A stretch of 64,000 nucleotides of DNA from a phage. Positions 1 to 64,000 of this stretch are shown here, piece after piece. Both the position numbers and the translations under genes were made by a program. The stretch lies in sequence record OZ335961.1. One strand, 5' to 3'. How positions within the stretch are numbered: position 1 is the first letter of the stretch; the number at the start of each line of letters is the position of its first letter. Under the pieces are notes generated by a model. The model did not search any database and was not told where the DNA came from. It was given only the letters and a program-made list of their open reading frames with translations.

Positions 1-562
1 GATAACCTTGATTAATTAAATTGAGAAATGCATACATATCTTCGCATAAATCAATTTTTCCATACCCAATTTGTTCTGTTGTAAGTTTCCCAAGGTCATA
101 CCATGTATTCGTGAATCCATATGAATTTTCACGATAATTACCCCAAGATGAAGTAATTTTAAAAATAGGTAAACGAGCATGACCGTGATAATACCCACAA
201 TCCATGGCATCTTCAACGTATTGAATCAATTCATAGAACTGTTCACGAGTTAATTGATTAATTTTATCTACGCAGCGACGATCATCTTTCTTTCGCATTG
301 AACTCATACGAATAGTAGTATCATCATCAATCATCCAAATTCGTTGACCTGCATACATATCAGTAATTGCTTTACGAGTACCAGCAATTCCGTTAACATC
401 ATCAGGAATAGTTATAATTTTAGCTCTAGACCCGTAAGCGTCATAATAAGCTTTTTCTTCGTGTTCACGTACTACAATATGAGGTTCATAATCAGTCGGA
501 AACATGTCAAGGGCAGAAACTGCCCCTACGCGTTGATAGCTTGGAATTACGAATTGAATCAT
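1..562 (-). CDS. Glycosyltransferase (GT-A-like, DxD-type motif IWMIDDD), N-terminal part; gene runs past window start; occupies the beta-gt locus
   Basis: ATG at 562-560 overlaps gene 42 stop (ATGA); frame open to position 1; N-term MIQFVIPSYQRVGAVSALDMF does not match T4 beta-gt (MKIAIINMG...) as recalled. Confidence 0.6.
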   Translation of the reverse strand, partial: MIQFVIPSYQRVGAVSALDMFPTDYEPHIVVREHEEKAYYDAYGSRAKIITIPDDVNGIAGTRKAITDMYAGQRIWMIDDDTTIRMSSMRKKDDRRCVDKINQLTREQFYELIQYVEDAMDCGYYHGHARLPIFKITSSWGNYRENSYGFTNTWYDLGKLTTEQIGYGKIDLCEDMYAFLNLINQGY

Positions 563-1299
563 TTCCATTCACCGTTATAATCTTTTTTCGCAATATGAGT
601 TTCGCCAGTTTTCCACCAATGGTCAACCAAATAAAAATGACGGGAATACACATGAAGGCTCCCGACATTCCATATAATGGAACCTGCTTTATACTGACGA
701 GTTGAATCACCTGCATTCAAATCAGATACTAATTTATCTAGTACGTATTTTTGCCATGCATAATCATTACGGAATCCGAAGACTACGTCATTTGAACGCA
801 TGCTTACTACTGCATTGACTTTCTTATCACGAATCAGGTACTGTACTGTATTCGTACACATGAAATCTGACATACCATCTTTATTGTAGTCAAACTGCAT
901 GGATGGACGAGTATAAATCATGATACCACGCCGAGAATCAGGGTTTTGACCAAGTTCAGCTAAACACATATCATACTGGGCATAGTTATCTTCTGACCAG
1001 ATAGCCCAACCATAATTCGAGTTAATTTCGCCTTTAGAAGATGCTACCTGTTGCCAAATCTTCGGTGTTTCACCCGGAATATCTTTAACAAACAGACTTT
1101 GAGACTTATACCATTCAAGTTCACGTTGAATGTATTCATCATTAAGAGCGCCAAAAATAAAAGGTTCATCTGCTACAAATGATGCACCAATAATTTCAAT
1201 AGTTTTAACACCAGTTTTATCAATTACGAAATCTTTTTCCTTTAATGCAAGACCCAAATCAAGACGGATTTCTTCAACTGTCATATAATCGTTAATCAT
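559..1299 (-). CDS. 42: dCMP hydroxymethylase gp42
   Basis: 246 aa, thymidylate-synthase-like fold, matches T4 gp42 length and gene order. Confidence 0.93.
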   Translation of the reverse strand: MINDYMTVEEIRLDLGLALKEKDFVIDKTGVKTIEIIGASFVADEPFIFGALNDEYIQRELEWYKSQSLFVKDIPGETPKIWQQVASSKGEINSNYGWAIWSEDNYAQYDMCLAELGQNPDSRRGIMIYTRPSMQFDYNKDGMSDFMCTNTVQYLIRDKKVNAVVSMRSNDVVFGFRNDYAWQKYVLDKLVSDLNAGDSTRQYKAGSIIWNVGSLHVYSRHFYLVDHWWKTGETHIAKKDYNGEWK

Positions 1300-1452
1300 T
1301 TAAACCTCAATTGATGCATTCATATTTAACTTGTAACAGTAATAAACCCCAACCTATAATAAGTGTCGGAATCATACAAGGAACCGTTACGCTATAGTAT
1401 ATACTTATTATAATCATCAAAATTAAAAGCAATACTGCTAAAATTTTGCTTT

Positions 1453-1704
1453 TCATTCCTTCTCTCTGATGATAATTACTTGGTTTTGCTGTGCAGATTT
1501 TTTAGTTTCACCCGCAATTGACCAAATAAATGTAATAAACCAACCAATAATTGACCAATTAAACAGTAAAGATGTGAAAAAGATTCCTACTGTCGATTTT
1601 GACCCACGCATCAAGGCGATGAACCACGGAAGCATGTATATAATAATAGCCAACACGCCTGAAACTAAAACCATAAAAATTGAACCTGCTACTAAAGTTT
1701 CCAT
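1453..1704 (-). CDS. imm: Imm superinfection immunity membrane protein
   Basis: 83 aa, two hydrophobic segments, located between 42 and 43 as in T4. Confidence 0.8.
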   Translation of the reverse strand: METLVAGSIFMVLVSGVLAIIIYMLPWFIALMRGSKSTVGIFFTSLLFNWSIIGWFITFIWSIAGETKKSAQQNQVIIIREKE

Positions 1705-1711
1705 GTTTTCC

Positions 1712-2092
1712 TCACTTAGTCAAATTTTTTACACATGAATTATAAGAATTCACTACATACTCCATTGGAGCATTTTTACCAGTACGCCATTGGTAATTAT
1801 TAGCCCAATTAGCCCAAAGTTCGGCGCAGTAGTTTTCAATTTTTTCTTCGCGTGTAATTACATCTGAATTACGATATGCTTGAGCAGATTCATCTGGACG
1901 AATAGCTTCGTCAAAATTCGCCTGCATTTGTTCTACTGTCTGCTTTGGAGCTTCTTTATAACATTTAACATTAGGATTATAAAATTTACTTGAACAGTTT
2001 ACAATTTTTCCTACATCAGACTGATTTACTACCGGTCCTTGAGCTACACAGCCAGTAAGACCCAATGTAATAACCAAAATAGCAATTTTCAT
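1712..2092 (-). CDS. Predicted lipoprotein, unknown function
   Basis: 126 aa; signal peptide with lipobox LTGC (MKIAILVITLGLTGC). Confidence 0.55.
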   Translation of the reverse strand: MKIAILVITLGLTGCVAQGPVVNQSDVGKIVNCSSKFYNPNVKCYKEAPKQTVEQMQANFDEAIRPDESAQAYRNSDVITREEKIENYCAELWANWANNYQWRTGKNAPMEYVVNSYNSCVKNLTK

Positions 2093-2102
2093 AATAATTT
2101 CC

Positions 2103-2360
2103 TCAAATACAAGTAGTAATTACTCCAGTAGTGCTTACACAGGTATTACCTAATTGAACACCAAGCGTTCCATTAGTATTCATATGAAGATTATCATCAA
2201 TTTTTGTTGATACTTTACCATTCATGTGAATAACAGTATTAGATTCAATCACATTCTGAGTGTCATTTTCAATATCAATAAATGGAACAGCTGCTAATGC
2301 AACTAGAACAACTGCTAATGCAACTAAACACGCTGCTAAACAACCATAAACAGTTTTCAT
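2103..2360 (-). CDS. Small secreted/membrane protein, unknown function
   Basis: ATG at 2360 preceded by GGAGA SD; N-terminal hydrophobic Ala/Val/Leu-rich segment; early promoter copy immediately upstream. Confidence 0.5.
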   Translation of the reverse strand: MKTVYGCLAACLVALAVVLVALAAVPFIDIENDTQNVIESNTVIHMNGKVSTKIDDNLHMNTNGTLGVQLGNTCVSTTGVITTCI

Positions 2361-2384
2361 TTTATTCTCCAAATCCGTATCAGT

Positions 2385-2430
2385 TGATAGTTGTATAGTA
2401 CCATGGAAGAACAGAGATGTAAACCGTTTT
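2385..2430 (-). promoter_or_regulatory. T4-type early promoter (-35 GTTTACA, -10 TACTAT preceded by TGG)
   Basis: Member of a dispersed conserved element with sigma70-like boxes on the minus strand. Confidence 0.55.
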
Positions 2431-2541
2431 GTGAAAAAATTTTTAATGAATTTACAGGACCTAGAATCATCTATTTTTCCTAAGTATAGATTTATATTAC
2501 TTGTATGAAAAAGGGACCCGGAGGTCCCTAGATTTATTCTA

Positions 2542-5238
2542 TCAGCCAAACAGGAAGTCTAACGAAGCTTTTTCCTCATAGTCCATACCTGCCGATTCAC
2601 ACATGCCCGCAAGTGGTTTAACAAACGATTTTTGGAACAAAGTTGAGTAGTCAATCCAAGACAGTACGTCAGAACGAATTTCTTTTGGAAGTTCTGTGCC
2701 TGATGGCCAAGCAATGCACTTGTCACCAAATGGATTTCCCTCACGTAACGGAAGAACCATTACCTTATTTCCATCCAAAATTGGAGCTACACCTAAACCG
2801 CTAACAGCTCGACGATAAGTTAGCACACCACGAATATGGAACGGACATTTAAATCCTGGCCAACCTTTATCATCATATTTCGCTATATCGTTCGCAGTTT
2901 TTACTTCAGCAATAACTTTATAGTCAAGTTGACGATATTCTTTCTCAAAGTTCTTGTAGTATTCTTGGACAGACTCTTCACCTTCCTGAAGAATACGACG
3001 AATACTTTCTTCGAGAGCTTCTTGTACTGCTTTTGGTGTTGAACTCTGTTGAGTTTCCATACCCATAATTTTTAGATGCGGTTCGGCAAATCGCTTATCT
3101 TCCATATCATAAACGTTCAGAGCATAACGTTTTTTCGCTTTCCAAAATCCACCGACACCCTTTGAACCAAGCGGAGGGCAAGAAATAGCTTCACGGTCCA
3201 TATGCATCAGATGCTCGCGGTTATTCATATAATCACATAACTCACGATATGCAACATCAATCATAGGTTCCATCTTTTTCTTACCAAACTGATTCATGAA
3301 TTCAACTAAATCATTTTGTTCTTTAAAGCGATCAAGACCTACTTTTTCAATAACTTTATCTACACAAACATATACAGAATCAGTATCACCTGCTGCGATG
3401 AAATCTTCACCATTAGTTCCACATACTTTATTCAGATATTCATTAATTTTGCGAGCAATCCACTGAATACCGACTTGACCGAAAATTGTGATAGCAGTAG
3501 CATTTCGCAAATCATAGTAACGGAAATGAATATTACCAAGAGCACCATAAAGACTGTTAATAAGAATTTTACGGTTCAGCTGATTTGTGTTAGCAAGTGT
3601 AGCTGCTTTTTCACATTCTTCGATCAGACTATTAAGAACAGATTCGGTGTAATTCGATAATTCGTTTAAGAAATCATCATTGAACTTAACATATCGTTCA
3701 ACTTCTGGTTTAGTTGAGCAAGACCCTGCACCTTTCATAATAATCTTTTTAATAGCTTCGGCATTCATTTCTTCAGCGAACATTTTCTTTTTCCAATCTT
3801 TACGCTGGAAAAATACTTTAGCGATTTCCTTTGGAATGATACCTTCTTGGTGCTTATCATACATCCATCCATTCGGAGAACAAGAATATTCATCACTTGG
3901 CTTAGGAGCTGTTCCTGCGATATATTCATGAATTGGATGAACTTTAAACTGCCCACGAATAGTCTCAGGACTAATGTTAACCTGACGAATAATGCTAGGA
4001 TACAGAGACGTCAAGTCAAAACTCATAATGTATCGACGAGCAATCGGTTTAGGTTCAAACACAAATGCACCTGGAAAACTCTGTTTAACGTGCGAACCTT
4101 GTTGAGGAATAACCTTATGTTCACCTTTCAGTGAGTTAAAAATAATAGCATCCCAAGTTTTAATAGGACTCATTACACCAGAAAAAGGCATTTTAGCGTA
4201 ATAAGACATACTTAAAACTAGATCGATAAACCCACGAATTTTATCAATTGCTTGAACTGATTCTACGTCAATGATGTTATAACTAATGTATCGTTGATGA
4301 TTAGTCTCACGAAGTTTATTAATAGGACCATCATACGGCAATTTACCTTTTTTGGTTTCATGTTGAGCAACTGATTCCAAAGAGAACGATGGCAAATTAG
4401 TAAATGCGAATTTCTTGTACAAATCTAAATAATCAAGAATAGATACGCCATCAATAGAATAAATTTCTTTGCTACCGTACATATTTTGAATTAGTTTAGA
4501 TTTTACTCGACCGATTGGAGAGAAGCGTTTCATACTACGTTCACCGAGAACCATTTTAACGCGATTCATGATATACGGAACGTCAAATCCCTCAATATTC
4601 CAACCGGTAAAAATAGCAGGTCGTTTCTGTTCCCAGAGATTAATATATTCCATGAGCATATCACGCTCATTATCAAATGGCATATAAATTACTCGGTCAA
4701 GAATTTCTTGAGGAACTTCATCACCACCTTCACAGTCAAGCTTAGCAGCTAACTTTGCATCCCATTTTGATACTGAACCGTACATTGAATTCAACAAATC
4801 AAAGACGTAAAAACGGTCGTCAATTGAATCATAATGAGTGATAGCATCAATTTCATATTCTGCTTTCATTGGGTCAGGAAATTTATCACCAGTAACCTCA
4901 ATGTCACAGTTAGCTACACGAACAAATTTTCGGTCATAAACAATTTCTGAACCATATGTATCACTGATATAAGCGAGTTTAAAATCGTTCATACCGAGAG
5001 CTTCGAGACCGATGTCTTCCATTCGCTTCATCCAGTCTCGCGCATCTTTCATTGATGGAAATTTTTGAGGAGCGCAATTTTTACCATAAATGTCTTTGTA
5101 TTTTGACTCTTCCTTACAATGCCTAAACATAGTCGGAAGATATTCTACTTCACGAGTACGTTCCTTTCCGTTTTCATCAATATAACGTTCAACAATATTA
5201 TTTCCGACTGTTTCGATAGAGATATAAAATTCTTTCAT
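2542..5238 (-). CDS. 43: DNA polymerase gp43 (family B, with 3'-5' exonuclease)
   Basis: 898 aa, near-identical to T4 gp43 as recalled (MKEFYISIETVGNNIVERYID...; DTDS motif). Confidence 0.98.
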   Translation of the reverse strand: MKEFYISIETVGNNIVERYIDENGKERTREVEYLPTMFRHCKEESKYKDIYGKNCAPQKFPSMKDARDWMKRMEDIGLEALGMNDFKLAYISDTYGSEIVYDRKFVRVANCDIEVTGDKFPDPMKAEYEIDAITHYDSIDDRFYVFDLLNSMYGSVSKWDAKLAAKLDCEGGDEVPQEILDRVIYMPFDNERDMLMEYINLWEQKRPAIFTGWNIEGFDVPYIMNRVKMVLGERSMKRFSPIGRVKSKLIQNMYGSKEIYSIDGVSILDYLDLYKKFAFTNLPSFSLESVAQHETKKGKLPYDGPINKLRETNHQRYISYNIIDVESVQAIDKIRGFIDLVLSMSYYAKMPFSGVMSPIKTWDAIIFNSLKGEHKVIPQQGSHVKQSFPGAFVFEPKPIARRYIMSFDLTSLYPSIIRQVNISPETIRGQFKVHPIHEYIAGTAPKPSDEYSCSPNGWMYDKHQEGIIPKEIAKVFFQRKDWKKKMFAEEMNAEAIKKIIMKGAGSCSTKPEVERYVKFNDDFLNELSNYTESVLNSLIEECEKAATLANTNQLNRKILINSLYGALGNIHFRYYDLRNATAITIFGQVGIQWIARKINEYLNKVCGTNGEDFIAAGDTDSVYVCVDKVIEKVGLDRFKEQNDLVEFMNQFGKKKMEPMIDVAYRELCDYMNNREHLMHMDREAISCPPLGSKGVGGFWKAKKRYALNVYDMEDKRFAEPHLKIMGMETQQSSTPKAVQEALEESIRRILQEGEESVQEYYKNFEKEYRQLDYKVIAEVKTANDIAKYDDKGWPGFKCPFHIRGVLTYRRAVSGLGVAPILDGNKVMVLPLREGNPFGDKCIAWPSGTELPKEIRSDVLSWIDYSTLFQKSFVKPLAGMCESAGMDYEEKASLDFLFG

Positions 5239-5239
5239 A

Positions 5240-5316
5240 GATATTCCTTAGTTTATAGCCCGAGTTATTAGGCTCTTGATATATTATACTCCAAATAAGG
5301 GGCCGAAGCCCCTTGC
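5240..5316 (-). promoter_or_regulatory. Gene 43 leader: translational operator region plus C(UUCG)G hairpin (mRNA sense GGGGCUUCGGCCCC)
   Basis: Intercistronic regA-43 region with stable tetraloop hairpin and SD AAGGAA upstream of gene 43 ATG; gp43 autoregulation is established for T4. Confidence 0.5.
5297..5315 (-). other. C(UUCG)G tetraloop hairpin
   Basis: AAGGGGCCGAAGCCCCTT on plus strand; UUCG loop in mRNA sense. Confidence 0.6.
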
Positions 5317-5685
5317 TTAATTACCAATCGTATATTTAGGAACGAGTTTCCATTCATGTTTTTGTTTAAAAGAAATAACTCGGAAGTTATTAGTTAAATC
5401 TTTCATAAAAGTTCTTTGACCAGGAACGATTTCAATCAGTCCCCAATCTTCTAACAGCCACGCAATCGAATCACGGCGAACTTCATCTTCTTCTGTCATT
5501 TCAACCTGACGGCCATCCATACGAAGCATTTCTTTAAAATGAACGATATAGTATAGTCCTTTTTTCTGAAGAATGTGGCAGGACTGATACAGAACTTTAT
5601 CTTTATTATTAGCAATTCCCATACGAGTCAAAGTTTCTTTTACTTTCAGAAAATCTTCAGGTTTTTTAAGAGTAATTTCAATCAT
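5317..5685 (-). CDS. regA: RegA translational repressor
   Basis: 122 aa, matches T4 RegA (MIEITLKKPEDFLK...). Confidence 0.95.
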   Translation of the reverse strand: MIEITLKKPEDFLKVKETLTRMGIANNKDKVLYQSCHILQKKGLYYIVHFKEMLRMDGRQVEMTEEDEVRRDSIAWLLEDWGLIEIVPGQRTFMKDLTNNFRVISFKQKHEWKLVPKYTIGN

Positions 5686-5686
5686 T

Positions 5687-6250
5687 TTACCATTCCAATG
5701 CTAGTTTTTTGAGTTGTTTCTGTTCTTTTACGTTCTTAGTCACTTCTTTCAAAAAATCATCCGTGACTAAACCTTTTAGTTCTTTTAATACTAAAGGAAG
5801 TTTTCCATTTTTAGTAAGAATTGATTTATAGTTAATTGCATCATTTGTATTAACTTGATACCGCTTAGCAAGTAACTTAATAATCAATACTTCGGTAGAA
5901 TCTTCGACCAGTTTTGCCCATTTACCATATCTTTTACCCCGAGGAACAGCAGCCATCAGATAATTAAAATGGGCTTCATCGCTTAAACCTGATCCAATTA
6001 AATTCATAGCATATACAGCTGGCATGCATTCAGGAAATTGTGATAATGCATTCTCAACCATGTATTTTGAATAATCTTTTTGAGCAATAGAGCATTTAGT
6101 TTTATTATTAATAGCTCCAATTATTTCAAAAAATTCATTTTCAGCTTTTTCCTTAAAAGAATCAGCAGCAGATTGGACAGCTGTCCAATCTTTTGAATAC
6201 CAAGCAACTTGATGCTCGTTTAATTGAATATCATCTTCAAATAAGCTCAT
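5687..6250 (-). CDS. 62: Clamp loader subunit gp62
   Basis: 187 aa, matches T4 gp62. Confidence 0.93.
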
Positions 6251-6251
6251 A

Positions 6252-7211
6252 TCACTTCCACTGCATTTCGCATGCCAATTGAATGAAAAGATATGCTAAA
6301 TGTAATTCCGTATTAGCCGCAATTCCATGATACTGGTTATTTTCACCAACAATTTCATACATACGAATAATACTTTGCGGAGTTACGCGTGTATAGATTT
6401 CTTCGGCAAGTTTACCTACGAACCACGAATAATCAGCTGCATATTTTGGCGCTAAAGCTCTGAGCTGTTTAACATCTTTATTTTTGAGAGATTCAAGAAC
6501 ATCATCAATAGCACCACGATCGTTAGTAACCAGTGATAAAATACCAGCATCCAAAACACCTTTAGATGAATAACTATCGAGCTCGCCAATAGTTTTACGA
6601 AAATCAGGAAAATTCTTTTTAACCAAAGCTGCTACAACTTTCATATCAGCTATAGCAATTCCTTCATGCTTACAGATTTCAGTCAATCGACGAATCATCT
6701 GCTTCATCATTTCAATTTTATCTTCATCGGTTGGTTGACCGAATGTAATAACTCGACAGCGTGATTGAAGTGGTTTAATAATACCATCAATATTGTTAGC
6801 AGTAATAATAATACTACAGTTTGAACTATAAGCTTCCATAAATGAACGAAGATGTCGCTGAGACTCTGCTAACCCTGAACGGTCAAATTCATCAATAACG
6901 ATTACTTTTTGACGACCATCAAATGAAGCTGCGCTAGCAAAATTAGTCAAAGGACCACGAACGAAATCAATTTTACAATCTGACCCATTTACAAACATCA
7001 TATCAGCATTTACATCATGACACAATGCTTTTGCTACAGTTGTTTTACCTGTTCCTGGAGAAGGAGAATGAAGAATAATATGTGGAATCTTACCTTTACT
7101 TGTAATAGATTTAAAGGTTTCTTTATCAAAGGCGGGAAGAATACATTCATCGATAGTAGATGGACGATATTTCTGTTCAAGAATGTGTTCTTTTTCATTT
7201 ACAGTAATCAT
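6252..7211 (-). CDS. 44: Clamp loader ATPase gp44
   Basis: Walker A GTGKT; ATG at 7211 (MITVNEKEH) with GAGGA SD; ORF-track start at 7226 is TTG. Confidence 0.95.
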
Positions 7212-7243
7212 AATTTCCTCATTCAAGTTTTAGTGTAAATTAT

Positions 7244-7262
7244 AAAGGGCCGAAGCCCTTTA
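7244..7262 (-). other. C(UUCG)G tetraloop hairpin between 45 and 44
   Basis: AAAGGGCCGAAGCCCTTT. Confidence 0.6.
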
Positions 7263-7949
7263 TTAAAAATCGTGGGTAGAATCAGCTTCAAGAGCTACTA
7301 CATAATTCGCATGTTCACCTTCAAATTTAGCAGCGCCTTGTTTACCTTTTGCCCAGAGCAGAAGTTTATAATTTCCTGGTTGCATTTTCATATTTGCCAT
7401 ATTGATAATGAAATTAAATGTATTTTCACCATCATAATCACCAAGAGTCAAAGAATATTTAACACGGGTCAAAGCAGAATCTTCTACTTTGTTAAAACCG
7501 TTAATTACGATTTTACCTTCTTTTACTGTGATAGCAATTGTATCAATCTGCAGACCGCGAGATACACGCAACAGCTGTTGAAGGTCTTCAGCTTTAATTT
7601 CGGTAACAACAGATGCTACCGGGAATGGAATTGGTTTATTAGGAGCAACTACTGTACTTGGATCGGCTGCTGGCCAAAAAATTGTTGAACGAGCATCAGC
7701 AATTTTAATATTTCCATCTTCTGACTGGGAAATTTCTGCATCGTCATTAACTAGGGACAGAATACCGAGAAAACCGTTCAAATCGTAAATTGCTACATCA
7801 AAATCAATGGTGTCAGAAATATTTGCTTCCGCATAAGTTGTACCATTAACTGCGCGAGTCATAATAAATTGACCGGATTTAAGCATAATACCAGAGTTAA
7901 TAGTAGCGAAATTTTTAAGCAGAGCAGTAGTATCTTTAGACAGTTTCAT
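7263..7949 (-). CDS. 45: Sliding clamp gp45
   Basis: 228 aa, matches T4 gp45. Confidence 0.95.
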   Translation of the reverse strand: MKLSKDTTALLKNFATINSGIMLKSGQFIMTRAVNGTTYAEANISDTIDFDVAIYDLNGFLGILSLVNDDAEISQSEDGNIKIADARSTIFWPAADPSTVVAPNKPIPFPVASVVTEIKAEDLQQLLRVSRGLQIDTIAITVKEGKIVINGFNKVEDSALTRVKYSLTLGDYDGENTFNFIINMANMKMQPGNYKLLLWAKGKQGAAKFEGEHANYVVALEADSTHDF

Positions 7950-8004
7950 GTAATTTCCTTCAATTCAAATGAGATTTAATTTTATAACTAATTTAATAAA
8001 GCAA

Positions 8005-8394
8005 TTAACGATTAAAATCGGCAGCAATTGTTTCCGCAACAAGTTGAGCAGCAACAATTAGACGTTCATCTGCATTACCGCAATAATCATCTTCAAGGCG
8101 TTCACCACATGAAGTCATAATAAATTTAGCACCAGCATTTAAAGATTCTGTCGTATGTTTGCGCATTAGTTCAATCCATTTATTGCTTACTTCACGATCG
8201 ATAGCTTCATAATACGCATGACGAGCAGGTGCAGATTTAATTTTATTCTGAATAACTTCCATCGCGTTATCAGAAAGAGACAAAACCCATGCTCGACGAA
8301 TTTTATTTTGATTTTGTGGATTTGATTCAGAACGCACGTGTTTTGGCTGAATATCTTTTACATCAACAGTATAATTCACAGTAATTTTAGTCAT
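8005..8394 (-). CDS. rpbA: RNA polymerase binding protein RpbA
   Basis: 129 aa, position between 45 and 46. Confidence 0.75.
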
Positions 8395-8403
8395 AATACA
8401 CCT

Positions 8404-8592
8404 TTAGTCATAATAATCAGTAACAGTCCAAGCTTCATTTCTGTTGGACATTATTTTCGTATATTCTGCTTTAAATGCATTCTTAAGCATAGATTCAGTA
8501 ACTATATGCTCTTCATTAGAAAAATTATTTCTCAGAATATATCGTTTTATTTCAGGAATAGTTAATAGATGCTGTCCAGTTGAATATTCCAT
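8404..8592 (-). CDS. Hypothetical protein (T4 45.2 position)
   Basis: 62 aa ORF tiled between rpbA and 46. Confidence 0.55.
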   Translation of the reverse strand: MEYSTGQHLLTIPEIKRYILRNNFSNEEHIVTESMLKNAFKAEYTKIMSNRNEAWTVTDYYD

Positions 8593-8647
8593 GTTTTTCC
8601 TCCATAGAGATTATACTCTAATAAATTAAAGCATAATCTCTTATAAA

Positions 8648-10330
8648 TTAAACCATTACAGTAAATCGACCAACTTTCTTCATTTGAAGATGTTGACCGT
8701 ATGCTTGCGGGTCATGGTCTCTATGTGAAATAACAAAAACATTAGTATTTTTTAAACTATCTAAAATAGTTGAAATAGCTTTTACGCCTTCAACATCGGT
8801 TGCTGAATCAAAAACTTCATCAAGAATTAATGTGTTTATTTTAACACCTGAAACTTTTTCGGCAATATCACGCCAAGTAAATAAAAGAGCAATATCAATT
8901 CGTGCTTTTTCGCCTTGACTGAATGAAGCATAACTAAAATCTTCGCGACCACGGGATTTAATTGTCTCATTAAATTCTTCATCTAATGTAAACACATAAT
9001 CCGCTTCCATTATTTTAAGATAATGGTTAATCTGCTTATTAAATAATGGAATGTACTTTTTAATAATAGCACCTTTAATACCAGAATCTTTGAGCATATC
9101 AGTCAAAATTCCTCTGTGGTATTTTTCCATTACTAAATTAGTTTTTGTCTTAACAATTTTATCAAGTTCTTCTTGAAGCAGTGCTATTTCATCAGCATGG
9201 TCAATAAACTCGGATGATGCTTTTTCTATAGCCGCTTTAACTTTTTTAGCTTTATCTACCGTCGTGATTAGAGATTGCTTTTTATTGCGAATATCATTCG
9301 CCAACGTCTGTTGGGTTTTAATATTATCTCGGTATTCATCAACAAGAACTTTTAAATTATCACGATGTGTTGAAAGCTGTTCAAACGAATGCGTGCATTC
9401 AGAAACTTTATCTTTAATTTTAGAAACAACTTTATCACCGGAACTTAATTGTGACAAACAGGTTGGACATAATCCACCTTCGTGATACATATTAATGACT
9501 TTATTATACGAGTCAATTTTTGATTTAATTAAAAATGCTTCTTGACCGATTTTATTAAATGCATCAGTTGGATCTTCATCCAAAACAATATTAACTAATC
9601 TTTCATTAGCTTCTTCTATTTCCGATTTTAACGTTCTAGCTTCTTTTGCCAAATCATCATACATATTCTGCAGACGAGTAAGGTTATCACCAGTTAATTT
9701 TTTCTGGCGTTCAACGTTATCATTATATATTTTAATTTGTTGGATAATACTATCTTTTTTAACATCAAGCACTTGGTTTTGTGAATTTAATTCACGTATT
9801 AGTGCTTTATTAAGCTTATCCATTTCAGCTAATGTTCCTACCTCGAGCAGGTCTTCGACAAGCTTTCTTCTTGCAGGAGTGGATAGGCCCATAAAAGGGG
9901 TATATCCAGCCGTGCCGAGTACGACGATCTGTTTGAAACTGGCATATGACATTCCGATAAGCTGTTCAAATTCTGCTTGGAAATCTTTACTGCTGGCAGA
10001 TTCATTAAGACGTGTACCGTTAACGGTGATTTCGAAAACATTCGGTTTTTGTCCTCTTTTGATATAGTACTTTTTCTCATCATATTCCATCCACAGTTCA
10101 ACTAAAAGTTCTTTCTTATTTGTGCTGTTTATTAATTGACCTTTCTTTACATCGCGGAATGGCTTGCCAAAAAGCCCAAATGTGATGGCTTCTAACATAG
10201 TAGACTTACCACCACCATTTCGCCCAGTAATAAGAGTTTTTTGAACCTTATCTAGTTGAATATCAATAGGATTTCCACCTACTGACATTATATTTTGATA
10301 CCTAACTCGGTTTAGTTTAAAATTCTTCAC
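8648..10330 (-). CDS. 46: Recombination endonuclease subunit gp46 (Rad50/SbcC-like ATPase)
   Basis: 560 aa; Walker A GRNGGGKST, Zn hook CPTC, signature FSQGE, Walker B ILDEVFD. Confidence 0.95.
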   Translation of the reverse strand: MKNFKLNRVRYQNIMSVGGNPIDIQLDKVQKTLITGRNGGGKSTMLEAITFGLFGKPFRDVKKGQLINSTNKKELLVELWMEYDEKKYYIKRGQKPNVFEITVNGTRLNESASSKDFQAEFEQLIGMSYASFKQIVVLGTAGYTPFMGLSTPARRKLVEDLLEVGTLAEMDKLNKALIRELNSQNQVLDVKKDSIIQQIKIYNDNVERQKKLTGDNLTRLQNMYDDLAKEARTLKSEIEEANERLVNIVLDEDPTDAFNKIGQEAFLIKSKIDSYNKVINMYHEGGLCPTCLSQLSSGDKVVSKIKDKVSECTHSFEQLSTHRDNLKVLVDEYRDNIKTQQTLANDIRNKKQSLITTVDKAKKVKAAIEKASSEFIDHADEIALLQEELDKIVKTKTNLVMEKYHRGILTDMLKDSGIKGAIIKKYIPLFNKQINHYLKIMEADYVFTLDEEFNETIKSRGREDFSYASFSQGEKARIDIALLFTWRDIAEKVSGVKINTLILDEVFDSATDVEGVKAISTILDSLKNTNVFVISHRDHDPQAYGQHLQMKKVGRFTVMV

Positions 10331-10590
10331 AAAAGATTCCTTTTAATGTATCTTTTAGACCATTCTATCATATCATCATAATCTAAAAAGTATTCATCAA
10401 ATTCAGCCATGCAAACAACACCTTGCGCTGCTTTTGATGTGATATAAATTATTCCAACATATCTAGAATCTTCTTCGGTGTAATCAATATTTGCTATGAA
10501 TTCATCGTTAATGTCAAATGTCGAAAACTTCACAATATGCATCCTTAATACAAGATACAGCCATATCTTGTAATGATTTAGGTGTGTCAT
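10327..10590 (-). CDS. Hypothetical protein (46.1 position); true start probably internal
   Basis: ORF overlapping stop of upstream ORF; acidic protein. Confidence 0.45.
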   Translation of the reverse strand: MTHLNHYKIWLYLVLRMHIVKFSTFDINDEFIANIDYTEEDSRYVGIIYITSKAAQGVVCMAEFDEYFLDYDDMIEWSKRYIKRNLL

Positions 10591-10777
10591 TATCTAAAAT
10601 GTTGAAGTTAAAAGATACAGCCCAATCAGTGCAGACCGTAACCTTTTTAATACAATTATCTTCAACCTCTAGCGGTTCAAACCAATATTCAATAATTTCT
10701 TTATGCCCAATATCATCTTTTACTTCGCATTCAAAATGCTGACTCATCATAACATTTTTAAATTCATCAAAAGTCAT
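10514..10777 (-). CDS. Hypothetical protein (46.2 position)
   Basis: 87 aa ORF, stop/start coupled to gene 47. Confidence 0.5.
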   Translation of the reverse strand: MTFDEFKNVMMSQHFECEVKDDIGHKEIIEYWFEPLEVEDNCIKKVTVCTDWAVSFNFNILDNDTPKSLQDMAVSCIKDAYCEVFDI

Positions 10778-11793
10778 TGTGTTGCCTCTACATATAACTG
10801 ATTTGCATATTGAATAAGTGCTTCGCGGTCAGAATCAGTGATGTCTGGAATTGCATTAATGTATTCTTCCATCAACATCTGAAGAGATTGAACTTCAACT
10901 TCTTCACTATCATCTGACTCGACAGAGTTATCAATCTTTGACACAACTCGTAATGAATGCACAACTTTTTCTAGTTCAGATTCGAACTTCGTTAGATTTT
11001 TGTCTACTTCAGTTACTATAACACGCACTGATAGATTTGTAAAATCTTTATAGTCAATTTTTCCCTTAAATGGATACTGAATTCGACGATGCCAGGTGGT
11101 GTTGTTTGGAATAAATTCCATTCGTTCTGTTTCTGTATCAAACATCCAGAACCCGCGAGGGTCATTCTCGTCACCTGCAGTTAGTGTCCATGGTGTCCCA
11201 ATATATCTGACGTTAGCAGCCTCAGAGATAGTATGGAAGTGACCAGACCACACTTCCTTATAAGTCTTAAGGAAATCAGGTTCAAGACCGTGAGATTTCA
11301 TTCCTTTATAAAAATAAAATCCATTCAGTTCCCAGTGACCAACACAAAAAGAAGCAGATGAAGTTTTGATGTGTTCAAGAATTTCACCAGTATTTTCTTC
11401 GCACATCCAAGGAATTAAATCAATCAAACATCCGTCAAAATCTACTGTAGTAGGCTTATCATATACTTTAACATTAGGATATTTAGCCAAAAGCTCAGTA
11501 GAAGCATTTGGAGTTAAAGTATTTTTAAAGTGCATATCATGGTTTCCTACAACAGTATGTAGGGTAATACCAGCATCATCAAGCATTTGAACTATTTCAC
11601 GGGCGAATTCCATAGTTTTATGCGTGATTGCTTTTCGCACATCAAAAATATCGCCGTATTGAATCCATGCAGTAATTCCATTTTTCTTAGAATATTCTAT
11701 TGCTTGTTTAATTCCATCCAACTGAATGGATTGAACCCACTCATCATCGGCTTTAACACCTAAATGCCAATCACCTAAATTTAAAATTTTCAT
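10774..11793 (-). CDS. 47: Recombination endonuclease subunit gp47 (Mre11/SbcD-like phosphoesterase)
   Basis: 339 aa; metallophosphoesterase motifs (GDWHLG, GNHD, GHFH). Confidence 0.95.
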   Translation of the reverse strand: MKILNLGDWHLGVKADDEWVQSIQLDGIKQAIEYSKKNGITAWIQYGDIFDVRKAITHKTMEFAREIVQMLDDAGITLHTVVGNHDMHFKNTLTPNASTELLAKYPNVKVYDKPTTVDFDGCLIDLIPWMCEENTGEILEHIKTSSASFCVGHWELNGFYFYKGMKSHGLEPDFLKTYKEVWSGHFHTISEAANVRYIGTPWTLTAGDENDPRGFWMFDTETERMEFIPNNTTWHRRIQYPFKGKIDYKDFTNLSVRVIVTEVDKNLTKFESELEKVVHSLRVVSKIDNSVESDDSEEVEVQSLQMLMEEYINAIPDITDSDREALIQYANQLYVEATQ

Positions 11794-11930
11794 ATATCAA
11801 GAACCGTCATTGAAATGCAAAATAAAATTATTGAAATAAATCCATCTGGAGTGCTAAAGAACCCAATCCAACACGCTCTAGTGAATAGATAAAATGCGAG
11901 AAAAAGTATCACATATCCAAGAAATATCAT
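11790..11930 (-). CDS. Small hydrophobic protein (46 aa), not in ORF track
   Basis: ATG 11930 with GGAG SD; stop TGA overlaps gene 47 ATG (ATGA); sequence MIFLGYVILFLAFYLF... Confidence 0.45.
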   Translation of the reverse strand: MIFLGYVILFLAFYLFTRACWIGFFSTPDGFISIILFCISMTVLDI

Positions 11931-11953
11931 TATATCAAACTCCGTATAAAGCT

Positions 11954-11971
11954 AAAGGGCCGAAGCCCTTT
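11954..11971 (-). other. C(UUCG)G tetraloop hairpin between a-gt and 47
   Basis: AAAGGGCCGAAGCCCTTT. Confidence 0.6.
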
Positions 11972-13172
11972 ATTTTGTAATAATGTCAAACTGTTCTTTA
12001 AAACAGAAGCTTGAATCTTGATGCTGATACAAAAATTCATAAGCTTTTTCACGTTCACGGTCATAAAGATTTCGGTCAGATGACAGTTCTTTAATACGCT
12101 CAAATGTTGATTCCATGTCATTTTCATCAAACCAAACGATACCGCTATCATGAGAAATTAACGGAGTATTATCAACACGGAATTTTAAATTTTCGCCAGT
12201 AGATTTCCAAAATACCGGAATTGTTCCACACGCACCAAGCTCGAGATGAGTATATTCTAAAGAACGTTGTAGATATTTTTTATCTAATTTACTCAGCTGA
12301 TAACCAAATCCGGATTTACTCATGCGTTCAAGCATTTCGCTATTTACATAACGGTCAAGAATTTGCGTTGGCAAATTAGGAGCAATTTTAATTTGGTCTA
12401 CTTGATGAAGACGATAATACTCGTATGGAATTCCTTTTTCTTTAATAGGAATGAACGCTGGAGAACGTTCCAGACCTTCCATAATAGTACTTAGTCCTGC
12501 AGGTTTAAGATGTTTTTCGTGAAAATCAAACATCTGATAAAAGCCTTTCCATGTAGTCGTACGACCAATCCAACGGTTGACATTCATGTTAATTTCAGAA
12601 ACATCTTTCCAGTAGGTTGATCGAACCTTCACAATATCCATAGGAGGCTGAAAGTTGTATACAGTCGGTGCTTCTTCAATATCATCAAACAGTGAAACAG
12701 TTTCTGGATACCATTCTTTCATCAAAACTTTATTAAAATCGCCATTATCAGAATGACTAAAAATAACATCAGCTCGACGAACAGTTTCTTCTAATCCCAA
12801 ATTTCGGCGCAAAGAAAGAGAAGAATGGTCATGTTGATAAACTACAACACGAACCGAAGGTTTAATGTTATCAATAATTTTTTTATAGTTATTAATAGTG
12901 TCTTCTTCGACTGAAGTAGCAGGAACTGAATTGATAATTAGAATATCACAATCATTTACCAGCTTAAGTGTTTTATCGTATTCTTTTGCCAATAAAACCG
13001 GAATTGAAAATGATTTATAATCATGCGCGCAATTACGGGTAAATGATTTATCTTTAGCATAAACCAAAGTTACTTCATGACCATTTTTAATAAACCAATC
13101 ACGTTGCTCAAGAGAAAATTTAGTTACGCCACAACCTTCAAGACCTCGAGCCATAAAAATGCATACTTTCAT
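11970..13172 (-). CDS. a-gt: DNA alpha-glucosyltransferase
   Basis: 400 aa, high identity to T4 a-gt as recalled (CIFMARGLEGCGVTKFSLEQRDWF...). Confidence 0.93.
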   Translation of the reverse strand: MKVCIFMARGLEGCGVTKFSLEQRDWFIKNGHEVTLVYAKDKSFTRNCAHDYKSFSIPVLLAKEYDKTLKLVNDCDILIINSVPATSVEEDTINNYKKIIDNIKPSVRVVVYQHDHSSLSLRRNLGLEETVRRADVIFSHSDNGDFNKVLMKEWYPETVSLFDDIEEAPTVYNFQPPMDIVKVRSTYWKDVSEINMNVNRWIGRTTTWKGFYQMFDFHEKHLKPAGLSTIMEGLERSPAFIPIKEKGIPYEYYRLHQVDQIKIAPNLPTQILDRYVNSEMLERMSKSGFGYQLSKLDKKYLQRSLEYTHLELGACGTIPVFWKSTGENLKFRVDNTPLISHDSGIVWFDENDMESTFERIKELSSDRNLYDREREKAYEFLYQHQDSSFCFKEQFDIITK

Positions 13173-13196
13173 TTAATATCCTCATTGTTTTGGTTT

Positions 13197-13221
13197 ATTT
13201 TACCAAAAATTTATAAAGCAA
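13197..13221 (-). promoter_or_regulatory. Candidate MotA-dependent middle promoter for a-gt (MotA box TTGCTTTA, -10 TAAAAT)
   Basis: mRNA-sense TTGCTTTATAAATTTTTGGTAAAAT about 25-50 nt upstream of a-gt ATG. Confidence 0.45.
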
Positions 13222-13222
13222 T

Positions 13223-13242
13223 ATAGGAGCCGAAGCTCCTAT
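13223..13242 (-). other. UUCG tetraloop hairpin upstream of a-gt
   Basis: ATAGGAGCCGAAGCTCCTAT. Confidence 0.55.
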
Positions 13243-13415
13243 CCGCATAATACACCATACAGAGGCTCATTAGAGCTTCTAAATTTTATACGTTTATGTG
13301 TTATAGTTCCTTTTGCTTTAGCTTTATCATGAGACTCTTTAAAGCGTCTCATCATTTCTACTTTAAAGGAACGAATTTTATTATAATCTATTTCAGAAGT
13401 CTGGGCGTTCATCTT

Positions 13416-13622
13416 TCACAGTTGCCACCATTTTTTGACTTGATAAGAATCAACCCACACTTTCATATTAGGGTCTGCTCTTACAATAGGAGGATTAACT
13501 TCTTTAATTGAACTATCATGGTATTCCTTTTCAGAAATTTTCACGCAAAGATGACCATTCAAAGATTCAGTAAATCCTGCATTAATTTTAAGACGCTTGA
13601 ATTTTACGTGTGTAAGCATCAA
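13416..13622 (-). CDS. Hypothetical protein
   Basis: 68 aa ORF tiled downstream of next gene. Confidence 0.4.
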   Translation of the reverse strand: MMLTHVKFKRLKINAGFTESLNGHLCVKISEKEYHDSSIKEVNPPIVRADPNMKVWVDSYQVKKWWQL

Positions 13623-13905
13623 TCATATCCTCAATCTGCGATCTAGTAGTCTTCCAAAGAATACTAATGAGTTCATCGTTATATGGCTGTTTTAGAATAT
13701 CCCGACTTTTCTTGATAGCATATTCGTATTGAGCAAAATTATTGTTTTCAGCTGCAATCTGAGCGTGCTTATAAAGACGGTTCAGTTCGCGTTTGTTTTT
13801 AGACAATAACTTATTTGCTTTTCTTTCTGCTTCAAGACGGTTCTTTTCTTCAATAGAAGAAATAAGCTTTTCCACTTCATCATTAATTTCGGGTTTATCA
13901 GTCAT
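13588..13905 (-). CDS. Hypothetical coiled-coil protein
   Basis: 105 aa, charged/helical. Confidence 0.5.
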   Translation of the reverse strand: MTDKPEINDEVEKLISSIEEKNRLEAERKANKLLSKNKRELNRLYKHAQIAAENNNFAQYEYAIKKSRDILKQPYNDELISILWKTTRSQIEDMIDAYTRKIQAS

Positions 13906-13906
13906 A

Positions 13907-14125
13907 TTATTTCTCTAATATAAAATAAAAATCATCATCTGTTAAATGATACCGATAGTTTAATTCTACACCATTAGATTTAAAAGCGGTATCATACGGA
14001 TTTTCTGGATCAATATCAATGTCAAGAGCTAAAACTTCCCTGAGATACATTTTAAGTAAATAGGGAATAGCTTCAACTTCAGGTATTTCTTCCAAGAATC
14101 CGGAGAGGTTAATCGTTAGCCTCAT
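13907..14125 (-). CDS. Hypothetical protein
   Basis: 72 aa, start adjacent to gene 55 stop. Confidence 0.5.
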
Positions 14126-14666
14126 ATAAAAAATCCAAACTAGGAGAATCGTCTACAACACTTTTCTTTTCAGCCCCCGGTGTTCTATAGGTTGATTCTT
14201 CGTAATGCGTCATTTTATCGTAGATGTCTTGAATAAAAGTTTCATCTACTAACGCAACCATATCGTCGTCACGACTGTCATAGACATTGTGAACGAAGTA
14301 ACTGTATTTCTTTGCAACTTCCTTACGTTCTTTTTTAATACGTTGGACGAATGCATTAAAACAAGCTTGAGTTATATATGCATGTGGGTTTTTATATTTC
14401 GTTTCATCAAAATTATGAAGTCCCTTAATAGAAGCTTCTATACCATCTGCAATCATTTCTTGTTTCCAGGATTGGGTGTATCCTGAAAAGTTGAAACGTT
14501 TAGATAAGCCTTCTGCGATAAGCATAATGGCTAATCCGATAGTATCATTCTGACGAACTACTTTATTTGGGTCTTTATTATTTGCTAATTCTGTTTTCCA
14601 ATCAATAATAGCTTGTAAAAGCTCTTTATTGTTTACGTAATTATATTTAGGCTTAGTTTCTGACAT
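14109..14666 (-). CDS. 55: Late sigma factor gp55
   Basis: Matches T4 gp55 from ATG at 14666 ([17 protein letters not shown]...); ORF-track start 14672 is GTG; SD GAGGTG. Confidence 0.93.
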
Positions 14667-14744
14667 TTTCACCTCTTAGCTCAATTCATAGATCTATTAT
14701 ATCATAATATTTGAAGATCTATCTTAAAGCATAGAGGGTATCAG

Positions 14745-15014
14745 TTATCTAAGTAAGCAGTATGCTTGGAATACTTTCTCCATCATCTTTTTAAATTCAT
14801 GAATATCTATATAATGACTAGTTAAATCAGCATGATATAAAAAGTCTAAAAACTTTTCATGTGTGCTAACATATTCACTTTCATTTAATTCAGAAACATG
14901 GCTTTCCCAATATCCAACACCAGTCTTATTTGGGAAAAATGAAATTTTCATGTATTGGTCAACATAGAAAATGCCATAATTTTCAATAGTAATAGAAATA
15001 TTAATAAATTTCAT
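14745..15014 (-). CDS. Hypothetical protein
   Basis: 89 aa tiled ORF. Confidence 0.5.
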   Translation of the reverse strand: MKFINISITIENYGIFYVDQYMKISFFPNKTGVGYWESHVSELNESEYVSTHEKFLDFLYHADLTSHYIDIHEFKKMMEKVFQAYCLLR

Positions 15015-15232
15015 GCATTCATCAACTTAGCCGCTTCAAGAGCTGCATCTAGTGAATCAAACTGGTCAACGTATTCAATCAATTCGCCATAATTAGCGTA
15101 TAACCACCATTGGCTAAATTCATACTCAAGGATGAATCCATTTCCTTCAATTTGAGTTAAACCAATGCCATTTGTATTTACTTCATATCCGGCAAGACGT
15201 AAATCGTTAATAAGAGCTTCGTTCATATTCAT
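15011..15232 (-). CDS. Hypothetical protein
   Basis: 73 aa, stop/start overlap with neighbours. Confidence 0.5.
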   Translation of the reverse strand: MNMNEALINDLRLAGYEVNTNGIGLTQIEGNGFILEYEFSQWWLYANYGELIEYVDQFDSLDAALEAAKLMNA

Positions 15233-15555
15233 ACCTTAGCAATTTTCAGGTCAGCAAATTTTTTCTTGCGTTGATTTTTCATACGACGAATAGTTTTATC
15301 AGAAATTTCATGCTTTTGATAAGCTTTAGATTCTACGCCAAAAGCTTTAACATCAAATTCTGACAAGATATATTGAACCAACAATTCGCGGACAGTATTG
15401 CGTCCAATCTTCTGATCGTTCTGTTTCATCGTCTGATGAAGCTCTTTTTCCCATTTATCCAAAATTTGAGGAGTTACAATATCGCCTTTTTCTAGCAAAG
15501 AAACTACTTTATCATATGCATAAGAATTGATGGCGTTTTTAATTTGAATAGTCAT
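15229..15555 (-). CDS. Hypothetical protein
   Basis: 108 aa, basic C-terminus. Confidence 0.5.
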   Translation of the reverse strand: MTIQIKNAINSYAYDKVVSLLEKGDIVTPQILDKWEKELHQTMKQNDQKIGRNTVRELLVQYILSEFDVKAFGVESKAYQKHEISDKTIRRMKNQRKKKFADLKIAKV

Positions 15556-15592
15556 ACATTATCCTCAATTACATTAAAATTTTATTATCCAA

Positions 15593-15609
15593 AAAGGGCC
15601 GAAGCCCTT
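15593..15609 (-). other. C(UUCG)G tetraloop hairpin
   Basis: AAAGGGCCGAAGCCCTT. Confidence 0.6.
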
Positions 15610-15808
15610 AGCTAAACTGTTTGGCACCCTTCCAGCCTTCGTACATCATTGCAGCTGATATTAATATTGCTCCTGCGCATTTTGAATATTTGTGATTCCA
15701 AAACCAATTTAGAAAAACTTCGTCATCAATACCTTGGGCTATCATATTTTCAAAGAACTGGCGACGAGCTTCAGCAATTCGTTGCGATAATTTAGATTCA
15801 GGATTCAT
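15608..15808 (-). CDS. Hypothetical protein
   Basis: 66 aa tiled ORF. Confidence 0.45.
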   Translation of the reverse strand: MNPESKLSQRIAEARRQFFENMIAQGIDDEVFLNWFWNHKYSKCAGAILISAAMMYEGWKGAKQFS

Positions 15809-15946
15809 TTAAATTTTCCAGTTACCATTTTCATCAATAAATTTAATCCAGTCATTTACTGACCACTTGGTCGTATCGCCTTTGGAGCAACATTTAAAGT
15901 GTATAATCCTTGTTTAAAAAGCATGCGTTTGATATTCATATTTTCC

Positions 15947-16240
15947 TCAGCTGTAACGATAGCACTCGTTTGATTTACGCTTAGCAACTCGTTGAGAAGT
16001 ATTATAATCAAAATCATCATCAATGTAAACTGATTTTTTCAACTTTCTTACTTCACCACGTAATTGACGATTTAGCTCATCTTTAACTTCTGAATCAATG
16101 CCTTTCATTCTACGCCATTTATCTGAGCGAAAAATGTTTTCAACCATATCTTTATAACTTACACCATCAGGAGCTTTACGCTTTCCGAAATAGTCATAAT
16201 CACGAACTTTCAAGTCTTTACGACGATACGTTTTACCCAT
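15947..16240 (-). CDS. Highly basic small protein, probable nucleic-acid binding
   Basis: ATG at 16240 (MGKTYRRKDLKVRDY...), SD AAGGAA; Lys/Arg-rich. Confidence 0.5.
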   Translation of the reverse strand: MGKTYRRKDLKVRDYDYFGKRKAPDGVSYKDMVENIFRSDKWRRMKGIDSEVKDELNRQLRGEVRKLKKSVYIDDDFDYNTSQRVAKRKSNECYRYS

Positions 16241-16409
16241 GGAGTTTAATTTCCTTAGCAACTGAACTAAATACAGCACGATCACAAATCAAGTGTTTAT
16301 TCCATTTAAGTAAAATATAGTGAACCTCAAAATCATCTACTGCTGTAACAATAACAATATGTCCGTTAACACGATAATACTGATCTCTTTTAATCTCTTT
16401 ATCAACCAT
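16233..16409 (-). CDS. Small protein (58 aa), not in ORF track
   Basis: ATG 16409 with GAGGA SD; stop overlaps next gene start; early promoter copy upstream. Confidence 0.45.
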   Translation of the reverse strand: MVDKEIKRDQYYRVNGHIVIVTAVDDFEVHYILLKWNKHLICDRAVFSSVAKEIKLHG

Positions 16410-16437
16410 ATCAAATCCTCAAAGGCAATTCATATGT

Positions 16438-16470
16438 TAATAATACCACAGTTTGAACTTCCTGTAAACA
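16438..16470 (-). promoter_or_regulatory. T4-type early promoter
   Basis: mRNA-sense GTTTACA then 17 nt then TGTGGTATTAT. Confidence 0.5.
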
Positions 16471-16567
16471 ACTTTGTGAAAATTATTTTAGGGAACGATA
16501 AGAAGGGAACGATAGCTTAGAATGGTAATATACAGAATGTGAGAAAGAAAGGCCCAGAGGGCCCGTC

Positions 16568-16876
16568 TTAATCTTCTATGATATCTCTATCATATCCAAG
16601 TGAAATGAGAGTTTCTTTGAAGTGTTTAATGTTCTTTTGTCTAGAATCATTGATGAAAATGACTGGATAACGAATGTTAAGAGATGTGAATCCAGCGCGT
16701 TTAGCAAGAGATACAATCAGTGGACGATCATACTCAATCTTACCATTATTTGTAAGAACTTTATAGAAAGTAAAAGGAGCATTGAGCTCCTTTAGAAGTT
16801 TTGTAACTGATTGACATCCAGGACAACGACCTACTTCATCTGGAATTCCATAGACTTCAATCTTGTTTTGTTTCAC
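16568..16876 (-). CDS. nrdH: NrdH-like glutaredoxin
   Basis: 102 aa, CPGC redox motif, adjacent to nrdG/nrdD. Confidence 0.8.
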   Translation of the reverse strand: MKQNKIEVYGIPDEVGRCPGCQSVTKLLKELNAPFTFYKVLTNNGKIEYDRPLIVSLAKRAGFTSLNIRYPVIFINDSRQKNIKHFKETLISLGYDRDIIED

Positions 16877-16878
16877 AA

Positions 16879-17091
16879 CTATTCCTTACTAAGAACAGCA
16901 TTCAGTTTGTTAGTAATTTTATCCAGACGCTCATTGAACTCGCTAGAAGACAGTCCTTTTTCTGGAGAAATCAAACTAATCACGAAAAATATAGCAATAA
17001 AAGGAATAAGAAAAATAGCTCCAACTGCCATAAACAAAAAGAATGTTACTGTTGTAAGAAAATCAGCTAAACCTTTACGAAATTTATACAT
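16879..17091 (-). CDS. Small membrane protein
   Basis: 70 aa, two hydrophobic helices. Confidence 0.5.
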   Translation of the reverse strand: MYKFRKGLADFLTTVTFFLFMAVGAIFLIPFIAIFFVISLISPEKGLSSSEFNERLDKITNKLNAVLSKE

Positions 17092-17206
17092 ATTTTACCC
17101 TTAATTGATTAACCAAGCATTGATAAGCACTAAACTATATTGTGAATAAAATTCTGGACCAAAATGAAAAATCATATCATTTATAGTGTCCATAATATAA
17201 TTCAAT

Positions 17207-17677
17207 TTAATCATGTTTCCACACCCCATCGGTATTTGACCAAAGTCGCTGATTATCTGATCCTCGCCACAGCTTTTTGGTCGGAAGATTTTTCTCATAC
17301 TTCCCATCAATAATAACATCAACATATTTAAGCATTTCTAGTTGTTTAATATCTTCAAACTTATATCCTGTCCACAACCAAATGCTTTTATTGGGATAAA
17401 GATTTTTTACTGTTTGAACAATGCAATGAACAACATCTCGGTTATCAGGATAGAGGGGGTCTCCTCCAGTTATAGTTAATCCTTCTATATAATCATTATT
17501 CAAACATTCAATTAATTGCTCTAGTGTTTCACCAGTGAATGGAATACCATTTCTAGCATTCCATGTTGATTTATTATAACACCCCTCGCATTTATGCAAA
17601 CAACCTGTAACGAAAAGAACGACCCTGCATCCAGGGCCATTCACAAAATCGCAAGGATAAAATCTATCATAATTCAT
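17207..17677 (-). CDS. nrdG: Anaerobic ribonucleotide reductase activase NrdG (radical SAM)
   Basis: 156 aa, Cys cluster CLHKCEGC, coupled to nrdD. Confidence 0.92.
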   Translation of the reverse strand: MNYDRFYPCDFVNGPGCRVVLFVTGCLHKCEGCYNKSTWNARNGIPFTGETLEQLIECLNNDYIEGLTITGGDPLYPDNRDVVHCIVQTVKNLYPNKSIWLWTGYKFEDIKQLEMLKYVDVIIDGKYEKNLPTKKLWRGSDNQRLWSNTDGVWKHD

Positions 17678-19491
17678 TGGTGTTTAACCCTATGCATGAT
17701 TTCTTTATTTTTGCCGAGATTAAATCCGCGTTCGTTCGGATTTCCCAAATAACCACAAGTTCTTCTTATTGTGTTCATCTTTTTAGGATCAGTTTCTCCA
17801 CAAATAGAACAAACAAATCCGTTTTCAGTAGGAGTCATTTCATGTGTACTTCCGCATGTAAAACATTTATCTACTGGCATATTAACACCAAAATAATCTA
17901 AATGTTGTGCAGCATAATCCCATACAGCCTCAAGACCTTTTAAGTTATTTTTCATATCAGGAAGTTCAACATAAGAAATGTGACCACCTGTCGCAATGAA
18001 ATGATATGGTGCTTCTCGAGAAATCTTTTCAAACGGAGTAATATTTTCTTCTACTGAAACGTGGAAACTGTTAGTGTACCAGCCTTTATCAGTAACATCC
18101 TTTACACTTCCATATTTTTCAGTATCAAGTTTACAGAAGCGATAGCACAGGTTTTCAGCAGGTGTAGAATACAAACTAAAAGCAAAACCGGTTCTTTCAG
18201 TCCACTGTTTAAGACGAGCATTCATTTTAGTCAAAATTTCCTGTCCAATATCACGACCGACAAGAATATTCAATTCGTGAATACCAATGTATCCTAGGGA
18301 CACTGAACTTCTACCGTTTTTAAATAACTCAATTATGTCGTCATCAGGTTTAAGACGAACCCCGAATGCACCTTCTTGGTAAAGAATAGGAGCAACAGTC
18401 GCTTTAACTCCTTTTAAGGAACTAATTCTACACATCAAAGCTTCAAAACACAAATCCATTCGTTCATTGAACAATTCGGCAAATTTCTGTTCATTGAATT
18501 GTGTTCCAATATAAGAATCTAACGCAATGCGAGGAAGATTTAGTGTTACAACGCCAAGATTATTACGTCCATCAAGAATTTCATTACCAGTCGAATCTTT
18601 CCATACACTTAAGAAACTACGGCAACCCATTGGAGAAACAGGAATAGATGAACCGGTGATAGCTTTATTGTTCTTAGCTGAAATAATATCAGGATACATT
18701 CTTTTGCTTGCACACTCTAGAGCAAGCTGCTTAATATCATAGTTCGGATCGTCTTTATAAAGATTGACACCCTCTTCAACGAACATAACAAGTTTAGGGA
18801 AAATAGGAGTTATCCCATCACGACCAAGGCCTTTAATACGATTTTTCAGAATTGCTTTCTGAATCATTCGTTCGGTCCAGTCAGTTCCCGTACCAAACGT
18901 AATTGTTACAAAAGGCGTTTGTCCGTTTGAACTAAAGAGAGTATTTACTTCGTATTCATAAGCTTGGAATGCATCGTATACGTCTTTTTCTGTTTTAGAT
19001 TGGGCGTAATTCAACGCATCAGCGATTTGCCATTTTTCTGCATCCTCAATATGTTTTGCATAGGTGCGTTTAACATAAGGAGAAAGTACTTTATCTACAT
19101 TCGCAAAAGTCGTTCCGCCATATTGATGAGAAGCAACCTGTGCAGTAATTTGTGCCATAATTGCAGTAGCAACGCCGATTGATTTAGGAGTTTCAATCTG
19201 TGCATTACCGAGCTTAAATCCGTTTTCAAGCATTCCTTTTAAATCTACTAAACAGCAATTAGTAAATGGAAGAGCAGGGGAATAATCAATATCATGGAAA
19301 TGGATAATTCCGCTTTCATGCGCTTTCATAATAAAAGACGGGACCATATTTTTGGCAATGTGTTTAGACACAATACCAGCCATAAGGTCCCGTTGAGTTG
19401 GAAAAACACGAGAATCTTTATTAGCATTCTCGTTCAAAAGGTCTTTATTAGTTTTATGAATCAATCCTTCAATTTCTTTTTCAATTGTCAT
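17674..19491 (-). CDS. nrdD: Anaerobic ribonucleotide reductase NrdD (glycyl radical enzyme), uninterrupted
   Basis: 605 aa continuous ORF; C-terminal glycyl radical motif RTCGYLG; no intron detected. Confidence 0.95.
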   Translation of the reverse strand: MTIEKEIEGLIHKTNKDLLNENANKDSRVFPTQRDLMAGIVSKHIAKNMVPSFIMKAHESGIIHFHDIDYSPALPFTNCCLVDLKGMLENGFKLGNAQIETPKSIGVATAIMAQITAQVASHQYGGTTFANVDKVLSPYVKRTYAKHIEDAEKWQIADALNYAQSKTEKDVYDAFQAYEYEVNTLFSSNGQTPFVTITFGTGTDWTERMIQKAILKNRIKGLGRDGITPIFPKLVMFVEEGVNLYKDDPNYDIKQLALECASKRMYPDIISAKNNKAITGSSIPVSPMGCRSFLSVWKDSTGNEILDGRNNLGVVTLNLPRIALDSYIGTQFNEQKFAELFNERMDLCFEALMCRISSLKGVKATVAPILYQEGAFGVRLKPDDDIIELFKNGRSSVSLGYIGIHELNILVGRDIGQEILTKMNARLKQWTERTGFAFSLYSTPAENLCYRFCKLDTEKYGSVKDVTDKGWYTNSFHVSVEENITPFEKISREAPYHFIATGGHISYVELPDMKNNLKGLEAVWDYAAQHLDYFGVNMPVDKCFTCGSTHEMTPTENGFVCSICGETDPKKMNTIRRTCGYLGNPNERGFNLGKNKEIMHRVKHQ

Positions 19492-19961
19492 TTTAAACTC
19501 TTTCTAAGCTGCTTCTTAAATGAAGCTATTAATTGTGTTTTAGTGTCAGATTCATTATATTCAAATCCTCTTTGAAGCATCTCAGCCATCATTTCCTCTT
19601 TTCCTAAACGAGAAAATTCCTTTGATTTATCTCCAACGAAGTTAGGGTGAATATTATTTTGGGTGTAATCGGATTTTAAATAAGTAAGTAAATTTTCTAA
19701 CCATTCAAGATAATCAACACCTTGTCCCTTTAAGCCAGAACGATTGAATTTATGCTTCATTTGACCTTCTGCAGCATTACAGAGATTACAGAGCAATCCA
19801 CGTACCTTTCCTGCTTTTGGTCCATTTAATTCATGGTCATGGTCAAGGTGATTAGCTTGAACATCAGGATTTAGTTCTCGTTGGCAAATTAAGCATTTAC
19901 CGTTTTGTGCATCATAAAATTTCTGTTTTTCTTCTTTGTATAATTTGCCAGTCAATAACAT
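19488..19961 (-). CDS. 49: Endonuclease VII (Holliday junction resolvase) gp49
   Basis: 157 aa, matches T4 gp49 (MLLTGKLYKEEKQKFYDAQNGKCLICQREL...). Confidence 0.93.
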   Translation of the reverse strand: MLLTGKLYKEEKQKFYDAQNGKCLICQRELNPDVQANHLDHDHELNGPKAGKVRGLLCNLCNAAEGQMKHKFNRSGLKGQGVDYLEWLENLLTYLKSDYTQNNIHPNFVGDKSKEFSRLGKEEMMAEMLQRGFEYNESDTKTQLIASFKKQLRKSLK

Positions 19962-20003
19962 AATAAAACCCTTACCTTGAATAGATAAGGGTATTTATTA
20001 TTT

Positions 20004-20180
20004 TCAAGTATTGTAAAACATTCGATGCAATCGCTTATATTGTCGAATCATCTTTTTAGTAGGACGAGAATAAGTTCCTATACAAGTGGTCATATTAGGG
20101 TCAGTAGGACTTCCTTTAATAAAAAGTTTCCAAACCTTACCACCATTTAACTTTTCAGTATAAATTAATTCGGTTTTCAT
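20004..20180 (-). CDS. Small basic protein (58 aa), not in ORF track
   Basis: ATG 20180 overlaps upstream stop (TAATG); sequence MKTELIYTEKLNGGKVWKLF... Confidence 0.45.
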   Translation of the reverse strand: MKTELIYTEKLNGGKVWKLFIKGSPTDPNMTTCIGTYSRPTKKMIRQYKRLHRMFYNT

Positions 20181-20644
20181 TAAAACGCTCGGTCAGAAAA
20201 AGAAATTTGAGTTTCAAGCCATTCAATATATTCTGCCGCAGCTTGCATCAAATTTCCTTCATAACCATCGTTATTTTCTTGTGCAGCTAATTTAGCTAAT
20301 GCATATGAAATACGTTCACCTTGAAAAGCGGCTTTAGGTTTATGAATAGCTTGATCAATTCGTTCTACAACTTCTTCAATTTCGCCATTTTCTGCGGATT
20401 CAGTATTCCACAAGCACCAATACGTAATTGGCTTATCATAGATGTTAACAATCTTTCCATCAGAAAGTTCAATTTCAATAATTCCAGTATCAGGTTCTAT
20501 ATCATCTTCGCATTCTTTTGCAAGTTCACGAACTTTAAAGACAGTACCTGCACTAAGTTCCGGCCAGTAATTACACAGCCCTTTATCAGCACGATTAATT
20601 CTAAACCACTTATCTACTGCAATCATATCCCATCTCCATATCAA
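20180..20644 (-). CDS. Hypothetical protein
   Basis: 154 aa ORF in the 49-nrdC interval. Confidence 0.5.
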   Translation of the reverse strand: MIWRWDMIAVDKWFRINRADKGLCNYWPELSAGTVFKVRELAKECEDDIEPDTGIIEIELSDGKIVNIYDKPITYWCLWNTESAENGEIEEVVERIDQAIHKPKAAFQGERISYALAKLAAQENNDGYEGNLMQAAAEYIEWLETQISFSDRAF

Positions 20645-20749
20645 TTAAGTCATTTATCGTTGGTTCATTATATACTGTTTCTTCATCAGTGTAAACCGGT
20701 TCTTCCGGCTCTGGCTCTACTGTTTCCCATCTAGCCGCCCACCAAGGTT

Positions 20750-21070
20750 TTATAGCGTAATCCATTCTCGTATTGTCTGAGTTACTACACGTTCACGGGG
20801 CTCAACTAGTTCAACAGTCGGAACTGCATAATACCAGTCAGAATGGTAAGAACCTGAGCGAGATTCATTTACAGACACATGAACGTTATGTTTTGGACTA
20901 AAATAAACGCACTGCCGATATTGGCATTTGCCATCTTGTACCCAATCTTCTATTTCGATAGGTTTAAGATAATCCGAAAAATCGAAATCATAATTTTCTG
21001 AAAATGCATCATGGTCTTCGATGATTTCACTCAGAACTGCATCAACATCTAATTTATTTTCAATAGTCAT
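20750..21070 (-). CDS. Hypothetical protein
   Basis: 106 aa tiled ORF. Confidence 0.5.
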   Translation of the reverse strand: MTIENKLDVDAVLSEIIEDHDAFSENYDFDFSDYLKPIEIEDWVQDGKCQYRQCVYFSPKHNVHVSVNESRSGSYHSDWYYAVPTVELVEPRERVVTQTIREWITL

Positions 21071-21375
21071 TTGTCACACCACCAATTCGATACTTCAAAA
21101 TCAGGTTCACCGTTTTCCCAATACCAAGGACCTACCGGATGCCAATCACCATGCTCATCTTCTTCAAATTCTTCAGATTCAAGCCCAACATATTGCCATT
21201 GGACTTCATAAGCGGTATCACCGATTACAACCGTGTTCTCACCATACGGATTAGCCACAACAAAGTCAATACCTTCTGCTTTAGCCAACCAAACCATGTA
21301 TTCATAGAGTTTATATTCTAGGTCGTCTTCGGTGCCATCACCTAGAAAAATGGTTTGTTCGTTTAACCCAATCAT
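21067..21375 (-). CDS. Hypothetical acidic protein
   Basis: 102 aa, Asp/Glu/Trp-rich. Confidence 0.5.
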   Translation of the reverse strand: MIGLNEQTIFLGDGTEDDLEYKLYEYMVWLAKAEGIDFVVANPYGENTVVIGDTAYEVQWQYVGLESEEFEEDEHGDWHPVGPWYWENGEPDFEVSNWWCDK

Positions 21376-21560
21376 AATTCCACCATAAATTCAAATAACT
21401 GGTCGCGTACACAAGTATCAGTCCAACCCCATTCGTTGGCTTCTTCTTTTAACCAATCCGGGAGATTTGCTAATACGGTTTCTTTACTAGGGGCAGGAGT
21501 ATCAAACTCTCTCGCCAACTCTCTTGCGCAGGTTTTATAGGCCATATCAAATTCAGTCAT
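21372..21560 (-). CDS. Hypothetical protein
   Basis: 62 aa, stop/start coupled. Confidence 0.45.
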   Translation of the reverse strand: MTEFDMAYKTCARELAREFDTPAPSKETVLANLPDWLKEEANEWGWTDTCVRDQLFEFMVEL

Positions 21561-21820
21561 TTGAAATATGCTCGCAGTTCGTCAAAGCCGCCAATAGAAG
21601 TTCCATCAGGAGCAAATACCTGAGGCATGGTCAAACCAATTTGAGTATCACGACCTAGTTTCGTCAGAAGCTCAGCGATTTTCTCATCATCAAAAACACC
21701 TTTTTCCGGCATAATGTTGATAAATTCAAACGGCTGTTTCTTCACAGTCAAAAGACGTTTTGCATTATCGCAATATACACATTTATGGATGTTGCTATCA
21801 TAACCATATACTTTAAACAT
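21557..21820 (-). CDS. nrdC: NrdC thioredoxin/glutaredoxin
   Basis: 87 aa, CVYC active site, near-identical to T4 NrdC as recalled. Confidence 0.9.
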   Translation of the reverse strand: MFKVYGYDSNIHKCVYCDNAKRLLTVKKQPFEFINIMPEKGVFDDEKIAELLTKLGRDTQIGLTMPQVFAPDGTSIGGFDELRAYFK

Positions 21821-21821
21821 A

Positions 21822-22079
21822 TTATTCCTTAATTCCTAGTACTTGTTTAAAAGTCTCGTCGTAATCAAGACTTTGGCCCGTTTGTTCTTTATGTTTGTAT
21901 ATAATATCACTTACTTCTGATAGCATATTTTTATATGAACGAGTTAAAGCAGATTTAAGCACGCTGTATCTATCAGGAAATTTACCATGTTCATTATAAT
22001 ACGCTATTGCTAATTCACGGACTGCCTTTTCAGCAATCTCCATATATTCTTTACGCTTGGTCATTTTCTTCTCGGTCAA
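21822..22079 (-). CDS. Hypothetical protein
   Basis: 85 aa tiled ORF. Confidence 0.5.
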
Positions 22080-22368
22080 ATCGGTGTTTGCAATGACGAC
22101 ATTTATAACGAAGATTACTAGTCTGCCAATGGACTAATTGAACCTGTTCAGTACCGCATTCAGGACAATTAGGAACGTTTTTAGAAGCCCTTTCGCGACG
22201 TTCAACCATAGCCATAATGGCATCCCAAGCTGGAGGTTTAAAGTCTAAATCATCACAATCATGAATCTTTCCACGCATTTCCAGATCGTCTTCTTCACCA
22301 TCCATAATAATTTTAATTAGACTGGAATTACTTGAAGCTGCGATATCTTCTAATAGACGCTTTTTCAT
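22051..22368 (-). CDS. Zinc-ribbon protein
   Basis: 105 aa; two CxxC pairs (CPECG ... CRHCKH). Confidence 0.5.
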
Positions 22369-23294
22369 TTTAATACCTCAATAGCATTACGTAAACCATT
22401 TGCTTTTGCATTAAGAGCTTTTAACAATTTGGTGTGTTCGTCAATCTGGGCTTCAACTTCAATTAAGCGAGCATTGAGATATTCACGTTCTTCGCTCAAG
22501 TTATCAATCTTTTCTACTTTAGGCTCTTTTACAACTGTCTTATATGTATTAGGGTTCTTCAGTTTAATTAGAATGCGTGAACTGTATAACATTGAACCAT
22601 TATCTTCGGTTTCGTCATACATTTCTACTACGTCCATGATTTTTAACATCATGCGGAGTTTATAAGACAACGAACGAATAGTTTTGTTGTGCTTATTAAT
22701 TTCTCTAGAGTTCATGGTGCCGAGATTACGTGAGTAATAATAAGGAACCTGGATATTAATTAACACTGATGAACCACCTGGCTTATGTGTTACTTCATCA
22801 GCAATAACCCAGTCCTTAACATGAACTGTATTTGTACGGTCATCACCAGCGGTAAATAGTTTGCGAGCATGCTTAAAAAGCATATTCACTTGGGTATTGA
22901 ATTGACAAGCAAATTTATCAGCAAATTTAGTTTCAGGAATGGTAGATAACCAATCAGCCAAATGGGTCTTTTTAACATCGTTAACAATAGTAAATTCAAC
23001 CAAATCGGTTATAGATGTCGTAGATTTAATGAAGCTCGGCTTCATAAAGTTTTTAATGTTATCGCGAGCTACAGTAGAAGATAACATACGAGAACGTTTA
23101 AACCATTCAAGCAAATTGCCTAACGAATGAGAATAAGCGTTTTGAGTATCTTTACAGATATGATTTTCCTGACCAACATATTGAAGGAAATCACGAAGAA
23201 TATTATTGATTACTGCTCTGTGTCCGATCTGATAATTACGGTGTTTAGTAATAAGACTATCAAAATAATCAATATAATGTTTACGAGTTTTCAT
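22365..23294 (-). CDS. Paralogous family member A with C-terminal coiled coil
   Basis: 309 aa; shared motif with neighbours (QVNMLFKHARKLF); heptad-rich C-terminus. Confidence 0.6.
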   Translation of the reverse strand: MKTRKHYIDYFDSLITKHRNYQIGHRAVINNILRDFLQYVGQENHICKDTQNAYSHSLGNLLEWFKRSRMLSSTVARDNIKNFMKPSFIKSTTSITDLVEFTIVNDVKKTHLADWLSTIPETKFADKFACQFNTQVNMLFKHARKLFTAGDDRTNTVHVKDWVIADEVTHKPGGSSVLINIQVPYYYSRNLGTMNSREINKHNKTIRSLSYKLRMMLKIMDVVEMYDETEDNGSMLYSSRILIKLKNPNTYKTVVKEPKVEKIDNLSEEREYLNARLIEVEAQIDEHTKLLKALNAKANGLRNAIEVLK

Positions 23295-23346
23295 GTTCTT
23301 CTCACTTGGTTAATGATTTATACTCCGAGCCATCCTTGGCTTTAAA

Positions 23347-24348
23347 TTACTTAATTAACTGTAAAGCTTGTTCCAAACGGTCAAGACGATTAACAGATTC
23401 TTCCCAAATCCTTTTAGCCTGCTCATAATCTTTCTGCGCTTTATTAGAAATTTCTAGAGCTTCTTTATAAGCTTTTTCTAATGCAATAACTTCTGGACGA
23501 ATTTCTACCGGTTCAGGTGAATCATCAAGACATTCCATTAGTTCCTCAAGGGTAGTTTCTTCTTTAGGAGTATTCACAATTTCATCACATTTTTGTTGGT
23601 AAATTTCTTTATCAGTCGGTGAGTACGCACACTTTACTTCACGGAGACTAACTACAATTTTATATCCTTCCCAACCGCATATATTCTTAAAAGGATAAGT
23701 ATAAATATTTTCTACTGTTTCCATACAAAGTAATGCGGTCTCTAACTGACGAGTTATATCGCTAGCAATTGAGAAAAATTTATTAATGTTCTTTTGATTA
23801 GCTTCTGGTGTAAAAAATTCATAATTCACAAAAATAGCTGCTTTATTTTTATCAAGCTCATATTCTTTTATGATAATCATATCAGAAGCCCAAGGATGAA
23901 TTTGACGATAATCACCATAGCATAATTTAGAAGCTGATTTTAGAAGTTGCTTCTTGAAAAGTCTGAAATTACTAATCCAACGACGAGTAAAAATATTCTC
24001 AGGGTCTTCTTTATTATTAAGATGATAAGAATTAACATCACCGAACCAATTATATCCTACTACATCTTTAGTTCGTTTAATTTCTTTCCCAAATTTACTA
24101 AGAATATCTCTGTTGACTAAGTATGAAAGAAGACGAGAACCTTTAAAGGTTTCCTTAATATCATCTTTATATTCGCAACTAGAAATTTTATGAACTTCAT
24201 GAATAAATTTGCCGGAAGAAACAATACTTGCATCAGTATTGTTGAGCCACTGATTGATAATAGAAAGAACACTATTCTGACTAGACATAGATTTAACTTT
24301 ATCATCAATAACGCTATTGAATGATTTGATATATTCGTTACGAGTCAT
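23347..24348 (-). CDS. Paralogous family member B with C-terminal coiled coil
   Basis: ATG 24348 with GAGGAG SD (ORF-track start 24378 less likely); motif RRWISNFRLFKKQLLKSASKL. Confidence 0.6.
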   Translation of the reverse strand: MTRNEYIKSFNSVIDDKVKSMSSQNSVLSIINQWLNNTDASIVSSGKFIHEVHKISSCEYKDDIKETFKGSRLLSYLVNRDILSKFGKEIKRTKDVVGYNWFGDVNSYHLNNKEDPENIFTRRWISNFRLFKKQLLKSASKLCYGDYRQIHPWASDMIIIKEYELDKNKAAIFVNYEFFTPEANQKNINKFFSIASDITRQLETALLCMETVENIYTYPFKNICGWEGYKIVVSLREVKCAYSPTDKEIYQQKCDEIVNTPKEETTLEELMECLDDSPEPVEIRPEVIALEKAYKEALEISNKAQKDYEQAKRIWEESVNRLDRLEQALQLIK

Positions 24349-24405
24349 ATTAATCTCCTCAGTAGAAAGTAAGAACATTATACCACATCCTTGTGGCGAA
24401 GTAAA

Positions 24406-25434
24406 CTAGTTTAGTGCATTTAGTGCATTGCTCAGTTTAGAACGTTGCTTCGTAAGATTTTTGACTTTTTCTTGAGCTTTTTCTAGCATCTTTTCAGCTT
24501 CTAACACTTCATTAGTTGCTTTAACGAGTTCATCATCTACTGCCTTGATAGACTTCTCAATCGCATCCGCGTGCCATTTTTCAACAGGTTTAAGACTCGG
24601 ATTTTCAACAGGAAGAAAATTCACTTTATTGAATTTCCATGCATCCTCATTACCTGAGCTATACATCCAAAATTTAGGATCGTTTGATGAGCAATTGGAT
24701 AAATTTAAGTTATAGTTATCTTGTACTTCCTGTTTTTTCTCTTGCGGGATTTCGTCCTTTCTCAAAAAATCATATTTAAATGAAACGATCATATCAAGTT
24801 CATATGTTGTTGTGTCTAATTTAAATCGCTCAAAACGGGGTAAAATCTTAGACTGAACAGCGGCAACAACATCCATATACTTAAATGCTTCTGTCAACTG
24901 CGATTTAAGGCATTCGCAAATTGAAAGAGAATTTTTTGTATTAGGTTTAAAGCTAATTCGTGCAGTTCTGTTATTTTCTTTTAATGGTCTTACTTCCATC
25001 TGAAGAGTATAACCATCAAATTTCAGGTTCTTTAAATTAATGTCAGAACCTTTTAATCGACTAGCCGTCGACAAAATTTGCTTTAATTGTTTACGGAATA
25101 GAGCAATAAATCTCCATTCAATACGATAATGATTTGGATTGAAAAATCCAGATGATAAATCGACCTTACTTTGACCAACGCCTTGAACAAATAGAGGATT
25201 TTTATAATCAATAGTTTTACAGAAATCGGTGAGCTGCTCACGAGCCGTCATTTGTGTAATATACCCCGCTTTACTAAAATTACTCACCCATTCACTGCTA
25301 TTTAGATATTTAAAGTGATGAATAGCACGATTAACTTTATCAGGGTCTAAATTATTTTCACACAAAAATGTCATAACATTACGAGTATCGCTGGCAATAC
25401 GAACCATATCTTCAATTTGAGAACGAGTTTTCAT
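24406..25434 (-). CDS. Paralogous family member C with C-terminal coiled coil
   Basis: 342 aa; motif RIEWRFIALFRKQLKQILSTASRL; SD AAGGAA. Confidence 0.6.
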   Translation of the reverse strand: MKTRSQIEDMVRIASDTRNVMTFLCENNLDPDKVNRAIHHFKYLNSSEWVSNFSKAGYITQMTAREQLTDFCKTIDYKNPLFVQGVGQSKVDLSSGFFNPNHYRIEWRFIALFRKQLKQILSTASRLKGSDINLKNLKFDGYTLQMEVRPLKENNRTARISFKPNTKNSLSICECLKSQLTEAFKYMDVVAAVQSKILPRFERFKLDTTTYELDMIVSFKYDFLRKDEIPQEKKQEVQDNYNLNLSNCSSNDPKFWMYSSGNEDAWKFNKVNFLPVENPSLKPVEKWHADAIEKSIKAVDDELVKATNEVLEAEKMLEKAQEKVKNLTKQRSKLSNALNALN

Positions 25435-25442
25435 GGTGTTCC

Positions 25443-26333
25443 TTAAGATTTAAGTAAATCAACAATTTTAATTAACTTTTCACGCTCGGATTTAGCTTTA
25501 CTACTCAATCCAGATAGTCTGAAAATTTCATCATCATATTGTTGAATAGAAATATTCAGCTCTTCAATCTGTTTATTAAAATAATCAATTTGTTCAGAAT
25601 GTTTTTCGTTACTACGAACTGGTACAGGTTTCGTAGGCAATGTAGTTGAACTGGATTCATCCGGGCGGTAAATTAAAATACAACTTGAACCAATAGGGCA
25701 TTTTGCACCAGATGAATATTCTAATGTTCCAGATTCTTTTAAAACTTCAAAAGCTAAACAGAGATGATGCCCCATATTAATATAATCTGTAGAGCGAGCT
25801 CTGATGTAATAATCATCGCCACGAATACTAAATTTAAAGCATTTAAGGTCTTCTGTATTATTGGTCTTAAAAATCATTTGTTTATCTAGACCTTTAGCTA
25901 ATCGAGCGCCCAATGCTAATAATCGTCGTTGATTTTCCCACAAATCCGCAATCATTTGATCGAATGATAATTTCGGCATTAGTCGACCGTAAAGGTCATA
26001 TCCTTTATTATAATTACGAAGGATTTCACTCGCGTTAATACGAGACAATGCTCCAATTTTATTAAGGGCTTTCATAATGCGATTAGATAAACTCATTCCA
26101 GACCCGTTTGTTCGCTGCAAATGTTTTTCTAATCCAAATCCAATATCAACTTTAAACTTATCTAAAATTTCTGCATGAACATCTCTGTCAATAACATTCA
26201 AATCCAAAGTTGGGTTAAATCTATGAAAAAATTTATCTGGCTCTCCACGGCGAAATACAGTCCATTCATTCATCATTTTTTTATTAACTAAAGATTTAAT
26301 TACTGCATTGACATTATTAATTACTACTGACAT
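25443..26333 (-). CDS. Paralogous family member D with C-terminal coiled coil
   Basis: ATG 26333 with GAGGAA SD; motif LWENQRRLLALGARL. Confidence 0.6.
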   Translation of the reverse strand: MSVVINNVNAVIKSLVNKKMMNEWTVFRRGEPDKFFHRFNPTLDLNVIDRDVHAEILDKFKVDIGFGLEKHLQRTNGSGMSLSNRIMKALNKIGALSRINASEILRNYNKGYDLYGRLMPKLSFDQMIADLWENQRRLLALGARLAKGLDKQMIFKTNNTEDLKCFKFSIRGDDYYIRARSTDYINMGHHLCLAFEVLKESGTLEYSSGAKCPIGSSCILIYRPDESSSTTLPTKPVPVRSNEKHSEQIDYFNKQIEELNISIQQYDDEIFRLSGLSSKAKSEREKLIKIVDLLKS

Positions 26334-26340
26334 ATTTTCC

Positions 26341-26748
26341 TCACTCAATTTCAATTTTACTAAATATACAGAATAAGATGGAACAGACTATATAAGCACC
26401 ACACACAGATTGAACTAATACCATTCCAAAGAACCAAACAATATTATCAAACAATGTCTGTTTTACGTCGAAAGGACGTAAACTTACAGTAATATTATCA
26501 CCTTTTTCTATTGAAGAATACATCTCTGGGGAAATATATTCACTAAATCTATAACCGTCTTTGAGTTCATATACGGCAATAAACGATAAACTAGACCCTT
26601 TTCCTTGCGTTCCTGTAATGGTATTAACTACAGTAACATCATAATCTTTATAATGCATATAATCATTAATTGCGTAATAACCATATGCAACTACTACACA
26701 TAAACAACATATCAATAAATTCAATCTTCTAATTATCAACCGTTTCAT
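26341..26748 (-). CDS. Membrane protein
   Basis: 135 aa, N- and C-terminal hydrophobic helices. Confidence 0.5.
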   Translation of the reverse strand: MKRLIIRRLNLLICCLCVVVAYGYYAINDYMHYKDYDVTVVNTITGTQGKGSSLSFIAVYELKDGYRFSEYISPEMYSSIEKGDNITVSLRPFDVKQTLFDNIVWFFGMVLVQSVCGAYIVCSILFCIFSKIEIE

Positions 26749-26803
26749 AATAATCTCAATTAAAAGGGCTTAGAACCATTATACCATCCTTGGTATAAAG
26801 CGG

Positions 26804-27331
26804 TTATGCGAGTACCGTCTTTAACCGTTCTTCAAACTTCCGAAGAGTATTTTGGCGTTCAGCTCTTTGCTTTTTGTAAGTTTCAATACGCTCTGAAATG
26901 AGAGTGTATCGTTCATTTACTGATTCTTTCATAAAATCAGGAATTTCACGAGAAGCTTTAATCTCGTCAAATTTATCAATAACAGCTTGCTCTTCAGCAA
27001 TTAAGTTATCATACATTAAAATATCTTTCTTGATGAACTCAATATCTTCTTGAGTTACACGAGATAATTTAGATGCTTTATCCTTTTTGTACTGTTCATT
27101 AGTATCACGAGACCAGTGTAATGTACGATTTTTATTCGTATTTTTGTAAATTTCTACAATACCAATCTCATCAATAATAACGATCCAATTCCAACGGGAT
27201 TTGTAAATTTGTCCTCCATCAACAGTGATTTCACCTCCGATTGAGATGTCGTTAAAGAACTTGCTTTGTGCTTCAGATTTAAATTTACCATCGTTGTAAT
27301 TTACCAAGTTGAAAATATCTTTAGCGTTCAT
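26804..27331 (-). CDS. Hypothetical protein with C-terminal coiled coil
   Basis: 175 aa; early promoter copy upstream. Confidence 0.55.
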   Translation of the reverse strand: MNAKDIFNLVNYNDGKFKSEAQSKFFNDISIGGEITVDGGQIYKSRWNWIVIIDEIGIVEIYKNTNKNRTLHWSRDTNEQYKKDKASKLSRVTQEDIEFIKKDILMYDNLIAEEQAVIDKFDEIKASREIPDFMKESVNERYTLISERIETYKKQRAERQNTLRKFEERLKTVLA

Positions 27332-27356
27332 TTTGTGTTCCTCCGTAGTTGATAGT

Positions 27357-27390
27357 TGTATAGTACCACAGAGGAACAGTCTTGTAAACC
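27357..27390 (-). promoter_or_regulatory. T4-type early promoter
   Basis: Conserved element: GTTTACA then 17 nt then TGGTACTAT then ACAACTATCAACT. Confidence 0.55.
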
Positions 27391-27391
27391 A

Positions 27392-27706
27392 CTAAAAGAA
27401 ACTTCTTTCACAATTTTTTCCACTGAACCAAGCGCTCACTGCTTTCTTAGTCTCAGGAGCAGTGTTATCCATAAACCATTCAAAGGCAGCCTTTTTGTGA
27501 TTCTGGAGGGCTTCTCGGGCTTTAATCTGCTCACGGTCTATTAACACTAACATATGAGCCTTTCTTGTCACCATGGGCTTCTTATGATTTTTTGAATACT
27601 CCCAGTCATTTGTCCATCGCATTGTCGTTGCGAACTGAAATACAGCTTCTTTAATCTTAGTTTCGTAAATTTCACGAGCCTTTGAGTATAACATCACTAC
27701 CTCCAT
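27392..27706 (-). CDS. Hypothetical protein
   Basis: 104 aa tiled ORF. Confidence 0.5.
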   Translation of the reverse strand: MEVVMLYSKAREIYETKIKEAVFQFATTMRWTNDWEYSKNHKKPMVTRKAHMLVLIDREQIKAREALQNHKKAAFEWFMDNTAPETKKAVSAWFSGKNCERSFF

Positions 27707-27794
27707 TCACCAGTTTAATTCTAGTCATCTTTTTAACGGCAGTCCATATAATCTATTTCTGAACTGCCTTTTGTCATAGAAGTCCTCTTATGAA

Positions 27795-28781
27795 TTATTT
27801 CAGAAGAGTAACCTCAGCGATTTCTTCCCAACCGTTTTTGTCGGTCATAATAAAGTCAGCAAGATAAAGAGCAGTACGCAGTGAAACATTGCGTAAACGA
27901 TTAACATTAACTTTCATCCATGATAATGCTTTATAAGTTTCTTCATCAGAAAGACCGCGCTTTTGCATCATGTCAGTTGAAAGAATAACATCTTCAACCC
28001 TGACCATAATTTCTTCATTAGTGTGAACACCCAAATCCAAATAAACCGAGCGGGACACTAATGCTTGTAAATGTGGAGCAAGTTTAGTACCACGGTCTAA
28101 TTCGCGGTCAATGTCAACGTTTGTGATAAAAACAATCGTTCCTTTAAATTCAAACTCACGCTCAATGCCTTTTTCTTCTAAGTAAGAAGACGCAGTACTC
28201 CAGCAGACTTTACGGGTCTCTCCAGTGTCCAGAGCGGCTTTTAGAAGATTAAGAATATCCATATCAGAGAAAACATCCACATCATCAATCAAAAGGACAG
28301 AATTCTCTTCACGATTATTCCAAAGCTGCTCATAAAGACCAATACCAGAGATTTTACCATTAATGCTTTTATATTCAATGTATCCAATATCATTTGCTTT
28401 ATTCAAAGCTTTATCTAAAGAATACGTTTTACCAATACCTGCAGCGCCAGAGATAATCAATGAACGAATATTTCCATTAATAATACCATTCGTCATCATT
28501 CCCATAACATTAAATCTTTTATTAATGCGGGTTTTCATATCTTCATACGATTCTTTAACTTCTTCAACTTTTACACCATCATATGAAATATCTGATTTGT
28601 AAACCCAAACACCGCGACGTTTACCGTCAATTTCAACAAAAACTTTACCATCTCCTTGTGCATCTACCGGAGCATTATCTGGGAACCATTCGCCTAAGAG
28701 CTCAAAAGTTCCAGAGATTTCTTTACCGAAGTAGATACCCTTATTGATAGTTACAGTTTTCATTTTATTCTCCAATTTCAC
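27795..28781 (-). CDS. AAA+/P-loop ATPase
   Basis: Walker A GAAGIGKT, Walker B LLIDDVD; GTG start in ORF track, ATG alternative at 28763. Confidence 0.7.
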   Translation of the reverse strand: MKLENKMKTVTINKGIYFGKEISGTFELLGEWFPDNAPVDAQGDGKVFVEIDGKRRGVWVYKSDISYDGVKVEEVKESYEDMKTRINKRFNVMGMMTNGIINGNIRSLIISGAAGIGKTYSLDKALNKANDIGYIEYKSINGKISGIGLYEQLWNNREENSVLLIDDVDVFSDMDILNLLKAALDTGETRKVCWSTASSYLEEKGIEREFEFKGTIVFITNVDIDRELDRGTKLAPHLQALVSRSVYLDLGVHTNEEIMVRVEDVILSTDMMQKRGLSDEETYKALSWMKVNVNRLRNVSLRTALYLADFIMTDKNGWEEIAEVTLLK

Positions 28782-28832
28782 ATTTGTTTTGATAGGGTAA
28801 TAATATCACACTACTACCCTACTGTAAACAAT

Positions 28833-29096
28833 TTATTTTAATGTTTGCCAAATTTTTACTGCTTCGCGACGAGATACTTCTACAGCTCCAAGTTCTACGG
28901 CTTTTTGGCGTCGGCGAGCATGTAAGTCATAATGTTTAATGCGTTTATCTTGAAACCAAGAACGTTTCATTCCTATTGCTTCTGCCATTTTATGAAGCTC
29001 TTCAATATCTCCATCAGTGAACATATGACAATTTTTAGTTGGATGACCGCGAAGTTTCCATCCATGATTCATTAAAACATCTACGTAAACTGTCAT
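28833..29096 (-). CDS. Small conserved protein (DUF-like)
   Basis: 87 aa; stop/start coupled with upstream small ORF. Confidence 0.5.
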   Translation of the reverse strand: MTVYVDVLMNHGWKLRGHPTKNCHMFTDGDIEELHKMAEAIGMKRSWFQDKRIKHYDLHARRRQKAVELGAVEVSRREAVKIWQTLK

Positions 29097-29242
29097 TGAT
29101 TCTGCTCCAAATATGTTTCTATAATTTTCTGAGCGAGATAAACTGCGTTATCTTCAGTTGCATCTTCTAAGAAATTTTCAAAATAAGCTGAAATTTCTTC
29201 TGTGTCAATCAACTTTTTTACTTCAATTAACGTAGTTTTCAT
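29093..29242 (-). CDS. Small acidic protein (49 aa), not in ORF track
   Basis: ATG 29242 with SD; stop TGA overlaps next ATG; early promoter upstream. Confidence 0.4.
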   Translation of the reverse strand: MKTTLIEVKKLIDTEEISAYFENFLEDATEDNAVYLAQKIIETYLEQNQ

Positions 29243-29271
29243 TTTATTCCCCAAATCCGTATCAGTTGATA

Positions 29272-29307
29272 GTTGTATAGTACCATAAAGCTTTATGCTT
29301 GTAAACC
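29272..29307 (-). promoter_or_regulatory. T4-type early promoter
   Basis: Conserved GTTTACA / TGGTACTAT element. Confidence 0.55.
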
Positions 29308-29336
29308 GTTTTGTGAAAAAATTTTGAAATAAAAAA

Positions 29337-29354
29337 GGGAGCCCGAAGGCTCCC
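29337..29354 (-). other. UUCG tetraloop hairpin
   Basis: GGGAGCCCGAAGGCTCCC. Confidence 0.6.
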
Positions 29355-29356
29355 TA

Positions 29357-30370
29357 TCATTTATAATAACTTCGATGGTTTTCAAGATAAATCCTCTCAA
29401 GGAAGTCATCCCAGAAACCCATGTCTACTTTTTGCTGCATACCGTTCTTAGAAGCTTCAATGGATGCTGCTTCTACTTGATCGACCACATCTTCCAAAAA
29501 CTCTTGAACAGTTTTAAATGGATGTTTACCCAACTTCACGTCGAGAATAAATGGAGCGTCTTGAAGTGGATAGACTAAGTCACCAGTTTTGTAAATTTCC
29601 AATAGTTGGAGTCCACCACGGCAAGCATGACTCAGAGCTTTCCAGTCAATGCCCTCATTCGCTTCAGCCTTACGAGCACGTTCGCCGTATTCAGCATCAA
29701 GTTTATTCAAAGATTGCTTAAGCTCGATAAGAGAAAGCGTTGTTTGATATTTACGACCCAACACAGTGTAGAACGTTTGTGGGCCTGTTTTCTCATGATT
29801 ATGGAATACCCATTCACAGAATTCGTTCTCTGGAAGACGATGCTTAATATCTTCTACCTTAGTTCGACGTTGCTTAATGGAACCGTCTTCTTGATAATCA
29901 ACCCATTGGTCAGGGATTTGACTAACTACTTTCAATACATCACGTAATGCGGCCAAACGAGAACCCTTGACGCCGTATTTAGAAGCTTGCTTGCGAACAT
30001 ATCCTAAATAGGATTTCATGTTAGTCGTATAAAAACGAGAACGATTGTCTTGAATAAACTTCCATACATCAGGCAAATCAGATTTAACCACTAACTCAGG
30101 TGGAGTGTGGAGCATATCCAATGCTACAGTTTCACCATCTGCTGCTAATTTAAAGAAATATTTAAGACTGTATAGTTCATGGTCAATATCATCTTTAGTG
30201 TTTTTAGATGATGTGTTGTTAGTGTTTTTACTCATATGCTCTTTAACATTTCCGATAAGAATATCGCGAGCACGAGGAACAAAAATTTCTTTAAAATCTA
30301 CATCAGATTCTGGAGTAGAAGTTCCATAAAGATGACTACCAAAATAGCTTTTCATTACTGTTTTCATCAT
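29357..30370 (-). CDS. Nucleotidyltransferase-fold protein (pol-beta superfamily)
   Basis: 337 aa; N-terminal motif YFGSHLYGTSTPESDVDF (GS ... DxD). Confidence 0.6.
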   Translation of the reverse strand: MMKTVMKSYFGSHLYGTSTPESDVDFKEIFVPRARDILIGNVKEHMSKNTNNTSSKNTKDDIDHELYSLKYFFKLAADGETVALDMLHTPPELVVKSDLPDVWKFIQDNRSRFYTTNMKSYLGYVRKQASKYGVKGSRLAALRDVLKVVSQIPDQWVDYQEDGSIKQRRTKVEDIKHRLPENEFCEWVFHNHEKTGPQTFYTVLGRKYQTTLSLIELKQSLNKLDAEYGERARKAEANEGIDWKALSHACRGGLQLLEIYKTGDLVYPLQDAPFILDVKLGKHPFKTVQEFLEDVVDQVEAASIEASKNGMQQKVDMGFWDDFLERIYLENHRSYYK

Positions 30371-30828
30371 TCAGCCTTATATTCAATAACAGGACATACT
30401 TTAGCTTTACGTGCTTTTAAAAATTCGACGATAATAGATTTCTTGGGTTGAATAGGAGGTAAACCTTTATACGCCCTATCAATATTTTCTACATGTAAAG
30501 CATAATCCTTTTTCCATTTATAATCTTTATATTTTTCATGCAGTTGTGCAGGAATAACAAATGAACCAATAATAAGTAAAACAAGCAAAATGGCAAGTGT
30601 AAATGCTGATGGAATAAGAGTCCATAAACTACCAAAAATAAGCCATTTCTGTATGATTTCTGCGCAGATAATAGTTAGACCTGTGAGTACAGTACATCCG
30701 AAAAAAGAAACGAAAAATGTAGGGATAACAATAGACCAAAAGTATGCACATAATGTCTTAGGTCGTTTCCATTCGTCGTTAAACATTTTGAATAATTTAT
30801 AATGCCAAGAGTTTTCATTAATAATCAT
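30367..30828 (-). CDS. Multi-pass membrane protein
   Basis: 153 aa, 3-4 predicted TM helices, start overlaps upstream stop. Confidence 0.55.
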   Translation of the reverse strand: MIINENSWHYKLFKMFNDEWKRPKTLCAYFWSIVIPTFFVSFFGCTVLTGLTIICAEIIQKWLIFGSLWTLIPSAFTLAILLVLLIIGSFVIPAQLHEKYKDYKWKKDYALHVENIDRAYKGLPPIQPKKSIIVEFLKARKAKVCPVIEYKAE

Positions 30829-30830
30829 AA

Positions 30831-31352
30831 TTATCCTTTCATTGAAGGTGTAACAGTTGTTAAATACTTAATCATAGCTTCAGCTTCTGATTTTGATAAT
30901 GAAATTTCTCCATTGTTTTGACGAATAGAAATAAAATCCGGATGATGGTCACCACCAGCTTTTAAAATACACATATAAGTATCAGTTTCATCTTCAATAT
31001 CTGAAATGATTGAAGCAGTTCCACATGAATGTGGTTTTTGATAAATCAATACAGCTTTTCTTCCACCGTTTGACTGTTCATAAACTTTTAACACATCAAA
31101 CAAATCACTTCTTTTATCAATAGCTAAGATGTTGTTTTCATCTTCAATGTTAAATCCTTCGGATACTTCATAAAGTGTCACCCATAAATCGCCAATATCA
31201 ATAACAGCGTTCACTTTTCCATGACTTTCAAGAGCATTACAAATTTTCTTGATTTCATCATAACTCATTTTAATAATATCATCTCCTTGAATAAGAAAGA
31301 TGTCATTTTTAAATTCAACACGAATTAAACCGCTTTCACTTGAAATAAACAT
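30831..31352 (-). CDS. Hypothetical protein, paralog of the next gene
   Basis: 173 aa; shared GFNIE motif and similar C-terminus with 31359-31913. Confidence 0.55.
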   Translation of the reverse strand: MFISSESGLIRVEFKNDIFLIQGDDIIKMSYDEIKKICNALESHGKVNAVIDIGDLWVTLYEVSEGFNIEDENNILAIDKRSDLFDVLKVYEQSNGGRKAVLIYQKPHSCGTASIISDIEDETDTYMCILKAGGDHHPDFISIRQNNGEISLSKSEAEAMIKYLTTVTPSMKG

Positions 31353-31358
31353 ATTTCC

Positions 31359-31913
31359 TCACTTTGAAATCATAGTTGGAATGACAGAATCAAGATAAGT
31401 CTTTAGTAAAACAGCTTCTTCTTTGTTTAATACAACAACATTAACATCATTTACCGATTGACGAATAGTTAAGACATCTCCTTCTTCGTAACACTTTGAT
31501 ACATTTAAAACAGTTTCATAATTTTGATTACAAGCGTTAGTAATAATAGCATTGCAATTTTTAAACCATTTTAAACTATGTTTTCTTTCATTAGAATAAT
31601 AAAAATATTTAATCTTAGCTATAAAATTATCCCAATTATTAATTGATAAGCATATTGACTCGCTTTCAATATTAAATCCTGGGCATAAAGAATAAAAATG
31701 AATTTTATGCTCATCATTGATGCTTACAATTTTATCAGTATAAGGTTTTTCAATTTGGGTTAAATGAATGATTTCGCTAGGAGTAAAATATAGCATATCG
31801 TCTTCTTGTGTGAAACGATACATATTATTTACTTTTTCTATAGCCAATTCACCAAAAAGTGAACTAACTTCTAATACTAATCGTTTCATATTGATTCTCT
31901 TCGACTCACTCAC
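31359..31913 (-). CDS. Hypothetical protein, paralog of the previous gene
   Basis: 184 aa; GTG start with AAGGAG SD (ATG alternative at 31889). Confidence 0.5.
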   Translation of the reverse strand: MSESKRINMKRLVLEVSSLFGELAIEKVNNMYRFTQEDDMLYFTPSEIIHLTQIEKPYTDKIVSINDEHKIHFYSLCPGFNIESESICLSINNWDNFIAKIKYFYYSNERKHSLKWFKNCNAIITNACNQNYETVLNVSKCYEEGDVLTIRQSVNDVNVVVLNKEEAVLLKTYLDSVIPTMISK

Positions 31914-32046
31914 AATTACATACTCCTTTGAATAATATCAATAATGTTGTTCACCAGATTATAAGTAAACATTGGGTAATTATATTGAATCATCACATAC
32001 ACAACAAACAAAACTTTCATTCTCTTCTCCTTGGCAGTTGACAAGA

Positions 32047-32079
32047 TTACTATACCATAACCTTGCCAACTTGTAAACC
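32047..32079 (-). promoter_or_regulatory. T4-type early promoter
   Basis: GTTTACA then 17 nt then TGGTATAGT. Confidence 0.45.
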
Positions 32080-32080
32080 G

Positions 32081-32254
32081 TTAAATGACGTTTTCAATAA
32101 AATTCTGAAGCTTTGTGTGAGCATCAACCATGATTTTCATTTCTTCCTTTGCGAAAGCTGTACCTCTTTCTCGAGCAGAATACTCATAGTCAGAAACTGC
32201 ATTAGCATATTCTTCAATTAGCTTCATTAAAAACATCTGCTTTTCAGTTTTCAT
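32081..32254 (-). CDS. Small protein (57 aa), not in ORF track
   Basis: ATG 32254 with SD AGGTGG; overlaps the 3' end of the upstream ORF. Confidence 0.4.
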   Translation of the reverse strand: MKTEKQMFLMKLIEEYANAVSDYEYSARERGTAFAKEEMKIMVDAHTKLQNFIENVI

Positions 32255-32438
32255 TATTCCACCTAATCATTTCAAGATATTGAACTAACTTAGCTTTGGA
32301 TTTATCCAAATCTCTTTTAGCTGCTTCTATACCGTCGTATGAATATCCTTCACAATGCTCAACTGCCAATTGGTATGAATCTATTTCAATATCACGTGCT
32401 AATTTGATGATTTTTTCAAACTGTTCGCGTGTTAGCAT
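32244..32438 (-). CDS. Hypothetical protein
   Basis: 64 aa tiled ORF. Confidence 0.5.
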   Translation of the reverse strand: MLTREQFEKIIKLARDIEIDSYQLAVEHCEGYSYDGIEAAKRDLDKSKAKLVQYLEMIRWNNEN

Positions 32439-32440
32439 AC

Positions 32441-32659
32441 TTAAACTCTCGTATTATGATTGATAATTTCATCAAGAAACATGTCTAAAGCTTCTACAGC
32501 ATTATCAACTTTAGCTTCAAGTTCTTCAATACCTGACGAAGCAAAGTTAATGCGTTCCTCATCTGCTTTGCGAATTAAAGCTACCAATTCTTTAAATTTA
32601 TCTGCTTGTTCAATGCTAATCATTATTCCACCACGTATGAAAGAGAGAATATTGCACAC
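32441..32659 (-). CDS. Hypothetical protein
   Basis: 72 aa, GTG start. Confidence 0.45.
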
Positions 32660-32811
32660 GCCATATGAGTTGCAGCTTCATCACACATATCATAACGTTT
32701 CTTAAGAAGTTCTACAAGTTCTTCACTAGTAACTTCATCCATGTCGACGAAAAAATCACCATTAATGATGACGTAGATATTTCCTTCTTGATTGAGTGCT
32801 TCAATTTTCAT
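32623..32811 (-). CDS. Hypothetical protein
   Basis: ATG 32811 with AAGAGGAG SD; ORF-track start 32856 lies inside the promoter element. Confidence 0.5.
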
Positions 32812-32835
32812 GATGTTCTCCTCTTTATCCGATAG

Positions 32836-32871
32836 TTGTATAGTATCACAGCTCAAATGGAAAGTAAACCG
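32836..32871 (-). promoter_or_regulatory. T4-type early promoter
   Basis: GTTTACT / TGTGATACTAT element. Confidence 0.5.
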
Positions 32872-32885
32872 GTAAAATGAAAAAA

Positions 32886-32901
32886 GTCTCCCGAAGGAGA
32901 C
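32886..32901 (-). other. UUCG tetraloop hairpin
   Basis: GTCTCCCGAAGGAGAC. Confidence 0.55.
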
Positions 32902-32906
32902 TAATG

Positions 32907-33293
32907 TTATTCGAGGGAAAGAAGATATTTGCTCTGGTAAAACATCCCAGTAATATCATCTATCGTGCTTTGAATGGCTGGAGGCATTTCTTTATAAATG
33001 CTGTTAGATTGGTCTAGTATGTGATCAATCATTTTAATTGTGTCGGTAGGAAGTTTACTAGCATCTGGAATTGAAGGTGTGTATTTTCTACCAGAATACC
33101 CCAAATATTGCTCACCAAATTTATCAATCAAATCTGGCAACTCAGAGAAAATAAAATCGTATGCTTTGTGTCTAGCATAACTTTTAGTTTCAAAATGAGC
33201 AGAATGAAAATAAGCTTGTGCAGCCATTAATAAACCTAAGTATTCATCTGCCTTTGAAGGTTTTCCACTCTGTGAAAAGTCGCTGAATTTCAT
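32907..33293 (-). CDS. Hypothetical protein (rI.-1 position)
   Basis: 128 aa directly upstream of rI. Confidence 0.55.
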
Positions 33294-33583
33294 TCAGTCT
33301 CCAATTTAATGTTCATAATTCTAGCGTATGATTGTGCCATCTCCGCGCCTCGCTCTATACATTCAAAATCGGAAGAGCACGGGTCATTTTTATAAGTCGT
33401 TCGCATAAAACTATAGAACTGTTCAGATGATTCTACGCTTTTATTTTCAAAAAGCATATAAACGTGTCTAATACCAGATTCCATAAATTTATCAAAATGA
33501 GGATCGACATTCGCTTCAATCGGTGGAGATAAAGCAAACGCTAATCCTAGCATGGCAAATAGTGCCGTTGCTTTTAAGGCCAT
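33290..33583 (-). CDS. rI: rI lysis inhibition regulator (signal-anchor protein)
   Basis: 97 aa, near-identical to T4 rI as recalled (MALKATALFAMLGL...). Confidence 0.9.
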   Translation of the reverse strand: MALKATALFAMLGLAFALSPPIEANVDPHFDKFMESGIRHVYMLFENKSVESSEQFYSFMRTTYKNDPCSSDFECIERGAEMAQSYARIMNIKLETE

Positions 33584-33595
33584 AAAGGCCTCCTA

Positions 33596-33808
33596 TCATT
33601 TTTGTCCTGTATTTACTTTATGCCGGTGCACGGCCTTAACTTTATCAAGGTATTTTTCAAAATTTCGCAATCTAGTATAGTCTGCTGGAGATTGGTTGAG
33701 TGATACTTCTCGACGCAAAGCTGAAATGATATTTCCAACTTCCCTACGAATTTCATCTAATTGAAGAACAGTAAGATTGCGAAGTTGCTTTTCAGTTAAT
33801 TGTAGCAT
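33596..33808 (-). CDS. Hypothetical protein
   Basis: 70 aa tiled ORF. Confidence 0.5.
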
Positions 33809-33850
33809 ATATACCCCTTTAGTTAGATAAACCTATTTATAACTTTTGCA

Positions 33851-34432
33851 CTAACCGAGCTTTTTAGTTAATTCATTCCAATGTTTTCTGCACAAAGAAA
33901 CATAAATTTCATCACCAATACAGATTTGATTACCTTCTTTAACTGGTGTTCCATCTTCCATTAATCGAGCTGTCATAATAGCTTTTTTACCACAATGACA
34001 AACTGCTTTTAGTTCAATAAGTTTATCTGCAATCGCCAAAAGTTCTTTAGAACCTTCAAATAATTTTCCAGCGAAATCAGTCCTTAGACCATAAGCCATA
34101 ACAGGAACATTATATGTATCAACAATTCTGCTTAATTGATGTACCTGTTCAGTTTTTAAAAACTGGGCTTCATCTACAAATACACAATGAATATCTTTTT
34201 GTGCTTCAGCCCATTTATAGAACTCAAAAATATCCATATCATCCGTAATAATATTCGCTTCCTGTTTAATTCCAATGCGAGAAACGACTTCACAGACAGA
34301 ATCGCGAGTATCAATAGCAGGCTTAAGAACTAATACACCCATTCCACGTTCTTTATAATTATGCGCAGCAGTCAAAAGAGAAGCAGATTTTCCAGCATTC
34401 ATTGCTGCATAAGTAAAAATTAAACTCGCCAT
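33851..34432 (-). CDS. tk: Thymidine kinase
   Basis: 193 aa, Walker A AAMNAGKS, near-identical to T4 Tk as recalled. Confidence 0.95.
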   Translation of the reverse strand: MASLIFTYAAMNAGKSASLLTAAHNYKERGMGVLVLKPAIDTRDSVCEVVSRIGIKQEANIITDDMDIFEFYKWAEAQKDIHCVFVDEAQFLKTEQVHQLSRIVDTYNVPVMAYGLRTDFAGKLFEGSKELLAIADKLIELKAVCHCGKKAIMTARLMEDGTPVKEGNQICIGDEIYVSLCRKHWNELTKKLG

Positions 34433-34441
34433 ATCACCTTC

Positions 34442-34627
34442 TTAAAGCGTATTCACATAAGCTATTAATTCGTTTTCTTTCTTATCAAACCGATCAGCAA
34501 ATTCTTCTTGCTGTTCGGGAGATAGCGGGCCATATTCATCATAAAAGGTGTTTGCTTCTGTATGCTCATCTAGAAGTTCATGGATAAGCTCAAACAATTT
34601 ATCTTTTTGTTCTTTACTCAGACTCAT
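34442..34627 (-). CDS. Hypothetical acidic protein
   Basis: 61 aa tiled ORF. Confidence 0.5.
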   Translation of the reverse strand: MSLSKEQKDKLFELIHELLDEHTEANTFYDEYGPLSPEQQEEFADRFDKKENELIAYVNTL

Positions 34628-34797
34628 ATATTAATTTCCAGGAGTTTTAAAATAATTCGCTTTTGCTTAAATATTTCCACAGTTAAATGATCAGTATCTT
34701 TTTGGTCAATTCCAGTTGCAAAACCTTTATTAACAGCGAGTTCAATTAAATTATCAAGTTCACGTAACACTTCATATTGTAGCTCAGAACTATTCAT
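34624..34797 (-). CDS. Small protein (57 aa), not in ORF track
   Basis: ATG 34797 overlaps upstream stop (ATGA); its stop overlaps next ATG (ATGA). Confidence 0.45.
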   Translation of the reverse strand: MNSSELQYEVLRELDNLIELAVNKGFATGIDQKDTDHLTVEIFKQKRIILKLLEINI

Positions 34798-35021
34798 TTC
34801 GGTTTACCTTCTTTAACGAAATCAGGATAAGGATAAAATCCTGAATAAAATCCTTCACCTTTATGATTGATGCATCCTTTATTAGAACAATAGCACCAAT
34901 AATCGAAATCACAAGTCATTTCATCATTACATAAAGCAAAAACAACTGGCCATTTACACTTTTCGCAGTGGGCATTTTTAAGAATACTAGTTTGGCTCAT
35001 AACCATGTAACCTTTAAGCAA
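34794..35021 (-). CDS. Cys-rich small protein (possible Zn-binding)
   Basis: 75 aa with 9 Cys (CEKCKW, CNDEMTC, CYCSNKGC). Confidence 0.5.
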   Translation of the reverse strand: MLKGYMVMSQTSILKNAHCEKCKWPVVFALCNDEMTCDFDYWCYCSNKGCINHKGEGFYSGFYPYPDFVKEGKPK

Positions 35022-35209
35022 TATTCTTCTACATGTTGTTTACGACCTTTCTTATCAATAAAGGTATATTCAACGAATGTTCCAATATAGTCTTTATCTA
35101 CATTATGTGGACTATTAATTGGGCATTTAGTACGGCAAATGCGTTCCCATTGACGAATAACTTCTGCTTTGTTTTTAGGATCAAACGGATGCGGGTAATG
35201 TACTTTCAT
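34997..35209 (-). CDS. Hypothetical protein
   Basis: 70 aa tiled ORF. Confidence 0.45.
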   Translation of the reverse strand: MKVHYPHPFDPKNKAEVIRQWERICRTKCPINSPHNVDKDYIGTFVEYTFIDKKGRKQHVEEYCLKVTWL

Positions 35210-35660
35210 AATCCACCACTATTAAATCAATATCAGGAGTAAACATGTCGATTAATTTAGAAACCTTATCCCAATCACCGCCAGCAATACCACAACCTAT
35301 GCGTGGAATATAAATTACTGGTTTAAACAAAAGGGTTTCTGCCTGTTGATTTAATTCTATCATACAGTTTACTAAAGCACCATAATCAAGATTAGGACCC
35401 GGTTCGTATTGCGTATACAGGTTATAGCATATACCAAATCCCGTAGGATTATGTTTAAAAACAATAGACATATCGCCTAATTTATCACGAGAACCGTACT
35501 CGGTAGTGGTTTTATCTATTTCTAAAATTTTGGGATAGGCTCTTGCTAATTGACCTGCTACACCAGAGCCCATTGTGTGGAAGCAATTGCACCCGTGCGC
35601 AATAATATTACCTTGAAGAAATAGGGCGACAATATCGCCCTTGATATATTTTACAATCAT
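35181..35660 (-). CDS. Macro-domain-like protein (putative ADP-ribose binding/processing)
   Basis: 159 aa; motifs KGDIVA, HGCNCF..GSGVAGQLA, IGCGIAGG resemble macro domain signatures. Confidence 0.5.
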   Translation of the reverse strand: MIVKYIKGDIVALFLQGNIIAHGCNCFHTMGSGVAGQLARAYPKILEIDKTTTEYGSRDKLGDMSIVFKHNPTGFGICYNLYTQYEPGPNLDYGALVNCMIELNQQAETLLFKPVIYIPRIGCGIAGGDWDKVSKLIDMFTPDIDLIVVDYESTLPASV

Positions 35661-36004
35661 CTAGTACTCAATCCTCGATTATAAGAATCTACTAAACGGT
35701 CAACCATTGAATGACAAGCGGCTTTATCTTTCTCCTCCGCAACTGAACATTCTAAAGTATTCCACTTTTTAGCATATCGTTTTAACAATGTATCATTTTT
35801 ATATCTGCTTGATTTATCTCTTTCTCCATCTTTATATGCATATATTAATTTCTGCGCAAATTCAGCTTGGCATGCTTTATTTTTTCCGCAATAATCCGCG
35901 GCAGTACGGTTTACATACTCTCTAATTTCAGTATATGATGTATCTGCTGATGCAGAAGCAGAAAATGAAATTAATCCTATACATAAAACCAAAATTTTAG
36001 TCAT
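35657..36004 (-). CDS. Secreted/periplasmic small protein
   Basis: 115 aa, N-terminal signal peptide (MTKILVLCIGLISFSASASA). Confidence 0.55.
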   Translation of the reverse strand: MTKILVLCIGLISFSASASADTSYTEIREYVNRTAADYCGKNKACQAEFAQKLIYAYKDGERDKSSRYKNDTLLKRYAKKWNTLECSVAEEKDKAACHSMVDRLVDSYNRGLSTR

Positions 36005-36542
36005 TTACTATTTCCAAAAGTTTATTATTTTTAAGGTAGTTAGCCTTTTCTAGGACTTCAGAAGCATATTTAGAACCTGCTTTAACATTCCATCCCGAAT
36101 TATAAGAGGATATTGCTTTTCTTATATCGCCCTTATGTATATTTAACCAATAAGAAAGTTCAATGTACGCCCAGGAAGCTGAATTGGACCGTTTATTCAA
36201 CATTCTTTTTATTTCAGCATCGGTCATATTATAACCAAGTTCCTTAACTCTTGCTCGCATGGTTGGCAAATAATTTTGGAACATTCCGTAGGCATGATGC
36301 TTTGGTTTAGATTTTAAATTAACTCCGGCAGAGCTTTCTTGCCATAAAATAGCAGCCATTATATGACCTAATCCGCTTTTGTGGATATTTTTGTGTGTTT
36401 TATATTTTCCATCCTTAGAAAATTGTTCCCCGAATTGATATGCGTAACGCATGTTATCGAGTTGGACATTACTGAAAGTATGCTCGGAGCTATGCGCCAT
36501 CATTGAAATGGCCAATAGACCAGCGAGTAGTGCTTTTCTCAT
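35997..36542 (-). CDS. Secreted lytic transglycosylase-like protein
   Basis: 181 aa; signal peptide; motifs WQESS and GMFQ typical of lysozyme-like Slt domains. Confidence 0.55.
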   Translation of the reverse strand: MRKALLAGLLAISMMAHSSEHTFSNVQLDNMRYAYQFGEQFSKDGKYKTHKNIHKSGLGHIMAAILWQESSAGVNLKSKPKHHAYGMFQNYLPTMRARVKELGYNMTDAEIKRMLNKRSNSASWAYIELSYWLNIHKGDIRKAISSYNSGWNVKAGSKYASEVLEKANYLKNNKLLEIVND

Positions 36543-36549
36543 GCTTACC

Positions 36550-37011
36550 TCATTGAGTTTTAATTACTGCTTTAGAAGCCTTTCCTGGTAAACGACGACT
36601 GTTGATAATTGCCATCCTGCACTGAAGTGACGGGTCTTTGAACTTCGCATTAGGTTTACAAACTGTAAATCCAAGCCAAAGATTTCCATCTGTGATTTCT
36701 AAACGTCCAGGACGATATTCGACCCCATCAATAAAATCCTCGTCAATGTCAGGACGCGGAGGCATACTCAAGAATTCATTAACTTCTAAAACATGGTCTT
36801 TTATTTTGTGGAATAATTCAAAAACATATGTCTCATCAATCTCCCGCTGAATTGCACGATCAAGAAGATGCTGAGAATATTTTAGATGAAACGATGAGAC
36901 TCCTGCTGCTTTTGATGCCTCACGAATCTCATTGTTAATTTGACGAAACTCCGACTCAAAGTGACGACGGAGCTTATTTCGACGGATAAAAACTTCTGTG
37001 TTGATAGTCAT
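36550..37011 (-). CDS. regB: RegB endoribonuclease
   Basis: 153 aa, near-identical to T4 RegB as recalled. Confidence 0.93.
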   Translation of the reverse strand: MTINTEVFIRRNKLRRHFESEFRQINNEIREASKAAGVSSFHLKYSQHLLDRAIQREIDETYVFELFHKIKDHVLEVNEFLSMPPRPDIDEDFIDGVEYRPGRLEITDGNLWLGFTVCKPNAKFKDPSLQCRMAIINSRRLPGKASKAVIKTQ

Positions 37012-37037
37012 GTTATTCTCCTCTTAACTGATAGAAA

Positions 37038-37069
37038 AATTATACCACAGTCAAGAGGAAAAGTAAACA
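37038..37069 (-). promoter_or_regulatory. T4-type early promoter for regB
   Basis: GTTTACT then 17 nt then TGTGGTATAAT. Confidence 0.55.
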
Positions 37070-37070
37070 G

Positions 37071-37349
37071 TTATTCTTTAAATCTAATCAATTTATTCAT
37101 AGACTTTGAAACTTCTGCACGGACCTCATGTAGGTTTTTAAGCTGTTCAAGACGTTGCTCATAGTAAGCAATTTCATCTTCTTCAAGACAGTCCTGTGAA
37201 TCTTCTTTAAGATAACGTGCATAGTCCTGGAAAGCTTTACGGACTACTTCTTGGAAGTCATCAAGACTTTGAATTTTCTTAGGAGCAACAGATACACGAC
37301 GAGGGGCAGTATAATACTCATAACCAAACCCTGCGCTTAATTGAGCCAT
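37071..37349 (-). CDS. Hypothetical protein
   Basis: ATG 37349 ([13 protein letters not shown]...) coupled to upstream stop; ORF-track start 37391 overlaps the upstream gene. Confidence 0.5.
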
Positions 37350-37615
37350 TAGTATTTTTCCTCTGGTTGGAACACAGCACGACAAGCCCACATACTGGCT
37401 TCTTTGAGTTTCGTTTTAGCAATAGTTAACTGATCGAGGCTTTCAGCATAATTCTTCGTGAATTCACAGTCTTCACAATTATCTAGTGCTTCCCAGAATT
37501 CATCATATAAAGCATCAAAGATAAGTCCTAAACGAACTTCAGCATCTTTGATAGCATTCACTTTACTGATTTTATCGTCAGTATGTGGCTTATAACCTTT
37601 AATATCTTCAATCAT
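37349..37615 (-). CDS. Small acidic protein at the T4 vs.4 position (possible Acb2-like sponge)
   Basis: 88 aa; position in the regB-ipII gene block; identification from gene order only, not sequence-verified. Confidence 0.4.
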
Positions 37616-37829
37616 ATTCTACTTCCTCACCAGTGCCCAAATCATATTCAACTAAACGAATAGGTTCATGAATGCCATATCCTTGAACAGAAATTTCTGT
37701 TGTAGGATAAATTCCATTAATATCACCCATGTTCCATGCTTCATTAAATTGCTGTTCGCCTGAATTACTAAACCATTCGGCGAAAGCATTTAACACATCT
37801 TCAGAACCTTCAATAATTATCTTTGCCAT
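37608..37829 (-). CDS. Hypothetical acidic protein
   Basis: 73 aa tiled ORF. Confidence 0.5.
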   Translation of the reverse strand: MAKIIIEGSEDVLNAFAEWFSNSGEQQFNEAWNMGDINGIYPTTEISVQGYGIHEPIRLVEYDLGTGEEVEYD

Positions 37830-38191
37830 TACAAGCTCTCAGTAAAGGTACGAGCAATAACGTCGCGTTGCTGTTCCGGAGTCAGAGAGTTAAAGCGAAC
37901 TGCATATCCGGATACACGGATGGTCAGCTGCGGATATTTTTCCGGATGCTTAACTGCATCTTCCAGAGTTTCACGACGCAGAACGTTAACGTTCAGGTGT
38001 TGACCACCTTCAATTTTAACTGTAGGTTGTGTTTCAATTTCAATTTCACGGGTGTGCAAACCGTAGAAAATTTCTGGGTCTACAAAAGAGTCCTCTTTAA
38101 AGGTTTTAGAAACAATAATTCGTGCTTGAATACCATCTTCAAAATAAATAGTACCTTTATGTGTGCCTTCAAGAATTTGATATGCTTTCAT
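37829..38191 (-). CDS. Autonomous glycyl radical cofactor (GrcA/YfiD-like)
   Basis: 120 aa; C-terminus [29 protein letters not shown] matches E. coli GrcA glycyl radical region. Confidence 0.85.
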
Positions 38192-38198
38192 ATAAACC

Positions 38199-38528
38199 TC
38201 AATTAGAAAATAAATTTATCCAAGATTGCTCTTTAATTAAAAATGGCTCAGAATCATATGCCATTAAACTTTGGGTGATTAGTCCTTTAAAAGGTCCATC
38301 AATAAATTCCATGGTAAAATACGGAATTTTATTCATTAATCTTGCATTAGGAGCAGTACACAAAACTCTGCATCCTTTGAATACGCCTTTTTGTAATTTG
38401 TACTGCTTAGGATAAAATTCGCTCAAGACGTTATTATTTGCTAAAATTTCAAAATGATTCACCAATTTATTTTTAATAGTTTTTGGCGAAAAATAAAGAT
38501 ATTCGAAAAGTTGCGTATCTGTCATCAT
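38199..38528 (-). CDS. Hypothetical protein
   Basis: Likely start [12 protein letters not shown] near 38528. Confidence 0.45.
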
Positions 38529-39112
38529 TGCATTCCAATTACGAAAAACTGCGGACGAGTAATACCACCAATGCAGCATTTACTATTGCAGCAGTGTTGC
38601 ACAGTTTCAATATGAATATCATAAATTTTATCCATATCAGGAGATTTAACAGGCTCATCGATTATATACAAAATTCGAGAAAGCGATAAACCTCTGAACT
38701 TGCTACCTCTATTACCAACAAAACTACGGACAGAATCGGTAAATAAGCGGAATCGAATATCATCGCTAGAATAACGAGAAAATTCTTTTTTAATGTGGCC
38801 CGCAGAAATTTTAGCGTAAGCTGAAGTATTAGAAAGAACAATAACTGTTCCACCATCATATAACCAATTAGCGGCAAAATTAGTTACTGCAGTTGATTTA
38901 CCAGATTGACGTCCACCATCTAGTCGAAGTGTGCAATACTGTTTGAGTAAGTCTTCAAATGGTGGGATATAATCGTTTTTACAAATTTCTTCTACTCTAG
39001 CATCAGAATGGTGTGTAAAAGCATTCATCAGGGATAGATAAGGACCAGTTAAAAATGTTCTCATTTTATTCTCTCTAAATTTGGGCCATTCCATGGCGCA
39101 TGAATTATCCAT
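38525..39112 (-). CDS. P-loop NTPase of unknown function at the position where T4 has denV
   Basis: Walker A GGRQSGKST, Walker B-like ILYIIDE; likely start MRTFLTG at about 39064. Confidence 0.55.
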   Translation of the reverse strand: MDNSCAMEWPKFRENKMRTFLTGPYLSLMNAFTHHSDARVEEICKNDYIPPFEDLLKQYCTLRLDGGRQSGKSTAVTNFAANWLYDGGTVIVLSNTSAYAKISAGHIKKEFSRYSSDDIRFRLFTDSVRSFVGNRGSKFRGLSLSRILYIIDEPVKSPDMDKIYDIHIETVQHCCNSKCCIGGITRPQFFVIGMQ

Positions 39113-39205
39113 TTCTGTATTTACCCATTACCGCACTTGGGCTCGACCTTATTACAGGTTGGCGGGAATCCCTCATAGAATCATGAGGTCCAGCTTGTTC
39201 CCATG

Positions 39206-39508
39206 TTATTTGCCTTTAATTACTTTAGCTGCTTCGATAGCCGCTTGCTGAAGGTCATCCATAGACATACCGAATTTAGAAGCAAAGTTATCAATTTTCT
39301 TTTCGACGGCATTCAAAGGCTTGGCCTGTTTACCTTCATTAGCGCCAGGAAGAGCGAGAATACGCTCTTTGTCAATATAAAGGCTTACAAGTTTCTTACG
39401 GTCTTTATCGGACAAATCATGAAATGAATGGGCCTTTTTATTTATAGCGGCTTCTAATTTACCTGCACTCACTCGCGCTTCAGTAATAAATTCTTGATAT
39501 GTTTTCAT
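39206..39508 (-). CDS. ipII: Internal protein II
   Basis: 100 aa; N-terminal capsid-targeting sequence MKTYQEFITEA; adjacent to ipIII and e as in T4. Confidence 0.75.
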   Translation of the reverse strand: MKTYQEFITEARVSAGKLEAAINKKAHSFHDLSDKDRKKLVSLYIDKERILALPGANEGKQAKPLNAVEKKIDNFASKFGMSMDDLQQAAIEAAKVIKGK

Positions 39509-39549
39509 ATGTTTCCTTTAAATGTAAATAGGCCTAAGTATCGGCCTTA

Positions 39550-40125
39550 TTAATTACCACGGGCTGCATTAGCAACGGCGTAAGCGTACTGAACATTAGC
39601 GTCTTTAAACGTACCTTTAGAGGTATCTAGTTCTGCCTTAAAGCCGCCTTTAGTCATAACCTCAGCGAATTCTTTACGGAAAGCCATTGCATCAAGACCT
39701 TTCCATGTCGATTTGTGCTTGGCGAATTCAAGACCAGCGTAGTTGACAGCCTTAGCCAATTTATTGTCAATAACCCATTTACCTGCTTTAGGCACAAACA
39801 CCGGGCCTTTCTGTTTAGAGAACAGTTTTAAATTCCAGCGACGAAGATCACCGTCAGCTTTAACAAAAGCTGCGTCCAAGTTACTAGCAACAACATCTTG
39901 AATATGGCCAAATTTAAGCCCATCAACTTCAATATTTAGATCGGTACGCCAGCGAAGTCCTTCCCAAGCGAAAGCTTTAAAGTCGGAAGCTTTTGTAGCT
40001 AAGTATCGTTCAATAGGGGCTGTTTTAGGGTCAAAACCGTTTCCTCGGTAAGTCCACTCATCTTTATTAATGCCTTTGGCCTTTTCCACAGAAGCTTCAG
40101 CGATAAATTCTTTATACGTTTTCAT
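39550..40125 (-). CDS. ipIII: Internal protein III
   Basis: 191 aa; capsid-targeting sequence MKTYKEFIAEA; basic protein. Confidence 0.75.
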   Translation of the reverse strand: MKTYKEFIAEASVEKAKGINKDEWTYRGNGFDPKTAPIERYLATKASDFKAFAWEGLRWRTDLNIEVDGLKFGHIQDVVASNLDAAFVKADGDLRRWNLKLFSKQKGPVFVPKAGKWVIDNKLAKAVNYAGLEFAKHKSTWKGLDAMAFRKEFAEVMTKGGFKAELDTSKGTFKDANVQYAYAVANAARGN

Positions 40126-40158
40126 GTGTTTCCTTTAAATATTTTAATTAGTAACTGT

Positions 40159-40193
40159 GAATATACTATCACAGTTCTAGAAGAAAGTAAACA
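40159..40193 (-). promoter_or_regulatory. T4-type early promoter upstream of ipIII
   Basis: GTTTACT then 17 nt then TGTGATAGTAT. Confidence 0.5.
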
Positions 40194-40196
40194 ACT

Positions 40197-40727
<531 letters not shown>

Positions 40728-41183
40728 TTAAAAGAGGCTGTTCATTATTCGGTAAAGTGAAGGACCCATCACATATTGCCACTGAGTACGAGGAATAAGA
40801 GCAAAAGCATCCATCTCTGGAATCATAACACCATCTTTATTTTCAAAATAAGATTCGCAATGGCAATTTCTAAACATCTCATGCTCTACTGGAATCGTAT
40901 AATAAAATAACTGCAAGTCTTTATTACTAGAATATTTAAATACACCTAGGTCTTCTAGAAGGTCTGGATTATAATCGATAAAACCAGTCTCTTCTGAGCA
41001 TTCTCTTTTTGCAGCTTCCAGTGCATTCAAATCAGAACTTTCTACACGCCCCTTTGGAATATCCCAGCGATGTGCCATCATTCCAGACTTACGAGAACCA
41101 GTAACTCGTCCCATAAATAAATCTTTATCTTCTGTCATAAAGATAATACCAGCTGATAATGTTTTCATTTTAATTTCCTGCAT
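40728..41183 (-). CDS. nudE: Nudix hydrolase NudE
   Basis: Nudix box GRVESSDLNALEAAKRECSEETG; position next to e. Confidence 0.85.
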   Translation of the reverse strand: MQEIKMKTLSAGIIFMTEDKDLFMGRVTGSRKSGMMAHRWDIPKGRVESSDLNALEAAKRECSEETGFIDYNPDLLEDLGVFKYSSNKDLQLFYYTIPVEHEMFRNCHCESYFENKDGVMIPEMDAFALIPRTQWQYVMGPSLYRIMNSLF

Positions 41184-41653
41184 TCAGTGATAAAGTTATT
41201 TAAATTTTGAGTATATTTCTTTTCATCAAAAATCTTTTGTTGTCTGCGTAGCCGCCATGGCATTTCAATGAACGTGTACCATATCCCAGATAATATTGCT
41301 GCTGTCAAAATATTAACAAGTATGGTTAAAAGAATCCAATCTTCTATTCTGTCCATTGGATTTTTTATGAAAAAGTAAAATACGAATGATGTCACAGGAA
41401 GACTAATAATATACCACAGAATCATAATTTTATCTGTGAACCAATCAGCGTTCGTTAACTTAGCGCGACCATTATGAATACACACGAATTTATCGTCTGT
41501 TATAGTAGATGGCTTAACTGGTTGATATCCCATTCTAAACTCCCTAATCAACAAATTTTTCATATCTTCGGAACAGCCATTCCAATCAACTCTATCAACT
41601 GGAATGCCATCATCCCCATCATCTAAATCATACCAGCGAGTTTTTAAAATCAT
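41165..41653 (-). CDS. Membrane protein
   Basis: 162 aa, two TM helices. Confidence 0.55.
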   Translation of the reverse strand: MILKTRWYDLDDGDDGIPVDRVDWNGCSEDMKNLLIREFRMGYQPVKPSTITDDKFVCIHNGRAKLTNADWFTDKIMILWYIISLPVTSFVFYFFIKNPMDRIEDWILLTILVNILTAAILSGIWYTFIEMPWRLRRQQKIFDEKKYTQNLNNFITECRKLK

Positions 41654-42012
41654 TTAATTTTCCTGCAATCGCTCACGAACTCTTCCATTGATTCTTTTTC
41701 AATATAAGACATGTAGTTGTTATATTCTTTTAATTGTATTTTGTAATCCTTTTTTCTTTGCCAATTTATTTTAAAATTATCATAATGAAAATATAGTATA
41801 GTACCAAAGAATGAAAATAATGAAATCGCTATAGTATAACGAAGTTCGCTCCAAACCTCTGTTATAATTGCTGAACTATCGATGTTTAAAATAATACAGT
41901 CAATCATTAATCCAATAAGACTACCAGCAAGAGCTACAGCCAACGCCACAGCAAAAATTAAAAATGACTCAGAAAAAGAATATTTGACTTTATTTAGTTT
42001 TGGCTTTTGCAT
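41650..42012 (-). CDS. Membrane protein
   Basis: 120 aa, two TM helices; C-terminal CRKIK motif created by embedded SD+ATG of the next gene. Confidence 0.55.
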   Translation of the reverse strand: MQKPKLNKVKYSFSESFLIFAVALAVALAGSLIGLMIDCIILNIDSSAIITEVWSELRYTIAISLFSFFGTILYFHYDNFKINWQRKKDYKIQLKEYNNYMSYIEKESMEEFVSDCRKIK

Positions 42013-42407
42013 CGTGATTCCTTAACAAATTTCATAATTTCATTAAATTCATACATATTTAGTTTAAGCTGGTGTTCCTTTTTAATCTTTTTACACTGAG
42101 CTTTCCATTCACGTACACGTTTACGATAATGCCTTCCTTGATACCAATATCCTACCCAATTTACAGGTACCAATAAAAATGGAACTACTAATGGAAGAAT
42201 TAATACTAACAAAAATATTACGCCAGATTCAATATCAGTCATAACGTCTATAACCATTCCAGCAATCAGCAGAATCACAAATGATACAGCTGTCACAGGA
42301 CCTATTAATACATCAGTAGAAATTAGCTGACGCTTTGGTTCATACTTCACAGGTTTACTTGGAAGGTATAGTGATGGCTTTGACATATTCTCTACATTCC
42401 TTAACAA
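41994..42407 (-). CDS. Membrane protein
   Basis: 137 aa, two TM helices. Confidence 0.55.
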   Translation of the reverse strand: MLRNVENMSKPSLYLPSKPVKYEPKRQLISTDVLIGPVTAVSFVILLIAGMVIDVMTDIESGVIFLLVLILPLVVPFLLVPVNWVGYWYQGRHYRKRVREWKAQCKKIKKEHQLKLNMYEFNEIMKFVKESRCKSQN

Positions 42408-42963
42408 ATTTTTCTAATAATAAATCGCTTTCAAAATTGGGATTTTCTACGAATTTATCAAAAAGATCATCAACAATAGTCAAGATATTCTTTTTGCTAA
42501 GAATACGTTTATTTTCATGCTTTGTTTCAGAATCAACTATAAGAGTAAAGAAATATTTCTTTCCCTGAAATTTTACCGTAGTATCAATATAAAATAAATT
42601 TGACTTTTGTAAATTACGTTTAAACCATGCGTCACTTAAACTATAAACGCCAAGATAATCATAATCGTCATTTAAATAACAAACTGTCCATTCAGGAGAA
42701 ATGAAATCAGTAAATTCAACATCAAAATCACATGTCAATGAATGAATTGATTCAATACTTTTAATGAGTATTCCAGGACGTATTAAAGACTTTTTACCTC
42801 TATAAAATCTTCCAGAAAGACTTTCATCAGTTTCATATGAAGACCCCCAATAGTAATTACGTCCTTCTGCCATGCGTTTAAGAGCATTTAGTAATTGGTC
42901 TGGAACATCAACCTGTCTTTGGAACTCTTCAAACATTGAATTGAAATCACTTTGCATTTTCAT
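42355..42963 (-). CDS. Hypothetical protein
   Basis: 202 aa tiled ORF. Confidence 0.55.
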   Translation of the reverse strand: MKMQSDFNSMFEEFQRQVDVPDQLLNALKRMAEGRNYYWGSSYETDESLSGRFYRGKKSLIRPGILIKSIESIHSLTCDFDVEFTDFISPEWTVCYLNDDYDYLGVYSLSDAWFKRNLQKSNLFYIDTTVKFQGKKYFFTLIVDSETKHENKRILSKKNILTIVDDLFDKFVENPNFESDLLLEKFVKECREYVKAITIPSK

Positions 42964-42983
42964 TCCTATTTACTCCAAGTAAT

Positions 42984-43000
42984 AGGGGCCGAAGCCCCTT
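42984..43000 (-). other. C(UUCG)G tetraloop hairpin (mRNA-sense AGGGGCUUCGGCCCCU)
   Basis: Inverted repeat with UUCG loop in an intercistronic region. Confidence 0.6.
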
Positions 43001-43004
43001 ATCA

Positions 43005-43598
43005 TTATTTCAGAGAATTAATGTATTCCTGAACATCGGCAGAGGTAGTTTCAACCCCAGAAATATTACCGTTAAAGGTTTCAACCCGAGCAAGGGTATC
43101 TTCAATATCAACCTTAGTCAGTGCTGCAATTTCAACTACATCATCGGCAGTACTAATTCCAAGGGCATTTGCTGCACGAGTTTCACGGATATATTCCAAT
43201 TTAACCGCAAGTTCTTGACGAGCATCATCTAACTCAACTACTTTCTTGGCGATTTCAATTCGCATTTCAGCATAACCGTCAGCCTTAGTAGTCAACTGCT
43301 CAGCTGTTCGACGATATAGTAAACCGAGTTTAGCATGCATTGTTACATCTTGACCTTCGGAAAGAAGTTTACGAATTTCACGCTCTTTTGATTCAGCCTG
43401 TCGATTCTTTTCGATAACAAGTTCACGAATACGTTTTTCTTCGTTAATAGATTTAACAGAAGCAGTTTTTAGATCTTTAATTTTATCAAGTAGTTTTGCT
43501 GCTGCAGCAGTATACTGTTCTTCGACAGATAGATTTTTAGCCATAGCAGAACCAAGTTTAGTGCGAATAAACTCAACAATTTTCTTCAGTGTGTTCAT
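43005..43598 (-). CDS. Coiled-coil protein
   Basis: 197 aa, long helical heptad-rich sequence. Confidence 0.55.
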
Positions 43599-43702
43599 AG
43601 TATTTCCTTAGGTTGATTAAGATTTAAAATCCGTAAAAGTAGTATTATACTCTATCATCAAGTTACAGGCTCATAATATCTCAATCATGAGCCTATGTAA
43701 AC

Positions 43703-44020
43703 TTATTTCATATTATTGAAATATTCTTCTGCGATTTCGTCGTTATCGTGGTAAACTTTAGAAGACAGTTTAACATAACCTTCAGCAGTGAACATATTAA
43801 TCACAACCTTTACAGTATACCACTGTCCGTCTTCATTACCCATTACTGCGTAAGTTTCAAACATCGGATGGTCAGGACCGATAACTTTAATATCATTCAC
43901 TGTACGACCAAAATCTTCTGAAACGCATTTCATAAAGAAGTTGAACAGTTCGCCGTAATTATCCATTTCATTCTCCAAGTTGTTTTTCTGTATCAGTAGT
44001 TGATAGTTGTATAGTACCAT
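43703..44020 (-). CDS. Hypothetical protein
   Basis: 105 aa; early promoter copy upstream. Confidence 0.5.
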   Translation of the reverse strand: MVLYNYQLLIQKNNLENEMDNYGELFNFFMKCVSEDFGRTVNDIKVIGPDHPMFETYAVMGNEDGQWYTVKVVINMFTAEGYVKLSSKVYHDNDEIAEEYFNNMK

Positions 44021-44041
44021 GGAAGAACAGGGATGTAAACA
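44008..44041 (-). promoter_or_regulatory. T4-type early promoter
   Basis: Conserved GTTTACA / TGGTACTAT / ACAACTATCAACT element. Confidence 0.55.
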
Positions 44042-44172
44042 GTTTTGTGAAAAAATTTTTAAAAAGTTTTAGGGAATTCTAGGGCAGGGAGGGGTAATTA
44101 AAGGATAGGATAATATATTATAAAGGGTAGAAACTAAATGATGCCTAGAGAGGTCCAGAAAGGTCTAGATAC

Positions 44173-44199
44173 CAAAAAGCCCTATCATTTAGATAGGGA
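44173..44199 (-). terminator. Intrinsic terminator
   Basis: Hairpin CCCTATC..GATAGGG followed by U-run in mRNA sense. Confidence 0.55.
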
Positions 44200-44206
44200 T
44201 TTAAAA

Positions 44207-44770
44207 TTATTTACCTAGTTTAGTTATTATAGCTTCGGCAGCAGCTTTTAGCTTAGATGCGGTGTTAATACGATTTTTAATTTCAGTATACGCATCGCCA
44301 AGAACATCAAGGCTATCAGAATAAACACTTACACTATTGCGTTCGCTATTTGAAATAGAACCTTTAGTTTTACGATCAAAATCGGTGTACACGTCTTGAA
44401 GATCACGGGCTGCCTTCTTTGCATCATCCAATGCGTCAAGAGCTTTATTTAAAGCATTAACATATTTTTTAGTGTCAAACATATTCTTAGAAATTTTAAC
44501 AGGTGCACGTTCAGGAGTAGCTAATGCAGATTTAGGAACCTGAGCGCCAGATGCCAGTTTCTTAGAAATTTTGAAAAATGCTTTATTGAATTTATTTTCT
44601 TGACTCATCGTAAAAGAACTATTATCGATGTTGTACATTTCAATAGCTTTAGCTTTCCACTTAAGAAAATCGCCGCGGTCTTTTGGGTCTAATTGGAAGA
44701 ATACTTTAGTAAGATCTGCTTCAGATGGTAATTTTGCTGCTTCGGTTAAAAATTCGGCATAGGTTTTCAT
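44207..44770 (-). CDS. Internal-protein-like protein with capsid-targeting sequence
   Basis: 187 aa; N-term MKTYAEFLTEA matches the IP capsid-targeting consensus. Confidence 0.6.
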   Translation of the reverse strand: MKTYAEFLTEAAKLPSEADLTKVFFQLDPKDRGDFLKWKAKAIEMYNIDNSSFTMSQENKFNKAFFKISKKLASGAQVPKSALATPERAPVKISKNMFDTKKYVNALNKALDALDDAKKAARDLQDVYTDFDRKTKGSISNSERNSVSVYSDSLDVLGDAYTEIKNRINTASKLKAAAEAIITKLGK

Positions 44771-44860
44771 TTAAAATCCTTGAAATAATTTATCGGTTGG
44801 TTATTAATTATTTATTACTTTGTTATTATCCGTAACAGCATTCTATATGTGATTCAAACT

Positions 44861-44889
44861 AAAAAGCCCCAACCTTTTGGTCGGGGCTA
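44861..44889 (-). terminator. Intrinsic terminator
   Basis: Hairpin GCCCCGACC..GGTTGGGGC plus U-run (mRNA sense). Confidence 0.6.
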
Positions 44890-44895
44890 AGAATG

Positions 44896-45369
44896 TTATT
44901 TGATTTGTTTAGCAGACCAAATGCGGTCTTTAATAATTTTTTGGATGTCTTCAACATACTCAAGAGAGTGAACATGTGGATTATCTTTGAAACTATAAGC
45001 ACGGGCTAACTTTTGGCCTTCGGTTTTGATTACTAAAAGCTCTTTAAGGATAGCTTCATATTTAGCGATAATTCCTTTAACGATATTTTTTTCTTGTGCA
45101 GCTTTAGGATCTGCTTTAGGAGCAGGTTTACCCGAAGCCTTTGCAAAAGCAGCGCCAGTAGCAACTAGACTTTTCCAGGCCATACTAACTGCATTTCCCG
45201 TAAATCCTTCTGCTTTCATGTCGCGAGCAAATTGGAATCGTGATTCGTCAGAAGCATCTTTATAGGAATATTTACCCGCTGCAATGGCTGCTTTTGCGAC
45301 AGCTTGAATTTCGGTGCTAGATGCTTCATTTAACACCGCTTCATTTAAAAATTGAGCATATGATTTCAT
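44896..45369 (-). CDS. Internal-protein-like protein with capsid-targeting sequence
   Basis: 157 aa; N-term MKSYAQFLNEA; TATAAATA late promoter upstream. Confidence 0.6.
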   Translation of the reverse strand: MKSYAQFLNEAVLNEASSTEIQAVAKAAIAAGKYSYKDASDESRFQFARDMKAEGFTGNAVSMAWKSLVATGAAFAKASGKPAPKADPKAAQEKNIVKGIIAKYEAILKELLVIKTEGQKLARAYSFKDNPHVHSLEYVEDIQKIIKDRIWSAKQIK

Positions 45370-45409
45370 CTTATTTCCTGTTTTAATTCGTGGATTTAAT
45401 ATACTACTG

Positions 45410-45417
45410 TATTTATA
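45410..45417 (-). promoter_or_regulatory. Late promoter TATAAATA
   Basis: Minus-strand TATAAATA about 40 nt upstream of the 45369 ATG. Confidence 0.5.
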
Positions 45418-45420
45418 CTA

Positions 45421-45447
45421 AAAAGCCCCAACCTTTCGGCTGGGGCT
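45421..45447 (-). terminator. Intrinsic terminator at the end of the tRNA/stable RNA transcription unit
   Basis: Hairpin AGCCCCAGCC-GAAA-GGTTGGGGCT plus U-run (mRNA sense). Confidence 0.6.
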
Positions 45448-45763
45448 AAGCCTTGCGGCAACCTTGTCGGGGTTCCACCTGCTAAGGCAAGTGTTTGTAC
45501 GAAACGCCGGGATTCGAACCCGGTTATTAAGCAGTTGACGCTACTCAATATTTTTAAAAGGCCATATCTCGACCATATCCGAACGTTCCGTCAAAAACGC
45601 TACTCGGCTTACGGCAAAGATATTTCCTCGAATCGATAATTCTGTGCGCCGTTTCAGCTGTGATGTAAGGGGGCATTAACAGATCGTAAAGATTTGTTAA
45701 TGCCAGTCCTTACCCAGGGAACATCAGTCCGACGACTTACCGGTAGCGACCCGGTTTCTTGTT
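45448..45763 (-). ncRNA. Structured small stable RNA region downstream of tRNA-Arg (analogous to T4 species 1/2 RNAs)
   Basis: No ORF; T-arm-like CCGGGUUCGAAUCCCGG at about 45507-45523; nested 9-bp stem GGCATTAAC..GTTAATGCC. Confidence 0.35.
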
Positions 45764-45839
45764 TGGTCGAGGCAGTAGGGATCGAACCTACGACCTAGGA
45801 CTTAGAAGGTCCTTGCTCTTCCTTCTGAGCTATGCCTCG
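45764..45839 (-). tRNA. tRNA-Arg (anticodon UCU)
   Basis: Manual cloverleaf: 7-bp acceptor CGAGGCA/TGCCTCG, T-loop TTCGATC, anticodon loop CUUCUAA, CCA encoded. Confidence 0.8.
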
Positions 45840-45843
45840 TATT

Positions 45844-45918
45844 TGGCGGACATGCATGGATTCGAACCATGGACCAATTGATTAACAGTCAACTGCTCTA
45901 CCACTGAGCTACACATCC
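45844..45918 (-). tRNA. tRNA-Asn (anticodon GUU)
   Basis: Manual cloverleaf: D-arm GCTCAGTGGTAGAGC, anticodon loop CUGUUAA, T-loop TTCGAAT, CCA encoded. Confidence 0.75.
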
Positions 45919-45922
45919 AAAT

Positions 45923-46009
45923 TGGTGGGGAGTGGTGGAGTCGAACCACCCGAGTCGCAATGACAATGGATTTACAGTCCACACCGCTACCTCTACGGGA
46001 TAACTCCCC
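45923..46009 (-). tRNA. tRNA-Tyr (anticodon GUA), long variable arm
   Basis: Manual cloverleaf: acceptor GGGGAGT/ACTCCCC, anticodon loop CUGUAAA, 15-nt extra arm, CCA encoded. Confidence 0.7.
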
Positions 46010-46018
46010 AAATTAATT

Positions 46019-46093
46019 TGGTGGCCCTGGGTGGAATTGAACCACCGTCTGGCGATTATGAGTCGCTTGCTTGAACCTTCCAGCTACAGGGCC
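46019..46093 (-). tRNA. tRNA with anticodon CAU (Ile or Met)
   Basis: Manual cloverleaf: acceptor GGCCCTG/CAGGGCC, anticodon loop CUCAUAA, CCA encoded. Confidence 0.7.
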
Positions 46094-46094
46094 T

Positions 46095-46170
46095 TGGTGC
46101 TGATTGACGGAATCGAACCGCCGACCTTCTCATTACAAGTGAGTTGCTCTACCTACTGAGCTAAATCAGC
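46095..46170 (-). tRNA. tRNA-Thr (anticodon UGU)
   Basis: Manual cloverleaf: D-arm GCTCAGTAGGTAGAGC, anticodon loop CUUGUAA, CCA encoded. Confidence 0.8.
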
Positions 46171-46175
46171 AAAAC

Positions 46176-46265
46176 TGGCGGAGGCGATAGGATTTGAACC
46201 TATGAGTCGCCGGAGCGACTGCCGGTTTTCAAGACCGGTGCATTAAACCACTCTGCCACGCCTCC
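46176..46265 (-). tRNA. tRNA-Ser (anticodon UGA), long variable arm
   Basis: Manual cloverleaf: acceptor GGAGGCG, anticodon loop CUUGAAA, T-loop TTCAAAT, CCA encoded. Confidence 0.8.
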
Positions 46266-46271
46266 AAATAT

Positions 46272-46880
46272 TTATATATTGTTAATTTGATTTAGAATTC
46301 TTTTTGCTTGAGTATGACTTACGCCAATATGCTTAGCATATTTAGATAATTCACCGCGCTTAGAAAAATCATATAATTTAGAAATTTCTATTCTTCTTTT
46401 TCTTTCATCCGCAGAAACTTTTGCTTCGTTCGCTTTTGCTATTTTACGTTTAGCTTCTTGAGAATGAGTTTTACCAGCAAAGCCATTCTTCATTAATCCA
46501 TTTGAAGACCATCCTTTTAATTTTCCGTTAGAATGTGCCTTTTTAACACCCAATGAAATTAATTCGCGTTGCTGATCTGTCATAGGATAATTATTTATAT
46601 GATCCCATCCACCTTCACCGCCAAGTTTTAAATTATACACATCTGGTCTATTTAAAAACTCTTCTGTAACAATATTTTTCTCGGCTTCAAGCATAGATTC
46701 TTTATCATCAAAATACTCTAATATTTCTTTAGAGAAATTTTCTATACCATACTTATCTTGGGCTCGTTTTAATAATTTACCAGAACCCATATATCCATCA
46801 TCTAAATTTTCGGTAGAATGCACACCAATATAAATTTTATTATTAATTTTATTTGTTATTTTATAAAGATAAAAATGCAT
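46272..46880 (-). CDS. GIY-YIG homing endonuclease (Seg-like) inside the tRNA cluster
   Basis: Motifs FYLYKITN..KIYIGV; ATG 46880 with SD AGGGA; ORF-track start 46922 would abut tRNA-Gly. Confidence 0.8.
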   Translation of the reverse strand: MHFYLYKITNKINNKIYIGVHSTENLDDGYMGSGKLLKRAQDKYGIENFSKEILEYFDDKESMLEAEKNIVTEEFLNRPDVYNLKLGGEGGWDHINNYPMTDQQRELISLGVKKAHSNGKLKGWSSNGLMKNGFAGKTHSQEAKRKIAKANEAKVSADERKRRIEISKLYDFSKRGELSKYAKHIGVSHTQAKRILNQINNI

Positions 46881-46926
46881 ATCAGTCCCTAATAAAGAAC
46901 TGAGCGTCTCACGACGAGTCATAAAT

Positions 46927-47000
<74 letters not shown>

Positions 47001-47005
47001 AAATT

Positions 47006-47092
47006 TGGTGCGAGAAGTGGGACTCGAACCCACAAGGAAATCATTCCGCAGCATTTTAAGTGCTGTGCCTTTACCAATTTGACCATTCTCGC
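47006..47092 (-). tRNA. tRNA-Leu (anticodon UAA), long variable arm
   Basis: Manual cloverleaf: acceptor GCGAGAA/TTCTCGC, anticodon loop CUUAAAA, CCA encoded. Confidence 0.8.
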
Positions 47093-47093
47093 G

Positions 47094-47166
47094 CTGGGAA
47101 TAAAGGACTCGAACCTTTGCATCCTGGAATCAAAATCCAGTGCCTTACCAACTTGGCTAATTCCCA
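47094..47166 (-). tRNA. tRNA-Gln (anticodon UUG), CCA not encoded
   Basis: Manual cloverleaf: acceptor TGGGAAT/ATTCCCA, D-arm GCCAAGTTGGTAAGGC, anticodon loop UUUUGAU. Confidence 0.75.
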
Positions 47167-47252
47167 ATTATTAACAAAGGCTCTCAAACAAGAACCCTTG
47201 ATGATAGAGGGTATTAATCAGTGCGATATAAGTTAATAATAACAAATATTTC

Positions 47253-47768
47253 TTAAAGCAAATTAAACATTTTAACGGTCGGTAAAACAATTTCTTCTTC
47301 GATATAAGCAAATTCTACATGTTCAACTACACGCAAGAAATCATATTCATAATATTCAGAAGCATGACCAAGAATATCAATGAGGCCTTCAGATATCTTA
47401 TTACCATTCACAAAGAATAAGTCAAATACGCGTTCTTCATCTTCTTCGGATTTATTACCAAGTTCAACTTCTATATCAAAGACCTTTTTAATGAATTCTG
47501 GATAAAGTTGGTCTGAGAACAGTCCTTCAACCAAATATTCATATATAAAAAGCTCTTGCTCGCTGAATAAACCATTACCACAATAACGGTCAGCTTTGGT
47601 GCTAGAATGACGGCTCTTAAACTTCTTCAAAAGATATTTAAATTGTTGGAGCTCATGCTCTTCTACGCCAAACAGTGTTTTAGTTTTATAGTTGTCACCA
47701 TCATTTTCATAGGTAGTGACATCAATTACGTAACCCTTAGGAATTGTGCTGCCTAAACGAATATACAT
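47253..47768 (-). CDS. Hypothetical acidic protein
   Basis: 171 aa tiled ORF upstream of the tRNA cluster. Confidence 0.55.
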   Translation of the reverse strand: MYIRLGSTIPKGYVIDVTTYENDGDNYKTKTLFGVEEHELQQFKYLLKKFKSRHSSTKADRYCGNGLFSEQELFIYEYLVEGLFSDQLYPEFIKKVFDIEVELGNKSEEDEERVFDLFFVNGNKISEGLIDILGHASEYYEYDFLRVVEHVEFAYIEEEIVLPTVKMFNLL

Positions 47769-48064
47769 TTGCTCACCATATTAATGTAAGTATATTTAAT
47801 ACATTCAAGACCCAAAGGATTCTTGAAAATATCATATTCAAGAGGACCTTTTTCTGTTTCAATAAAGAAATCAAAATTTACTGTATTAAATTTACGGTCT
47901 TCCTTTACTAATTTAACCTGTGAAGACGAACGGTCAATGTAAACCTTTTCAACTTCAAAACACGTTAAAATGCCATAATCATCAATCAAGGCTTTAGCTG
48001 CTTCTTGATCATATTTATATCCATTTTCAATGGATGATACTTTAGCATAAAGAATCATTATCAA
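47753..48064 (-). CDS. Hypothetical protein
   Basis: 103 aa tiled ORF. Confidence 0.5.
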   Translation of the reverse strand: MIMILYAKVSSIENGYKYDQEAAKALIDDYGILTCFEVEKVYIDRSSSQVKLVKEDRKFNTVNFDFFIETEKGPLEYDIFKNPLGLECIKYTYINMVSKCIFV

Positions 48065-48480
48065 CCTTCATCAACAATAGTATGCGTATTGGCATTAACT
48101 ATTTGCCACCAATCAAAGCGATTAGAACCATACATCGGTTTGTTTTCATTTTCTTTGATAATATCACGGAGTTCATCTTCGGTGGCGGCTTTCGCGATTA
48201 AATCAGCATATCCACCGCGAGGATAATAATTATCACCTGCAAAAAGTAAAAAGTTTGGTTTAATGTTATTGAACTCTTCAAGAGTAATAACTTTTCCTGA
48301 CGGTTGAACAATCTCTACATATTTATATCCCAATTTTTGAGCCGCATCTACTGCTTCAAGCAAAGTATCATGAGCCCATCCAATTTGACAACCTGGCTTT
48401 TCAGATGGATTAGCCTGATAATCCGCATACACTTTATACATTCTATTCACCTTTAGAAATTTTATCCATAACAATAGCAA
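48061..48480 (-). CDS. Hypothetical protein
   Basis: 139 aa; likely start MYKVYADYQ. Confidence 0.5.
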   Translation of the reverse strand: MLLLWIKFLKVNRMYKVYADYQANPSEKPGCQIGWAHDTLLEAVDAAQKLGYKYVEIVQPSGKVITLEEFNNIKPNFLLFAGDNYYPRGGYADLIAKAATEDELRDIIKENENKPMYGSNRFDWWQIVNANTHTIVDEG

Positions 48481-48628
48481 TTAAACCAATTAAAAATGCT
48501 ACTACAAGTGAAAACACATTTTCTGCTGTAGTCAATAATCCGCATATAAATCCAACAAACATTGAAAAACTAAAAGCGGAAGCAGAAATTGCAATAGCAA
48601 CATTTCGAATTAATTCACAACGTTTCAT
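48443..48628 (-). CDS. Small membrane protein
   Basis: 61 aa, two hydrophobic helices, SD GAGGAG. Confidence 0.5.
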   Translation of the reverse strand: MKRCELIRNVAIAISASAFSFSMFVGFICGLLTTAENVFSLVVAFLIGLIAIVMDKISKGE

Positions 48629-48654
48629 TTTATTCTCCTCGGTAGTTGATAGGG

Positions 48655-48687
48655 TAATAGTATCACAACTAAAACCCTATGTAAACA
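48655..48687 (-). promoter_or_regulatory. T4-type early promoter
   Basis: GTTTACA then 17 nt then TGTGATACTAT. Confidence 0.55.
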
Positions 48688-48704
48688 ACTTTGTGAAATA
48701 TTTA

Positions 48705-48992
48705 TTACAAAAGATTTTTAGCAATAATCTTGAGATGTGCCGCAGAAATGTGTTTAGCTTTAAACAACGCAGTTTCTTCAGCAGGAGAGATAATGATTGT
48801 AGCACCATCCTTTTTAGCAGACCACCCATCACCTAGATAAACAGTACCTTTGATTTCTTCGCCATCAACCAGACTAATCATTGGTTTACCTTCTCGTCCT
48901 TTATTTGCTTTAATAACTTCAGAAGTAAGAGTAGCTTCGGTAATAGTAGAAACTGGGGTAATTGTAGAAGTAAATTCTTTAAATGTTTTCAT
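48705..48992 (-). CDS. Internal protein (ipI-locus member)
   Basis: 95 aa; capsid-targeting sequence MKTFKEFTS; own early promoter. Confidence 0.7.
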   Translation of the reverse strand: MKTFKEFTSTITPVSTITEATLTSEVIKANKGREGKPMISLVDGEEIKGTVYLGDGWSAKKDGATIIISPAEETALFKAKHISAAHLKIIAKNLL

Positions 48993-49018
48993 TTTATTTT
49001 CCTAATTAATTTTGATGA

Positions 49019-49053
49019 GATAATGGTATCACAACTAAAACCCTATGTAAACA
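49019..49053 (-). promoter_or_regulatory. T4-type early promoter upstream of the 48705-48992 internal protein gene
   Basis: GTTTACA then 17 nt then TGTGATACCAT; near-duplicate of the 49349-49383 element. Confidence 0.55.
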
Positions 49054-49064
49054 ACTTTGTGAAA

Positions 49065-49322
49065 TTATTTTAAATCTTCTAATCGTTTCTTCATCTTAGA
49101 ACCGTTCTTAGCGATTTCGCCTGCATCAGAGCATAATGCTAAAAGAGCTTTAACTTTAGTTTGGTCTCCTTTAAAAGATGAAGGATCGACTGCAGCAGCA
49201 AGTTCTTTAATACGAGAGAAAAGACGCTCAGCTTCAGCTAAAGCCATTCCAAGCTTTACTTCCATACCGTGGGAAGATTCAGTAATAGTAGTTTTTGTAG
49301 CAAACTCTTTGAAAGTTTTCAT
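49065..49322 (-). CDS. Internal-protein-like protein (second ipI-locus member)
   Basis: 85 aa; capsid-targeting sequence MKTFKEFATK; near-identical upstream leader to the neighbouring IP gene. Confidence 0.65.
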   Translation of the reverse strand: MKTFKEFATKTTITESSHGMEVKLGMALAEAERLFSRIKELAAAVDPSSFKGDQTKVKALLALCSDAGEIAKNGSKMKKRLEDLK

Positions 49323-49348
49323 TTTATTTTCCTAATTAATTTTGATGA

Positions 49349-49383
49349 GATAATAGTATCACTACCTCATCAGCATGTAAACA
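49349..49383 (-). promoter_or_regulatory. T4-type early promoter
   Basis: GTTTACA then 17 nt then TGATACTAT. Confidence 0.55.
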
Positions 49384-49394
49384 ACTTTGTGAAA

Positions 49395-50091
<697 letters not shown>

Positions 50092-50092
<1 letters not shown>

Positions 50093-50817
50093 TATAGTAC
50101 CTTTAGTGTATTTTTAATTTTAGAAAAAAGTTCTTCAAGAGAACCGTCGTTTGTAATTACTAAATCGCCATCATGAATTGGCAATCCAGCTTCTGTAATA
50201 TGAGTATCATTGGATTTTTGACCAGGACGAACTACATGAATTACTGTAGCACCCATCGCCCTAGCCGCATCCATTTCATGATCTTGACGAGTATCAGGAA
50301 CGATATAATAATCATAGCCTGAGTTAAATTTATCAAGATAATCTAAAGCAAATAATTTTACCCAATACATGCGGTCGAAGTTATTAACAATCAAATCCGT
50401 ACCTAGGGCTTGCATCAGACGACGGACTGACCATTGATCTTCAATATTATTTATAACATCAGCAATCTTGTTAAATGCTACGAAAGTAACTGATTCTTTT
50501 CCTTCGTCATCAAAAACAAACACGCCTTTAATTGGGCTTTTACTATTAAGATAGCAAAATGCTTGTTCCATAATCGTAATTACTTCTAATTTAGTCAAAT
50601 TTAAATTAGTCTCACGATCATAGTCAATTCCTTCAAACTCTTTACGAGTTAAGCAAGGATAGTCAGTGTTTGCTGCAAACACGCCCCATGCATAAGCCAA
50701 TGCATCTTTAATAGGACCGGCAAGTTGATATTTAGCTGCAGAATAATTATTCATGATAAAATCTGCAGTAGTATCTTTTCCACTACGCTTTACACCACTT
50801 AAAAAGATTAGTTTCAT
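50092..50817 (-). CDS. 1: Deoxynucleoside monophosphate kinase gp1
   Basis: 241 aa, P-loop GVKRSGKDT. Confidence 0.93.
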
Positions 50818-50866
50818 ATGTTTCTCCTCAAATTTAGTTAAGATTATAACACATGAAACTGAAGCA

Positions 50867-51397
50867 TTAAACTTCTGCTATAATTTTGCCATCTTTTTCT
50901 ACTTGAAAATACGTATAAGGAATCGTTGCTGTGCATACTAAAGCTGGGTCTGAATCTTCCGTGTAGCTAAATTCTACTTCAGACAGGTCTGAAACCCAAG
51001 GCTTATAAAAATTTATTGACATCACAATTTCAGTTTTACTATTATCTAAAATGTAAAGCGTAATGTATTCAGGACCTGTTTTTTGGGCAGTATTTTCACC
51101 TGTAAGATAGTTACTAGTTCCTAGCATCCATTCATACATTCCTATCCACGACTTAAGCTCTTCATCAACTATAAATCTCACGATGAGTGGATCGTACTCA
51201 AATGTAACTCCTGGACGTTGTGCTCGGCCTAGTCCAAACGGCCCAGTCACGGTATCAGTAACAGGTATTCTAATTCCCGGAATAGGAACTGACTGAGCAT
51301 TTAAAGTAAAAGCAGATGTAGTATTACTATGCGGTATTGATACTACAAAGTTAGTTGTATTTGCTTGGTTAAAAATTTGTTGCAGAGCTTGTGACAT
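50867..51397 (-). CDS. 3: Tail sheath stabilizer/tail completion gp3
   Basis: ATG 51397 (MSQALQQIF...) with GAGGAA SD gives 176 aa; ORF-track start 51478 is upstream. Confidence 0.88.
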   Translation of the reverse strand: MSQALQQIFNQANTTNFVVSIPHSNTTSAFTLNAQSVPIPGIRIPVTDTVTGPFGLGRAQRPGVTFEYDPLIVRFIVDEELKSWIGMYEWMLGTSNYLTGENTAQKTGPEYITLYILDNSKTEIVMSINFYKPWVSDLSEVEFSYTEDSDPALVCTATIPYTYFQVEKDGKIIAEV

Positions 51398-51503
51398 ATA
51401 TTCCTCATAATGCTTTATAAATGTTGGTGGTATAATGGGTCTAAGTCCCTTCCATTCAATTCCAATTAGAACAAACAATAGAAAAGAATGGAAGATAATA
51501 GAA

Positions 51504-52328
51504 TTAGATATTTGACCAGACTTTGTTTGCAGAGAAACGTTTTCCTTTTGAAACGAACTGCTGAAGTGGCATTAACACAACGTTCGCCCAGTCTTTCGGG
51601 GCGATTTCAACAAGGCTACCCATAATATTACCAGGTATATATGCCTTAATCATTTGGTCTGCACCCCTAAATCCTTTCACTTGACTCCAATCAATTTTTA
51701 ATTTCGTTTTATTAGTAATAGTAGGTGTATTTGAATATTGCTTTAAAAGCTCTTCTAGAAATTGCTGACGAGCTTTAGGCGGAATATAGTGCAAGTTCAA
51801 TCCGTACATTAAATTGTGTTTACCTAAACCAAGGTAAATTATCAAAGGAAATTTATCCCAGTAAGGAAGAGTTTCCTTGTGTTTAGCATCATAAGCAAAA
51901 GCATATATTCGTCCCGGCTGCGGGCGAACAACTTTATGTCCTTTTACTTGCTTAATAGTTTCAGCAAACCACTTTCTGGTTTTATTATTAATTGCTGCGC
52001 CTTCATTACGAATTTTATCACGCAATGTTTGCCTGAATGAATTTATCATAAGCAGTTGTCTTTCTTGCTTATTGAGTTTATTCATTGGTTTTGATTCAAG
52101 CTTTTGAATCTTTTCAGCTGTTTTAATTCCTGAAGCATATTTTGACATTGCTGAAGTAAACGTAGAGTATTTGATTCCTCTTTCTTCGGCAAATTGCTTT
52201 CCTGTCATTCCTTTTGCTTTGGCCTTTTTGTATTCAAGACCTATCTGAATCCATTTCTTTTCGTTTAATGATTGCTTAACCTTTGGAACTTGGGGAGTGC
52301 TTTCATTAATTATTTGAAAAATAGCCAT
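51504..52328 (-). CDS. 2: DNA end protector gp2
   Basis: 274 aa, basic, gene order 3-2-4. Confidence 0.9.
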
Positions 52329-52780
52329 TATGCCCCCTTAAAGCCAAGAGCTCGTAATCCATCTTCTGTTAAAATTCTAAATTTTATTCCACGCTTTTCA
52401 GCTAAAGATTGCGCTGCTTTCCATTTGTCAGTATTAACGGAATATGTATAAATTTCATTCATAAATCTTTTCTTCGCTGCAGTTGTTAGATGTGCCGGTT
52501 TAACTGGTGGTTGTGTTTCTTTTTTAGGTTTTATTTCAATAAAAAATTCTTGTCCAGAAGAATCTTTCATCCAAATATCCATGAAGTATCTACGTTTTTT
52601 CCCTTCTGCATTACAAAAATAAGGAATTACTGCTGTTTCACTACCCCATGCAATAATTTCTGGATTTTTATCTAACCATTCAAAAAAGAATTTTTCCCAA
52701 TTTGATCTATACGTAATTTTTTTAGGGTCACCTCTATATTTTGATATATTTTTAGGAACCCATTTTCCAGAATATGCCAT
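52328..52780 (-). CDS. 4: Head completion protein gp4
   Basis: 150 aa, gene order. Confidence 0.9.
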
Positions 52781-52791
52781 TGGATTCTCCT

Positions 52792-52799
52792 TATAAATA
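52792..52799 (+). promoter_or_regulatory. Late promoter TATAAATA for gene 53
   Basis: TATAAATA about 28 nt upstream of the gene 53 ATG; SD AGGAGG. Confidence 0.6.
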
Positions 52800-52806
52800 G
52801 ATAATA

Positions 52807-52814
52807 TATTTATA
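52807..52814 (-). promoter_or_regulatory. Late promoter TATAAATA (minus strand) for gene 4, divergent from the gene 53 promoter
   Basis: Plus-strand TATTTATA is the reverse complement of TATAAATA, upstream of the gene 4 start. Confidence 0.5.
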
Positions 52815-52827
52815 AACAGGAGGGCCC

Positions 52828-53418
52828 ATGCTCTTTACATTTTTTGATCCGATTGAATATGCGGCCAAAACGGTGAATAAAAACGCGCCGACTATTCCTA
52901 TGACAGATATTTTTAGAAACTATAAAGACTATTTCAAACGTGCTCTTGCAGGATACCGCTTACGCACTTATTATATTAAAGGTTCACCACGTCCGGAAGA
53001 ATTAGCAAATGCTATATATGGAAATCCGCAGTTGTATTGGGTTTTATTGATGTGTAATGATAATTATGATCCGTATTATGGATGGATTACTTCGCAAGAA
53101 GCTGCTTATCAAGCATCTATACAAAAATACAAAAACGTAGGTGGAGACCAAATAGTATATCATGTGAACGAGAACGGTGAAAAATTTTATAATTTAATAT
53201 CATACGATGATAATCCATATGTTTGGTATGACAAAGGCGATAAAGCTAGAAAATATCCTCAATATGAAGGAGCACTTGCTGCGGTCGATACGTATGAAGC
53301 TGCTGTTCTTGAAAATGAAAAACTTCGTCAAATAAAAATAATAGCAAAATCAGACATCAATTCATTTATGAACGACCTTATACGTATAATGGAGAAATCT
53401 TATGGAAATGATAAGTAA
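52828..53418 (+). CDS. 53: Baseplate wedge protein gp53
   Basis: 196 aa, gene order before 5. Confidence 0.92.
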   Translation: MLFTFFDPIEYAAKTVNKNAPTIPMTDIFRNYKDYFKRALAGYRLRTYYIKGSPRPEELANAIYGNPQLYWVLLMCNDNYDPYYGWITSQEAAYQASIQKYKNVGGDQIVYHVNENGEKFYNLISYDDNPYVWYDKGDKARKYPQYEGALAAVDTYEAAVLENEKLRQIKIIAKSDINSFMNDLIRIMEKSYGNDK

Positions 53419-55129
53419 TAACCTTAATTGGTTTGTTGGTGTTGTTGAAGATAGAATGGACCCATTAAAATTAGGTCGTGTTCGTGTTCGTGTAGTTGGT
53501 CTGCATCCACCTCAAAGAGCGCAAGGCGACGTAATGGGTATTCCAACTGATAAATTACCATGGATGTCAGTTATTCAACCTATAACTTCTGCAGCAATGT
53601 CTGGAATTGGAGGCTCCGTTACTGGTCCAGTAGAAGGAACTAGAGTTTATGGTCATTTTTTAGACAAATGGAAAACTAACGGAATTGTTCTTGGCACATA
53701 TGGCGGAATAGTTCGCGAAAAACCTAATAGACTTGAAGGATTTTCTGACCCAACTGGACAGTATCCTAGACGTCTAGGAAATGATACTAACGTATTAAAC
53801 CAAGGCGGAGAAGTAGGATATGATTCGTCTTCTAACATTATCCAAGATAGCAATTTAGACACTGCGATAAATCCTGATGATAGACCACTATCAGAAATTC
53901 CAACTGATGATAATCCAAATATGTCAATGGCTGAAATGCTTCGCCGTGATGAAGGATTAAGACTAAAAGTTTATTGGGATACTGAAGGATATCCGACAAT
54001 TGGCATTGGTCATCTTATCATGAAGCAGCCAGTTCGTGATATGACTCAAATTAATAAAGTTTTATCAAAACAAGTTGGTCGTGAAATTACCGGAAATCCA
54101 GGTTCTATTACAATGGAAGAAGCGGTAACTTTATTTGAACGTGATTTAGCTGATATGCAACGTGACATTAAATCACATTCTAAAGTTGGCCCAGTTTGGC
54201 AAGCAGTTAATCGTTCTCGTCAAATGGCATTAGAAAATATGGCATTTCAGATGGGCGTTGGCGGTGTAGCTAAATTTAACACAATGTTAACAGCTATGTT
54301 AGCCGGAGATTGGGAAAAAGCATATAAAGCTGGTCGTGATTCATTGTGGTATCAACAAACAAAAGGCCGTGCATCTCGTGTTACCATGATTATTCTTACA
54401 GGGAATTTGGAATCATACGGTATTGAAGTGAAAACACCGGCTAGGTCTTTGTCTGCAATGGCTGCTGCTGTAGCAAAGTCTTCTGATCCAGCTGACCCTC
54501 CTATTCCGAATGATTCGAGAATTTTATTTAAAGAACCTGTTTCTTCATATAAAGGTGAATATCCGTATGTTCATACAATGGAAACTGAAAGCGGTCATAT
54601 TCAGGAATTTGATGATACCCCCGGGCAAGAACGATACAGATTAGTTCATCCGACTGGAACATATGAGGAAGTATCACCTTCAGGAAGAAGAACAAGAAAA
54701 ACTGTTGATAATTTGTATGATATAACAAATGCTGATGGTAATTTTTTGGTAGCTGGCGATAAAAAGACTAACGTCGGTGGGTCAGAAATTTATTACAACA
54801 TGGATAATCGTCTCCACCAAATAGATGGAAGCAATACAATATTTGTGCGTGGCGATGAAACCAAGACAGTTGAAGGTAATGGAACTATCCTAGTCAAAGG
54901 TAATGTTACTATTGTAGTTGAAGGTAATGCTGACATTACAGTTAAAGGAGATGCTACCACTTTAGTTGAAGGAAATCAGACTAATACAGTAAATGGAAAT
55001 CTTTCTTGGAAAGTTGCTGGGACAGTTGATTGGGACGTTGGTGGCGATTGGACAGAAAAAATGGCATCTATGAGTTCTATTTCATCTGGTCAATACACAA
55101 TTGATGGATCGAGGATTGACATTGGCTAA
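53402..55129 (+). CDS. 5: Baseplate hub / cell-puncturing protein gp5 with lysozyme domain
   Basis: 575 aa; OB-fold N-term, T4-lysozyme-like middle domain, beta-helix VxGxxxxx repeats. Confidence 0.97.
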   Translation: MEMISNNLNWFVGVVEDRMDPLKLGRVRVRVVGLHPPQRAQGDVMGIPTDKLPWMSVIQPITSAAMSGIGGSVTGPVEGTRVYGHFLDKWKTNGIVLGTYGGIVREKPNRLEGFSDPTGQYPRRLGNDTNVLNQGGEVGYDSSSNIIQDSNLDTAINPDDRPLSEIPTDDNPNMSMAEMLRRDEGLRLKVYWDTEGYPTIGIGHLIMKQPVRDMTQINKVLSKQVGREITGNPGSITMEEAVTLFERDLADMQRDIKSHSKVGPVWQAVNRSRQMALENMAFQMGVGGVAKFNTMLTAMLAGDWEKAYKAGRDSLWYQQTKGRASRVTMIILTGNLESYGIEVKTPARSLSAMAAAVAKSSDPADPPIPNDSRILFKEPVSSYKGEYPYVHTMETESGHIQEFDDTPGQERYRLVHPTGTYEEVSPSGRRTRKTVDNLYDITNADGNFLVAGDKKTNVGGSEIYYNMDNRLHQIDGSNTIFVRGDETKTVEGNGTILVKGNVTIVVEGNADITVKGDATTLVEGNQTNTVNGNLSWKVAGTVDWDVGGDWTEKMASMSSISSGQYTIDGSRIDIG

Positions 55130-55658
55130 TATACTTCCAATGAGCGCTGATTTAGGAGAATCCATGGAAGGTTCTTCTATCGACGTCACCTTTACCGCTC
55201 AATTAGAAACAGGTGAAACGTTAGTATCTATAAATATAACTAGTTACGAAGAAACTCCTGGGGTTTTAGTAGAAGAAAATCGTTTATATGGAACGTATGA
55301 ATCTGTGTTTGGATTTGGAAATGACGCACTAAAATATCGTTTAGATAATGAATTTAAAACTGCTGCTTCATGGGAAGACCTTCCAACTGATTCTAATACT
55401 CAGTTATATCTATGGAAAGCTCCTCAAAACCTCCAGAAGACATTCACTTACGAAGTAACATTAATATATGACTATCAAGAACAAAGTGAATCTGGAGGTT
55501 CTGGTAGTAATTCTAGGTCATCTTCTGATACTACTGAGCCAACGGATCCTCCTGCTCCAATAAGAAAAACTCTTGTTAAAAATTACACAAAAACTATAGT
55601 TGGAAATTGGAGTCGTTGGGCTAATAAATTAAGAAGCTACGTATATGAGAGGCAATAA
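55101..55658 (+). CDS. 5.1: gp5.1
   Basis: 185 aa ORF between 5 and 5.4. Confidence 0.7.
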
Positions 55659-55951
55659 TGTCAGGATTAAGTTATGATAAGTGTGTTACTGCTGGTCATG
55701 AAGCGTGGCCTCCAACAGTTGTGAATGCTACACAAAGTAAAGTATTCACTGGAGGAATTGCTGTTCTCGTGGCAGGTGATCCAATTACAGAACATACAGA
55801 AATTAAAAAGCCATATGAAACACATGGCGGAGTGGCACAACCTAGAACTTCTAAGGTATATGTCACTGGAAAGAAAGCTGTTCAAATGGCTGATCCAATA
55901 TCATGCGGTGATACTGTGGCTCAGGCATCATCTAAAGTATTCATTAAATAG
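55658..55951 (+). CDS. 5.4: gp5.4 PAAR-repeat spike tip protein
   Basis: 97 aa, matches T4 gp5.4. Confidence 0.9.
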
Positions 55952-55959
55952 GATTTAAA

Positions 55960-57942
55960 ATGGCAAATACCCCTGTAAATTATCAATTAACAAGAACAGC
56001 AAATGCTATTCCCGAGATATTCGTCGGGGGTACATTTGCTGAAATAAAACAAAACCTCATTGAATGGCTTAATGGCCAAAATGAATTTTTGGATTATGAT
56101 TTTGAAGGCTCAAGATTAAACGTTCTGTGTGACCTTTTGGCTTATAATACATTGTACATTCAGCAGTTTGGTAATGCTGCCTTGTATGAAAGCTTTATGC
56201 GTACTGCTAATTTGCGTAGTTCAGTAGTTCAAGCTGCACAAGATAATGGATATTTACCTACTTCAAAATCAGCTGCTCAAACTGAAATTATGCTAACTTG
56301 CACAGACGCATTGAATAGAAATTACATTACTATTCCTCGCGGTACTCGCTTTTTAGCATATGCAAAAGATACTTCCGTTAATCCTTATAACTTTGTATCT
56401 ACCGAAGATGTTATTGCTATTCGCGATAAAAATAACCAATATTTTCCGCGTTTAAAATTAGCCCAAGGGCGTATAGTAAGAACTGAAATCATTTATGATA
56501 AATTAACACCTATTATCATTTATGACAAAAATATAGATAGAAACCAAGTTAAGCTGTATGTTGATGGAGCAGAATGGATTAACTGGACAAGAAAGTCAAT
56601 GGTTCATGCTGGTTCTACATCAACAATTTACTACATGCGTGAAACTATTGATGGAAATACTGAATTTTATTTTGGTGAAGGTGAGATTTCCGTTAATGCG
56701 GCAGAAGGAGCATTGACTGCTAATTATATTGGAGGTCTTAAACCTACCCAGAACTCTACGATTGTTATTGAGTACATCAGTACTAACGGTGCAGATGCGA
56801 ACGGCGCAGTCGGATTTTCATATGCAGATACATTAACAAATATAACTGTCATCAATATTAATGAAAATCCAAACGACGACCCAGATTTTGTTGGAGCAGA
56901 CGGCGGCGGTGACCCAGAAGATATTGAGCGTATTCGCGAATTGGGTACTATTAAACGCGAAACCCAACAACGCTGCGTAACTGCGACTGATTATGATACA
57001 TTCGTTTCAGAGAGATTTGGTTCTATTATTCAAGCAGTTCAAACTTTCACTGATTCTACAAAACCCGGTTATGCATTTATTGCTGCTAAACCTAAATCAG
57101 GTCTGTATTTAACTACTGTACAGCGTGAAGATATTAAAAATTATCTCAAAGACTATAATTTAGCTCCTATTACACCATCAATTATTTCTCCTAATTACCT
57201 TTTTATTAAGACTAATTTAAAAGTCACATATGCTTTAAATAAGCTGCAAGAATCTGAACAGTGGCTTGAAGGTCAAATAATTGATAAAATTGATCGTTAT
57301 TATACCGAAGACGTAGAAATTTTTAACTCATCTTTCGCTAAATCTAAGATGTTGACATATGTAGATGATGCAGATCATTCTATCATTGGCTCATCAGCGA
57401 CAATTCAAATTGTTCGTGAAGTACAAAACTTCTATAAAACGCCTGAAGCAGGTATTAAATACAATAATCAAATAAAAGATCGTTCTATGAAATCTAATAC
57501 ATTTTCATTTAATTCTGGACGAAAGGTTGTAAATCCTGATACTGGTTTAGAAGAAGATGTATTATATGACGTTCGTATAGTATCAACAGACCGAGATTCT
57601 AAAGGAATTGGTAAAGTTGTTATTGGTCCATTTGCTTCTGGCGATGTTACAGAAAATGAAAACATTCGGCCATATTCAGGCAACGATTTTAACAAATTAG
57701 CAAATTCTGATGGACGCGACAAATACTATGTTATCGGTGAAATAAATTATCCAGCTGATGTGATTTATTGGAATATCGCTAAAATTAATTTAACATCTGA
57801 AAAATTTGAAGTTCAGACTATTGAATTATATTCTGACCCAACCGATGATGTTATCTTTACTCGCGATGGTTCACTGATTGTATTTGAAAATGACTTACGT
57901 CCACAATACTTAACTATCGATTTGGAGCCTATATCACAATGA
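55960..57942 (+). CDS. 6: Baseplate wedge protein gp6
   Basis: 660 aa, gene order. Confidence 0.95.
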   Translation: MANTPVNYQLTRTANAIPEIFVGGTFAEIKQNLIEWLNGQNEFLDYDFEGSRLNVLCDLLAYNTLYIQQFGNAALYESFMRTANLRSSVVQAAQDNGYLPTSKSAAQTEIMLTCTDALNRNYITIPRGTRFLAYAKDTSVNPYNFVSTEDVIAIRDKNNQYFPRLKLAQGRIVRTEIIYDKLTPIIIYDKNIDRNQVKLYVDGAEWINWTRKSMVHAGSTSTIYYMRETIDGNTEFYFGEGEISVNAAEGALTANYIGGLKPTQNSTIVIEYISTNGADANGAVGFSYADTLTNITVININENPNDDPDFVGADGGGDPEDIERIRELGTIKRETQQRCVTATDYDTFVSERFGSIIQAVQTFTDSTKPGYAFIAAKPKSGLYLTTVQREDIKNYLKDYNLAPITPSIISPNYLFIKTNLKVTYALNKLQESEQWLEGQIIDKIDRYYTEDVEIFNSSFAKSKMLTYVDDADHSIIGSSATIQIVREVQNFYKTPEAGIKYNNQIKDRSMKSNTFSFNSGRKVVNPDTGLEEDVLYDVRIVSTDRDSKGIGKVVIGPFASGDVTENENIRPYSGNDFNKLANSDGRDKYYVIGEINYPADVIYWNIAKINLTSEKFEVQTIELYSDPTDDVIFTRDGSLIVFENDLRPQYLTIDLEPISQ

Positions 57943-60900
57943 CAGTAAAAGCACCTTCAGTCACTAGTCTCAGAATTTCCAAGTTATCCGCAAATCAGGT
58001 GCAAGTACGCTGGGATGACGTTGGTGCTAATTTCTACTATTTTGTAGAAATCGCTGAGACAAAAACAGACTCGGGGGAAAATCTCCCGAGTAATCAATAT
58101 AGATGGATTAACTTAGGATATACTGCAAATAACAGCTTCTTTTTTGACGATGCTGACCCATTGACATCATACATTATTAGAGTAGCTACAGCTGCACAAG
58201 ATTTTGAGCAGTCTGATTGGATTTATACCGAAGAGTTTGAAACTTTTGCTACAAATGCTTATACATTTCAAAACATGATTGAAATGCAATTAGCCAATAA
58301 ATTCATTCAGGAAAAATTTACTCTTAATAATTCTGACTATGTTAATTTTAATAATGACACTATAATGGCTGCATTGATGAATGAATCATTCCAATTCAGC
58401 CCATCATATGCTGATGTTTCATCAATAAGTAATTTTATTATTGGTGAAAATGAATATCATGAAATACAGGGTTCTATTCAGCAAGTATGTAAGGATATTA
58501 ACCGAGTTTATTTGATGGAATCAGAAGGGATTTTATATCTTTTTGAGCGTTATCAACCTGTAGTTAAAGTATCTAATGATAAAGGACAAACCTGGAAAGC
58601 TGTAAAGCTCTTCAATGACCGTGTAGGATATCCTTTATCTAAGACAGTATATTACCAATCTGCGAGCACAACATACGTTCTAGGATACGACAAGATTTTC
58701 TATGGCCGCAAATCTACTGATGTTAGATGGTCAGCTGATGATGTTAGATTTAGTTCACAGGATATAACATTTGCTAAACTTGGTTATCAACTTCATTTGG
58801 GATTTGATGTTGAAATCTTTGGTACTTATGCTACATTACCTGCAAACGTGTATCGTATAGCTGAAGCTATTACTTGCACCGATGATTACATTTACGTTGT
58901 CGCCAGAGACAAAGTTAGATACATAAAAACAAGCAATGCACCTATAGATTCTGACCCATTATCTCCAACATATTCGGAAAGGCTTTTTGAACCTGATACA
59001 ATGACTATAACTGGAAATCCTAAAGCAGTATGCTATAAAATGGATTCTATCGGTGATAAAGTTTTTGCTCTTATTATTGGTGAAGTTGAAACATTAAATG
59101 CTAATCCTAGAACATCAAAAATAATTGATTCTGCTGATAAAGGAATATATGTTTTAAATCATGGCACAAAAACGTGGAAAAGAGTTTTTGGCAATACTGA
59201 AGAAGAAAGAAGACGTATTCAACCCGGGTATGCGAATATGTCAACTGATGGTAAATTAGTTTCGCTATCTTCAAGTAATTTTAAATTTTTAAGTGATAAT
59301 ATTGTTAATGACCCTGAAACTGCAGCAAAATATCAGTTAATTGGTGCCGTTAAATATGAATTTCCTCGTGAATGGTTAGCTGATAAGCATTATCATATGA
59401 TGGCATTTATAGCAGATGAAAAATCTGATTGGGAAACTTTTACTCCTCAGCCAATGAAATATTATGCAGAACCATTCTTTAACTGGTCTAAAAAATCTAA
59501 CACACGGTGTTGGATAAACAACTCTGATAGAGCTGTAGTAGTTTATGCTGATTTAAAATACACTAAAGTTATTGAAAATTTTCCAGAAACATCTCCAGAC
59601 AGATTAGTTCATGAATACTGGGATGACGGTGATTGCACTATAGTAATGCCAAACGTTAAATTCACTGGATTTAAAAAATATGCGTCTGGGATGCTTTTTT
59701 ATAAATCCTCCGGTGAAATAATTTCTTATTATGATTTTAACTATCGAGTGAGAGACACGGTTGAAATAATTTGGAAGCCAACTGGAATATTTTTAAAAGC
59801 ATTTTTACAAAACCAAGAGCGTGAAACTCCTTGGTCACCAGAAGAAGAGCATGGATTAGCTGACCCTGATTTAAGACCATTAATTGGCACAATGATGCCT
59901 GATTCTTATTTACTACAAGATTCGAATTTTGAGGCATTTTGCGAAGCATATATTCAGTATCTTTCTGATGGATATGGAACTCAGTATAACAATTTACGAA
60001 ATTTAATTCGTAACAAATATCCACGAGAAGAGCATGCATGGGAATATTTGTGGTCAGAGATATATAAAAGAAACATTTATTTAAATGCTGACAAACGTGA
60101 TGCTGTTACAAGATTTTTCGAATCACGTAGCTATGATTTTTATTCTACTAAAGGAATTGAAGCATCATACAAATTTCTTTTTAAAGTTCTTTATAATGAA
60201 GAAGTTGAAATTGAAATTGAATCTGGGGCTGGTACTGAATATGATATAATCGTTCAATCTGATTCTTTGACCGAAGACTTAGTAGGACAAACGATTTATA
60301 CAGCTACAGGAAGATGTAATGTTACTTATATAGAAAGAAGCTATTCTAATGGTAAATTGCAATGGACCGTAACTATTCATAATCTTTTGGGAAGATTAAT
60401 TGCCGGTCAAGAAGTTAAAGCAGAAAGACTCCCTAGTTTCGAAGGCGAAATTATTCGCGGGGTTAAAGGAAAGGATTTGCTTCAAAATAATATAGACTAT
60501 ATTAATAGAAGTAGATCATATTATGTAATGAAAATTAAATCCAATTTACCTTCTTCCCGCTGGAAATCTGACGTTATTCGTTTTGTTCATCCAGTAGGAT
60601 TTGGATTTATAGCAATTACTCTTTTAACAATGTTTATTAATGTTGGTTTAACTCTTAAACATACAGAGACTATAATTAATAAATACAAAAACTACAAATG
60701 GGATTCTGGATTGCCTACTGAATATGCTGATAGAGTAGCTAAATTAACTCCAACTGGTGAAATTGAACATGATTCAGTAACAGGAGAAGCAATTTATGAA
60801 CCTGGCCCAATGGCTGGTGTAGAATATCCTCTTCCTGATGACTATAATGCTGAAAATAACAATTCAATATTTCAAGGTCAATTGCCGTCTGAACGACGCA

Positions 60901-61037
60901 AATTAATGAGTCCTTTATTTGATGCATCTGGAACAACATTTGCACAATTTAGAGATTTAGTTAATAAACGTCTAAAAGATAATATAGGAAATCCAAGAGA
61001 CCCTGAAAATCCAACACAGGTTAAAATAGATGAATGA
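57939..61037 (+). CDS. 7: Baseplate wedge protein gp7
   Basis: 1032 aa, gene order. Confidence 0.95.
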   Translation: MTVKAPSVTSLRISKLSANQVQVRWDDVGANFYYFVEIAETKTDSGENLPSNQYRWINLGYTANNSFFFDDADPLTSYIIRVATAAQDFEQSDWIYTEEFETFATNAYTFQNMIEMQLANKFIQEKFTLNNSDYVNFNNDTIMAALMNESFQFSPSYADVSSISNFIIGENEYHEIQGSIQQVCKDINRVYLMESEGILYLFERYQPVVKVSNDKGQTWKAVKLFNDRVGYPLSKTVYYQSASTTYVLGYDKIFYGRKSTDVRWSADDVRFSSQDITFAKLGYQLHLGFDVEIFGTYATLPANVYRIAEAITCTDDYIYVVARDKVRYIKTSNAPIDSDPLSPTYSERLFEPDTMTITGNPKAVCYKMDSIGDKVFALIIGEVETLNANPRTSKIIDSADKGIYVLNHGTKTWKRVFGNTEEERRRIQPGYANMSTDGKLVSLSSSNFKFLSDNIVNDPETAAKYQLIGAVKYEFPREWLADKHYHMMAFIADEKSDWETFTPQPMKYYAEPFFNWSKKSNTRCWINNSDRAVVVYADLKYTKVIENFPETSPDRLVHEYWDDGDCTIVMPNVKFTGFKKYASGMLFYKSSGEIISYYDFNYRVRDTVEIIWKPTGIFLKAFLQNQERETPWSPEEEHGLADPDLRPLIGTMMPDSYLLQDSNFEAFCEAYIQYLSDGYGTQYNNLRNLIRNKYPREEHAWEYLWSEIYKRNIYLNADKRDAVTRFFESRSYDFYSTKGIEASYKFLFKVLYNEEVEIEIESGAGTEYDIIVQSDSLTEDLVGQTIYTATGRCNVTYIERSYSNGKLQWTVTIHNLLGRLIAGQEVKAERLPSFEGEIIRGVKGKDLLQNNIDYINRSRSYYVMKIKSNLPSSRWKSDVIRFVHPVGFGFIAITLLTMFINVGLTLKHTETIINKYKNYKWDSGLPTEYADRVAKLTPTGEIEHDSVTGEAIYEPGPMAGVEYPLPDDYNAENNNSIFQGQLPSERRKLMSPLFDASGTTFAQFRDLVNKRLKDNIGNPRDPENPTQVKIDE

Positions 61038-62034
61038 TTCAAGTGTTATCTATCGTGCGATAGTTACTTCAAAATTTAGAACAGAAAAAATGTTGAATTT
61101 TTATAATTCAATTGGAAGTGGTCCAGATAAAAACACTATCTTTATCACATTTGGAAGATCAGAACCGTGGTCATCAAATGAAAATGAGGTGGGCTTTGCT
61201 CCACCTTATCCAACTGATTCTGTATTGGGTGTAACTGACATGTGGACTCATATGATGGGAACTGTAAAGGTTCTTCCATCTATGCTTGATGCAGTTATTC
61301 CTCGTAGAGATTGGGGAGATACTAGATATCCGGATCCATACACATTTAGAATTAACGATATTGTAGTGTGTAACTCAGCTCCTTACAATGCTACCGAATC
61401 AGGCGCAGGCTGGTTAGTATATCGTTGTTTAGATGTTCCTGATACAGGAATGTGCTCAATTGAGTCTTTAACTAATAAGGATGAATGCCTTAAGTTAGGT
61501 GGAAAATGGACTCCTTCTGTTAGGTCAATGACTCCTCCTGAAGGTCGAGGAGACGCGGAAGGAACAATCGAACCCGGAGACGGATATGTTTGGGAATATC
61601 TTTTTGAGATTCCGCCTGATGTATCTATAAATAGATGCACGAATGAGTATATCGTGGTTCCTTGGCCTGAGGAATTAAAAGAAGACCCGGCTAGATGGGG
61701 TTATGAAGATAATCTCACTTGGCAACAAGATGATTTCGGATTAATTTATCGCGTTAAGGCAAACACTATACGTTTTAAAGCATATTTAGATTCAGTTTAT
61801 TTTCCGGAAGCTGCATTGCCTGGAAATAAAGGATTTAGACAAATATCAATAATCACGAATCCTCTTGAAGCTAAAGCTAATCCAAATGACCCAAACGTTA
61901 AAGCTGAAAAGGATTATTATGATCCGGAAGATTTAATGAGGCATTCGGGCGAAATGATTTATATGGAAAATAGGCCACCTATTATCATGGCAATGGATCA
62001 AACAGAAGAAATCAATATTCTGTTTACATTTTAA
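61030..62034 (+). CDS. 8: Baseplate wedge protein gp8
   Basis: 334 aa, gene order. Confidence 0.93.
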   Translation: MNDSSVIYRAIVTSKFRTEKMLNFYNSIGSGPDKNTIFITFGRSEPWSSNENEVGFAPPYPTDSVLGVTDMWTHMMGTVKVLPSMLDAVIPRRDWGDTRYPDPYTFRINDIVVCNSAPYNATESGAGWLVYRCLDVPDTGMCSIESLTNKDECLKLGGKWTPSVRSMTPPEGRGDAEGTIEPGDGYVWEYLFEIPPDVSINRCTNEYIVVPWPEELKEDPARWGYEDNLTWQQDDFGLIYRVKANTIRFKAYLDSVYFPEAALPGNKGFRQISIITNPLEAKANPNDPNVKAEKDYYDPEDLMRHSGEMIYMENRPPIIMAMDQTEEINILFTF

Positions 62035-62039
62035 CTTAA

Positions 62040-62063
62040 GGGAGCCCATGGGCTCCCTTTTTC
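62040..62063 (+). terminator. Intrinsic terminator after gene 8
   Basis: Hairpin GGGAGCCCATGGGCTCCC followed by TTTTTC. Confidence 0.7.
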
Positions 62064-62065
62064 TT

Positions 62066-62073
62066 TATAAATA
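62066..62073 (+). promoter_or_regulatory. Late promoter TATAAATA for gene 9
   Basis: TATAAATA about 25 nt upstream of the gene 9 ATG. Confidence 0.6.
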
Positions 62074-62097
62074 CTATAAACTCATAAGGAAACCGCT

Positions 62098-62964
62098 ATG
62101 TTCATTCAAGAACCAAAGAAATTGATTGATACCGGCGAAATTGGTAACGCTTCTACTGGTGATATCTTATTCGACGGTGGTAATAAAATTAATAGTGATT
62201 TTAACGCAATTTATAATGCGTTTGGCGATCAGCGCAAAATGGCAGTAGCAAATGGCACTGGAGCAAATGGACAAATTATCCATGCTACTGGATATTATCA
62301 AAAACACTCTATTGCAGAGTACGCAACTCCAGTGAAAGTTGGCACTAGGCATGATATTGATACCTCTACTGTAGGTGTTAAAGTTATCATTGAAAGAGGC
62401 GAACTTGGCGACTGCGTTGAATTTATTAACTCAAATGGATCTATATCAGTTACTAATCCTTTAACGATTCAAGCGATTGATTCAATTAAAGGTGTTTCAG
62501 GTAATTTGGTAGTAACTAGCCCATATAGTAAAGTTACTTTACGTTGTATTTCATCTGATAATTCTACATCGGTTTGGAATTATTCTATTGAAAGCATGTT
62601 TGGACAAAAGGAATCACCAGCTGAAGGTACATGGAATATTTCTACATCCGGATCAGTTGATATTCCACTATTTCATCGTACTGAATACAATATGGCTAAA
62701 TTGCTAGTTACGTGCCAATCGGTAGATGGAAGAAAAATTAAAACAGCAGAAATAAATATTCTTGTGGATACTGTTAATTCAGAAGTCATTTCTTCTGAAT
62801 ATGCTGTCATGCGGGTCGGCAATGAAACCGAAGAAGACGAAATCGCTAATATTGCATTTAGTATTAAAGAAAATTATGTAACGGCGACTATAAGTTCTCC
62901 AACTGTCGGTATGAGAGCAGCAGTTAAAGTTATCGCTACGCAGAAAATCGGGGTGGCTCAATAA
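62098..62964 (+). CDS. 9: Baseplate protein gp9 (long tail fiber attachment)
   Basis: 288 aa, matches T4 gp9. Confidence 0.93.
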   Translation: MFIQEPKKLIDTGEIGNASTGDILFDGGNKINSDFNAIYNAFGDQRKMAVANGTGANGQIIHATGYYQKHSIAEYATPVKVGTRHDIDTSTVGVKVIIERGELGDCVEFINSNGSISVTNPLTIQAIDSIKGVSGNLVVTSPYSKVTLRCISSDNSTSVWNYSIESMFGQKESPAEGTWNISTSGSVDIPLFHRTEYNMAKLLVTCQSVDGRKIKTAEINILVDTVNSEVISSEYAVMRVGNETEEDEIANIAFSIKENYVTATISSPTVGMRAAVKVIATQKIGVAQ

Positions 62965-64000
62965 TGAAACAAAATATTAATATCGGTAATGTTGTAGATG
63001 ATGGTACCGGTGACTACCTGCGTAAAGGTGGTATAAAAATAAATGAAAACTTTGATGAACTTTATTATGAACTCGGTGATGGTGATGTTCCATATTCAGC
63101 CGGTGCCTGGAAAACTTATAATGCTTCATCTGGGCAAACACTAACGGCAGAATGGGGAAAATCATACGCTATTAATACTTCGTCTGGGAGAGTAACACTA
63201 CAACTTCCTAAAGGAACTGTTAATGATTATAATAAAGTAATTAGAGCTAGGGATGTATTCGCAACATGGAACATTAATCCAGTTACTTTAGTAGCTGCTT
63301 CTGGAGATACAATTAAAGGGTCGTCATCATCGGTTGAAATTAATATTCAATTTAGTGATTTGGAGTTAGTTTATTGTGCTCCAGGACGTTGGGAATATGT
63401 CAAAAATAAGCAAATTGACAAAATTATTAGTTCAGATATTAGTAATGTAGCTCGCAAAGAATTTTTAGTAGAAGTTCAAGGACAAACTGACTTCTTAGAT
63501 ATTTTCCGTGGAACTAGTTATAATGTTAATAACATAAGAGTAAAACATCGCGGTAACGAATTATATTACGGCGATGTATTTAGTGAAAACAGTGACTTTG
63601 GCTCTCCAGGGGAAAATGAAGGAGAATTAATTCCTCTTGATGGATTTAATATTAGGTTAAGACAGCCTTGTAATATTGGTGACACTGTTCAAATTGAAAC
63701 ATTTATGGATGGTGTATCACAATGGAGAAGTTCATATACAAGACGCCAAATAAAAGTACTAGATTCAAAACTAACATCAAAGACTTCTTTAGAAGGAAGC
63801 ATTTATGTTACTGATTTATCGGCGATGAAATCAATTCCATTTTCTGCATTTGGATTAATTCCTGGTGAACCTATTAATCCTAATTCTCTTGAGGTTCGTT
63901 TTAATGGAATTTTACAGCAGCAGGCTGGAACAGCTGGATATCCTCTGTTTTTGTGCGAAGGCGCTAATTCAGATACGCAAGAAGGATGTATATCTCTTGG
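62964..64000 (+). CDS. 10: Baseplate protein gp10 (short tail fiber attachment), 5' part only; runs past window end
   Basis: ATG overlaps gene 9 stop (TAATG); N-term MKQNINIGNVVDDGTGDYLRKGG matches T4 gp10. Confidence 0.88.
   Translation, partial: MKQNINIGNVVDDGTGDYLRKGGIKINENFDELYYELGDGDVPYSAGAWKTYNASSGQTLTAEWGKSYAINTSSGRVTLQLPKGTVNDYNKVIRARDVFATWNINPVTLVAASGDTIKGSSSSVEINIQFSDLELVYCAPGRWEYVKNKQIDKIISSDISNVARKEFLVEVQGQTDFLDIFRGTSYNVNNIRVKHRGNELYYGDVFSENSDFGSPGENEGELIPLDGFNIRLRQPCNIGDTVQIETFMDGVSQWRSSYTRRQIKVLDSKLTSKTSLEGSIYVTDLSAMKSIPFSAFGLIPGEPINPNSLEVRFNGILQQQAGTAGYPLFLCEGANSDTQEGCISL

What the first reader, a model, noticed from the sequence alone, without database searches (positions are those of the whole stretch)
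35181..35660. Macro-domain-like protein in the tk-regB early region
The 159-aa protein has motifs resembling macro domain signatures (GDIVA; HGCNCF..GSGVAGQLA in place of NAAN..GGGVxGAI; IGCGIAGG). A phage macro domain could reverse host ADP-ribosylation or degrade ADP-ribose-derived signals, either of which would be counter-defence relevant.
Basis: inference. Interest (0 to 1): 0.55.

Follow-up and report, generated by a model that had tools for sequence, protein, structure and literature searches.

The report
Phage tk.4/AdfM macrodomain, anti-DarTG2 factor

Summary

Two points go beyond the literature I read. First, the Tk.4 family has an invariant Gln (Q84, 120/120 homologues) where DarG, TARG1 and PhiKZ AdfM have the catalytic Lys. 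This matches SCO6735, a thymidine-ADPr DNA hydrolase whose Gln85 is essential. Tk.4-type and PhiKZ-type "AdfM" are therefore distinct lineages (PADLOC DarG 29 vs 133 bits). Second, this allele is a Dhakavirus (JS98)-type cassette in an otherwise ~98-100% T4-identical backbone.

No evidence supports a Thoeris role. Verdict: observation and interpretation supported, the kind is already known, interest is modest.

The parts
35181..35660 (-). tk.4 / adfM orthologue: a single-domain macrodomain protein of 159 aa
35553..35597 (-). Loop 1, residues H22-G36 (HGCNCFHTMGSGVAG). It contains N25, the conserved macrodomain Asn, and the GxG motif.
   Evidence: H22, G23, N25 and C26 are present in 118/118 homologues; G33 and A35 in 120/120. 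The stretch aligns with SCO6735 His24-Val25-Cys26-Asn27. Asn27 is needed for SCO6735 activity, and the equivalent Asn for DarG and PhiKZ AdfM activity.
35409..35423 (-). N80-L-Y-T-Q84 motif. Q84 occupies the position of the catalytic Lys of TARG1 (K84), DarG (K80) and PhiKZ AdfM (K78).
   Evidence: The DNA reads AAC CTG TAT ACG CAA on the minus strand. N80, Y82 and Q84 are invariant in 120/120 homologues. The profile aligns 'nlYtQ' with TARG1 'yLiTK' and BT1257 'NMIGQ'. A family member aligns its Q with SCO6735 Gln85 and with the K of Mtb DarG 'NFPTK'. The SCO6735 Q85A mutant is inactive (PMC9411070).
35271..35306 (-). Loop 2, residues P119-W130 (PRIGCGIAGGDW), the diphosphate-binding glycine-rich loop. 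A126 sits where TARG1 has catalytic D125.
   Evidence: P119 and W130 are in 120/120 homologues; G122 and G124 in 119/119. The motif matches SCO6735 'PRIGCGLAGGTW' and BT1257 'PRIGCGLAGGKW', whereas TARG1 has 'PRIGCGLDRLQW'. G124 is equivalent to SCO6735 Gly128, whose G128E mutation reduces activity.
35657..35660 (-). ATGA overlap of the vs stop codon with the tk.4 start codon, which suggests translational coupling within the early regB-to-rI gene string
   Evidence: Read from the sequence. T4 has the same arrangement.
35180..35640 (.). Mosaic patch: a Dhakavirus (JS98)-type tk.4 allele inside a T4/T2-type backbone
   Evidence: DNA identity to T4 is 40-78% inside the patch, 97-98% from 35637 upward and 90-97% at 35020-35170. 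The reverse holds against JS98: 87-92% inside tk.4 and 45-60% in vs. At the protein level, Vs is 100% identical to T4 and 45% to JS98, while Tk.4 is 58% to T4 and 92.5% to JS98.
35623..35641 (-). Stable hairpin AGGGCGATATTGTCGCCCT inside codons 7-13 (KGDIVAL); role unknown
   Evidence: Flagged as terminator-like. Folding energy is about -13 kcal/mol, and the hairpin is conserved in T4, T2, OE5505 and JS98. It is absent from the Karamvirus and Marfavirus alleles, where the amino acids also differ.

Best explanation
The gene is the tk.4/adfM orthologue of a T4-like (Tequatrovirus-backbone) phage. It encodes a stand-alone macrodomain of the TARG1/DarG/SCO6735 (ALC1-like) clade, made early in infection. 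When the host DarTG2 system is triggered, its toxin DarT2 ADP-ribosylates thymidine N3 in TNTC motifs of single-stranded phage DNA and blocks replication. This protein most likely binds the ADP-ribose moiety in its conserved pocket (N25, the GSG loop, the GCGIAGG loop) and hydrolyses the ribose-thymine bond, restoring normal DNA. In effect it acts as an orphan antitoxin.

The catalytic centre is not DarG-like. The catalytic Lys position holds an invariant Gln (Q84) buttressed by N25, as in SCO6735, where Gln positions the distal ribose and a backbone-held water starts the reaction.

Shown here: ORF, fold, clade, residue equivalences, orthology and mosaic origin. Shown in the literature for relatives: T4 tk.4 is required against DarTG2 (genetics), and TARG1, DarG, SCO6735 and PhiKZ AdfM all cleave T-ADPr (biochemistry). 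Inferred: that this allele has the same activity, and that it uses the Gln-type mechanism.
For: Macro fold and clade:
- Macro fold.

Orthology to T4 tk.4:
- 58% identity over the full length in the same slot between tk.3 and vs. The synteny is kept in Dhakavirus, Karamvirus and Marfavirus.

Function of relatives:
- T4 tk.4 was the single significant hit in a DarTG2 transposon screen, and a clean knock-out is sensitised.
- T4 and T2 lacking adfN, and T4 also lacking adfA, remain DarTG2-resistant, so another factor had to exist.
- Every tested enzyme of this clade (TARG1, DarG, SCO6735) removes ADPr from thymine N3 and uracil N3.
- PhiKZ AdfM does so on DarT2-modified DNA.

Gln-type centre:
- Q84 is invariant in 120/120 homologues and aligns to SCO6735 Gln85 and to the TARG1/DarG Lys.
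- SCO6735 Q85A and N27S mutants are inactive, and SCO6735 rescues cells from DarT toxicity.
- The PRIGCG(I/L)AGGxW loop is shared with SCO6735 and BT1257.
Against: - No experiment exists on this allele, and the T4 evidence is genetic only, with no biochemistry on any Tk.4-type protein.
- The allele is only 58% identical to the tested T4 protein and differs in the diphosphate loop (IGCGIAGGDW vs T4 IGAGIGKGNW), so specificity could differ.
- It lacks SCO6735's five-residue-longer, Lys-bearing mobile loop, which that paper links to DNA binding.
- The protein is acidic (net -5). PhiKZ AdfM, which does act on DNA, is equally acidic (-6), so this is weak evidence.
- It fails the DarG family models (29.8 bits vs cutoff 250 on NCBIfam; 29 bits on PADLOC vs 133 for PhiKZ AdfM).
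- Iyer et al. 2022 argued on contextual grounds that most phage Macro domains target small soluble ADPr derivatives.
Confidence: 0.7

Rival explanations
1. It is an ADP-ribose-1''-phosphate phosphatase, or another processor of small soluble ADP-ribose derivatives (Appr1p, O-acetyl-ADPr, NAD-derived immune signals). This is what the traditional 'phosphatase / A1pp' annotation implies.
Against: The annotation comes from a domain name, not an assay. The two other Poa1p residues chosen for mutant structures are not conserved: S30 aligns to the variable T29, and F152 aligns to A126. The only phenotype known for the orthologue is DarTG2 sensitivity, and DarT2 makes a DNA adduct rather than a soluble signal. 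Appr1p phosphatase activity is a common weak side activity of macrodomains (established knowledge).
Confidence: 0.1
2. It neutralises DarT2 mainly by binding and inhibiting the toxin (interaction-inhibition) rather than by hydrolysing the DNA adduct.
For: Catalytically dead SCO6735 (Q85A), DarG (K80A) and TARG1 (K84A) all inhibit DarT in vitro, and SCO6735 does so most strongly. The allele-level cassette exchange and the concentration of T4-vs-window differences outside the active-site loops (10/29 identical in residues 51-79 and 6/25 in 131-155, against 42/50 in residues 1-50) would fit a co-evolving protein-protein interface.
Against: The active-site residues are invariant across 120 homologues from very different phages and some bacteria. 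That is what one expects of an enzyme, not of a toxin-specific binder. The protein has no counterpart of DarG's C-terminal DarT-binding domain: it matches only positions 2-142 of the 338-position DarG model.
Confidence: 0.08
3. Its main substrates are ADP-ribosylated proteins or RNA. Examples are modifications made by T4's own Alt/ModA/ModB transferases, or by host RNA- or protein-targeting ADP-ribosyltransferase defences; DarTG2 protection would then be secondary.
For: SCO6735 and TARG1 also de-modify Glu/Asp-linked proteins. TARG1, DarG and SCO6735 also cleave uracil-linked ADPr on RNA. T4-like phages carry several ADP-ribosyltransferases (established knowledge).
Against: Alt and ModA modify arginine (established knowledge), a linkage this macrodomain clade is not known to reverse. 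In the T4 screen tk.4 was dispensable on plain E. coli K-12 and became important specifically with DarTG2. No transferase gene lies next to it.
Confidence: 0.08
4. It degrades or sequesters Thoeris-type cyclic ADP-ribose signals.
For: This rests only on the general idea that macro domains bind ADP-ribose derivatives. ThsA has a Macro-type sensor domain (8v6q).
Confidence: 0.02

Closest known systems
T4 Tk.4 = AdfM (anti-DarT factor Macrodomain; bioRxiv 10.1101/2025.11.20.689424)
   Same: Same gene slot (tk.3 | tk.4 | vs), the same ATGA coupling to vs, single-domain proteins of 155 and 159 aa, and 58% identity over the full length. All active-site residues are shared (H22, N25, N80, Y82, T83, Q84, G122, G124, W130).
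   Different: Identity is only 58% in a backbone that is otherwise 97-100% T4-identical. The diphosphate loop is IGCGIAGGDW here and IGAGIGKGNW in T4. There is a 4-aa C-terminal extension overlapping tk.3 by 29 nt. This allele has not been tested against DarTG2.
SCO6735 of Streptomyces coelicolor (PDB 5E3B; PMC9411070)
   Same: A stand-alone macrodomain of the same clade with no adjacent darT. Gln sits at the catalytic-Lys position, and the H-x-C-N and PRIGCGxAGGxW motifs are the same. It has been shown to cleave thymidine-linked ADPr on DNA and to rescue cells from DarT.
   Different: SCO6735 has a mobile loop five residues longer, carrying Lys89/Lys94, and an electropositive surface. The window protein has the short loop QYEPGPNLDY and is acidic. 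Val25 of SCO6735 is Gly23 here; only the backbone is implicated in catalysis.
DarG antitoxin macrodomain (T. aquaticus 5M31/5M3E, M. tuberculosis 5M3I) and PhiKZ gp104 AdfM (PMC13309987)
   Different: These proteins use a catalytic Lys (K80 in DarG, K78 in PhiKZ gp104) where the window protein has Gln. DarG also has a C-terminal DarT-binding domain and sits next to darT. PhiKZ gp104 scores 133 bits on the PADLOC DarG model against 29 for the window protein, and shares only ~20% identity with it.
Human TARG1/OARD1 (PDB 4J5S)
   Same: Best Foldseek match (E=2.4e-10, TM 0.72-0.83). The sequences align without gaps around the catalytic strand, and TARG1 has T-ADPr and U-ADPr hydrolase activity.
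   Different: The TARG1 catalytic dyad K84/D125 corresponds to Q84/A126 here.
BT1257 of Bacteroides thetaiotaomicron (PDB 2AFC/2FG1) and yeast Poa1p (PDB 6LFQ)
   Different: BT1257 has no described function. Poa1p is an Appr1p phosphatase whose S30 and F152 are not conserved here.

Membership tests
Macro domain superfamily (Pfam PF01661) | Profile score above the curated gathering threshold | tested here: met
   35 bits against a cutoff of 22, E=1.5e-8, covering profile positions 2-117 of 118.
Macro domain superfamily (Pfam PF01661) | Three-layer alpha/beta/alpha macro fold | tested here: met
Macro domain superfamily (Pfam PF01661) | ADP-ribose pocket: a conserved Asn and GxG in loop 1, and a Gly-rich diphosphate loop 2 | tested here: met
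   N25, G31-S-G33 and G122-C-G124-I-A-G-G128 are invariant or nearly so in 120 homologues. They align with the ligand-binding loops of TARG1, SCO6735 and DarG. Actual ligand binding was not tested.
ALC1-like / TARG1-like macrodomain clade (TARG1, DarG, SCO6735, Poa1p, BT1257) | Closer in sequence and structure to clade members than to MacroD, PARG, macroH2A or viral Mac1 types | tested here: met
T4 tk.4 / adfM orthologous group | Full-length similarity and a conserved position between tk.3 and vs in the regB-tk cluster | tested here: met
   58% identity over 155 aa, E=3e-71. It is the best and only T4 match in the locus. The synteny holds in T4, T2, JS98, Karamvirus and Marfavirus.
T4 tk.4 / adfM orthologous group | Protects the phage from DarTG2 | not testable with these tools
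   Shown only for the T4 allele, by a transposon screen and a clean knock-out.
DarG antitoxin (NCBIfam NF048014, PADLOC DarG) | Score above the equivalog cutoff, and a two-domain architecture (macrodomain plus C-terminal DarT-binding domain) | tested here: not met
   29.8 bits against a cutoff of 250, matching only positions 2-142 of 338. The PADLOC DarG score is 29 bits, against 133 for PhiKZ gp104. The protein is 159 aa with a single domain.
DarG antitoxin (NCBIfam NF048014, PADLOC DarG) | Catalytic lysine (K80 in T. aquaticus DarG) | tested here: not met
   The equivalent position is Q84, invariant in 120/120 homologues.
DarG antitoxin (NCBIfam NF048014, PADLOC DarG) | Encoded next to a darT toxin gene | tested here: not met
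   The neighbours are vs, vs.1, regB, tk.3 and tk, the T4 orthologues. A bacterial homologue also has no darT beside it.
SCO6735-type (Gln-dependent) thymidine-ADPr hydrolases | Gln at the catalytic-Lys position, held by the loop-1 Asn | tested here: met
   Q84 corresponds to Gln85 and N25 to Asn27 by direct alignment through family member P0088 and by the profile. Their functional importance in SCO6735 is from PMC9411070.
SCO6735-type (Gln-dependent) thymidine-ADPr hydrolases | Extended, Lys-bearing mobile loop and an electropositive DNA groove | tested here: not met
   The Q-to-Y loop is 10 residues here against 15 in SCO6735, with no Lys. Net charge is -5 and pI 5.0.
SCO6735-type (Gln-dependent) thymidine-ADPr hydrolases | Hydrolysis of N3-thymidine-linked ADP-ribose on ssDNA | not testable with these tools
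   This needs an in vitro assay with DarT2-modified oligonucleotide.
Poa1p-type ADP-ribose-1''-phosphate phosphatase | Conservation of the Poa1p residues probed by mutation (H23, S30, F152) | tested here: inconclusive
   H23 corresponds to the invariant H22. S30 corresponds to T29, which is variable in the family, and F152 to A126. The Poa1p structure paper was not in the library, so the roles of these residues could not be checked.

The most novel reading that the evidence does not exclude
Phages have recruited DNA-thymidine ADP-ribosylglycohydrolases at least twice. PhiKZ-type AdfM derives from Lys-type DarG. Tk.4-type AdfM derives from a separate Gln-type (SCO6735/BT1257-like) housekeeping lineage and uses a lysine-independent, water-mediated mechanism in a short-loop scaffold not yet characterised. 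In addition, the two deeply diverged tk.4 alleles that circulate as exchangeable cassettes among otherwise near-identical T-even phages may differ in specificity: in which DarT2 variants they neutralise, or in which substrates they act on (T-ADPr DNA, U-ADPr RNA or proteins).
Probability: 0.2. Interest if true: 0.55.

Novelty: already known. Interest (0 to 1): 0.3.

Why it matters
DarTG systems stop phages by ADP-ribosylating their DNA, and T-even phages stack several counter-measures: AdfA, AdfN (a NADAR enzyme that counters DarTG1) and Tk.4/AdfM (which counters DarTG2). Recognising this ORF as the adfM orthologue gives it a function and predicts that this phage resists DarTG2 hosts, which is relevant to choosing phages for therapy.

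The residue-level result, Gln rather than Lys at the catalytic position in all 120 homologues, matters to anyone designing catalytic-dead controls or inferring mechanism from DarG. A "K-to-A" mutant cannot be made in Tk.4, and the informative mutants are Q84A and N25A. The result also means that one name, AdfM, now covers two different enzyme lineages.

The cassette-like allele swap is a clear small example of modular exchange at a counter-defence locus. None of this opens a new field, because the family and its role are already published.

Tried and rejected
1. Net charge as a test for a DNA substrate. The protein is acidic (net -5), but PhiKZ AdfM, which is proven to act on DNA, is -6, so charge does not discriminate.
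2. Direct BLASTP and hhalign against PhiKZ gp104. Similarity is only weak (20% identity, probability 96%), and hhalign placed K78 two columns from Q84, next to a 2-residue gap. I did not rely on that placement and used the TARG1, DarG and SCO6735 alignments instead.
3. phmmer with only the C-terminal 105 residues, to force an SCO6735 alignment over the Gln region. It aligned only the GCG loop. Querying with the bacterial family member P0088 solved the problem.
4. Promoter scan. There were 19 sigma-70-like sites against 27 expected by chance, so it says nothing about the gene's own promoter. Early timing is therefore inferred from T4 knowledge and the gene string.
5. The Poa1p structural paper was not in the library, so the phosphatase rival could be assessed only from alignments and PDB entry titles.
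6. I looked for darT next to a bacterial homologue (Pelagimonas) to test an origin from a toxin-antitoxin pair, and found none.
7. A Thoeris link: no literature and no close fold match.
8. Model coordinates are not exposed by the tools, so I could not measure the pocket geometry or the Q84-N25 distance directly.

Full report
**Observation**

The window has an ATG-initiated ORF of 159 codons at 35181..35660 on the minus strand. The surrounding genes on the same strand are thymidine kinase (33851-34432), four small ORFs, this gene, vs (35657-36004), vs.1 (35997-36542) and regB (36550-37011). The Rl.-1, rI, rI.1, Tk, Vs, Vs.1 and RegB proteins are 97-100% identical to those of phage T4. The description "tk-regB early region" is therefore correct, and the window comes from a phage with a T4-type backbone.

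**Is it a macro domain?**

Yes, by every test available.
- Pfam's Macro model (PF01661) matches residues 22-136 over essentially its whole length, at 35 bits against a curated cutoff of 22.
- A plain sequence search of the PDB finds BT1257 (E=4.8e-10), yeast Poa1p, SCO6735, the M. tuberculosis DarG macrodomain and human TARG1/OARD1. A profile of 37 family members raises these matches to E=2.5e-19 through 6e-10.
- AlphaFold2 with that alignment gives a confident model (pLDDT 93.8, pTM 0.88) with alternating strands and helices.
- Foldseek's best hits are TARG1 (E=2.4e-10, TM 0.72-0.83), BT1257, Poa1p and the DarG macrodomains.

The protein therefore belongs to the TARG1-like (ALC1-like) clade.

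**What the gene is**

It is tk.4. The T4 reference record has tk.4 (155 aa) in the same slot between tk.3 and vs, annotated "phosphatase; contains A1pp phosphatase motif". The window protein matches it over the full length at 58% identity, E=3e-71. The slot is conserved in T2, JS98 (Dhakavirus), a Karamvirus and a Marfavirus.

The A1pp (macro) match in tk.4 orthologues was published in 2006 (PMC1524935). Homologues occur in 2784 of 50,697 deposited phage records, where they are annotated "phosphatase", "macro domain protein" or "hypothetical". One record, Shigella phage sb3, encodes an identical protein.

**What is known about function**

- A November 2025 preprint (10.1101/2025.11.20.689424) screened a T4 transposon library on a host expressing DarTG2. 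It found tk.4 as the single significant hit, and a clean tk.4 deletion made T4 sensitive. The authors renamed the gene adfM and proposed, from AlphaFold similarity to M. tuberculosis DarG, that it removes ADP-ribose from DNA. No biochemistry was reported.
- This fits an earlier finding that T4 and T2 lacking adfN, and T4 also lacking adfA, are still DarTG2-resistant (PMC11825919).
- Independently, a Cell Reports 2026 paper gave the same name, AdfM, to PhiKZ gp104. It showed biochemically that gp104 removes ADP-ribose from DarT2-modified DNA, with N23 and K78 as the presumed active-site residues (PMC13309987).
- All enzymes of this clade tested so far (TARG1, DarG, SCO6735) cleave ADP-ribose from thymine N3 and uracil N3 (PMC9411070; PMC13036486).

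**Mechanism: the catalytic centre is not DarG-like**

DarG (K80), TARG1 (K84) and PhiKZ AdfM (K78) carry a lysine at the end of the central strand. In the Tk.4 family that strand reads N80-L-Y-T-Q84.
- The family profile aligns "nlYtQ" to TARG1 "yLiTK84" and to BT1257 "NMIGQ". TARG1's second catalytic residue, D125, falls on Ala126.
- A bacterial family member aligns its "NaYTQ" with SCO6735 "NMIGQ85" and with M. tuberculosis DarG "NFPTK". Its "HGCN" aligns with SCO6735 His24-Val25-Cys26-Asn27. I fixed the chain-to-native offset of 20 using V25, N27, K34, Q85, K89 and G128.
- In an alignment of 120 homologues down to about 40% identity, Q84, N80, Y82, G33, A35, D49, P119 and W130 are present in 120/120, and H22, G23, N25 and C26 in 118/118.

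SCO6735 is the precedent. It lacks the Lys, its Q85A mutant is dead on both DNA and protein substrates, its N27S mutant is nearly dead because Asn27 locks Gln85 in place, and the enzyme efficiently cleaves thymidine-linked ADP-ribose and rescues cells from DarT. The window protein also shares the exact PRIGCG(I/L)AGGxW loop with SCO6735 and BT1257, where TARG1 has PRIGCGLDRLQW.

It differs from SCO6735 in having the short "mobile loop": QYEPGPNLDY is 10 residues against 15, and it has no lysines.

Model scores confirm that the two proteins called AdfM are different lineages. On PADLOC's DarG model, PhiKZ gp104 scores 133 bits, T4 Tk.4 36 and the window protein 29. On NCBIfam's DarG equivalog the window protein scores 29.8 bits against a cutoff of 250, and it covers only the macro part of the model.

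The best-supported mechanism is therefore an orphan, single-domain hydrolase with a Gln-type centre. It removes DarT2's ADP-ribose from thymidine in phage ssDNA. The fold, clade and residue equivalences are shown here. The activity is inferred from orthology and from the behaviour of the clade.

**Expression context**

The start codon overlaps the vs stop codon (ATGA at 35657-35660). The 3' end overlaps the next ORF, the tk.3 homologue starting at 35209, by 29 nt. The genes from regB down to rI.-1 form an uninterrupted same-strand string ending at a terminator-like hairpin at 32885-32902, which is also annotated as a terminator in phage OE5505. Sigma-70-like promoter matches are no more frequent than chance (19 against 27 expected), so nothing can be said about a dedicated promoter. 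Early expression is inferred from general knowledge of this T4 region. It would suit a factor that must act before or during DNA replication.

**Mosaic origin**

DNA identity to T4 is 97-98% through vs. It drops to 40-78% exactly within the tk.4 ORF and returns to 90-97% in tk.3. Against JS98 the pattern is inverted: 87-92% within tk.4 and 45-60% in vs.

| Protein | Identity to T4/T2 | Identity to JS98 |
|---|---|---|
| Vs | 100% | 45% |
| Tk.4 | 58% | 92.5% |

 A second JS98-like patch covers the tk.2 homologue at 34442-34627, which is 90% identical to JS98 and 54-56% to T4 and T2. So tk.4 exists as at least two deeply diverged alleles that move as cassettes between T-even lineages.

The alleles are identical in loop 1 and in the NLYTQ strand. 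They differ in loop 2 (IGCGIAGGDW here, IGAGIGKGNW in T4) and over most of residues 51-79 and 131-155. The window allele is the one closer to the family consensus and to SCO6735 and BT1257. Whether the alleles differ in specificity is unknown.

**Rival explanations**

- *Phosphatase or small-molecule processing.* The old "phosphatase" label rests on a domain name. Poa1p is a close relative and its His23 is conserved, but S30 and F152 are not. I give this reading about 0.1.
- *Direct inhibition of DarT2 by binding.* This is plausible as a secondary mode, because dead SCO6735, DarG and TARG1 all inhibit DarT. The invariant active site across very diverse phages argues for catalysis (about 0.08).
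- *Protein or RNA de-ADP-ribosylation as the main role.* This is possible for the clade, but the T4 phenotype does not suggest it (about 0.08).
- *A Thoeris role.* It has no support (about 0.02).

**Verdict**

Both the macro domain in tk.4 and its counter-defence role are already in the literature, so this is a divergent allele of a known gene. The added value here is the Gln-for-Lys catalytic centre shared with SCO6735, the resulting distinction from PhiKZ-type AdfM, and the cassette-like allele exchange. Interest is modest at 0.3.

Noticed in passing
window 35180-35640, compared with L003 (T4) and L006 (JS98): tk.4 is a cassette-like allele replacement. It is 40-78% identical in DNA to T4 inside the ORF but 97-98% just outside, and the reverse holds against JS98 (87-92% inside, 45-60% in vs).
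   Followed up: yes
window 34442-34627 (-): A second JS98-like patch. The 61-aa Tk.2 homologue is 90% identical to JS98 Tk.2 but only 54-56% to T4 and T2, although tk next door is 99% T4-identical.
   Followed up: partly
window 34624-34797 (-) and 34794-35021 (-): Two small ORFs of 57 aa and 75 aa have no counterpart in the T4 locus. The 75-aa ORF is Cys-rich, with CEKC...C..C...C.C....C.NH. They match T2_114 and T2_115 at 96-99%, and JS98 orf102 at 70%. Their function is unknown, and the cysteine pattern suggests a small zinc-binding protein.
   Followed up: partly
window 35623-35641 (-): A stable hairpin (AGGGCGATATTGTCGCCCT, about -13 kcal/mol) followed by a T-rich tract lies inside tk.4 codons 7-13, 18 nt after the start codon. 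It is conserved in T4, T2, OE5505 and JS98, and lost in the Karamvirus and Marfavirus alleles, where the peptide also differs. It could be an RNA-level signal or a by-product of the GDIVA codons.
   Followed up: partly
window 35181-35209: The tk.4 C-terminus is 4 aa longer than in T4 and overlaps the start of the tk.3 homologue by 29 nt. T4 has a 4-nt overlap, and JS98 has the same 29-nt overlap as the window.
   Followed up: partly
window 32500-39500: Terminator-like hairpins are more frequent than in shuffled sequence (10 found against 3.6 +/- 1.6 expected). One at 32885-32902, just after rI.-1, matches an annotated terminator in phage OE5505.
   Followed up: no
literature: bioRxiv 10.1101/2025.11.20.689424 and PMC13309987: The name AdfM has been given independently to two proteins of different macrodomain lineages: T4 Tk.4 (Gln-type, 36 bits on the PADLOC DarG model) and PhiKZ gp104 (Lys-type, 133 bits). 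This is a likely source of confusion.
   Followed up: yes
L004 6001-6459 (Pelagimonas phthalicica chromosome): A bacterial member of the Tk.4 family (about 41% identity) is a stand-alone gene among housekeeping-type neighbours, with no darT, no phage genes and no defence genes within 6 kb.
   Followed up: partly

Follow-up and report, generated by a model that had tools for sequence, protein, structure and literature searches.

The questions raised by this locus are whether a small acidic reading frame of a T4-like phage encodes the sponge Acb2 (anti-CBASS 2), which ligands such a sponge would bind and whether the gene is a working copy. The window, i.e. the whole stretch of phage DNA that was analysed (64,000 nucleotides of sequence record OZ335961.1), carries the frame at the position of T4 vs.4, and a preliminary description had tentatively assigned it to Acb2 on the grounds of gene order and size. 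The intactness of vs.4 was worth checking as well, because broken natural alleles of this gene exist.

The coding sequence of vs.4/acb2 extends over 37349..37615 on the minus strand, from the ATG at 37615-37613 to the TAA at 37351-37349, and comprises 88 codons and a stop. The acidic 88-aa frame that had been described earlier, without its strand, was thus found exactly there, and the computed pI of 4.62 (10.2 kDa) agrees with its acidic character. A Shine-Dalgarno sequence GAGGA (37624..37628, minus strand) can be read from the sequence 8 nt 5' of the ATG, within the 3' end of vs.5, and is also kept in T4 and T2. The start of vs.4 overlaps the stop of vs.5 by 8 nt (ATGATTGA), and its own stop overlaps the start of vs.3 by 1 nt (TAATG). 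Such tight packing with overlapping genes is usual in the early gene clusters of T4.

Scanning of the region 36400..39700 for σ70-type promoters and terminators gave a number of sites not above that in shuffled sequence, and the sole strong minus-strand σ70-type site (37067..37039) lies downstream of vs.4, ahead of regB. The MotA-box pattern of middle promoters (TGCTTYA and TANNNT, 11-13 nt apart) had no match from vs.4 to the lysozyme gene e. Since the promoter scans located none that would serve vs.4, we infer its expression from the operon structure and translational coupling. Over the whole window, the MotA-box pattern occurred 15 times versus 2.5 expected from shuffles; the site at 50841..50866 (minus strand), just upstream of gene 1, could drive a unit consisting of 1-57A-57B(acb1).

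The gene order tk.4-vs-vs.1-regB-vs.3-vs.4-vs.5-vs.6-vs.7-vs.8-ipII, all on the minus strand, is that of a T4-like phage (Tequatrovirus) and equals that of the annotated T4T genome except that vs.8 and ipII have no denV between them. In comparison with T4T, SP1, F25 and T2, vs.4 occupies the same slot between vs.3 and vs.5 on the same strand, so that the position in the regB–ipII block which had been proposed for it is borne out by synteny with T4T. The upstream neighbour at 37608..37829 (minus strand) is a vs.5 homologue (PHROG 1986, E=1.7e-42; T4T annotation), and the downstream neighbour at 37071..37349 (minus strand) is a vs.3 homologue (PHROG 2037; T4T and SP1) with its true start at the ATG 37349-37347. 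A start of vs.3 at the GTG 37391, as in the listed frame 37071..37391 (106 aa, overlapping vs.4 by 43 nt), was rejected: homology gives the ATG at 37349 and a product of 92 aa, the listed frame matches PHROG 2037 only from residue 36 onwards, and both T4T and SP1 are annotated with a vs.3 of 279 nt. The endoribonuclease gene regB (36550..37011, minus strand; Pfam PF10715 REGB_T4, E=1.4e-68) served as a further synteny anchor. The remaining minus-strand neighbours include vs (tRNA-synthetase modifier), vs.1 with an SLT domain, vs.7, vs.8, ipII, ipIII and the lysozyme gene e. A preprint on an ‘ejectosome’ anti-CBASS function, considered for its relevance to ipII and ipIII, was set aside as it deals with the T7-like Gp15. 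The DNA of the vs.4 region is 95-97% identical to many Tequatrovirus genomes, the closest over 36500-39600 being vB_EcoM_SP1 (97.1%).

Several other features of this neighbourhood deserve mention in their own right. The tk.4 homologue (35181..35660, minus strand) contains a Macro domain (PF01661, E=1.5e-8). Since the substrates of Macro domains are ADP-ribose derivatives, tk.4 might conceivably counteract host signalling or toxins that are based on ADP-ribose. The vs.6 gene (37829..38191, minus strand; 120 aa), two genes upstream of acb2, ends in a glycine-radical domain (PF01228, E=2e-18) and its product is a GrcA/YfiD-like ‘spare part’ for glycyl-radical enzymes damaged by oxygen. The vs.8 gene (38525..39176, minus strand) is frameshifted with respect to T4: residues 1-36 of Vs.8 correspond to 39176..39069 and residues 34-216 to 39079..38528 in another frame, and the open frame of 195 aa starts from 39112, as in SP1, whose annotation wrongly calls it ‘large terminase subunit’. 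No match to T4 DenV (endonuclease V, a pyrimidine-dimer glycosylase) was obtained by tblastn in the 64-kb window; the gap between vs.8 and ipII (39113..39205) corresponds to the denV site of T4, and SP1 and F25 have an ‘endonuclease’ of about 137 aa annotated beyond ipIII instead. The tRNA cluster at 45764..47166 (minus strand) consists of nine genes (Arg, Asn, Tyr, Met(CAT), Thr, Ser, Gly, Leu and Gln). Like that of T2, it includes Asn and Tyr; tRNA-Pro, which T2 has between Ser and Gly, was not detected in the cluster, where Ser (46265) and Gly (46927) are about 660 nt apart.

The sequence of the vs.4 product itself clearly assigned it to Acb2. A phmmer search of all PDB chains matched it over residues 1-88 to 7UQ2 ‘Vs.4’ (E=3.1e-55), with 84 of 88 residues identical. 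The alignment to T4 Vs.4/Acb2 that had been suggested as a check therefore gave close identity and not the lack of similarity that was to count against the assignment. The match to Acb2 of the Pseudomonas phage PaMx33 (8H2J, 8IXZ) was also full-length but weak (E about 0.08). In Pfam, the family Acb2_Tad1_hairpin (PF24729) was found with 70.6 bits (E=1.3e-19; gathering score 27) over the complete profile (1-58 of 58). The AlphaFold2 monomer model, built from a family alignment of 69 sequences, is a two-helix hairpin (helices 13-46 and 50-81; pLDDT 87.4), and its best PDB matches in Foldseek were the 7UQ2 chains (E=3e-11, TM 0.80), followed by PaMx33 Acb2 8H2X/8H2J (TM 0.72-0.77). Homologues were detected by tblastn in 1238 phage records, chiefly of Escherichia, Klebsiella and Shigella phages, of which only Escherichia phage vB_Eco_F25 encodes a 100% identical protein, and the wider protein database provided 148 cluster representatives, nearly all of them with PF24729. 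NCBIfam, which has a model for neither Acb2 nor Acb1, was uninformative, and PHROGs assigned the protein to phrog_717 of ‘unknown function’, the library being older than the Acb2 work. What had been proposed from gene order and size is thus supported by sequence, family, fold and, as described below, residues.

The residues that matter for the function of T4 Vs.4 have been defined by Jenson et al. (2023, PMC10097602). Base stacking is provided by Y8 and F82, and hydrogen bonds and salt bridges by Y8, H11, K23 and R79; S74 is located at the ligand, and T12 caps the helix. The hexamer interface is formed by L29, A66, A73 and A77 together with F33. Mutations at Y8, F82, L29, A66, A73 and A77 abolished or lowered cGAMP binding and CapV inhibition, and F33A destabilised the hexamer, nothing more (PMC10097602). 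All of the ligand-site residues (Y8, H11, T12, K23, S74, R79 and F82) are present in the protein from the window, and the five interface residues are all the same as in T4. Among 119 cluster representatives, Y8, H11, K23, S74, R79 and F82 are each at least 98% conserved and T12 is 95% conserved.

The four substitutions with respect to the T4T product, E13D, E14D, G17S and A53T, are at naturally variable columns of the alignment. D13 and D14 are the majority residues of the family (73% and 62% of the 119 representatives, respectively), and S17 occurs in 9% of them. Column 53 is among the most variable (D, N, A, E, K), with Thr in none of the 119 representatives; T53 was found in one phage record alone, that of vB_Eco_F25. 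At the DNA level, 12 of 267 nt differ between the window and T4, 8 of the changes being synonymous and 4 non-synonymous, which corresponds to a dN/dS of 0.10 (Nei-Gojobori); the values were 0.03 in comparison with SP1 and 0 with F25. Considering the intact frame, the retained residues and the low dN/dS, vs.4 of the window is intact and under purifying selection.

These data decide against two simple objections. The first, that the reading frame is a chance or mis-called one and the real gene lies on the opposite strand, e.g. as the 45-aa frame 37458..37595 (plus strand) which overlaps the region, has a negligible probability: full-length homologues of the minus-strand product occur in the 1238 phage records, one of them (T4 Vs.4) has been crystallised, the minus strand also carries all of the neighbouring genes, and the pattern of synonymous and non-synonymous changes agrees with the minus-strand frame. 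Homologues, structure and substitution pattern together rule the chance-frame or wrong-strand reading out. The second objection, that vs.4 has decayed and is kept only by position, has real precedents among close relatives, in which loss-of-function acb2 alleles occur naturally: PaMx41 has a premature stop, and the acb2 of T2 is a natural loss-of-binding allele (PMC12657218). We saw the T2 lesion directly in the locus alignment, where a 2-nt deletion within the G7-Y8 codons of vs.4 (NC_054931) converts GGTTAT to GG--AT and shifts the frame at Y8. The annotation of T2 vs.4 (NC_054931 10591..10860) accordingly gives an 86-aa frame from a TTG, which is without the stacking residue Y8; T2 vs.5 is truncated too (138 nt annotated vs 222 nt in the window). 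In the window, however, all 88 codons are open behind a good Shine-Dalgarno sequence, start and stop are coupled to the neighbours, Y8 and every other functional residue are retained, and the dN/dS relative to T4 indicates ongoing purifying selection. A non-functional vs.4 is therefore very improbable, and the open frame, the retained Y8 and the low dN/dS rule out a dead allele of the T2 type.

A slightly less remote alternative, though still an improbable one, is that the Acb2 fold has been conserved and its ligand spectrum shifted by E13D, E14D and G17S near the pocket and A53T at the hairpin tip. The protein might then have moved away from 2',3'-c-di-AMP, the decoy of Panoptes, gained trinucleotides or acquired 3'cADPR (anti-Thoeris). 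The spectrum does vary among Acb2 homologues (PMC10312549), 3'cADPR is bound by ten distant ones (PMC12393519), and selection on Acb2 specificity was predicted in the Panoptes study (PMC12657218). Positions 13, 14 and 17 are in the first turns of helix 1, right after H11 and the T12 cap, i.e. near the ligand site. T53 is rare, being found only in the one record with an identical protein, and helical periodicity would place residue 53 on the face of helix 2 that carries A57, L60/D61 and T64 and lines the vestigial trinucleotide pocket. The rarity of T53 and the substitutions near the ligand site therefore make small shifts in affinity or ligand preference possible. On the other hand, the protein is 95% identical to T4-Acb2 with all named contacts identical, and D13, D14 and S17 are common natural variants. 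In the monomer model, residue 53, at the closed tip of the hairpin, is remote from the dinucleotide site, with about 20 residues of helix 2 between it and S74, R79 and F82. The residues of the trinucleotide pocket (Y37, A57, L60, D61, T64 and T68) are unchanged, binding was not rescued in T4 even by D61R (PMC10312549), and the bulk added by A53T would narrow a pocket, not widen one. A particular form of this idea, that A53T together with D13, D14 and S17 leaves the sponging of CBASS cGAMP in place and weakens the binding of the Panoptes decoy 2',3'-c-di-AMP, has a still smaller probability; if true, the phage would have solved the ‘CBASS versus Panoptes’ dilemma by specificity and not by gene loss as in T2.

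With these alternatives weighed, we consider it highly probable that 37349..37615 is the orthologue of T4 vs.4/acb2 and encodes a cyclic-dinucleotide sponge with the mechanism known from T4. Hexamer formation, ligand spectrum, affinity and in vivo effects are expected to follow those of the 95%-identical T4 protein. T4-Acb2 is a hexamer which holds three molecules of cGAMP and inhibits CapV (PMC10097602); its Kd for 3',3'-cGAMP was reported to be about 30 nM (PMC10097602) or about 84 nM (PMC10312549). The bound signal is withheld and is freed intact on proteolysis, which identifies the protein as a sponge and not an enzyme (PMC10097602; PMC12657218).

The assignment to T4-type Acb2 also narrows the ligand range. 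The dinucleotide range of T4-Acb2 is the same as that of PaMx33 Acb2, and cA3 and cAAG are unbound (PMC10312549). In the broad-spectrum Acb2 proteins, the equivalents of R67 and T74 line a pocket on the three-fold axis, whereas T4-Acb2 has D61 where the essential Arg stands, the lining helix is unkinked, and Y37, A57, L60, D61 and T64 would clash with a trinucleotide (PMC10312549). The exchange D61R fails to restore cA3 binding in T4-Acb2 because the helix geometry differs (PMC10312549). Y37, A57, L60, D61, T64 and T68 of the protein from the window are the same as in T4-Acb2, and the Arg and Thr which are characteristic of the broad-spectrum (PaMx33/JBD67-type) proteins at the R67 and T74 equivalents are replaced by D61 and T68. 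Since the T4-type pocket residues are kept, the term ‘cyclic-oligonucleotide sponge’ used in the preliminary description should be narrowed to ‘cyclic-dinucleotide sponge’: the sponge family was recognized correctly, but the wording was too broad for a D61/T68 pocket. By analogy with T4, the protein is not expected to bind cA3 or cAAG.

Cyclic trinucleotides are probably dealt with by the product of a second gene. The frame at 49395..49850 (minus strand) encodes a protein of 151 aa that is 100% identical to T4 57B (X03016.1) and matches Pfam Acb1 (PF23474, E=2.6e-60) as well as PDB 7T26 Acb1 (E=4e-62), i.e. the 2H-type phosphodiesterase which degrades cyclic oligonucleotides. Its neighbours are those of T4, 57A and gene 1. 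The HxT/HxT catalytic tetrad of Acb1 was defined by Hobbs et al. (2022, PMC9117128), and both motifs are present as H43-S-T45 and H112-I-T114 (numbering of the 151-aa protein). The Acb1-type 57B that had been located at these positions was thereby confirmed by identity, family and motifs. The further suggestion that the phage has a second anti-CBASS gene also holds, 57B being Acb1 by sequence, although the pairing of Acb1 and Acb2 in T4 is already published (PMC10312549). As judged from the two sequences, the phage carries a predicted sponge and a predicted nuclease with partly complementary spectra.

The mechanism can be proposed on the model of T4. The 10-kDa Acb2 would fold as a two-helix hairpin, and six copies would interlock to a hexamer with three pockets, each built at the open hairpin ends by a pair of protomers and accommodating one cyclic dinucleotide. 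The predicted ligands are 3',3'-cGAMP and, by analogy with T4, 2',3'-/3',2'-cGAMP, c-di-AMP, cUA and similar molecules, which would be held by stacking on Y8 and F82 and by hydrogen bonds or salt bridges from Y8, H11, K23 and R79. Sequestration of the signal of the host CD-NTase would keep CBASS effectors such as CapV silent, so that the phage would escape abortive infection; the signal molecule would be retained by Acb2, not degraded. The trinucleotides cA3 and cAAG would be left to the nuclease Acb1 (57B). By binding dinucleotides, Acb2 should also expose the phage to Panoptes (OptSE), which senses the loss of its decoy 2',3'-c-di-AMP. T4-Acb2 binds this decoy with a Kd of about 62 nM, its depletion triggers OptSE, and T4 escapers of Panoptes carry acb2 loss-of-function mutations (PMC12657218). 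As T4-Acb2 triggers Panoptes, the same liability is predicted for the phage studied here.

It follows as a set of predictions that the phage should evade CBASS systems signalling with cGAMP or other dinucleotides by means of the sponge and some trinucleotide CBASS systems by means of the Acb1 nuclease, and that, unlike T2-type phages with a broken acb2, it should be sensitive in hosts with Panoptes (OptSE). These predictions bear on host range and on the choice of strains for phage therapy. The locus departs nowhere from published knowledge and is therefore to be regarded as already known: acb2 is well studied and nothing unusual in T4-like phages, and its presence in the window implies no new mechanism. 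The value of the analysis is chiefly in annotation. The vs.4 frame is a ‘hypothetical protein’ in the records of most relatives, SP1, F25 and many others among them; the name acb2 can safely be given to it, and the name acb1 to 49395..49850.

Acb2 belongs with Acb1 (57B), Tad1 and Tad2 to the phage proteins which neutralise nucleotide immune signals. It shares with Tad1 the hairpin domain that defines PF24729, whereas gcADPR is the primary ligand of Tad1 and Tad2. Acb2 of PaMx33 (8H2J/8H2X/8IXZ; Huiting et al. 2023; Cao et al., PMC10312549) has the same hairpin fold and Pfam family as the protein from the window at about 20-24% identity, its Y11 and K26 are equivalent to Y8 and K23, and the sponge mechanism of a hexamer with three dinucleotides would be common to both. 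PaMx33 Acb2 differs in having a second pocket (R67, T74 and a kinked helix) which binds cA3 and cAAG with nM affinity and which the T4 type does not have. Closer relatives differ in other ways. T2 shares the locus, and its vs.4 DNA is nearly the same, but its Y8 codon is destroyed, whereas the allele in the window is of the intact T4 type. In vB_Eco_F25, the Vs.4 protein is identical and vs.4 shows four synonymous differences, whereas the region upstream of vs.7 differs. With T4 Vs.4 (7UQ2), the protein studied here has in common the length of 88 aa, the slot between vs.3 and vs.5, the contact and interface residues and D61/T68; the two are distinguished by the four substitutions among the 12 nucleotide differences.

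Follow-up and report, generated by a model that had tools for sequence, protein, structure and literature searches.

What is a glycyl radical protein of the GrcA type doing in a strictly lytic phage of E. coli, and why does half of its gene read as DNA of the host? The gene in question, vs.6, lies in the 64,000-nt stretch of phage DNA analysed here (sequence record OZ335961.1; “the window”). vs.6 is a known T4-type gene with an already known function, and in itself it adds nothing new: its T4 ortholog Y06I is a spare part, the gene occurs in hundreds of T-even genomes and it is already annotated as GrcA. The host-matched tail of the gene adds something mildly surprising that can readily be put to the test. 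A literature search for vs.6 as a mosaic, or for its tracking of the host at the DNA level, found no account, and an earlier description may exist.

vs.6 and its setting

The window comes from a Tequatrovirus, a T4-like phage of E. coli, and across 16 kb it shares ~96% identity with Escherichia phage vB_VIPECOOM01 and relatives. An exact ORF lies where a preliminary description of this DNA had placed one, on the minus strand (Table 1), with its ATG at 38191-38189 and its TAA at 37831-37829 by ORF reading. The strand had been overlooked in that description, as had the DNA-level chimerism with a host gene that is set out below. vs.6 sits near the lysozyme gene e, within the T4 early block tk.4-vs-vs.1-regB-vs.3-vs.4-vs.5-vs.6-vs.7-vs.8. 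The gene order is that of the T4 sequence X04567 and of the RB51 annotation, in which the ortholog is labelled vs.6 / GrcA and has the same neighbors. The gene is also kept in all of the T4-like genomes compared in PMC1524935. A scan for promoters and terminators around vs.6 gave no excess over shuffled sequences; with no promoter-like excess nearby, vs.6 is probably co-transcribed with vs.8-vs.7. At its other end, the TAATG overlap is likely to couple translation of vs.6 to that of vs.5. The nrdD and nrdG genes that had been ascribed to this phage were both found in the window, also on the minus strand.

Table 1. Positions of vs.6, its parts and associated features in the window
Feature	Position	Strand	Remarks
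vs.6 coding sequence	37829..38191	minus	120 aa + stop; ortholog of T4 Y06I/Vs.6
Phage-type head (gene nt 1-178; residues 1-59 and part of codon 60)	38014..38191	minus	AT-rich; conserved among T4-like phages
Host-derived tail, the glycyl radical domain (gene nt 179-363)	37829..38013	minus	182/185 nt identical to E. coli grcA nt 200-384
145-nt exact match to the E. coli UMNK88 grcA allele	37869..38013	minus	gene nt 179-323
RVSGYAV codons (residues 92-98)	37898..37918	minus	sequence reading and alignments
Gly95 codon GGA, predicted radical site	37907-37909	minus	equivalent to GrcA Gly102 and PflB Gly734
Shine-Dalgarno GAGG	38197..38200	minus	5 nt upstream of the vs.6 ATG; overlaps the vs.7 stop codon
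TAATG overlap	37827..37831	minus	vs.6 TAA and vs.5 ATG share one base
nrdD, class III anaerobic ribonucleotide reductase	17674..19491	minus	Pfam NRDD, E=1.8e-171
nrdG, NrdD activase, radical SAM	17207..17677	minus	Pfam Fer4_12, E=2.2e-48, and Radical_SAM

Vs.6 is a small stand-alone protein of 120 aa with a C-terminal glycyl radical domain. Its earlier designation as an autonomous glycyl radical cofactor of the GrcA/YfiD type is backed by a Pfam match (Gly_radical, PF01228; residues 60-101, E=2e-18), by its best match among solved structures, which is E. coli GrcA (6OWR, E=4.6e-42), and by its match to T4 Y06I. The second structure match is to PflB residues 697-759 (E=4.6e-26), where 49/63 positions are identical (78%), and an NCBIfam model for formate C-acetyltransferase matches residues 56-120. 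The C-terminal 60 residues had been called “almost identical” to E. coli GrcA; the similarity is real and the wording too cautious, as residues 61-120 (EGGQHLN...TFTESL) are 100% identical to GrcA 68-127. The glycyl radical site RVSGYAV is present as described, and alignment to GrcA places the conserved glycine at Gly95. The PHROGs family phrog_1209 covers residues 1-120, phage-type head included (E=6.5e-63). Against the GrcA equivalog TIGR04365 (NCBIfam), Vs.6 scores 154.7 bits and falls below the 170-bit cut-off because its N-terminal half is divergent; the Jiaodavirus protein scores 148.4 bits, and E. coli GrcA scores 234. Close copies of vs.6 are found in 745 phage records, many of them annotated “autonomous glycyl radical cofactor GrcA,” and remoter relatives of the gene are carried by T5-like phages, by jumbo phages and by T4-like phages that infect Klebsiella, Enterobacter, Salmonella and Aeromonas.

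A phage head joined to a host-like tail

When the 363-nt gene was searched against 5426 complete E. coli genomes, grcA was matched in every one (5426/5426; E=3e-84), and only gene nt 179-363 of vs.6 took part in the match, at 98.4% identity. In pairwise alignment, identity to grcA begins abruptly at TTGAAGGTGGT (codons 60/61) and ends at the stop codon, the last host-like bases lying in the TAATG overlap (37827..37831). The three mismatches in the tail (gene nt 324, 354 and 358) are all synonymous and all fall within the last 40 nt; the longest exact match is 145 nt. The head has a DNA identity to E. coli grcA of 98/199, which is the chance level (96.5+-4.6 in the shuffled control). At the protein level, alignment of Vs.6 with GrcA by HMMER and BLASTP reaches back weakly to residue 22 (ARIIVSK ~ ARCIVAK).

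Base composition and synonymous divergence change at the same junction. GC is ~0.3 around vs.6 and 0.49-0.51 in the tail, and GC3 climbs from 0.18 in the head to 0.41 in the tail, the latter being the same as in the tail of E. coli grcA. The tail in the window differs from that of E. coli with a pS of 0.067; for comparison, pS for the grcA tail is 0.088 between E. coli and a neighboring Escherichia species, and 0.31, 0.44 and 0.54 between E. coli and Citrobacter, Klebsiella and Salmonella, respectively. The heads of Tequatrovirus, Mosigvirus, Jiaodavirus and Karamvirus are mutually 69-87% identical in nucleotides. Alignment and composition show vs.6 to be a chimera, in which an AT-rich N-terminal half of phage lineage is joined to a radical domain whose DNA all but matches host-genus grcA. 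An assembly artefact was considered and rejected: the same structure is present in ~650 independent genomes, including the T4 sequence X04567 of 1987.

Does the tail follow the host? Searched with E. coli grcA, 645 phage records reach an identity of 90% or more. Among the matches listed with this query, identities are 94-98.4% and nearly all are to Escherichia or Shigella phages; Klebsiella phages score 86-88%. When K. pneumoniae grcA is the query instead, 139 phage records are at least 90% identical, and the matches listed at 94-98.3% all come from Klebsiella phages, T4-like ones of the genus Jiaodavirus, over nt 202-369/374; here it is the E. coli phages that are less similar, at 84-87%. With the E. 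coli query, the full-length matches listed begin at grcA nt 200 in nearly every case, and at nt 202 or 205 in two. No phage in the collection searched was at least 90% identical to Salmonella grcA. A panel of 80 GTDB grcA loci did not include K. pneumoniae and gave a best match of 88% for Jiaodavirus; K. pneumoniae and K. variicola grcA were added to it. IMG/VR loci L163-L174 lie on short contigs and hold grcA or pflB/tdcE-like genes of bacterial type; they were left out.

Jiaodavirus is a sister genus that has its phage head in common with Tequatrovirus and carries a K. pneumoniae-type tail. That tail matches a K. pneumoniae allele exactly over 131 nt, and its GC3 is 0.57-0.62, compared with 0.62-0.66 in Klebsiella; tails of E. 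coli phages have a GC3 of 0.41. The heads of E. coli and Klebsiella phages have a GC3 of 0.18-0.25, and those of Tequatrovirus and Jiaodavirus are 72-76% identical in nucleotides to each other and unlike either host. In a quartet comparison, 17-18 sites group E. coli phage with E. coli and Klebsiella phage with K. pneumoniae; two sites group phage with phage and bacterium with bacterium, both of them in the last 40 nt of the tail, and none supports the third grouping. A neighbor-joining tree of the tails places Escherichia, Tequatrovirus and Mosigvirus in one clade with 100% bootstrap support; the clade of Jiaodavirus with the K. pneumoniae complex has a bootstrap of 34% on 183 nt. The protein sequences follow suit, with TLEDAVKH (LEDAVK) in E. 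coli and its phages and TLLDAVEH (LLDAVE) in Klebsiella, Jiaodavirus and Slopekvirus.

Given that tails of the E. coli type and tails of the K. pneumoniae type exist side by side, the radical domain must have been replaced from the host at least twice, independently. Host tracking is not universal, and in our sample it is limited to Tequatrovirus/Mosigvirus and Jiaodavirus. In Karamvirus (Enterobacter), Slopekvirus, Pseudotevenvirus, T5-like, Aeromonas and jumbo phages, tails are 67-84% identical to the sampled bacterial grcA genes; those of Karamvirus, Slopekvirus, Pseudotevenvirus and the T5-like and jumbo phages are old and ameliorated. Transfer in the opposite direction, from phage to host, was rejected, as the tails of the bacterial genes sort by bacterial taxonomy and host GC3, with the phage tails nested among them.

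One capture or repeated exchange

How often, and by what route, has the tail been exchanged? RB51 (Tequatrovirus) and HX01 (Mosigvirus) match the grcA allele of E. coli SK1144 exactly over 175 and 163 nt, respectively. These two phages differ from each other at 11/60 third positions of the head as against 1/54 of the tail core (p=0.005), and over the last 21 nt they differ at 4/21 positions. Two tail alleles exist in E. coli at tail nt 105 and 156, UMNK88 reading A,T and SK1144 reading T,C. The first is carried by the window phage, the second by T4, RB51, ZCEC15, pSs-1 and the Mosigviruses. Judging from these two polymorphic sites, there may have been more than one conversion within the phages of E. 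coli. In both Tequatrovirus and Mosigvirus, the differences from the host gather at the 3' end of the tail. This clustering fits conversion tracts that end inside the gene, where the ribosome-binding site and start codon of vs.5 lie. These observations point toward recurrent exchange with the host, less firmly than toward the two replacements.

In an alternative history, each phage lineage would have captured the tail once, long ago, and the tail would have changed very slowly ever since, with neither recurrent nor continuing exchange. The 5' boundary (grcA nt 199-202) does not vary among the phages listed, as expected of a single founding event, and Tequatrovirus and Mosigvirus mostly carry one E. 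coli allele, with the same phage-specific bases at tail nt 174-180. However, the tails match extant alleles exactly over 145-175 nt even though the heads differ at 18-22% of third positions. Such long exact matches next to diverged heads imply that the tail core is far younger than the split between Tequatrovirus and Mosigvirus, or that it has been re-homogenised. Purifying selection at the protein level cannot hold synonymous sites, and the window phage carries another allele than T4, RB51, ZCEC15, pSs-1 and the Mosigviruses. We therefore consider this history unlikely, and we lean, with some confidence, toward repeated gene conversion as the process that keeps the radical half of vs.6 matched to the host in these strictly lytic T-even phages.

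The overwriting of the tail most likely came about during infection, through homologous recombination (gene conversion) with fragments of host DNA. T4 is able to recombine with homologous plasmid DNA, as in the insertion/substitution system. T-even phages also degrade host DNA, so recombination between host and phage should be rare. Under repeated conversion, each phage genus, and possibly each lineage, would carry the grcA allele of the bacteria that it infected recently, with the head and the last ~20 nt protected.

What would this mean more broadly? vs.6 is a clear case, found in nature, in which a virulent phage has overwritten a portion of one of its genes with host chromosomal DNA in a host-specific manner. 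If conversion is recurrent, the tail allele could mark the recent host of a phage, and the rate of recombination from host to T4 might be measured despite the degradation of host DNA. Repeated conversion would then be a natural, trackable record of recombination from host to virulent phage. It may also be adaptive, keeping the spare part compatible with the PflA and PflB of the host.

Function and comparison with known systems

What does the protein do? YfiD and T4 Y06I are described as ~14-kDa spare parts by Andorfer et al. 2021 (PMC8683613, citing Wagner et al. 2001). According to that account, the PFL-activating enzyme (PFL-AE) puts a glycyl radical on both proteins, and radical-bearing YfiD or Y06I complexes with O2-cleaved PFL and restores its activity (PMC8683613, citing Wagner et al. 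2001). The two proteins are the only validated spare parts that this account names (PMC8683613). The same mechanism is given in PMC13450708 and is repeated by a 2026 review. The preliminary description had suggested two possible beneficiaries, host PFL and the phage NrdD, and it is the PFL half that draws support from the reported rescue of O2-cleaved PFL by Y06I (PMC8683613). Vs.6 is 98% identical to Y06I, and by this likeness a shared function would be by far the best explanation. The ORF is the vs.6 gene of a Tequatrovirus and very probably encodes a GrcA-type spare part for PFL with a host-derived tail.

By analogy with the T4 ortholog, the PFL-activating enzyme of the host, PflA, would abstract a hydrogen from Gly95. 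The radical-bearing tail would then dock into a host PFL whose C-terminal radical domain oxygen has cut off, and activity would be restored, as expected from the 98% identity. T4 and other T-even phages shut off host gene expression, which could be why the phage supplies this consumable part from its own genome. The likely benefit is that Vs.6 keeps PFL running during infection under microaerobic conditions in the gut, with an output of acetyl-CoA/ATP and of formate, the reductant of class III ribonucleotide reductase (RNR). The tail is under visible selection, with pN=0 among phages.

The suggestion that Vs.6 protects the phage NrdD directly, which had itself been flagged as an inference, fares less well. 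According to this proposal, Vs.6 would replace the O2-cleaved C-terminus of NrdD after activation by NrdG or PflA. Like PFL, NrdD is a glycyl radical enzyme subject to cleavage by O2, and both it and NrdG are encoded in the window. In one lineage of jumbo phages, represented by the Klebsiella phage RCIP0023 and IMG/VR locus L121, a grcA-like gene stands directly 3' of nrdD, reviews treat spare parts for other glycyl radical enzymes as conceivable and unproven (PMC8683613, PMC13450708), and Nolan et al. 2006 speculated about a role in nucleotide metabolism. The proteins themselves argue against docking. BLASTP of Vs.6 against the NrdD of the window found no significant similarity (E=2.6), and the C-terminus of NrdD, a zinc ribbon CFTCGS...CSICGE (CxxC...CxxC) followed by RRTCGYLGNPNERGF (RRTCGYLG), differs from the Vs.6 tail in both length and motif. 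A tail of the NrdD type (zinc ribbon, RRxCGYLG) is absent from Vs.6, whose own tail is 100% GrcA and 78% PflB and tracks host grcA rather than nrdD. PFL is also the only target shown by experiment in the accounts cited above. A direct spare part for NrdD was rejected on these sequence grounds, the C-terminus of NrdD being unlike the tail of PflB and GrcA, and we regard such a role as highly improbable. Association of the two genes proves little, because all of these phages infect facultative anaerobes; T5-like phages, for example, are among the carriers of a grcA-like gene and have a class III RNR (PMC3653736).

An indirect link between vs.6 and NrdD is plausible. PFL acts as the source of formate in the cell. 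Both reducing equivalents of class III RNR come from formate, as stated in PMC4493059 (citing Mulliez 1995). The presence of nrdD and nrdG in the window, the jumbo-phage pairing of nrdD with a grcA-like gene and the class III RNR of T5-like carriers would fit such a link as well. NrdD in this context would be a consumer of formate and not a docking partner of Vs.6, and the idea is better worded in metabolic terms (PFL to formate to NrdD), in which it can be tested, than in structural ones.

Two other functions would involve the same host enzymes. Vs.6 might act against the host, as a decoy that soaks up PflA or caps PflB and so redirects carbon flow or blocks fermentation. Its phage-specific N-terminal half does differ from that of GrcA, and the N-terminal region of GrcA influences radical installation by PFL-AE (PMC13450708), such that a different head could alter the outcome. 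But T4 Y06I is reported to restore PFL activity and not to inhibit it, the tail is identical to the functional host domain down to the radical glycine, and a decoy needs no functional glycine kept under pN=0; there is very little chance that inhibition is its role. Alternatively, Vs.6 might also, or mainly, serve other PFL-type enzymes of the host such as TdcE (2-ketobutyrate formate-lyase). The C-terminus of TdcE resembles that of PflB. There are 2-3 DNA matches to the tail in each E. coli genome, consistent with paralogous PFL-type C-termini, and the formate C-acetyltransferase model covers residues 56-120. Against this, PflB is the only partner documented for GrcA in the accounts of PMC13450708 and PMC8683613, and we consider service to such enzymes unlikely.

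How does vs.6 compare with what is already known? As the preliminary description had noted, the T4 homolog Y06I (vs.6; ORF 63.1 of X04567) means that the gene is not new: 118/120 aa and 351/363 nt are identical between T4 and the window, with T47A, T54P and R73H listed as the substitutions in T4. The T4 gene occupies the same place between vs.7 and vs.5 and has the same TAATG coupling to vs.5. Their tails differ in the allele that they most resemble, with three differences between the window and UMNK88, the closest sampled allele, and with five between T4 and UMNK88 and three between T4 and SK1144. E. coli GrcA (YfiD, 6OWR, TIGR04365, IPR011140) is likewise a small stand-alone protein with RVSGYAV, and PflA and PflB are the presumed partners of both. 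Vs.6 is seven residues shorter and its N-terminal 59 residues are only weakly similar; moreover, vs.6 belongs to a phage operon, whereas E. coli grcA is a host gene under FNR/ArcA control. The C-terminal glycyl radical domain of PflB (residues 697-759; 1H16) is what Vs.6 would replace. PflB has a 10-stranded barrel and catalytic cysteines; lacking both, Vs.6 is no enzyme by itself.

In its evolutionary behavior, vs.6 may have its closest analog in cyanophage psbA. Intragenic recombination between host and phage is said to have been described for psbA and psbD, which encode the photosystem II core, by Zeidner et al. in 2005 and Sullivan et al. in 2006. As with those genes, a lytic phage would be carrying its own copy of a rapidly consumed host part that sustains energy metabolism after shut-off, and segments of the gene would be exchanged with host alleles. 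vs.6 shows a pattern of the psbA kind, with an intragenic segment that is nearly identical to the gene of the host genus and that differs between phages according to host. There are also differences. The role of vs.6 would be in fermentation and radical repair, not photosynthesis; host-like sequence is confined to one half of the gene and has a 5' boundary that stays constant; and the phage that carries it degrades host DNA and distinguishes it chemically from its own.

Genes near vs.6 in the window

The neighbors of vs.6, the phage gene for a GrcA-type glycyl radical spare part, include vs.4, which lies two genes downstream. The vs.4 product is, as judged from its match to PF24729, Acb2, an anti-CBASS cyclic-nucleotide sponge. 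The weak phrog_2 match of the vs.8 product hints at a P-loop ATPase-like core. About 90 nt after vs.8 are two internal-protein-like ORFs of 100 and 191 aa, with the N-termini MKTYQEFI and MKTYKEFI. The Tequatrovirus RB51 and T4 have denV between vs.8 and their internal-protein genes, whereas the window phage lacks it at this position. A tblastn search with an approximate T4 DenV sequence gave no match anywhere in the 64-kb window.

Features near vs.6 in the window
Feature	Position	Strand	Observation
vs.4	37349-37615	minus	88-aa product; Pfam hit PF24729 (Acb2/Tad1 hairpin domain), E=1.3e-19
vs.8	38525-39112	minus	residues 60-165 weakly match phrog_2 (terminase large-subunit family), E=5e-6
gap between vs.8 and ipII-like ORF	39113-39205		denV (endonuclease V) absent

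Variation in the host gene and in a close relative

There are at least two grcA alleles in E. coli; those of UMNK88 (L002) and SK1144 (L180) differ at seven sites, two of which (grcA nt 306 and 357) fall in the stretch that corresponds to the host-like 3' portion of vs.6, the tail, at tail nt 105 and 156. Which of these alleles is carried varies from phage to phage. In Escherichia phage vB_VIPECOOM01, a close relative of the window phage, vs.6 (L183:8276-8644) has an in-frame 6-nt duplication in the linker (REIEIEIETQ versus REIEIETQ), directly preceding the tail, and an E77K change within the tail.

grcA-like genes in other phages and bacteria

Where else do such genes occur? In a ~350-kb jumbo phage lineage represented by Klebsiella phage RCIP0023 (L092:1-1716) and an IMG/VR relative (L121), nrdD is followed 10 nt downstream by a grcA-like gene; in two other jumbo contigs, L119 and L122, nrdD was not seen in the 400 nt upstream of that gene. 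Among bacterial loci, a full grcA copy is found on “plasmid unnamed4” of Klebsiella sp. WOUb02 (L025; 275 kb, a plasmid by label), and a genome labeled “Vagococcus sp. WN89Y” (L033), a Firmicute, has an enterobacterial-type grcA, probably through contamination or mislabeling.

T5-like phages (L089, L090, and about 30 IMG/VR loci, L136-L162) have a 122-aa version, situated among tRNA genes. Its head, like the T4-like head, starts MKAYQ.LKSG; this shared start, together with the site among tRNA genes, suggests that what moved between unrelated phage families was the phage-type gene and not a bacterial grcA.

Follow-up and report, generated by a model that had tools for sequence, protein, structure and literature searches.

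Does the phage of sequence record OZ335961.1 carry a foreign P-loop NTPase gene beside its internal-protein gene ipII, in the place that the endonuclease V gene (denV) occupies in T4? The preliminary description, having found no denV in any frame and a P-loop protein of roughly 180 aa immediately before ipII, had read this locus as a replacement. We analysed the whole stretch of 64,000 nucleotides (64 kb, hereafter the window), which is a segment of a Tequatrovirus (T4-like) genome whose closest matches are ~95-97% identical and to which no record is identical in a collection of 50,697 phage records. The locus belongs to an early block encoded entirely on the minus strand in the order e-ipIII-ipII-(denV)-vs.8-vs.7-vs.6(grcA)-vs.5-vs.4(acb2)-vs.3(tadIV-1), the brackets marking the place of denV (Table 1), and the T4 reference order is vs.7, vs.8, denV, ipII, ipIII, e. 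Very probably, this is an ordinary T4 early block from which the denV cassette has been lost; its P-loop ORF is the ortholog of Vs.8, at the usual position.

Table 1. Features of the early block in the window and denV copies at the second site of related phages (coordinates with an L prefix are those of the locus of the named phage)
Feature	Position	Strand	Remark
vs.3, TadIV-1	37071-37349	-	90/92 aa identical to T4 Vs.3
vs.4, Acb2 anti-CBASS sponge homolog	37349-37615	-	Pfam PF24729, E 1.3e-19
vs.6 (GrcA)	37829-38191	-	117/120 aa identical to T4 Vs.6; Pfam Gly_radical, E 2e-18
vs.7, 109 aa	38199-38528	-	107/109 aa identical to T4 Vs.7; Pfam PF26834 Phage_T4_Y06J in relatives
vs.8 ortholog, 179 aa	38525-39064	-	maximal ORF of 195 aa reaches 39112
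Walker B ILYIIDE, aa 131-137	38654-38674	-	catalytic Glu straight after Asp
Walker A GGRQSGKS, aa 50-57	38894-38917	-	P-loop Arg-Gln as in T4 gp17 SRQLGKT
vs.8 leader, non-coding	39065-39203	-	T4 counterpart annotated as N-terminal 40 aa of Vs.8
denV deletion junction, single AAATAACA	39204-39211	-	followed directly by vs.8 leader
ipII, internal head protein II	39206-39508	-	93/100 aa identical to T4 IpII; PHROG 7857, E 4.5e-55
ipIII	39550-40125	-	neighbour of e in the window
ipIII-e spacer, 71 nt	40126-40196	-	second denV site of relatives; empty in the window
e, lysozyme	40197-40691	-	ORF position
second-site denV, ECO07P1	L003 3859-4272		
second-site denV, SP1	L002 3989-4402		
second-site denV, NHEP36	L004 3662-4075		

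The absence of denV holds throughout the window. With T4 DenV and a second allele (ECO07P1) as queries, tblastn gave a best E of 2.3. The six frames were also divided at their stop codons into 1,211 segments, and a DenV HMM made from five alleles reached a top score of 12.7 bits over all of them, in a segment of gene 49. This weak match (19491-19994) was rejected, as it corresponds to endonuclease VII, the gene 49 product, and not to DenV. On the T4 locus, taken as a positive control, the DenV HMM reached 295 bits, which shows that the search works. Neither tblastn nor the HMM detected a DenV ORF or fragment (Pfam PF03013, Pyr_excise) anywhere in the 64 kb, and the spacer in which some relatives carry denV at a second site is also devoid of it, ipIII and e being adjacent. 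For the whole phage (~168-kb genome), we infer the absence of denV from the 64 kb searched.

A P-loop protein does lie next to ipII, as had been described: a maximal ORF of 195 aa (38525-39112, minus strand) directly downstream of ipII contains both Walker motifs. This ORF is 87% identical to T4 Vs.8 over its 195 aa (tblastn) and identical at 166 of 179 aa (93%) over the conserved core, and it matches PHROG 1488 with an E of 1.1e-78 over profile positions 2-177 of 177. On these alignments it is the ortholog of T4 Vs.8, in its usual position, and what had been taken for a replacement gene belongs to the conserved ORFs that T4 has at this site. The vs.7 ATG overlaps the vs.8 stop codon (ATGA) exactly as in T4, and the position of vs.8 in the e-ip-(denV)-vs.8-vs.7...regB block is kept, this block being also present in distant phages (loci L011-L015). 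Homologs of Vs.8 are few and come from phages only, with 27 clusters among 5.8 billion proteins searched and, for the family profile, 50 cluster representatives at E <= 1e-3 among 1.84 billion.

Full-length members of the family have ~160-185 aa and begin with M(R/K)TFLT. Since all full-length homologs start there and the upstream frame is broken among relatives, the start codon of vs.8 in the window is almost certainly the ATG at 39064 (MRTFLTG..., 179 aa). The leader upstream of it is conserved as DNA, and indels of 8 bp, 7 bp and 1 bp break its frame among T4, the window and ECO07P1. By the same comparison, the T4 annotation of vs.8 (219 aa) probably starts 40 codons too early, with M41 (MRTFLTG) as the true start; the 40-codon N-terminal extension of the annotated protein covers 2466-2585 of the T4 locus (L001). 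The leader (~140 nt) was also considered as an RNA element and rejected, with no Rfam match and a fold z-score of -0.40. No consensus promoter or terminator was found in it.

The coding strand of the window was aligned with T4, vB_VIPECOOM01, TB004, SP1 and ECO07P1. The window is collinear with all these relatives on both flanks and only the denV cassette is missing: ~0.5 kb (denV promoter and ORF) is lacking between ipII and the vs.8 leader, and no extra DNA is found instead. The closest intact relative, vB_VIPECOOM01 (flanks 96% identical to the window), has an intact denV in a cassette composed of an early-type promoter (GTTTAC-N17-TAGTAT), an RBS and a 138-codon ORF. This cassette lies between two 9-bp direct repeats, TAAATAACA, whose starts are 478 bp apart, the first copy containing the ipII stop codon and the second the denV stop codon. 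In the window, the final Lys codon of ipII and its TAA stop lie in a single AAATAACA, with the vs.8 leader directly after it, an arrangement expected as the product of a deletion between the repeats. Slippage or illegitimate recombination between the two copies of TAAATAACA would account for the 478-bp loss, and the empty denV site of the window would then be a secondary deletion and not the ancestral state. An identical junction is present in only three of the 50,697 phage records (ECO07P1, NHEP36 and CJY920), as counted by blastn, megablast undercounting because SNPs break the 28-mers.

Other lesions were found at the same site. At the vs.8/ipII site of SP1, 347 bp are missing between two copies of GACTCG, and the denV remnant (L002 2615-2735) consists of the start and the last ~20 codons only. 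At that of TB004, ~190 bp are missing between two copies of AATGG, leaving a denV pseudogene (L006 1317-1540) which retains codons 1-41 and 99-137. Both lesions affect the same allele at the same site, with flanks 97% identical to the window, and both deletions are independent of the 478-bp deletion of the window. Read from these junctions, at least three separate deletions, all between short direct repeats, have led to the loss of denV at the vs.8/ipII site. Moreover, a distant T4-like phage (L014), whose Vs.8 is only 45% identical, keeps the order lysozyme-IpII-DenV-Vs.8-Vs.7. Taken together, the window junction, the lesions of TB004 and SP1 and this distant ip-denV-vs.8 order point to repeated, secondary losses of denV through microhomology-mediated deletions, and agree neither with a replacement nor with an empty site as the ancestral state.

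A second location of denV was observed in three relatives. ECO07P1, SP1 and NHEP36 contain an intact T4-type denV (91% aa identity to T4), which in ECO07P1 and SP1 is located on the e side of ipIII. NHEP36 lacks an ipIII match, and its copy is found between further internal-protein genes, upstream of ipII, and the homologue of e. In all three phages, this second-site gene adjoins a small extra ORF. The denV of vB_VIPECOOM01, at the vs.8/ipII site, is only 77% identical (aa) to T4 DenV. Since the second-site copies are of T4 type and the vB_VIPECOOM01 allele is 77% identical, two denV alleles and two sites circulate. CJY920, which shares the window junction, has no denV in its locus; this locus (L017 3532-4397) is also without ipIII, so that ipII is directly followed by e.

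The absence of denV is also encountered among other T-even phages. The denV gene is missing from the Shfl2 locus, where the order is vs.8-Ip4-ipIII-e, and likewise, by annotation, from ECML-134 and PST. The T2 genome (AP018813) was reassembled complete from four pieces and gave no DenV match at E <= 1 over its whole length. Its vs.8 (L007 11700-12450; AP018813 61700-62450) is split over three frames by two frameshifts, and BFVD contains T2 Vs.8 fragments of 57 aa and 110 aa. T2 thus has no denV at all and a vs.8 pseudogene. The array of ip genes is itself variable, Shfl2 and T2 having Ip4 instead of ipII. Since T2 and the Shfl2/ECML-134/PST group are without denV, denV-less T-even phages were already known.

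Three other histories of the denV site have to be weighed against a secondary deletion. That a foreign P-loop NTPase gene displaced denV was suggested by an ORF abutting ipII, the place of denV in T4; this is extremely improbable, however, and refuted by the T4 annotation and the alignments, as T4 encodes the same protein one gene further, between vs.7 and denV, as the vs.8 leader and T4 stay collinear as far as the junction, as the window contains no added DNA but only ~0.5 kb less, and as Vs.8 is present in denV-positive phages. It is unlikely, too, that denV was relocated outside the window, in the manner of the second-site copies of ECO07P1, SP1 and NHEP36. In two of the three phages with the identical junction, an intact denV does lie upstream of ipII, on the e side (between ipIII and e in ECO07P1), and in SP1 a relocated copy accompanies the remnant, but the known second site is empty in the window, CJY920 has the same junction and a locus free of denV, and T2 demonstrates that complete absence occurs. 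In addition, denV lies at ~59-65 kb in T4-numbered records, inside the region that the window covers.

The empty site could also be ancestral, T4-type phages having gained a cassette of promoter plus gene with duplication of TAAATAACA. The self-contained cassette has 9-bp direct repeats at its two ends, which are compatible with insertion and duplication as well as with deletion, and the existence of two alleles and two insertion sites would agree with such gains. We nevertheless consider this history quite unlikely, given the decayed denV of TB004 and SP1 within flanks 97% identical to those of the window, the distant T4-like phages (L014) that keep denV beside vs.8, and the lack of any integrase or homing endonuclease with the cassette. 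A secondary loss of denV beside vs.8 is our preferred reading of the locus.

What kind of protein Vs.8 is can be predicted from its motifs and its fold. Among 19 sequences, D49-G50-G51-R52-Q53-S54-G55-K56 of the Walker A region are invariant, as are L132, I134, I135, E137 and P138 of the Walker B region, D136 being conserved in at least 90%. Other invariant residues are R113, R124-G125 (before Walker B) and F173..G177..Q179; the family features include two invariant arginines and a C-terminal GMQ. The AlphaFold2 model (pLDDT 78.8, pTM 0.79) consists of one alpha/beta domain with five strands. Three features of ASCE P-loop NTPases are found in Vs.8, namely the RecA-like alpha/beta core (in the model), a Walker A of the form GxxxxGK[ST] and a Walker B of the form hhhhD with a following Glu. 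The two tandem RecA-like domains of SF1/SF2 helicases are not found, the model having a single domain. Considering both motifs and fold, Vs.8 is predicted to be a standalone single-domain ASCE ATPase of the helicase/terminase kind.

In Foldseek against the PDB, only the top match, Deep-Sea Helicase 9 (E 9.6e-04), reached E 1e-3, followed by RecD, the N-terminal domain of phi29 gp16 and the P74-26 TerL ATPase (E 4e-3 to 2e-2). The closest folds are the RecA1 domains of helicases and the ATPase subdomain of terminase large subunits, and only domain 1 of each target aligns to the model. A search of the PDB sequences with the Vs.8 family profile gave only matches of E ~0.06 or weaker (SRP receptor, DNA translocase coupling protein). 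BFVD contains uncharacterised single-domain proteins of 150-175 aa with the Vs.8 fold in jumbo and other large phages (201phi2-1, PhiPA3, Phabio, EL, phiRSL1, Aeromonas Aes012 and phiAS5, Vibrio JSF10), and PHROG 2586 is a family related to Vs.8.

The P-loop protein had been described as possibly terminase-like, and of this suggestion a remote relationship stands. By hhalign, Vs.8 aligns to the T2-encoded terminase large subunit (gp17 homologue) with an E of 0.0025 and a probability of 12%: the Walker A GGRQSGKS is paired with SRQLGKT ('lsrqlgktt' in the alignment), RGLSLSRILYIIDEP of Vs.8 with RGNSFAMIYIDEC of the terminase, and the Walker B ILYIIDE with 'RGNSFAMIYIDE'. Vs.8 also matches PHROG 2 (terminase large subunit) with an E of 5e-6, and its terminase similarity in Foldseek has a TM of about 0.45-0.5. 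The Pfam Terminase_6N match scores 14.4 bits, below the cut-off of 22, and Vs.8 contains no C-terminal RNase H-like nuclease domain, ending at aa 179 after the last core strand. The relationship to terminases is thus weak; Vs.8 is not a terminase because the nuclease domain is missing and, with a single RecA domain, is not a helicase either. A role as a packaging enzyme was considered and is supported by none of the tests made here.

The same description had also suggested a kinase or a zeta-toxin. That Vs.8 is a small nucleotide/polynucleotide kinase or a zeta-toxin-like enzyme instead of an ASCE ATPase would agree with its small size and its P-loop; no kinase or zeta-toxin profile or fold matched it, and we regard this as very unlikely. 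Searches of NCBIfam and PADLOC returned nothing significant. A Pfam match to the Conotoxin I-superfamily (E 7e-4, below the cut-off) was discarded as spurious, because it stems from a Cys-rich stretch, CCNSKCC, which is variable in the family and has a low pLDDT. This stretch lies at ~aa 158-164 (window 38528-38575, aa 163-179 region) and is unlikely to be a conserved metal site.

The genomic context gives some indication of what Vs.8 might do. The block downstream of vs.8 is an anti-defence gene cluster, since vs.4 encodes Acb2 and vs.3 encodes TadIV-1. T4 Vs.3, to which the vs.3 product of the window is 90/92 aa identical, is TadIV-1, a sponge against type IV Thoeris, in its long, functional form (PMC13243611). 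In that study, vs.3-vs.8 were cloned together under the 'promoter of vs.8' as a single unit and, when these Part I genes were tested singly, only vs.3 impaired type IV Thoeris immunity (PMC13243611). Our literature searches on vs.8 returned no paper assigning a function to Vs.8. The vs.6 product is an autonomous glycyl-radical cofactor of the GrcA/YfiD type. Vs.7 is next to Vs.8 in most phages examined and a PF26834 gene comes after Vs.8 in the distant loci L013 and L014; Vs.7 is missing beside Vs.8 in STML-198, so a partnership of the two is not universal. The search for Vs.7 homologs returned few full-length sequences.

Our best guess, made with low confidence, is that Vs.8 is a non-essential ATP-hydrolysing accessory factor. 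A single RecA-like domain cannot provide the cleft that two domains form in a helicase, and ATP binding and hydrolysis by Vs.8 would therefore probably take place in an oligomer or together with a partner, in many cases Vs.7 (again with low confidence). Vs.8 would act as a dispensable accessory factor of the vs.8-vs.3 unit, alongside the Acb2 and TadIV-1 sponges, and it is dispensable at least in T2, where it is frameshifted. The function of DenV would not have been taken over by Vs.8. A more specific proposal, decidedly unlikely in our judgment, makes Vs.8 a counter-defence factor, that is, a stripped-down ATPase module of the terminase/helicase type within the vs.3-vs.8 segment. If this were true, Vs.8 might divert, as a decoy, host sensors that recognise the ATPase fold of terminases, or else use ATP to antagonise a defence complex, and the mini-ATPases of 150-175 aa in jumbo phages might form a broader anti-defence family. 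A knockout or a defence-panel screen would be reasonable for Vs.8, an uncharacterised mini-ATPase confined to phages and encoded in an operon rich in anti-defence genes.

The denV status bears on the response of this phage to UV. T2 is more UV-sensitive than T4, classically by a factor of about two, for want of the v (denV) function, and this classical difference between T2 and T4 goes back to Streisinger's u gene and Harm's v gene. The link to UV sensitivity drawn in the preliminary description was reasonable, the whole T2 genome being without denV. Unless denV lies outside the window, the phage is predicted to have no pyrimidine-dimer glycosylase and a T2-like UV sensitivity, above that of T4. 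The presence or absence of denV is, however, a known accessory-gene polymorphism of T-even phages and the P-loop gene a standard T4 ORF, so that our result mainly corrects a misreading of an ordinary locus. The repeated losses of denV offer a compact example of the decay of accessory cassettes in T4-like genomes.

Finally, the locus and its P-loop protein can be compared with known systems. In comparison with terminase large subunits (N-subdomain I of T4 gp17; Terminase_6N, PHROG 2), Vs.8 lacks both N-subdomain II and the nuclease. In comparison with SF2 helicases and translocases (Mfd, DEAD-box, RecG), it lacks RecA2 and helicase motifs IV-VI, and therefore cannot be a canonical monomeric helicase. 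T4 Vs.8 (NP_049732, PHROG 1488) has the same neighbours (vs.7 and the ip genes), strand and motifs as the protein of the window, whereas its annotated N-terminal extension is out of frame in the window, and the denV that T4 has between vs.8 and ipII is gone. Like the window, the denV-less T2 and the Shfl2/ECML-134/PST group have vs.8 or its remnant beside an internal-protein gene. In the T2/Shfl2 group, however, Ip4 takes the place of ipII and gives another junction sequence, whereas the window retains ipII, and its vs.8 is intact where that of T2 is frameshifted.
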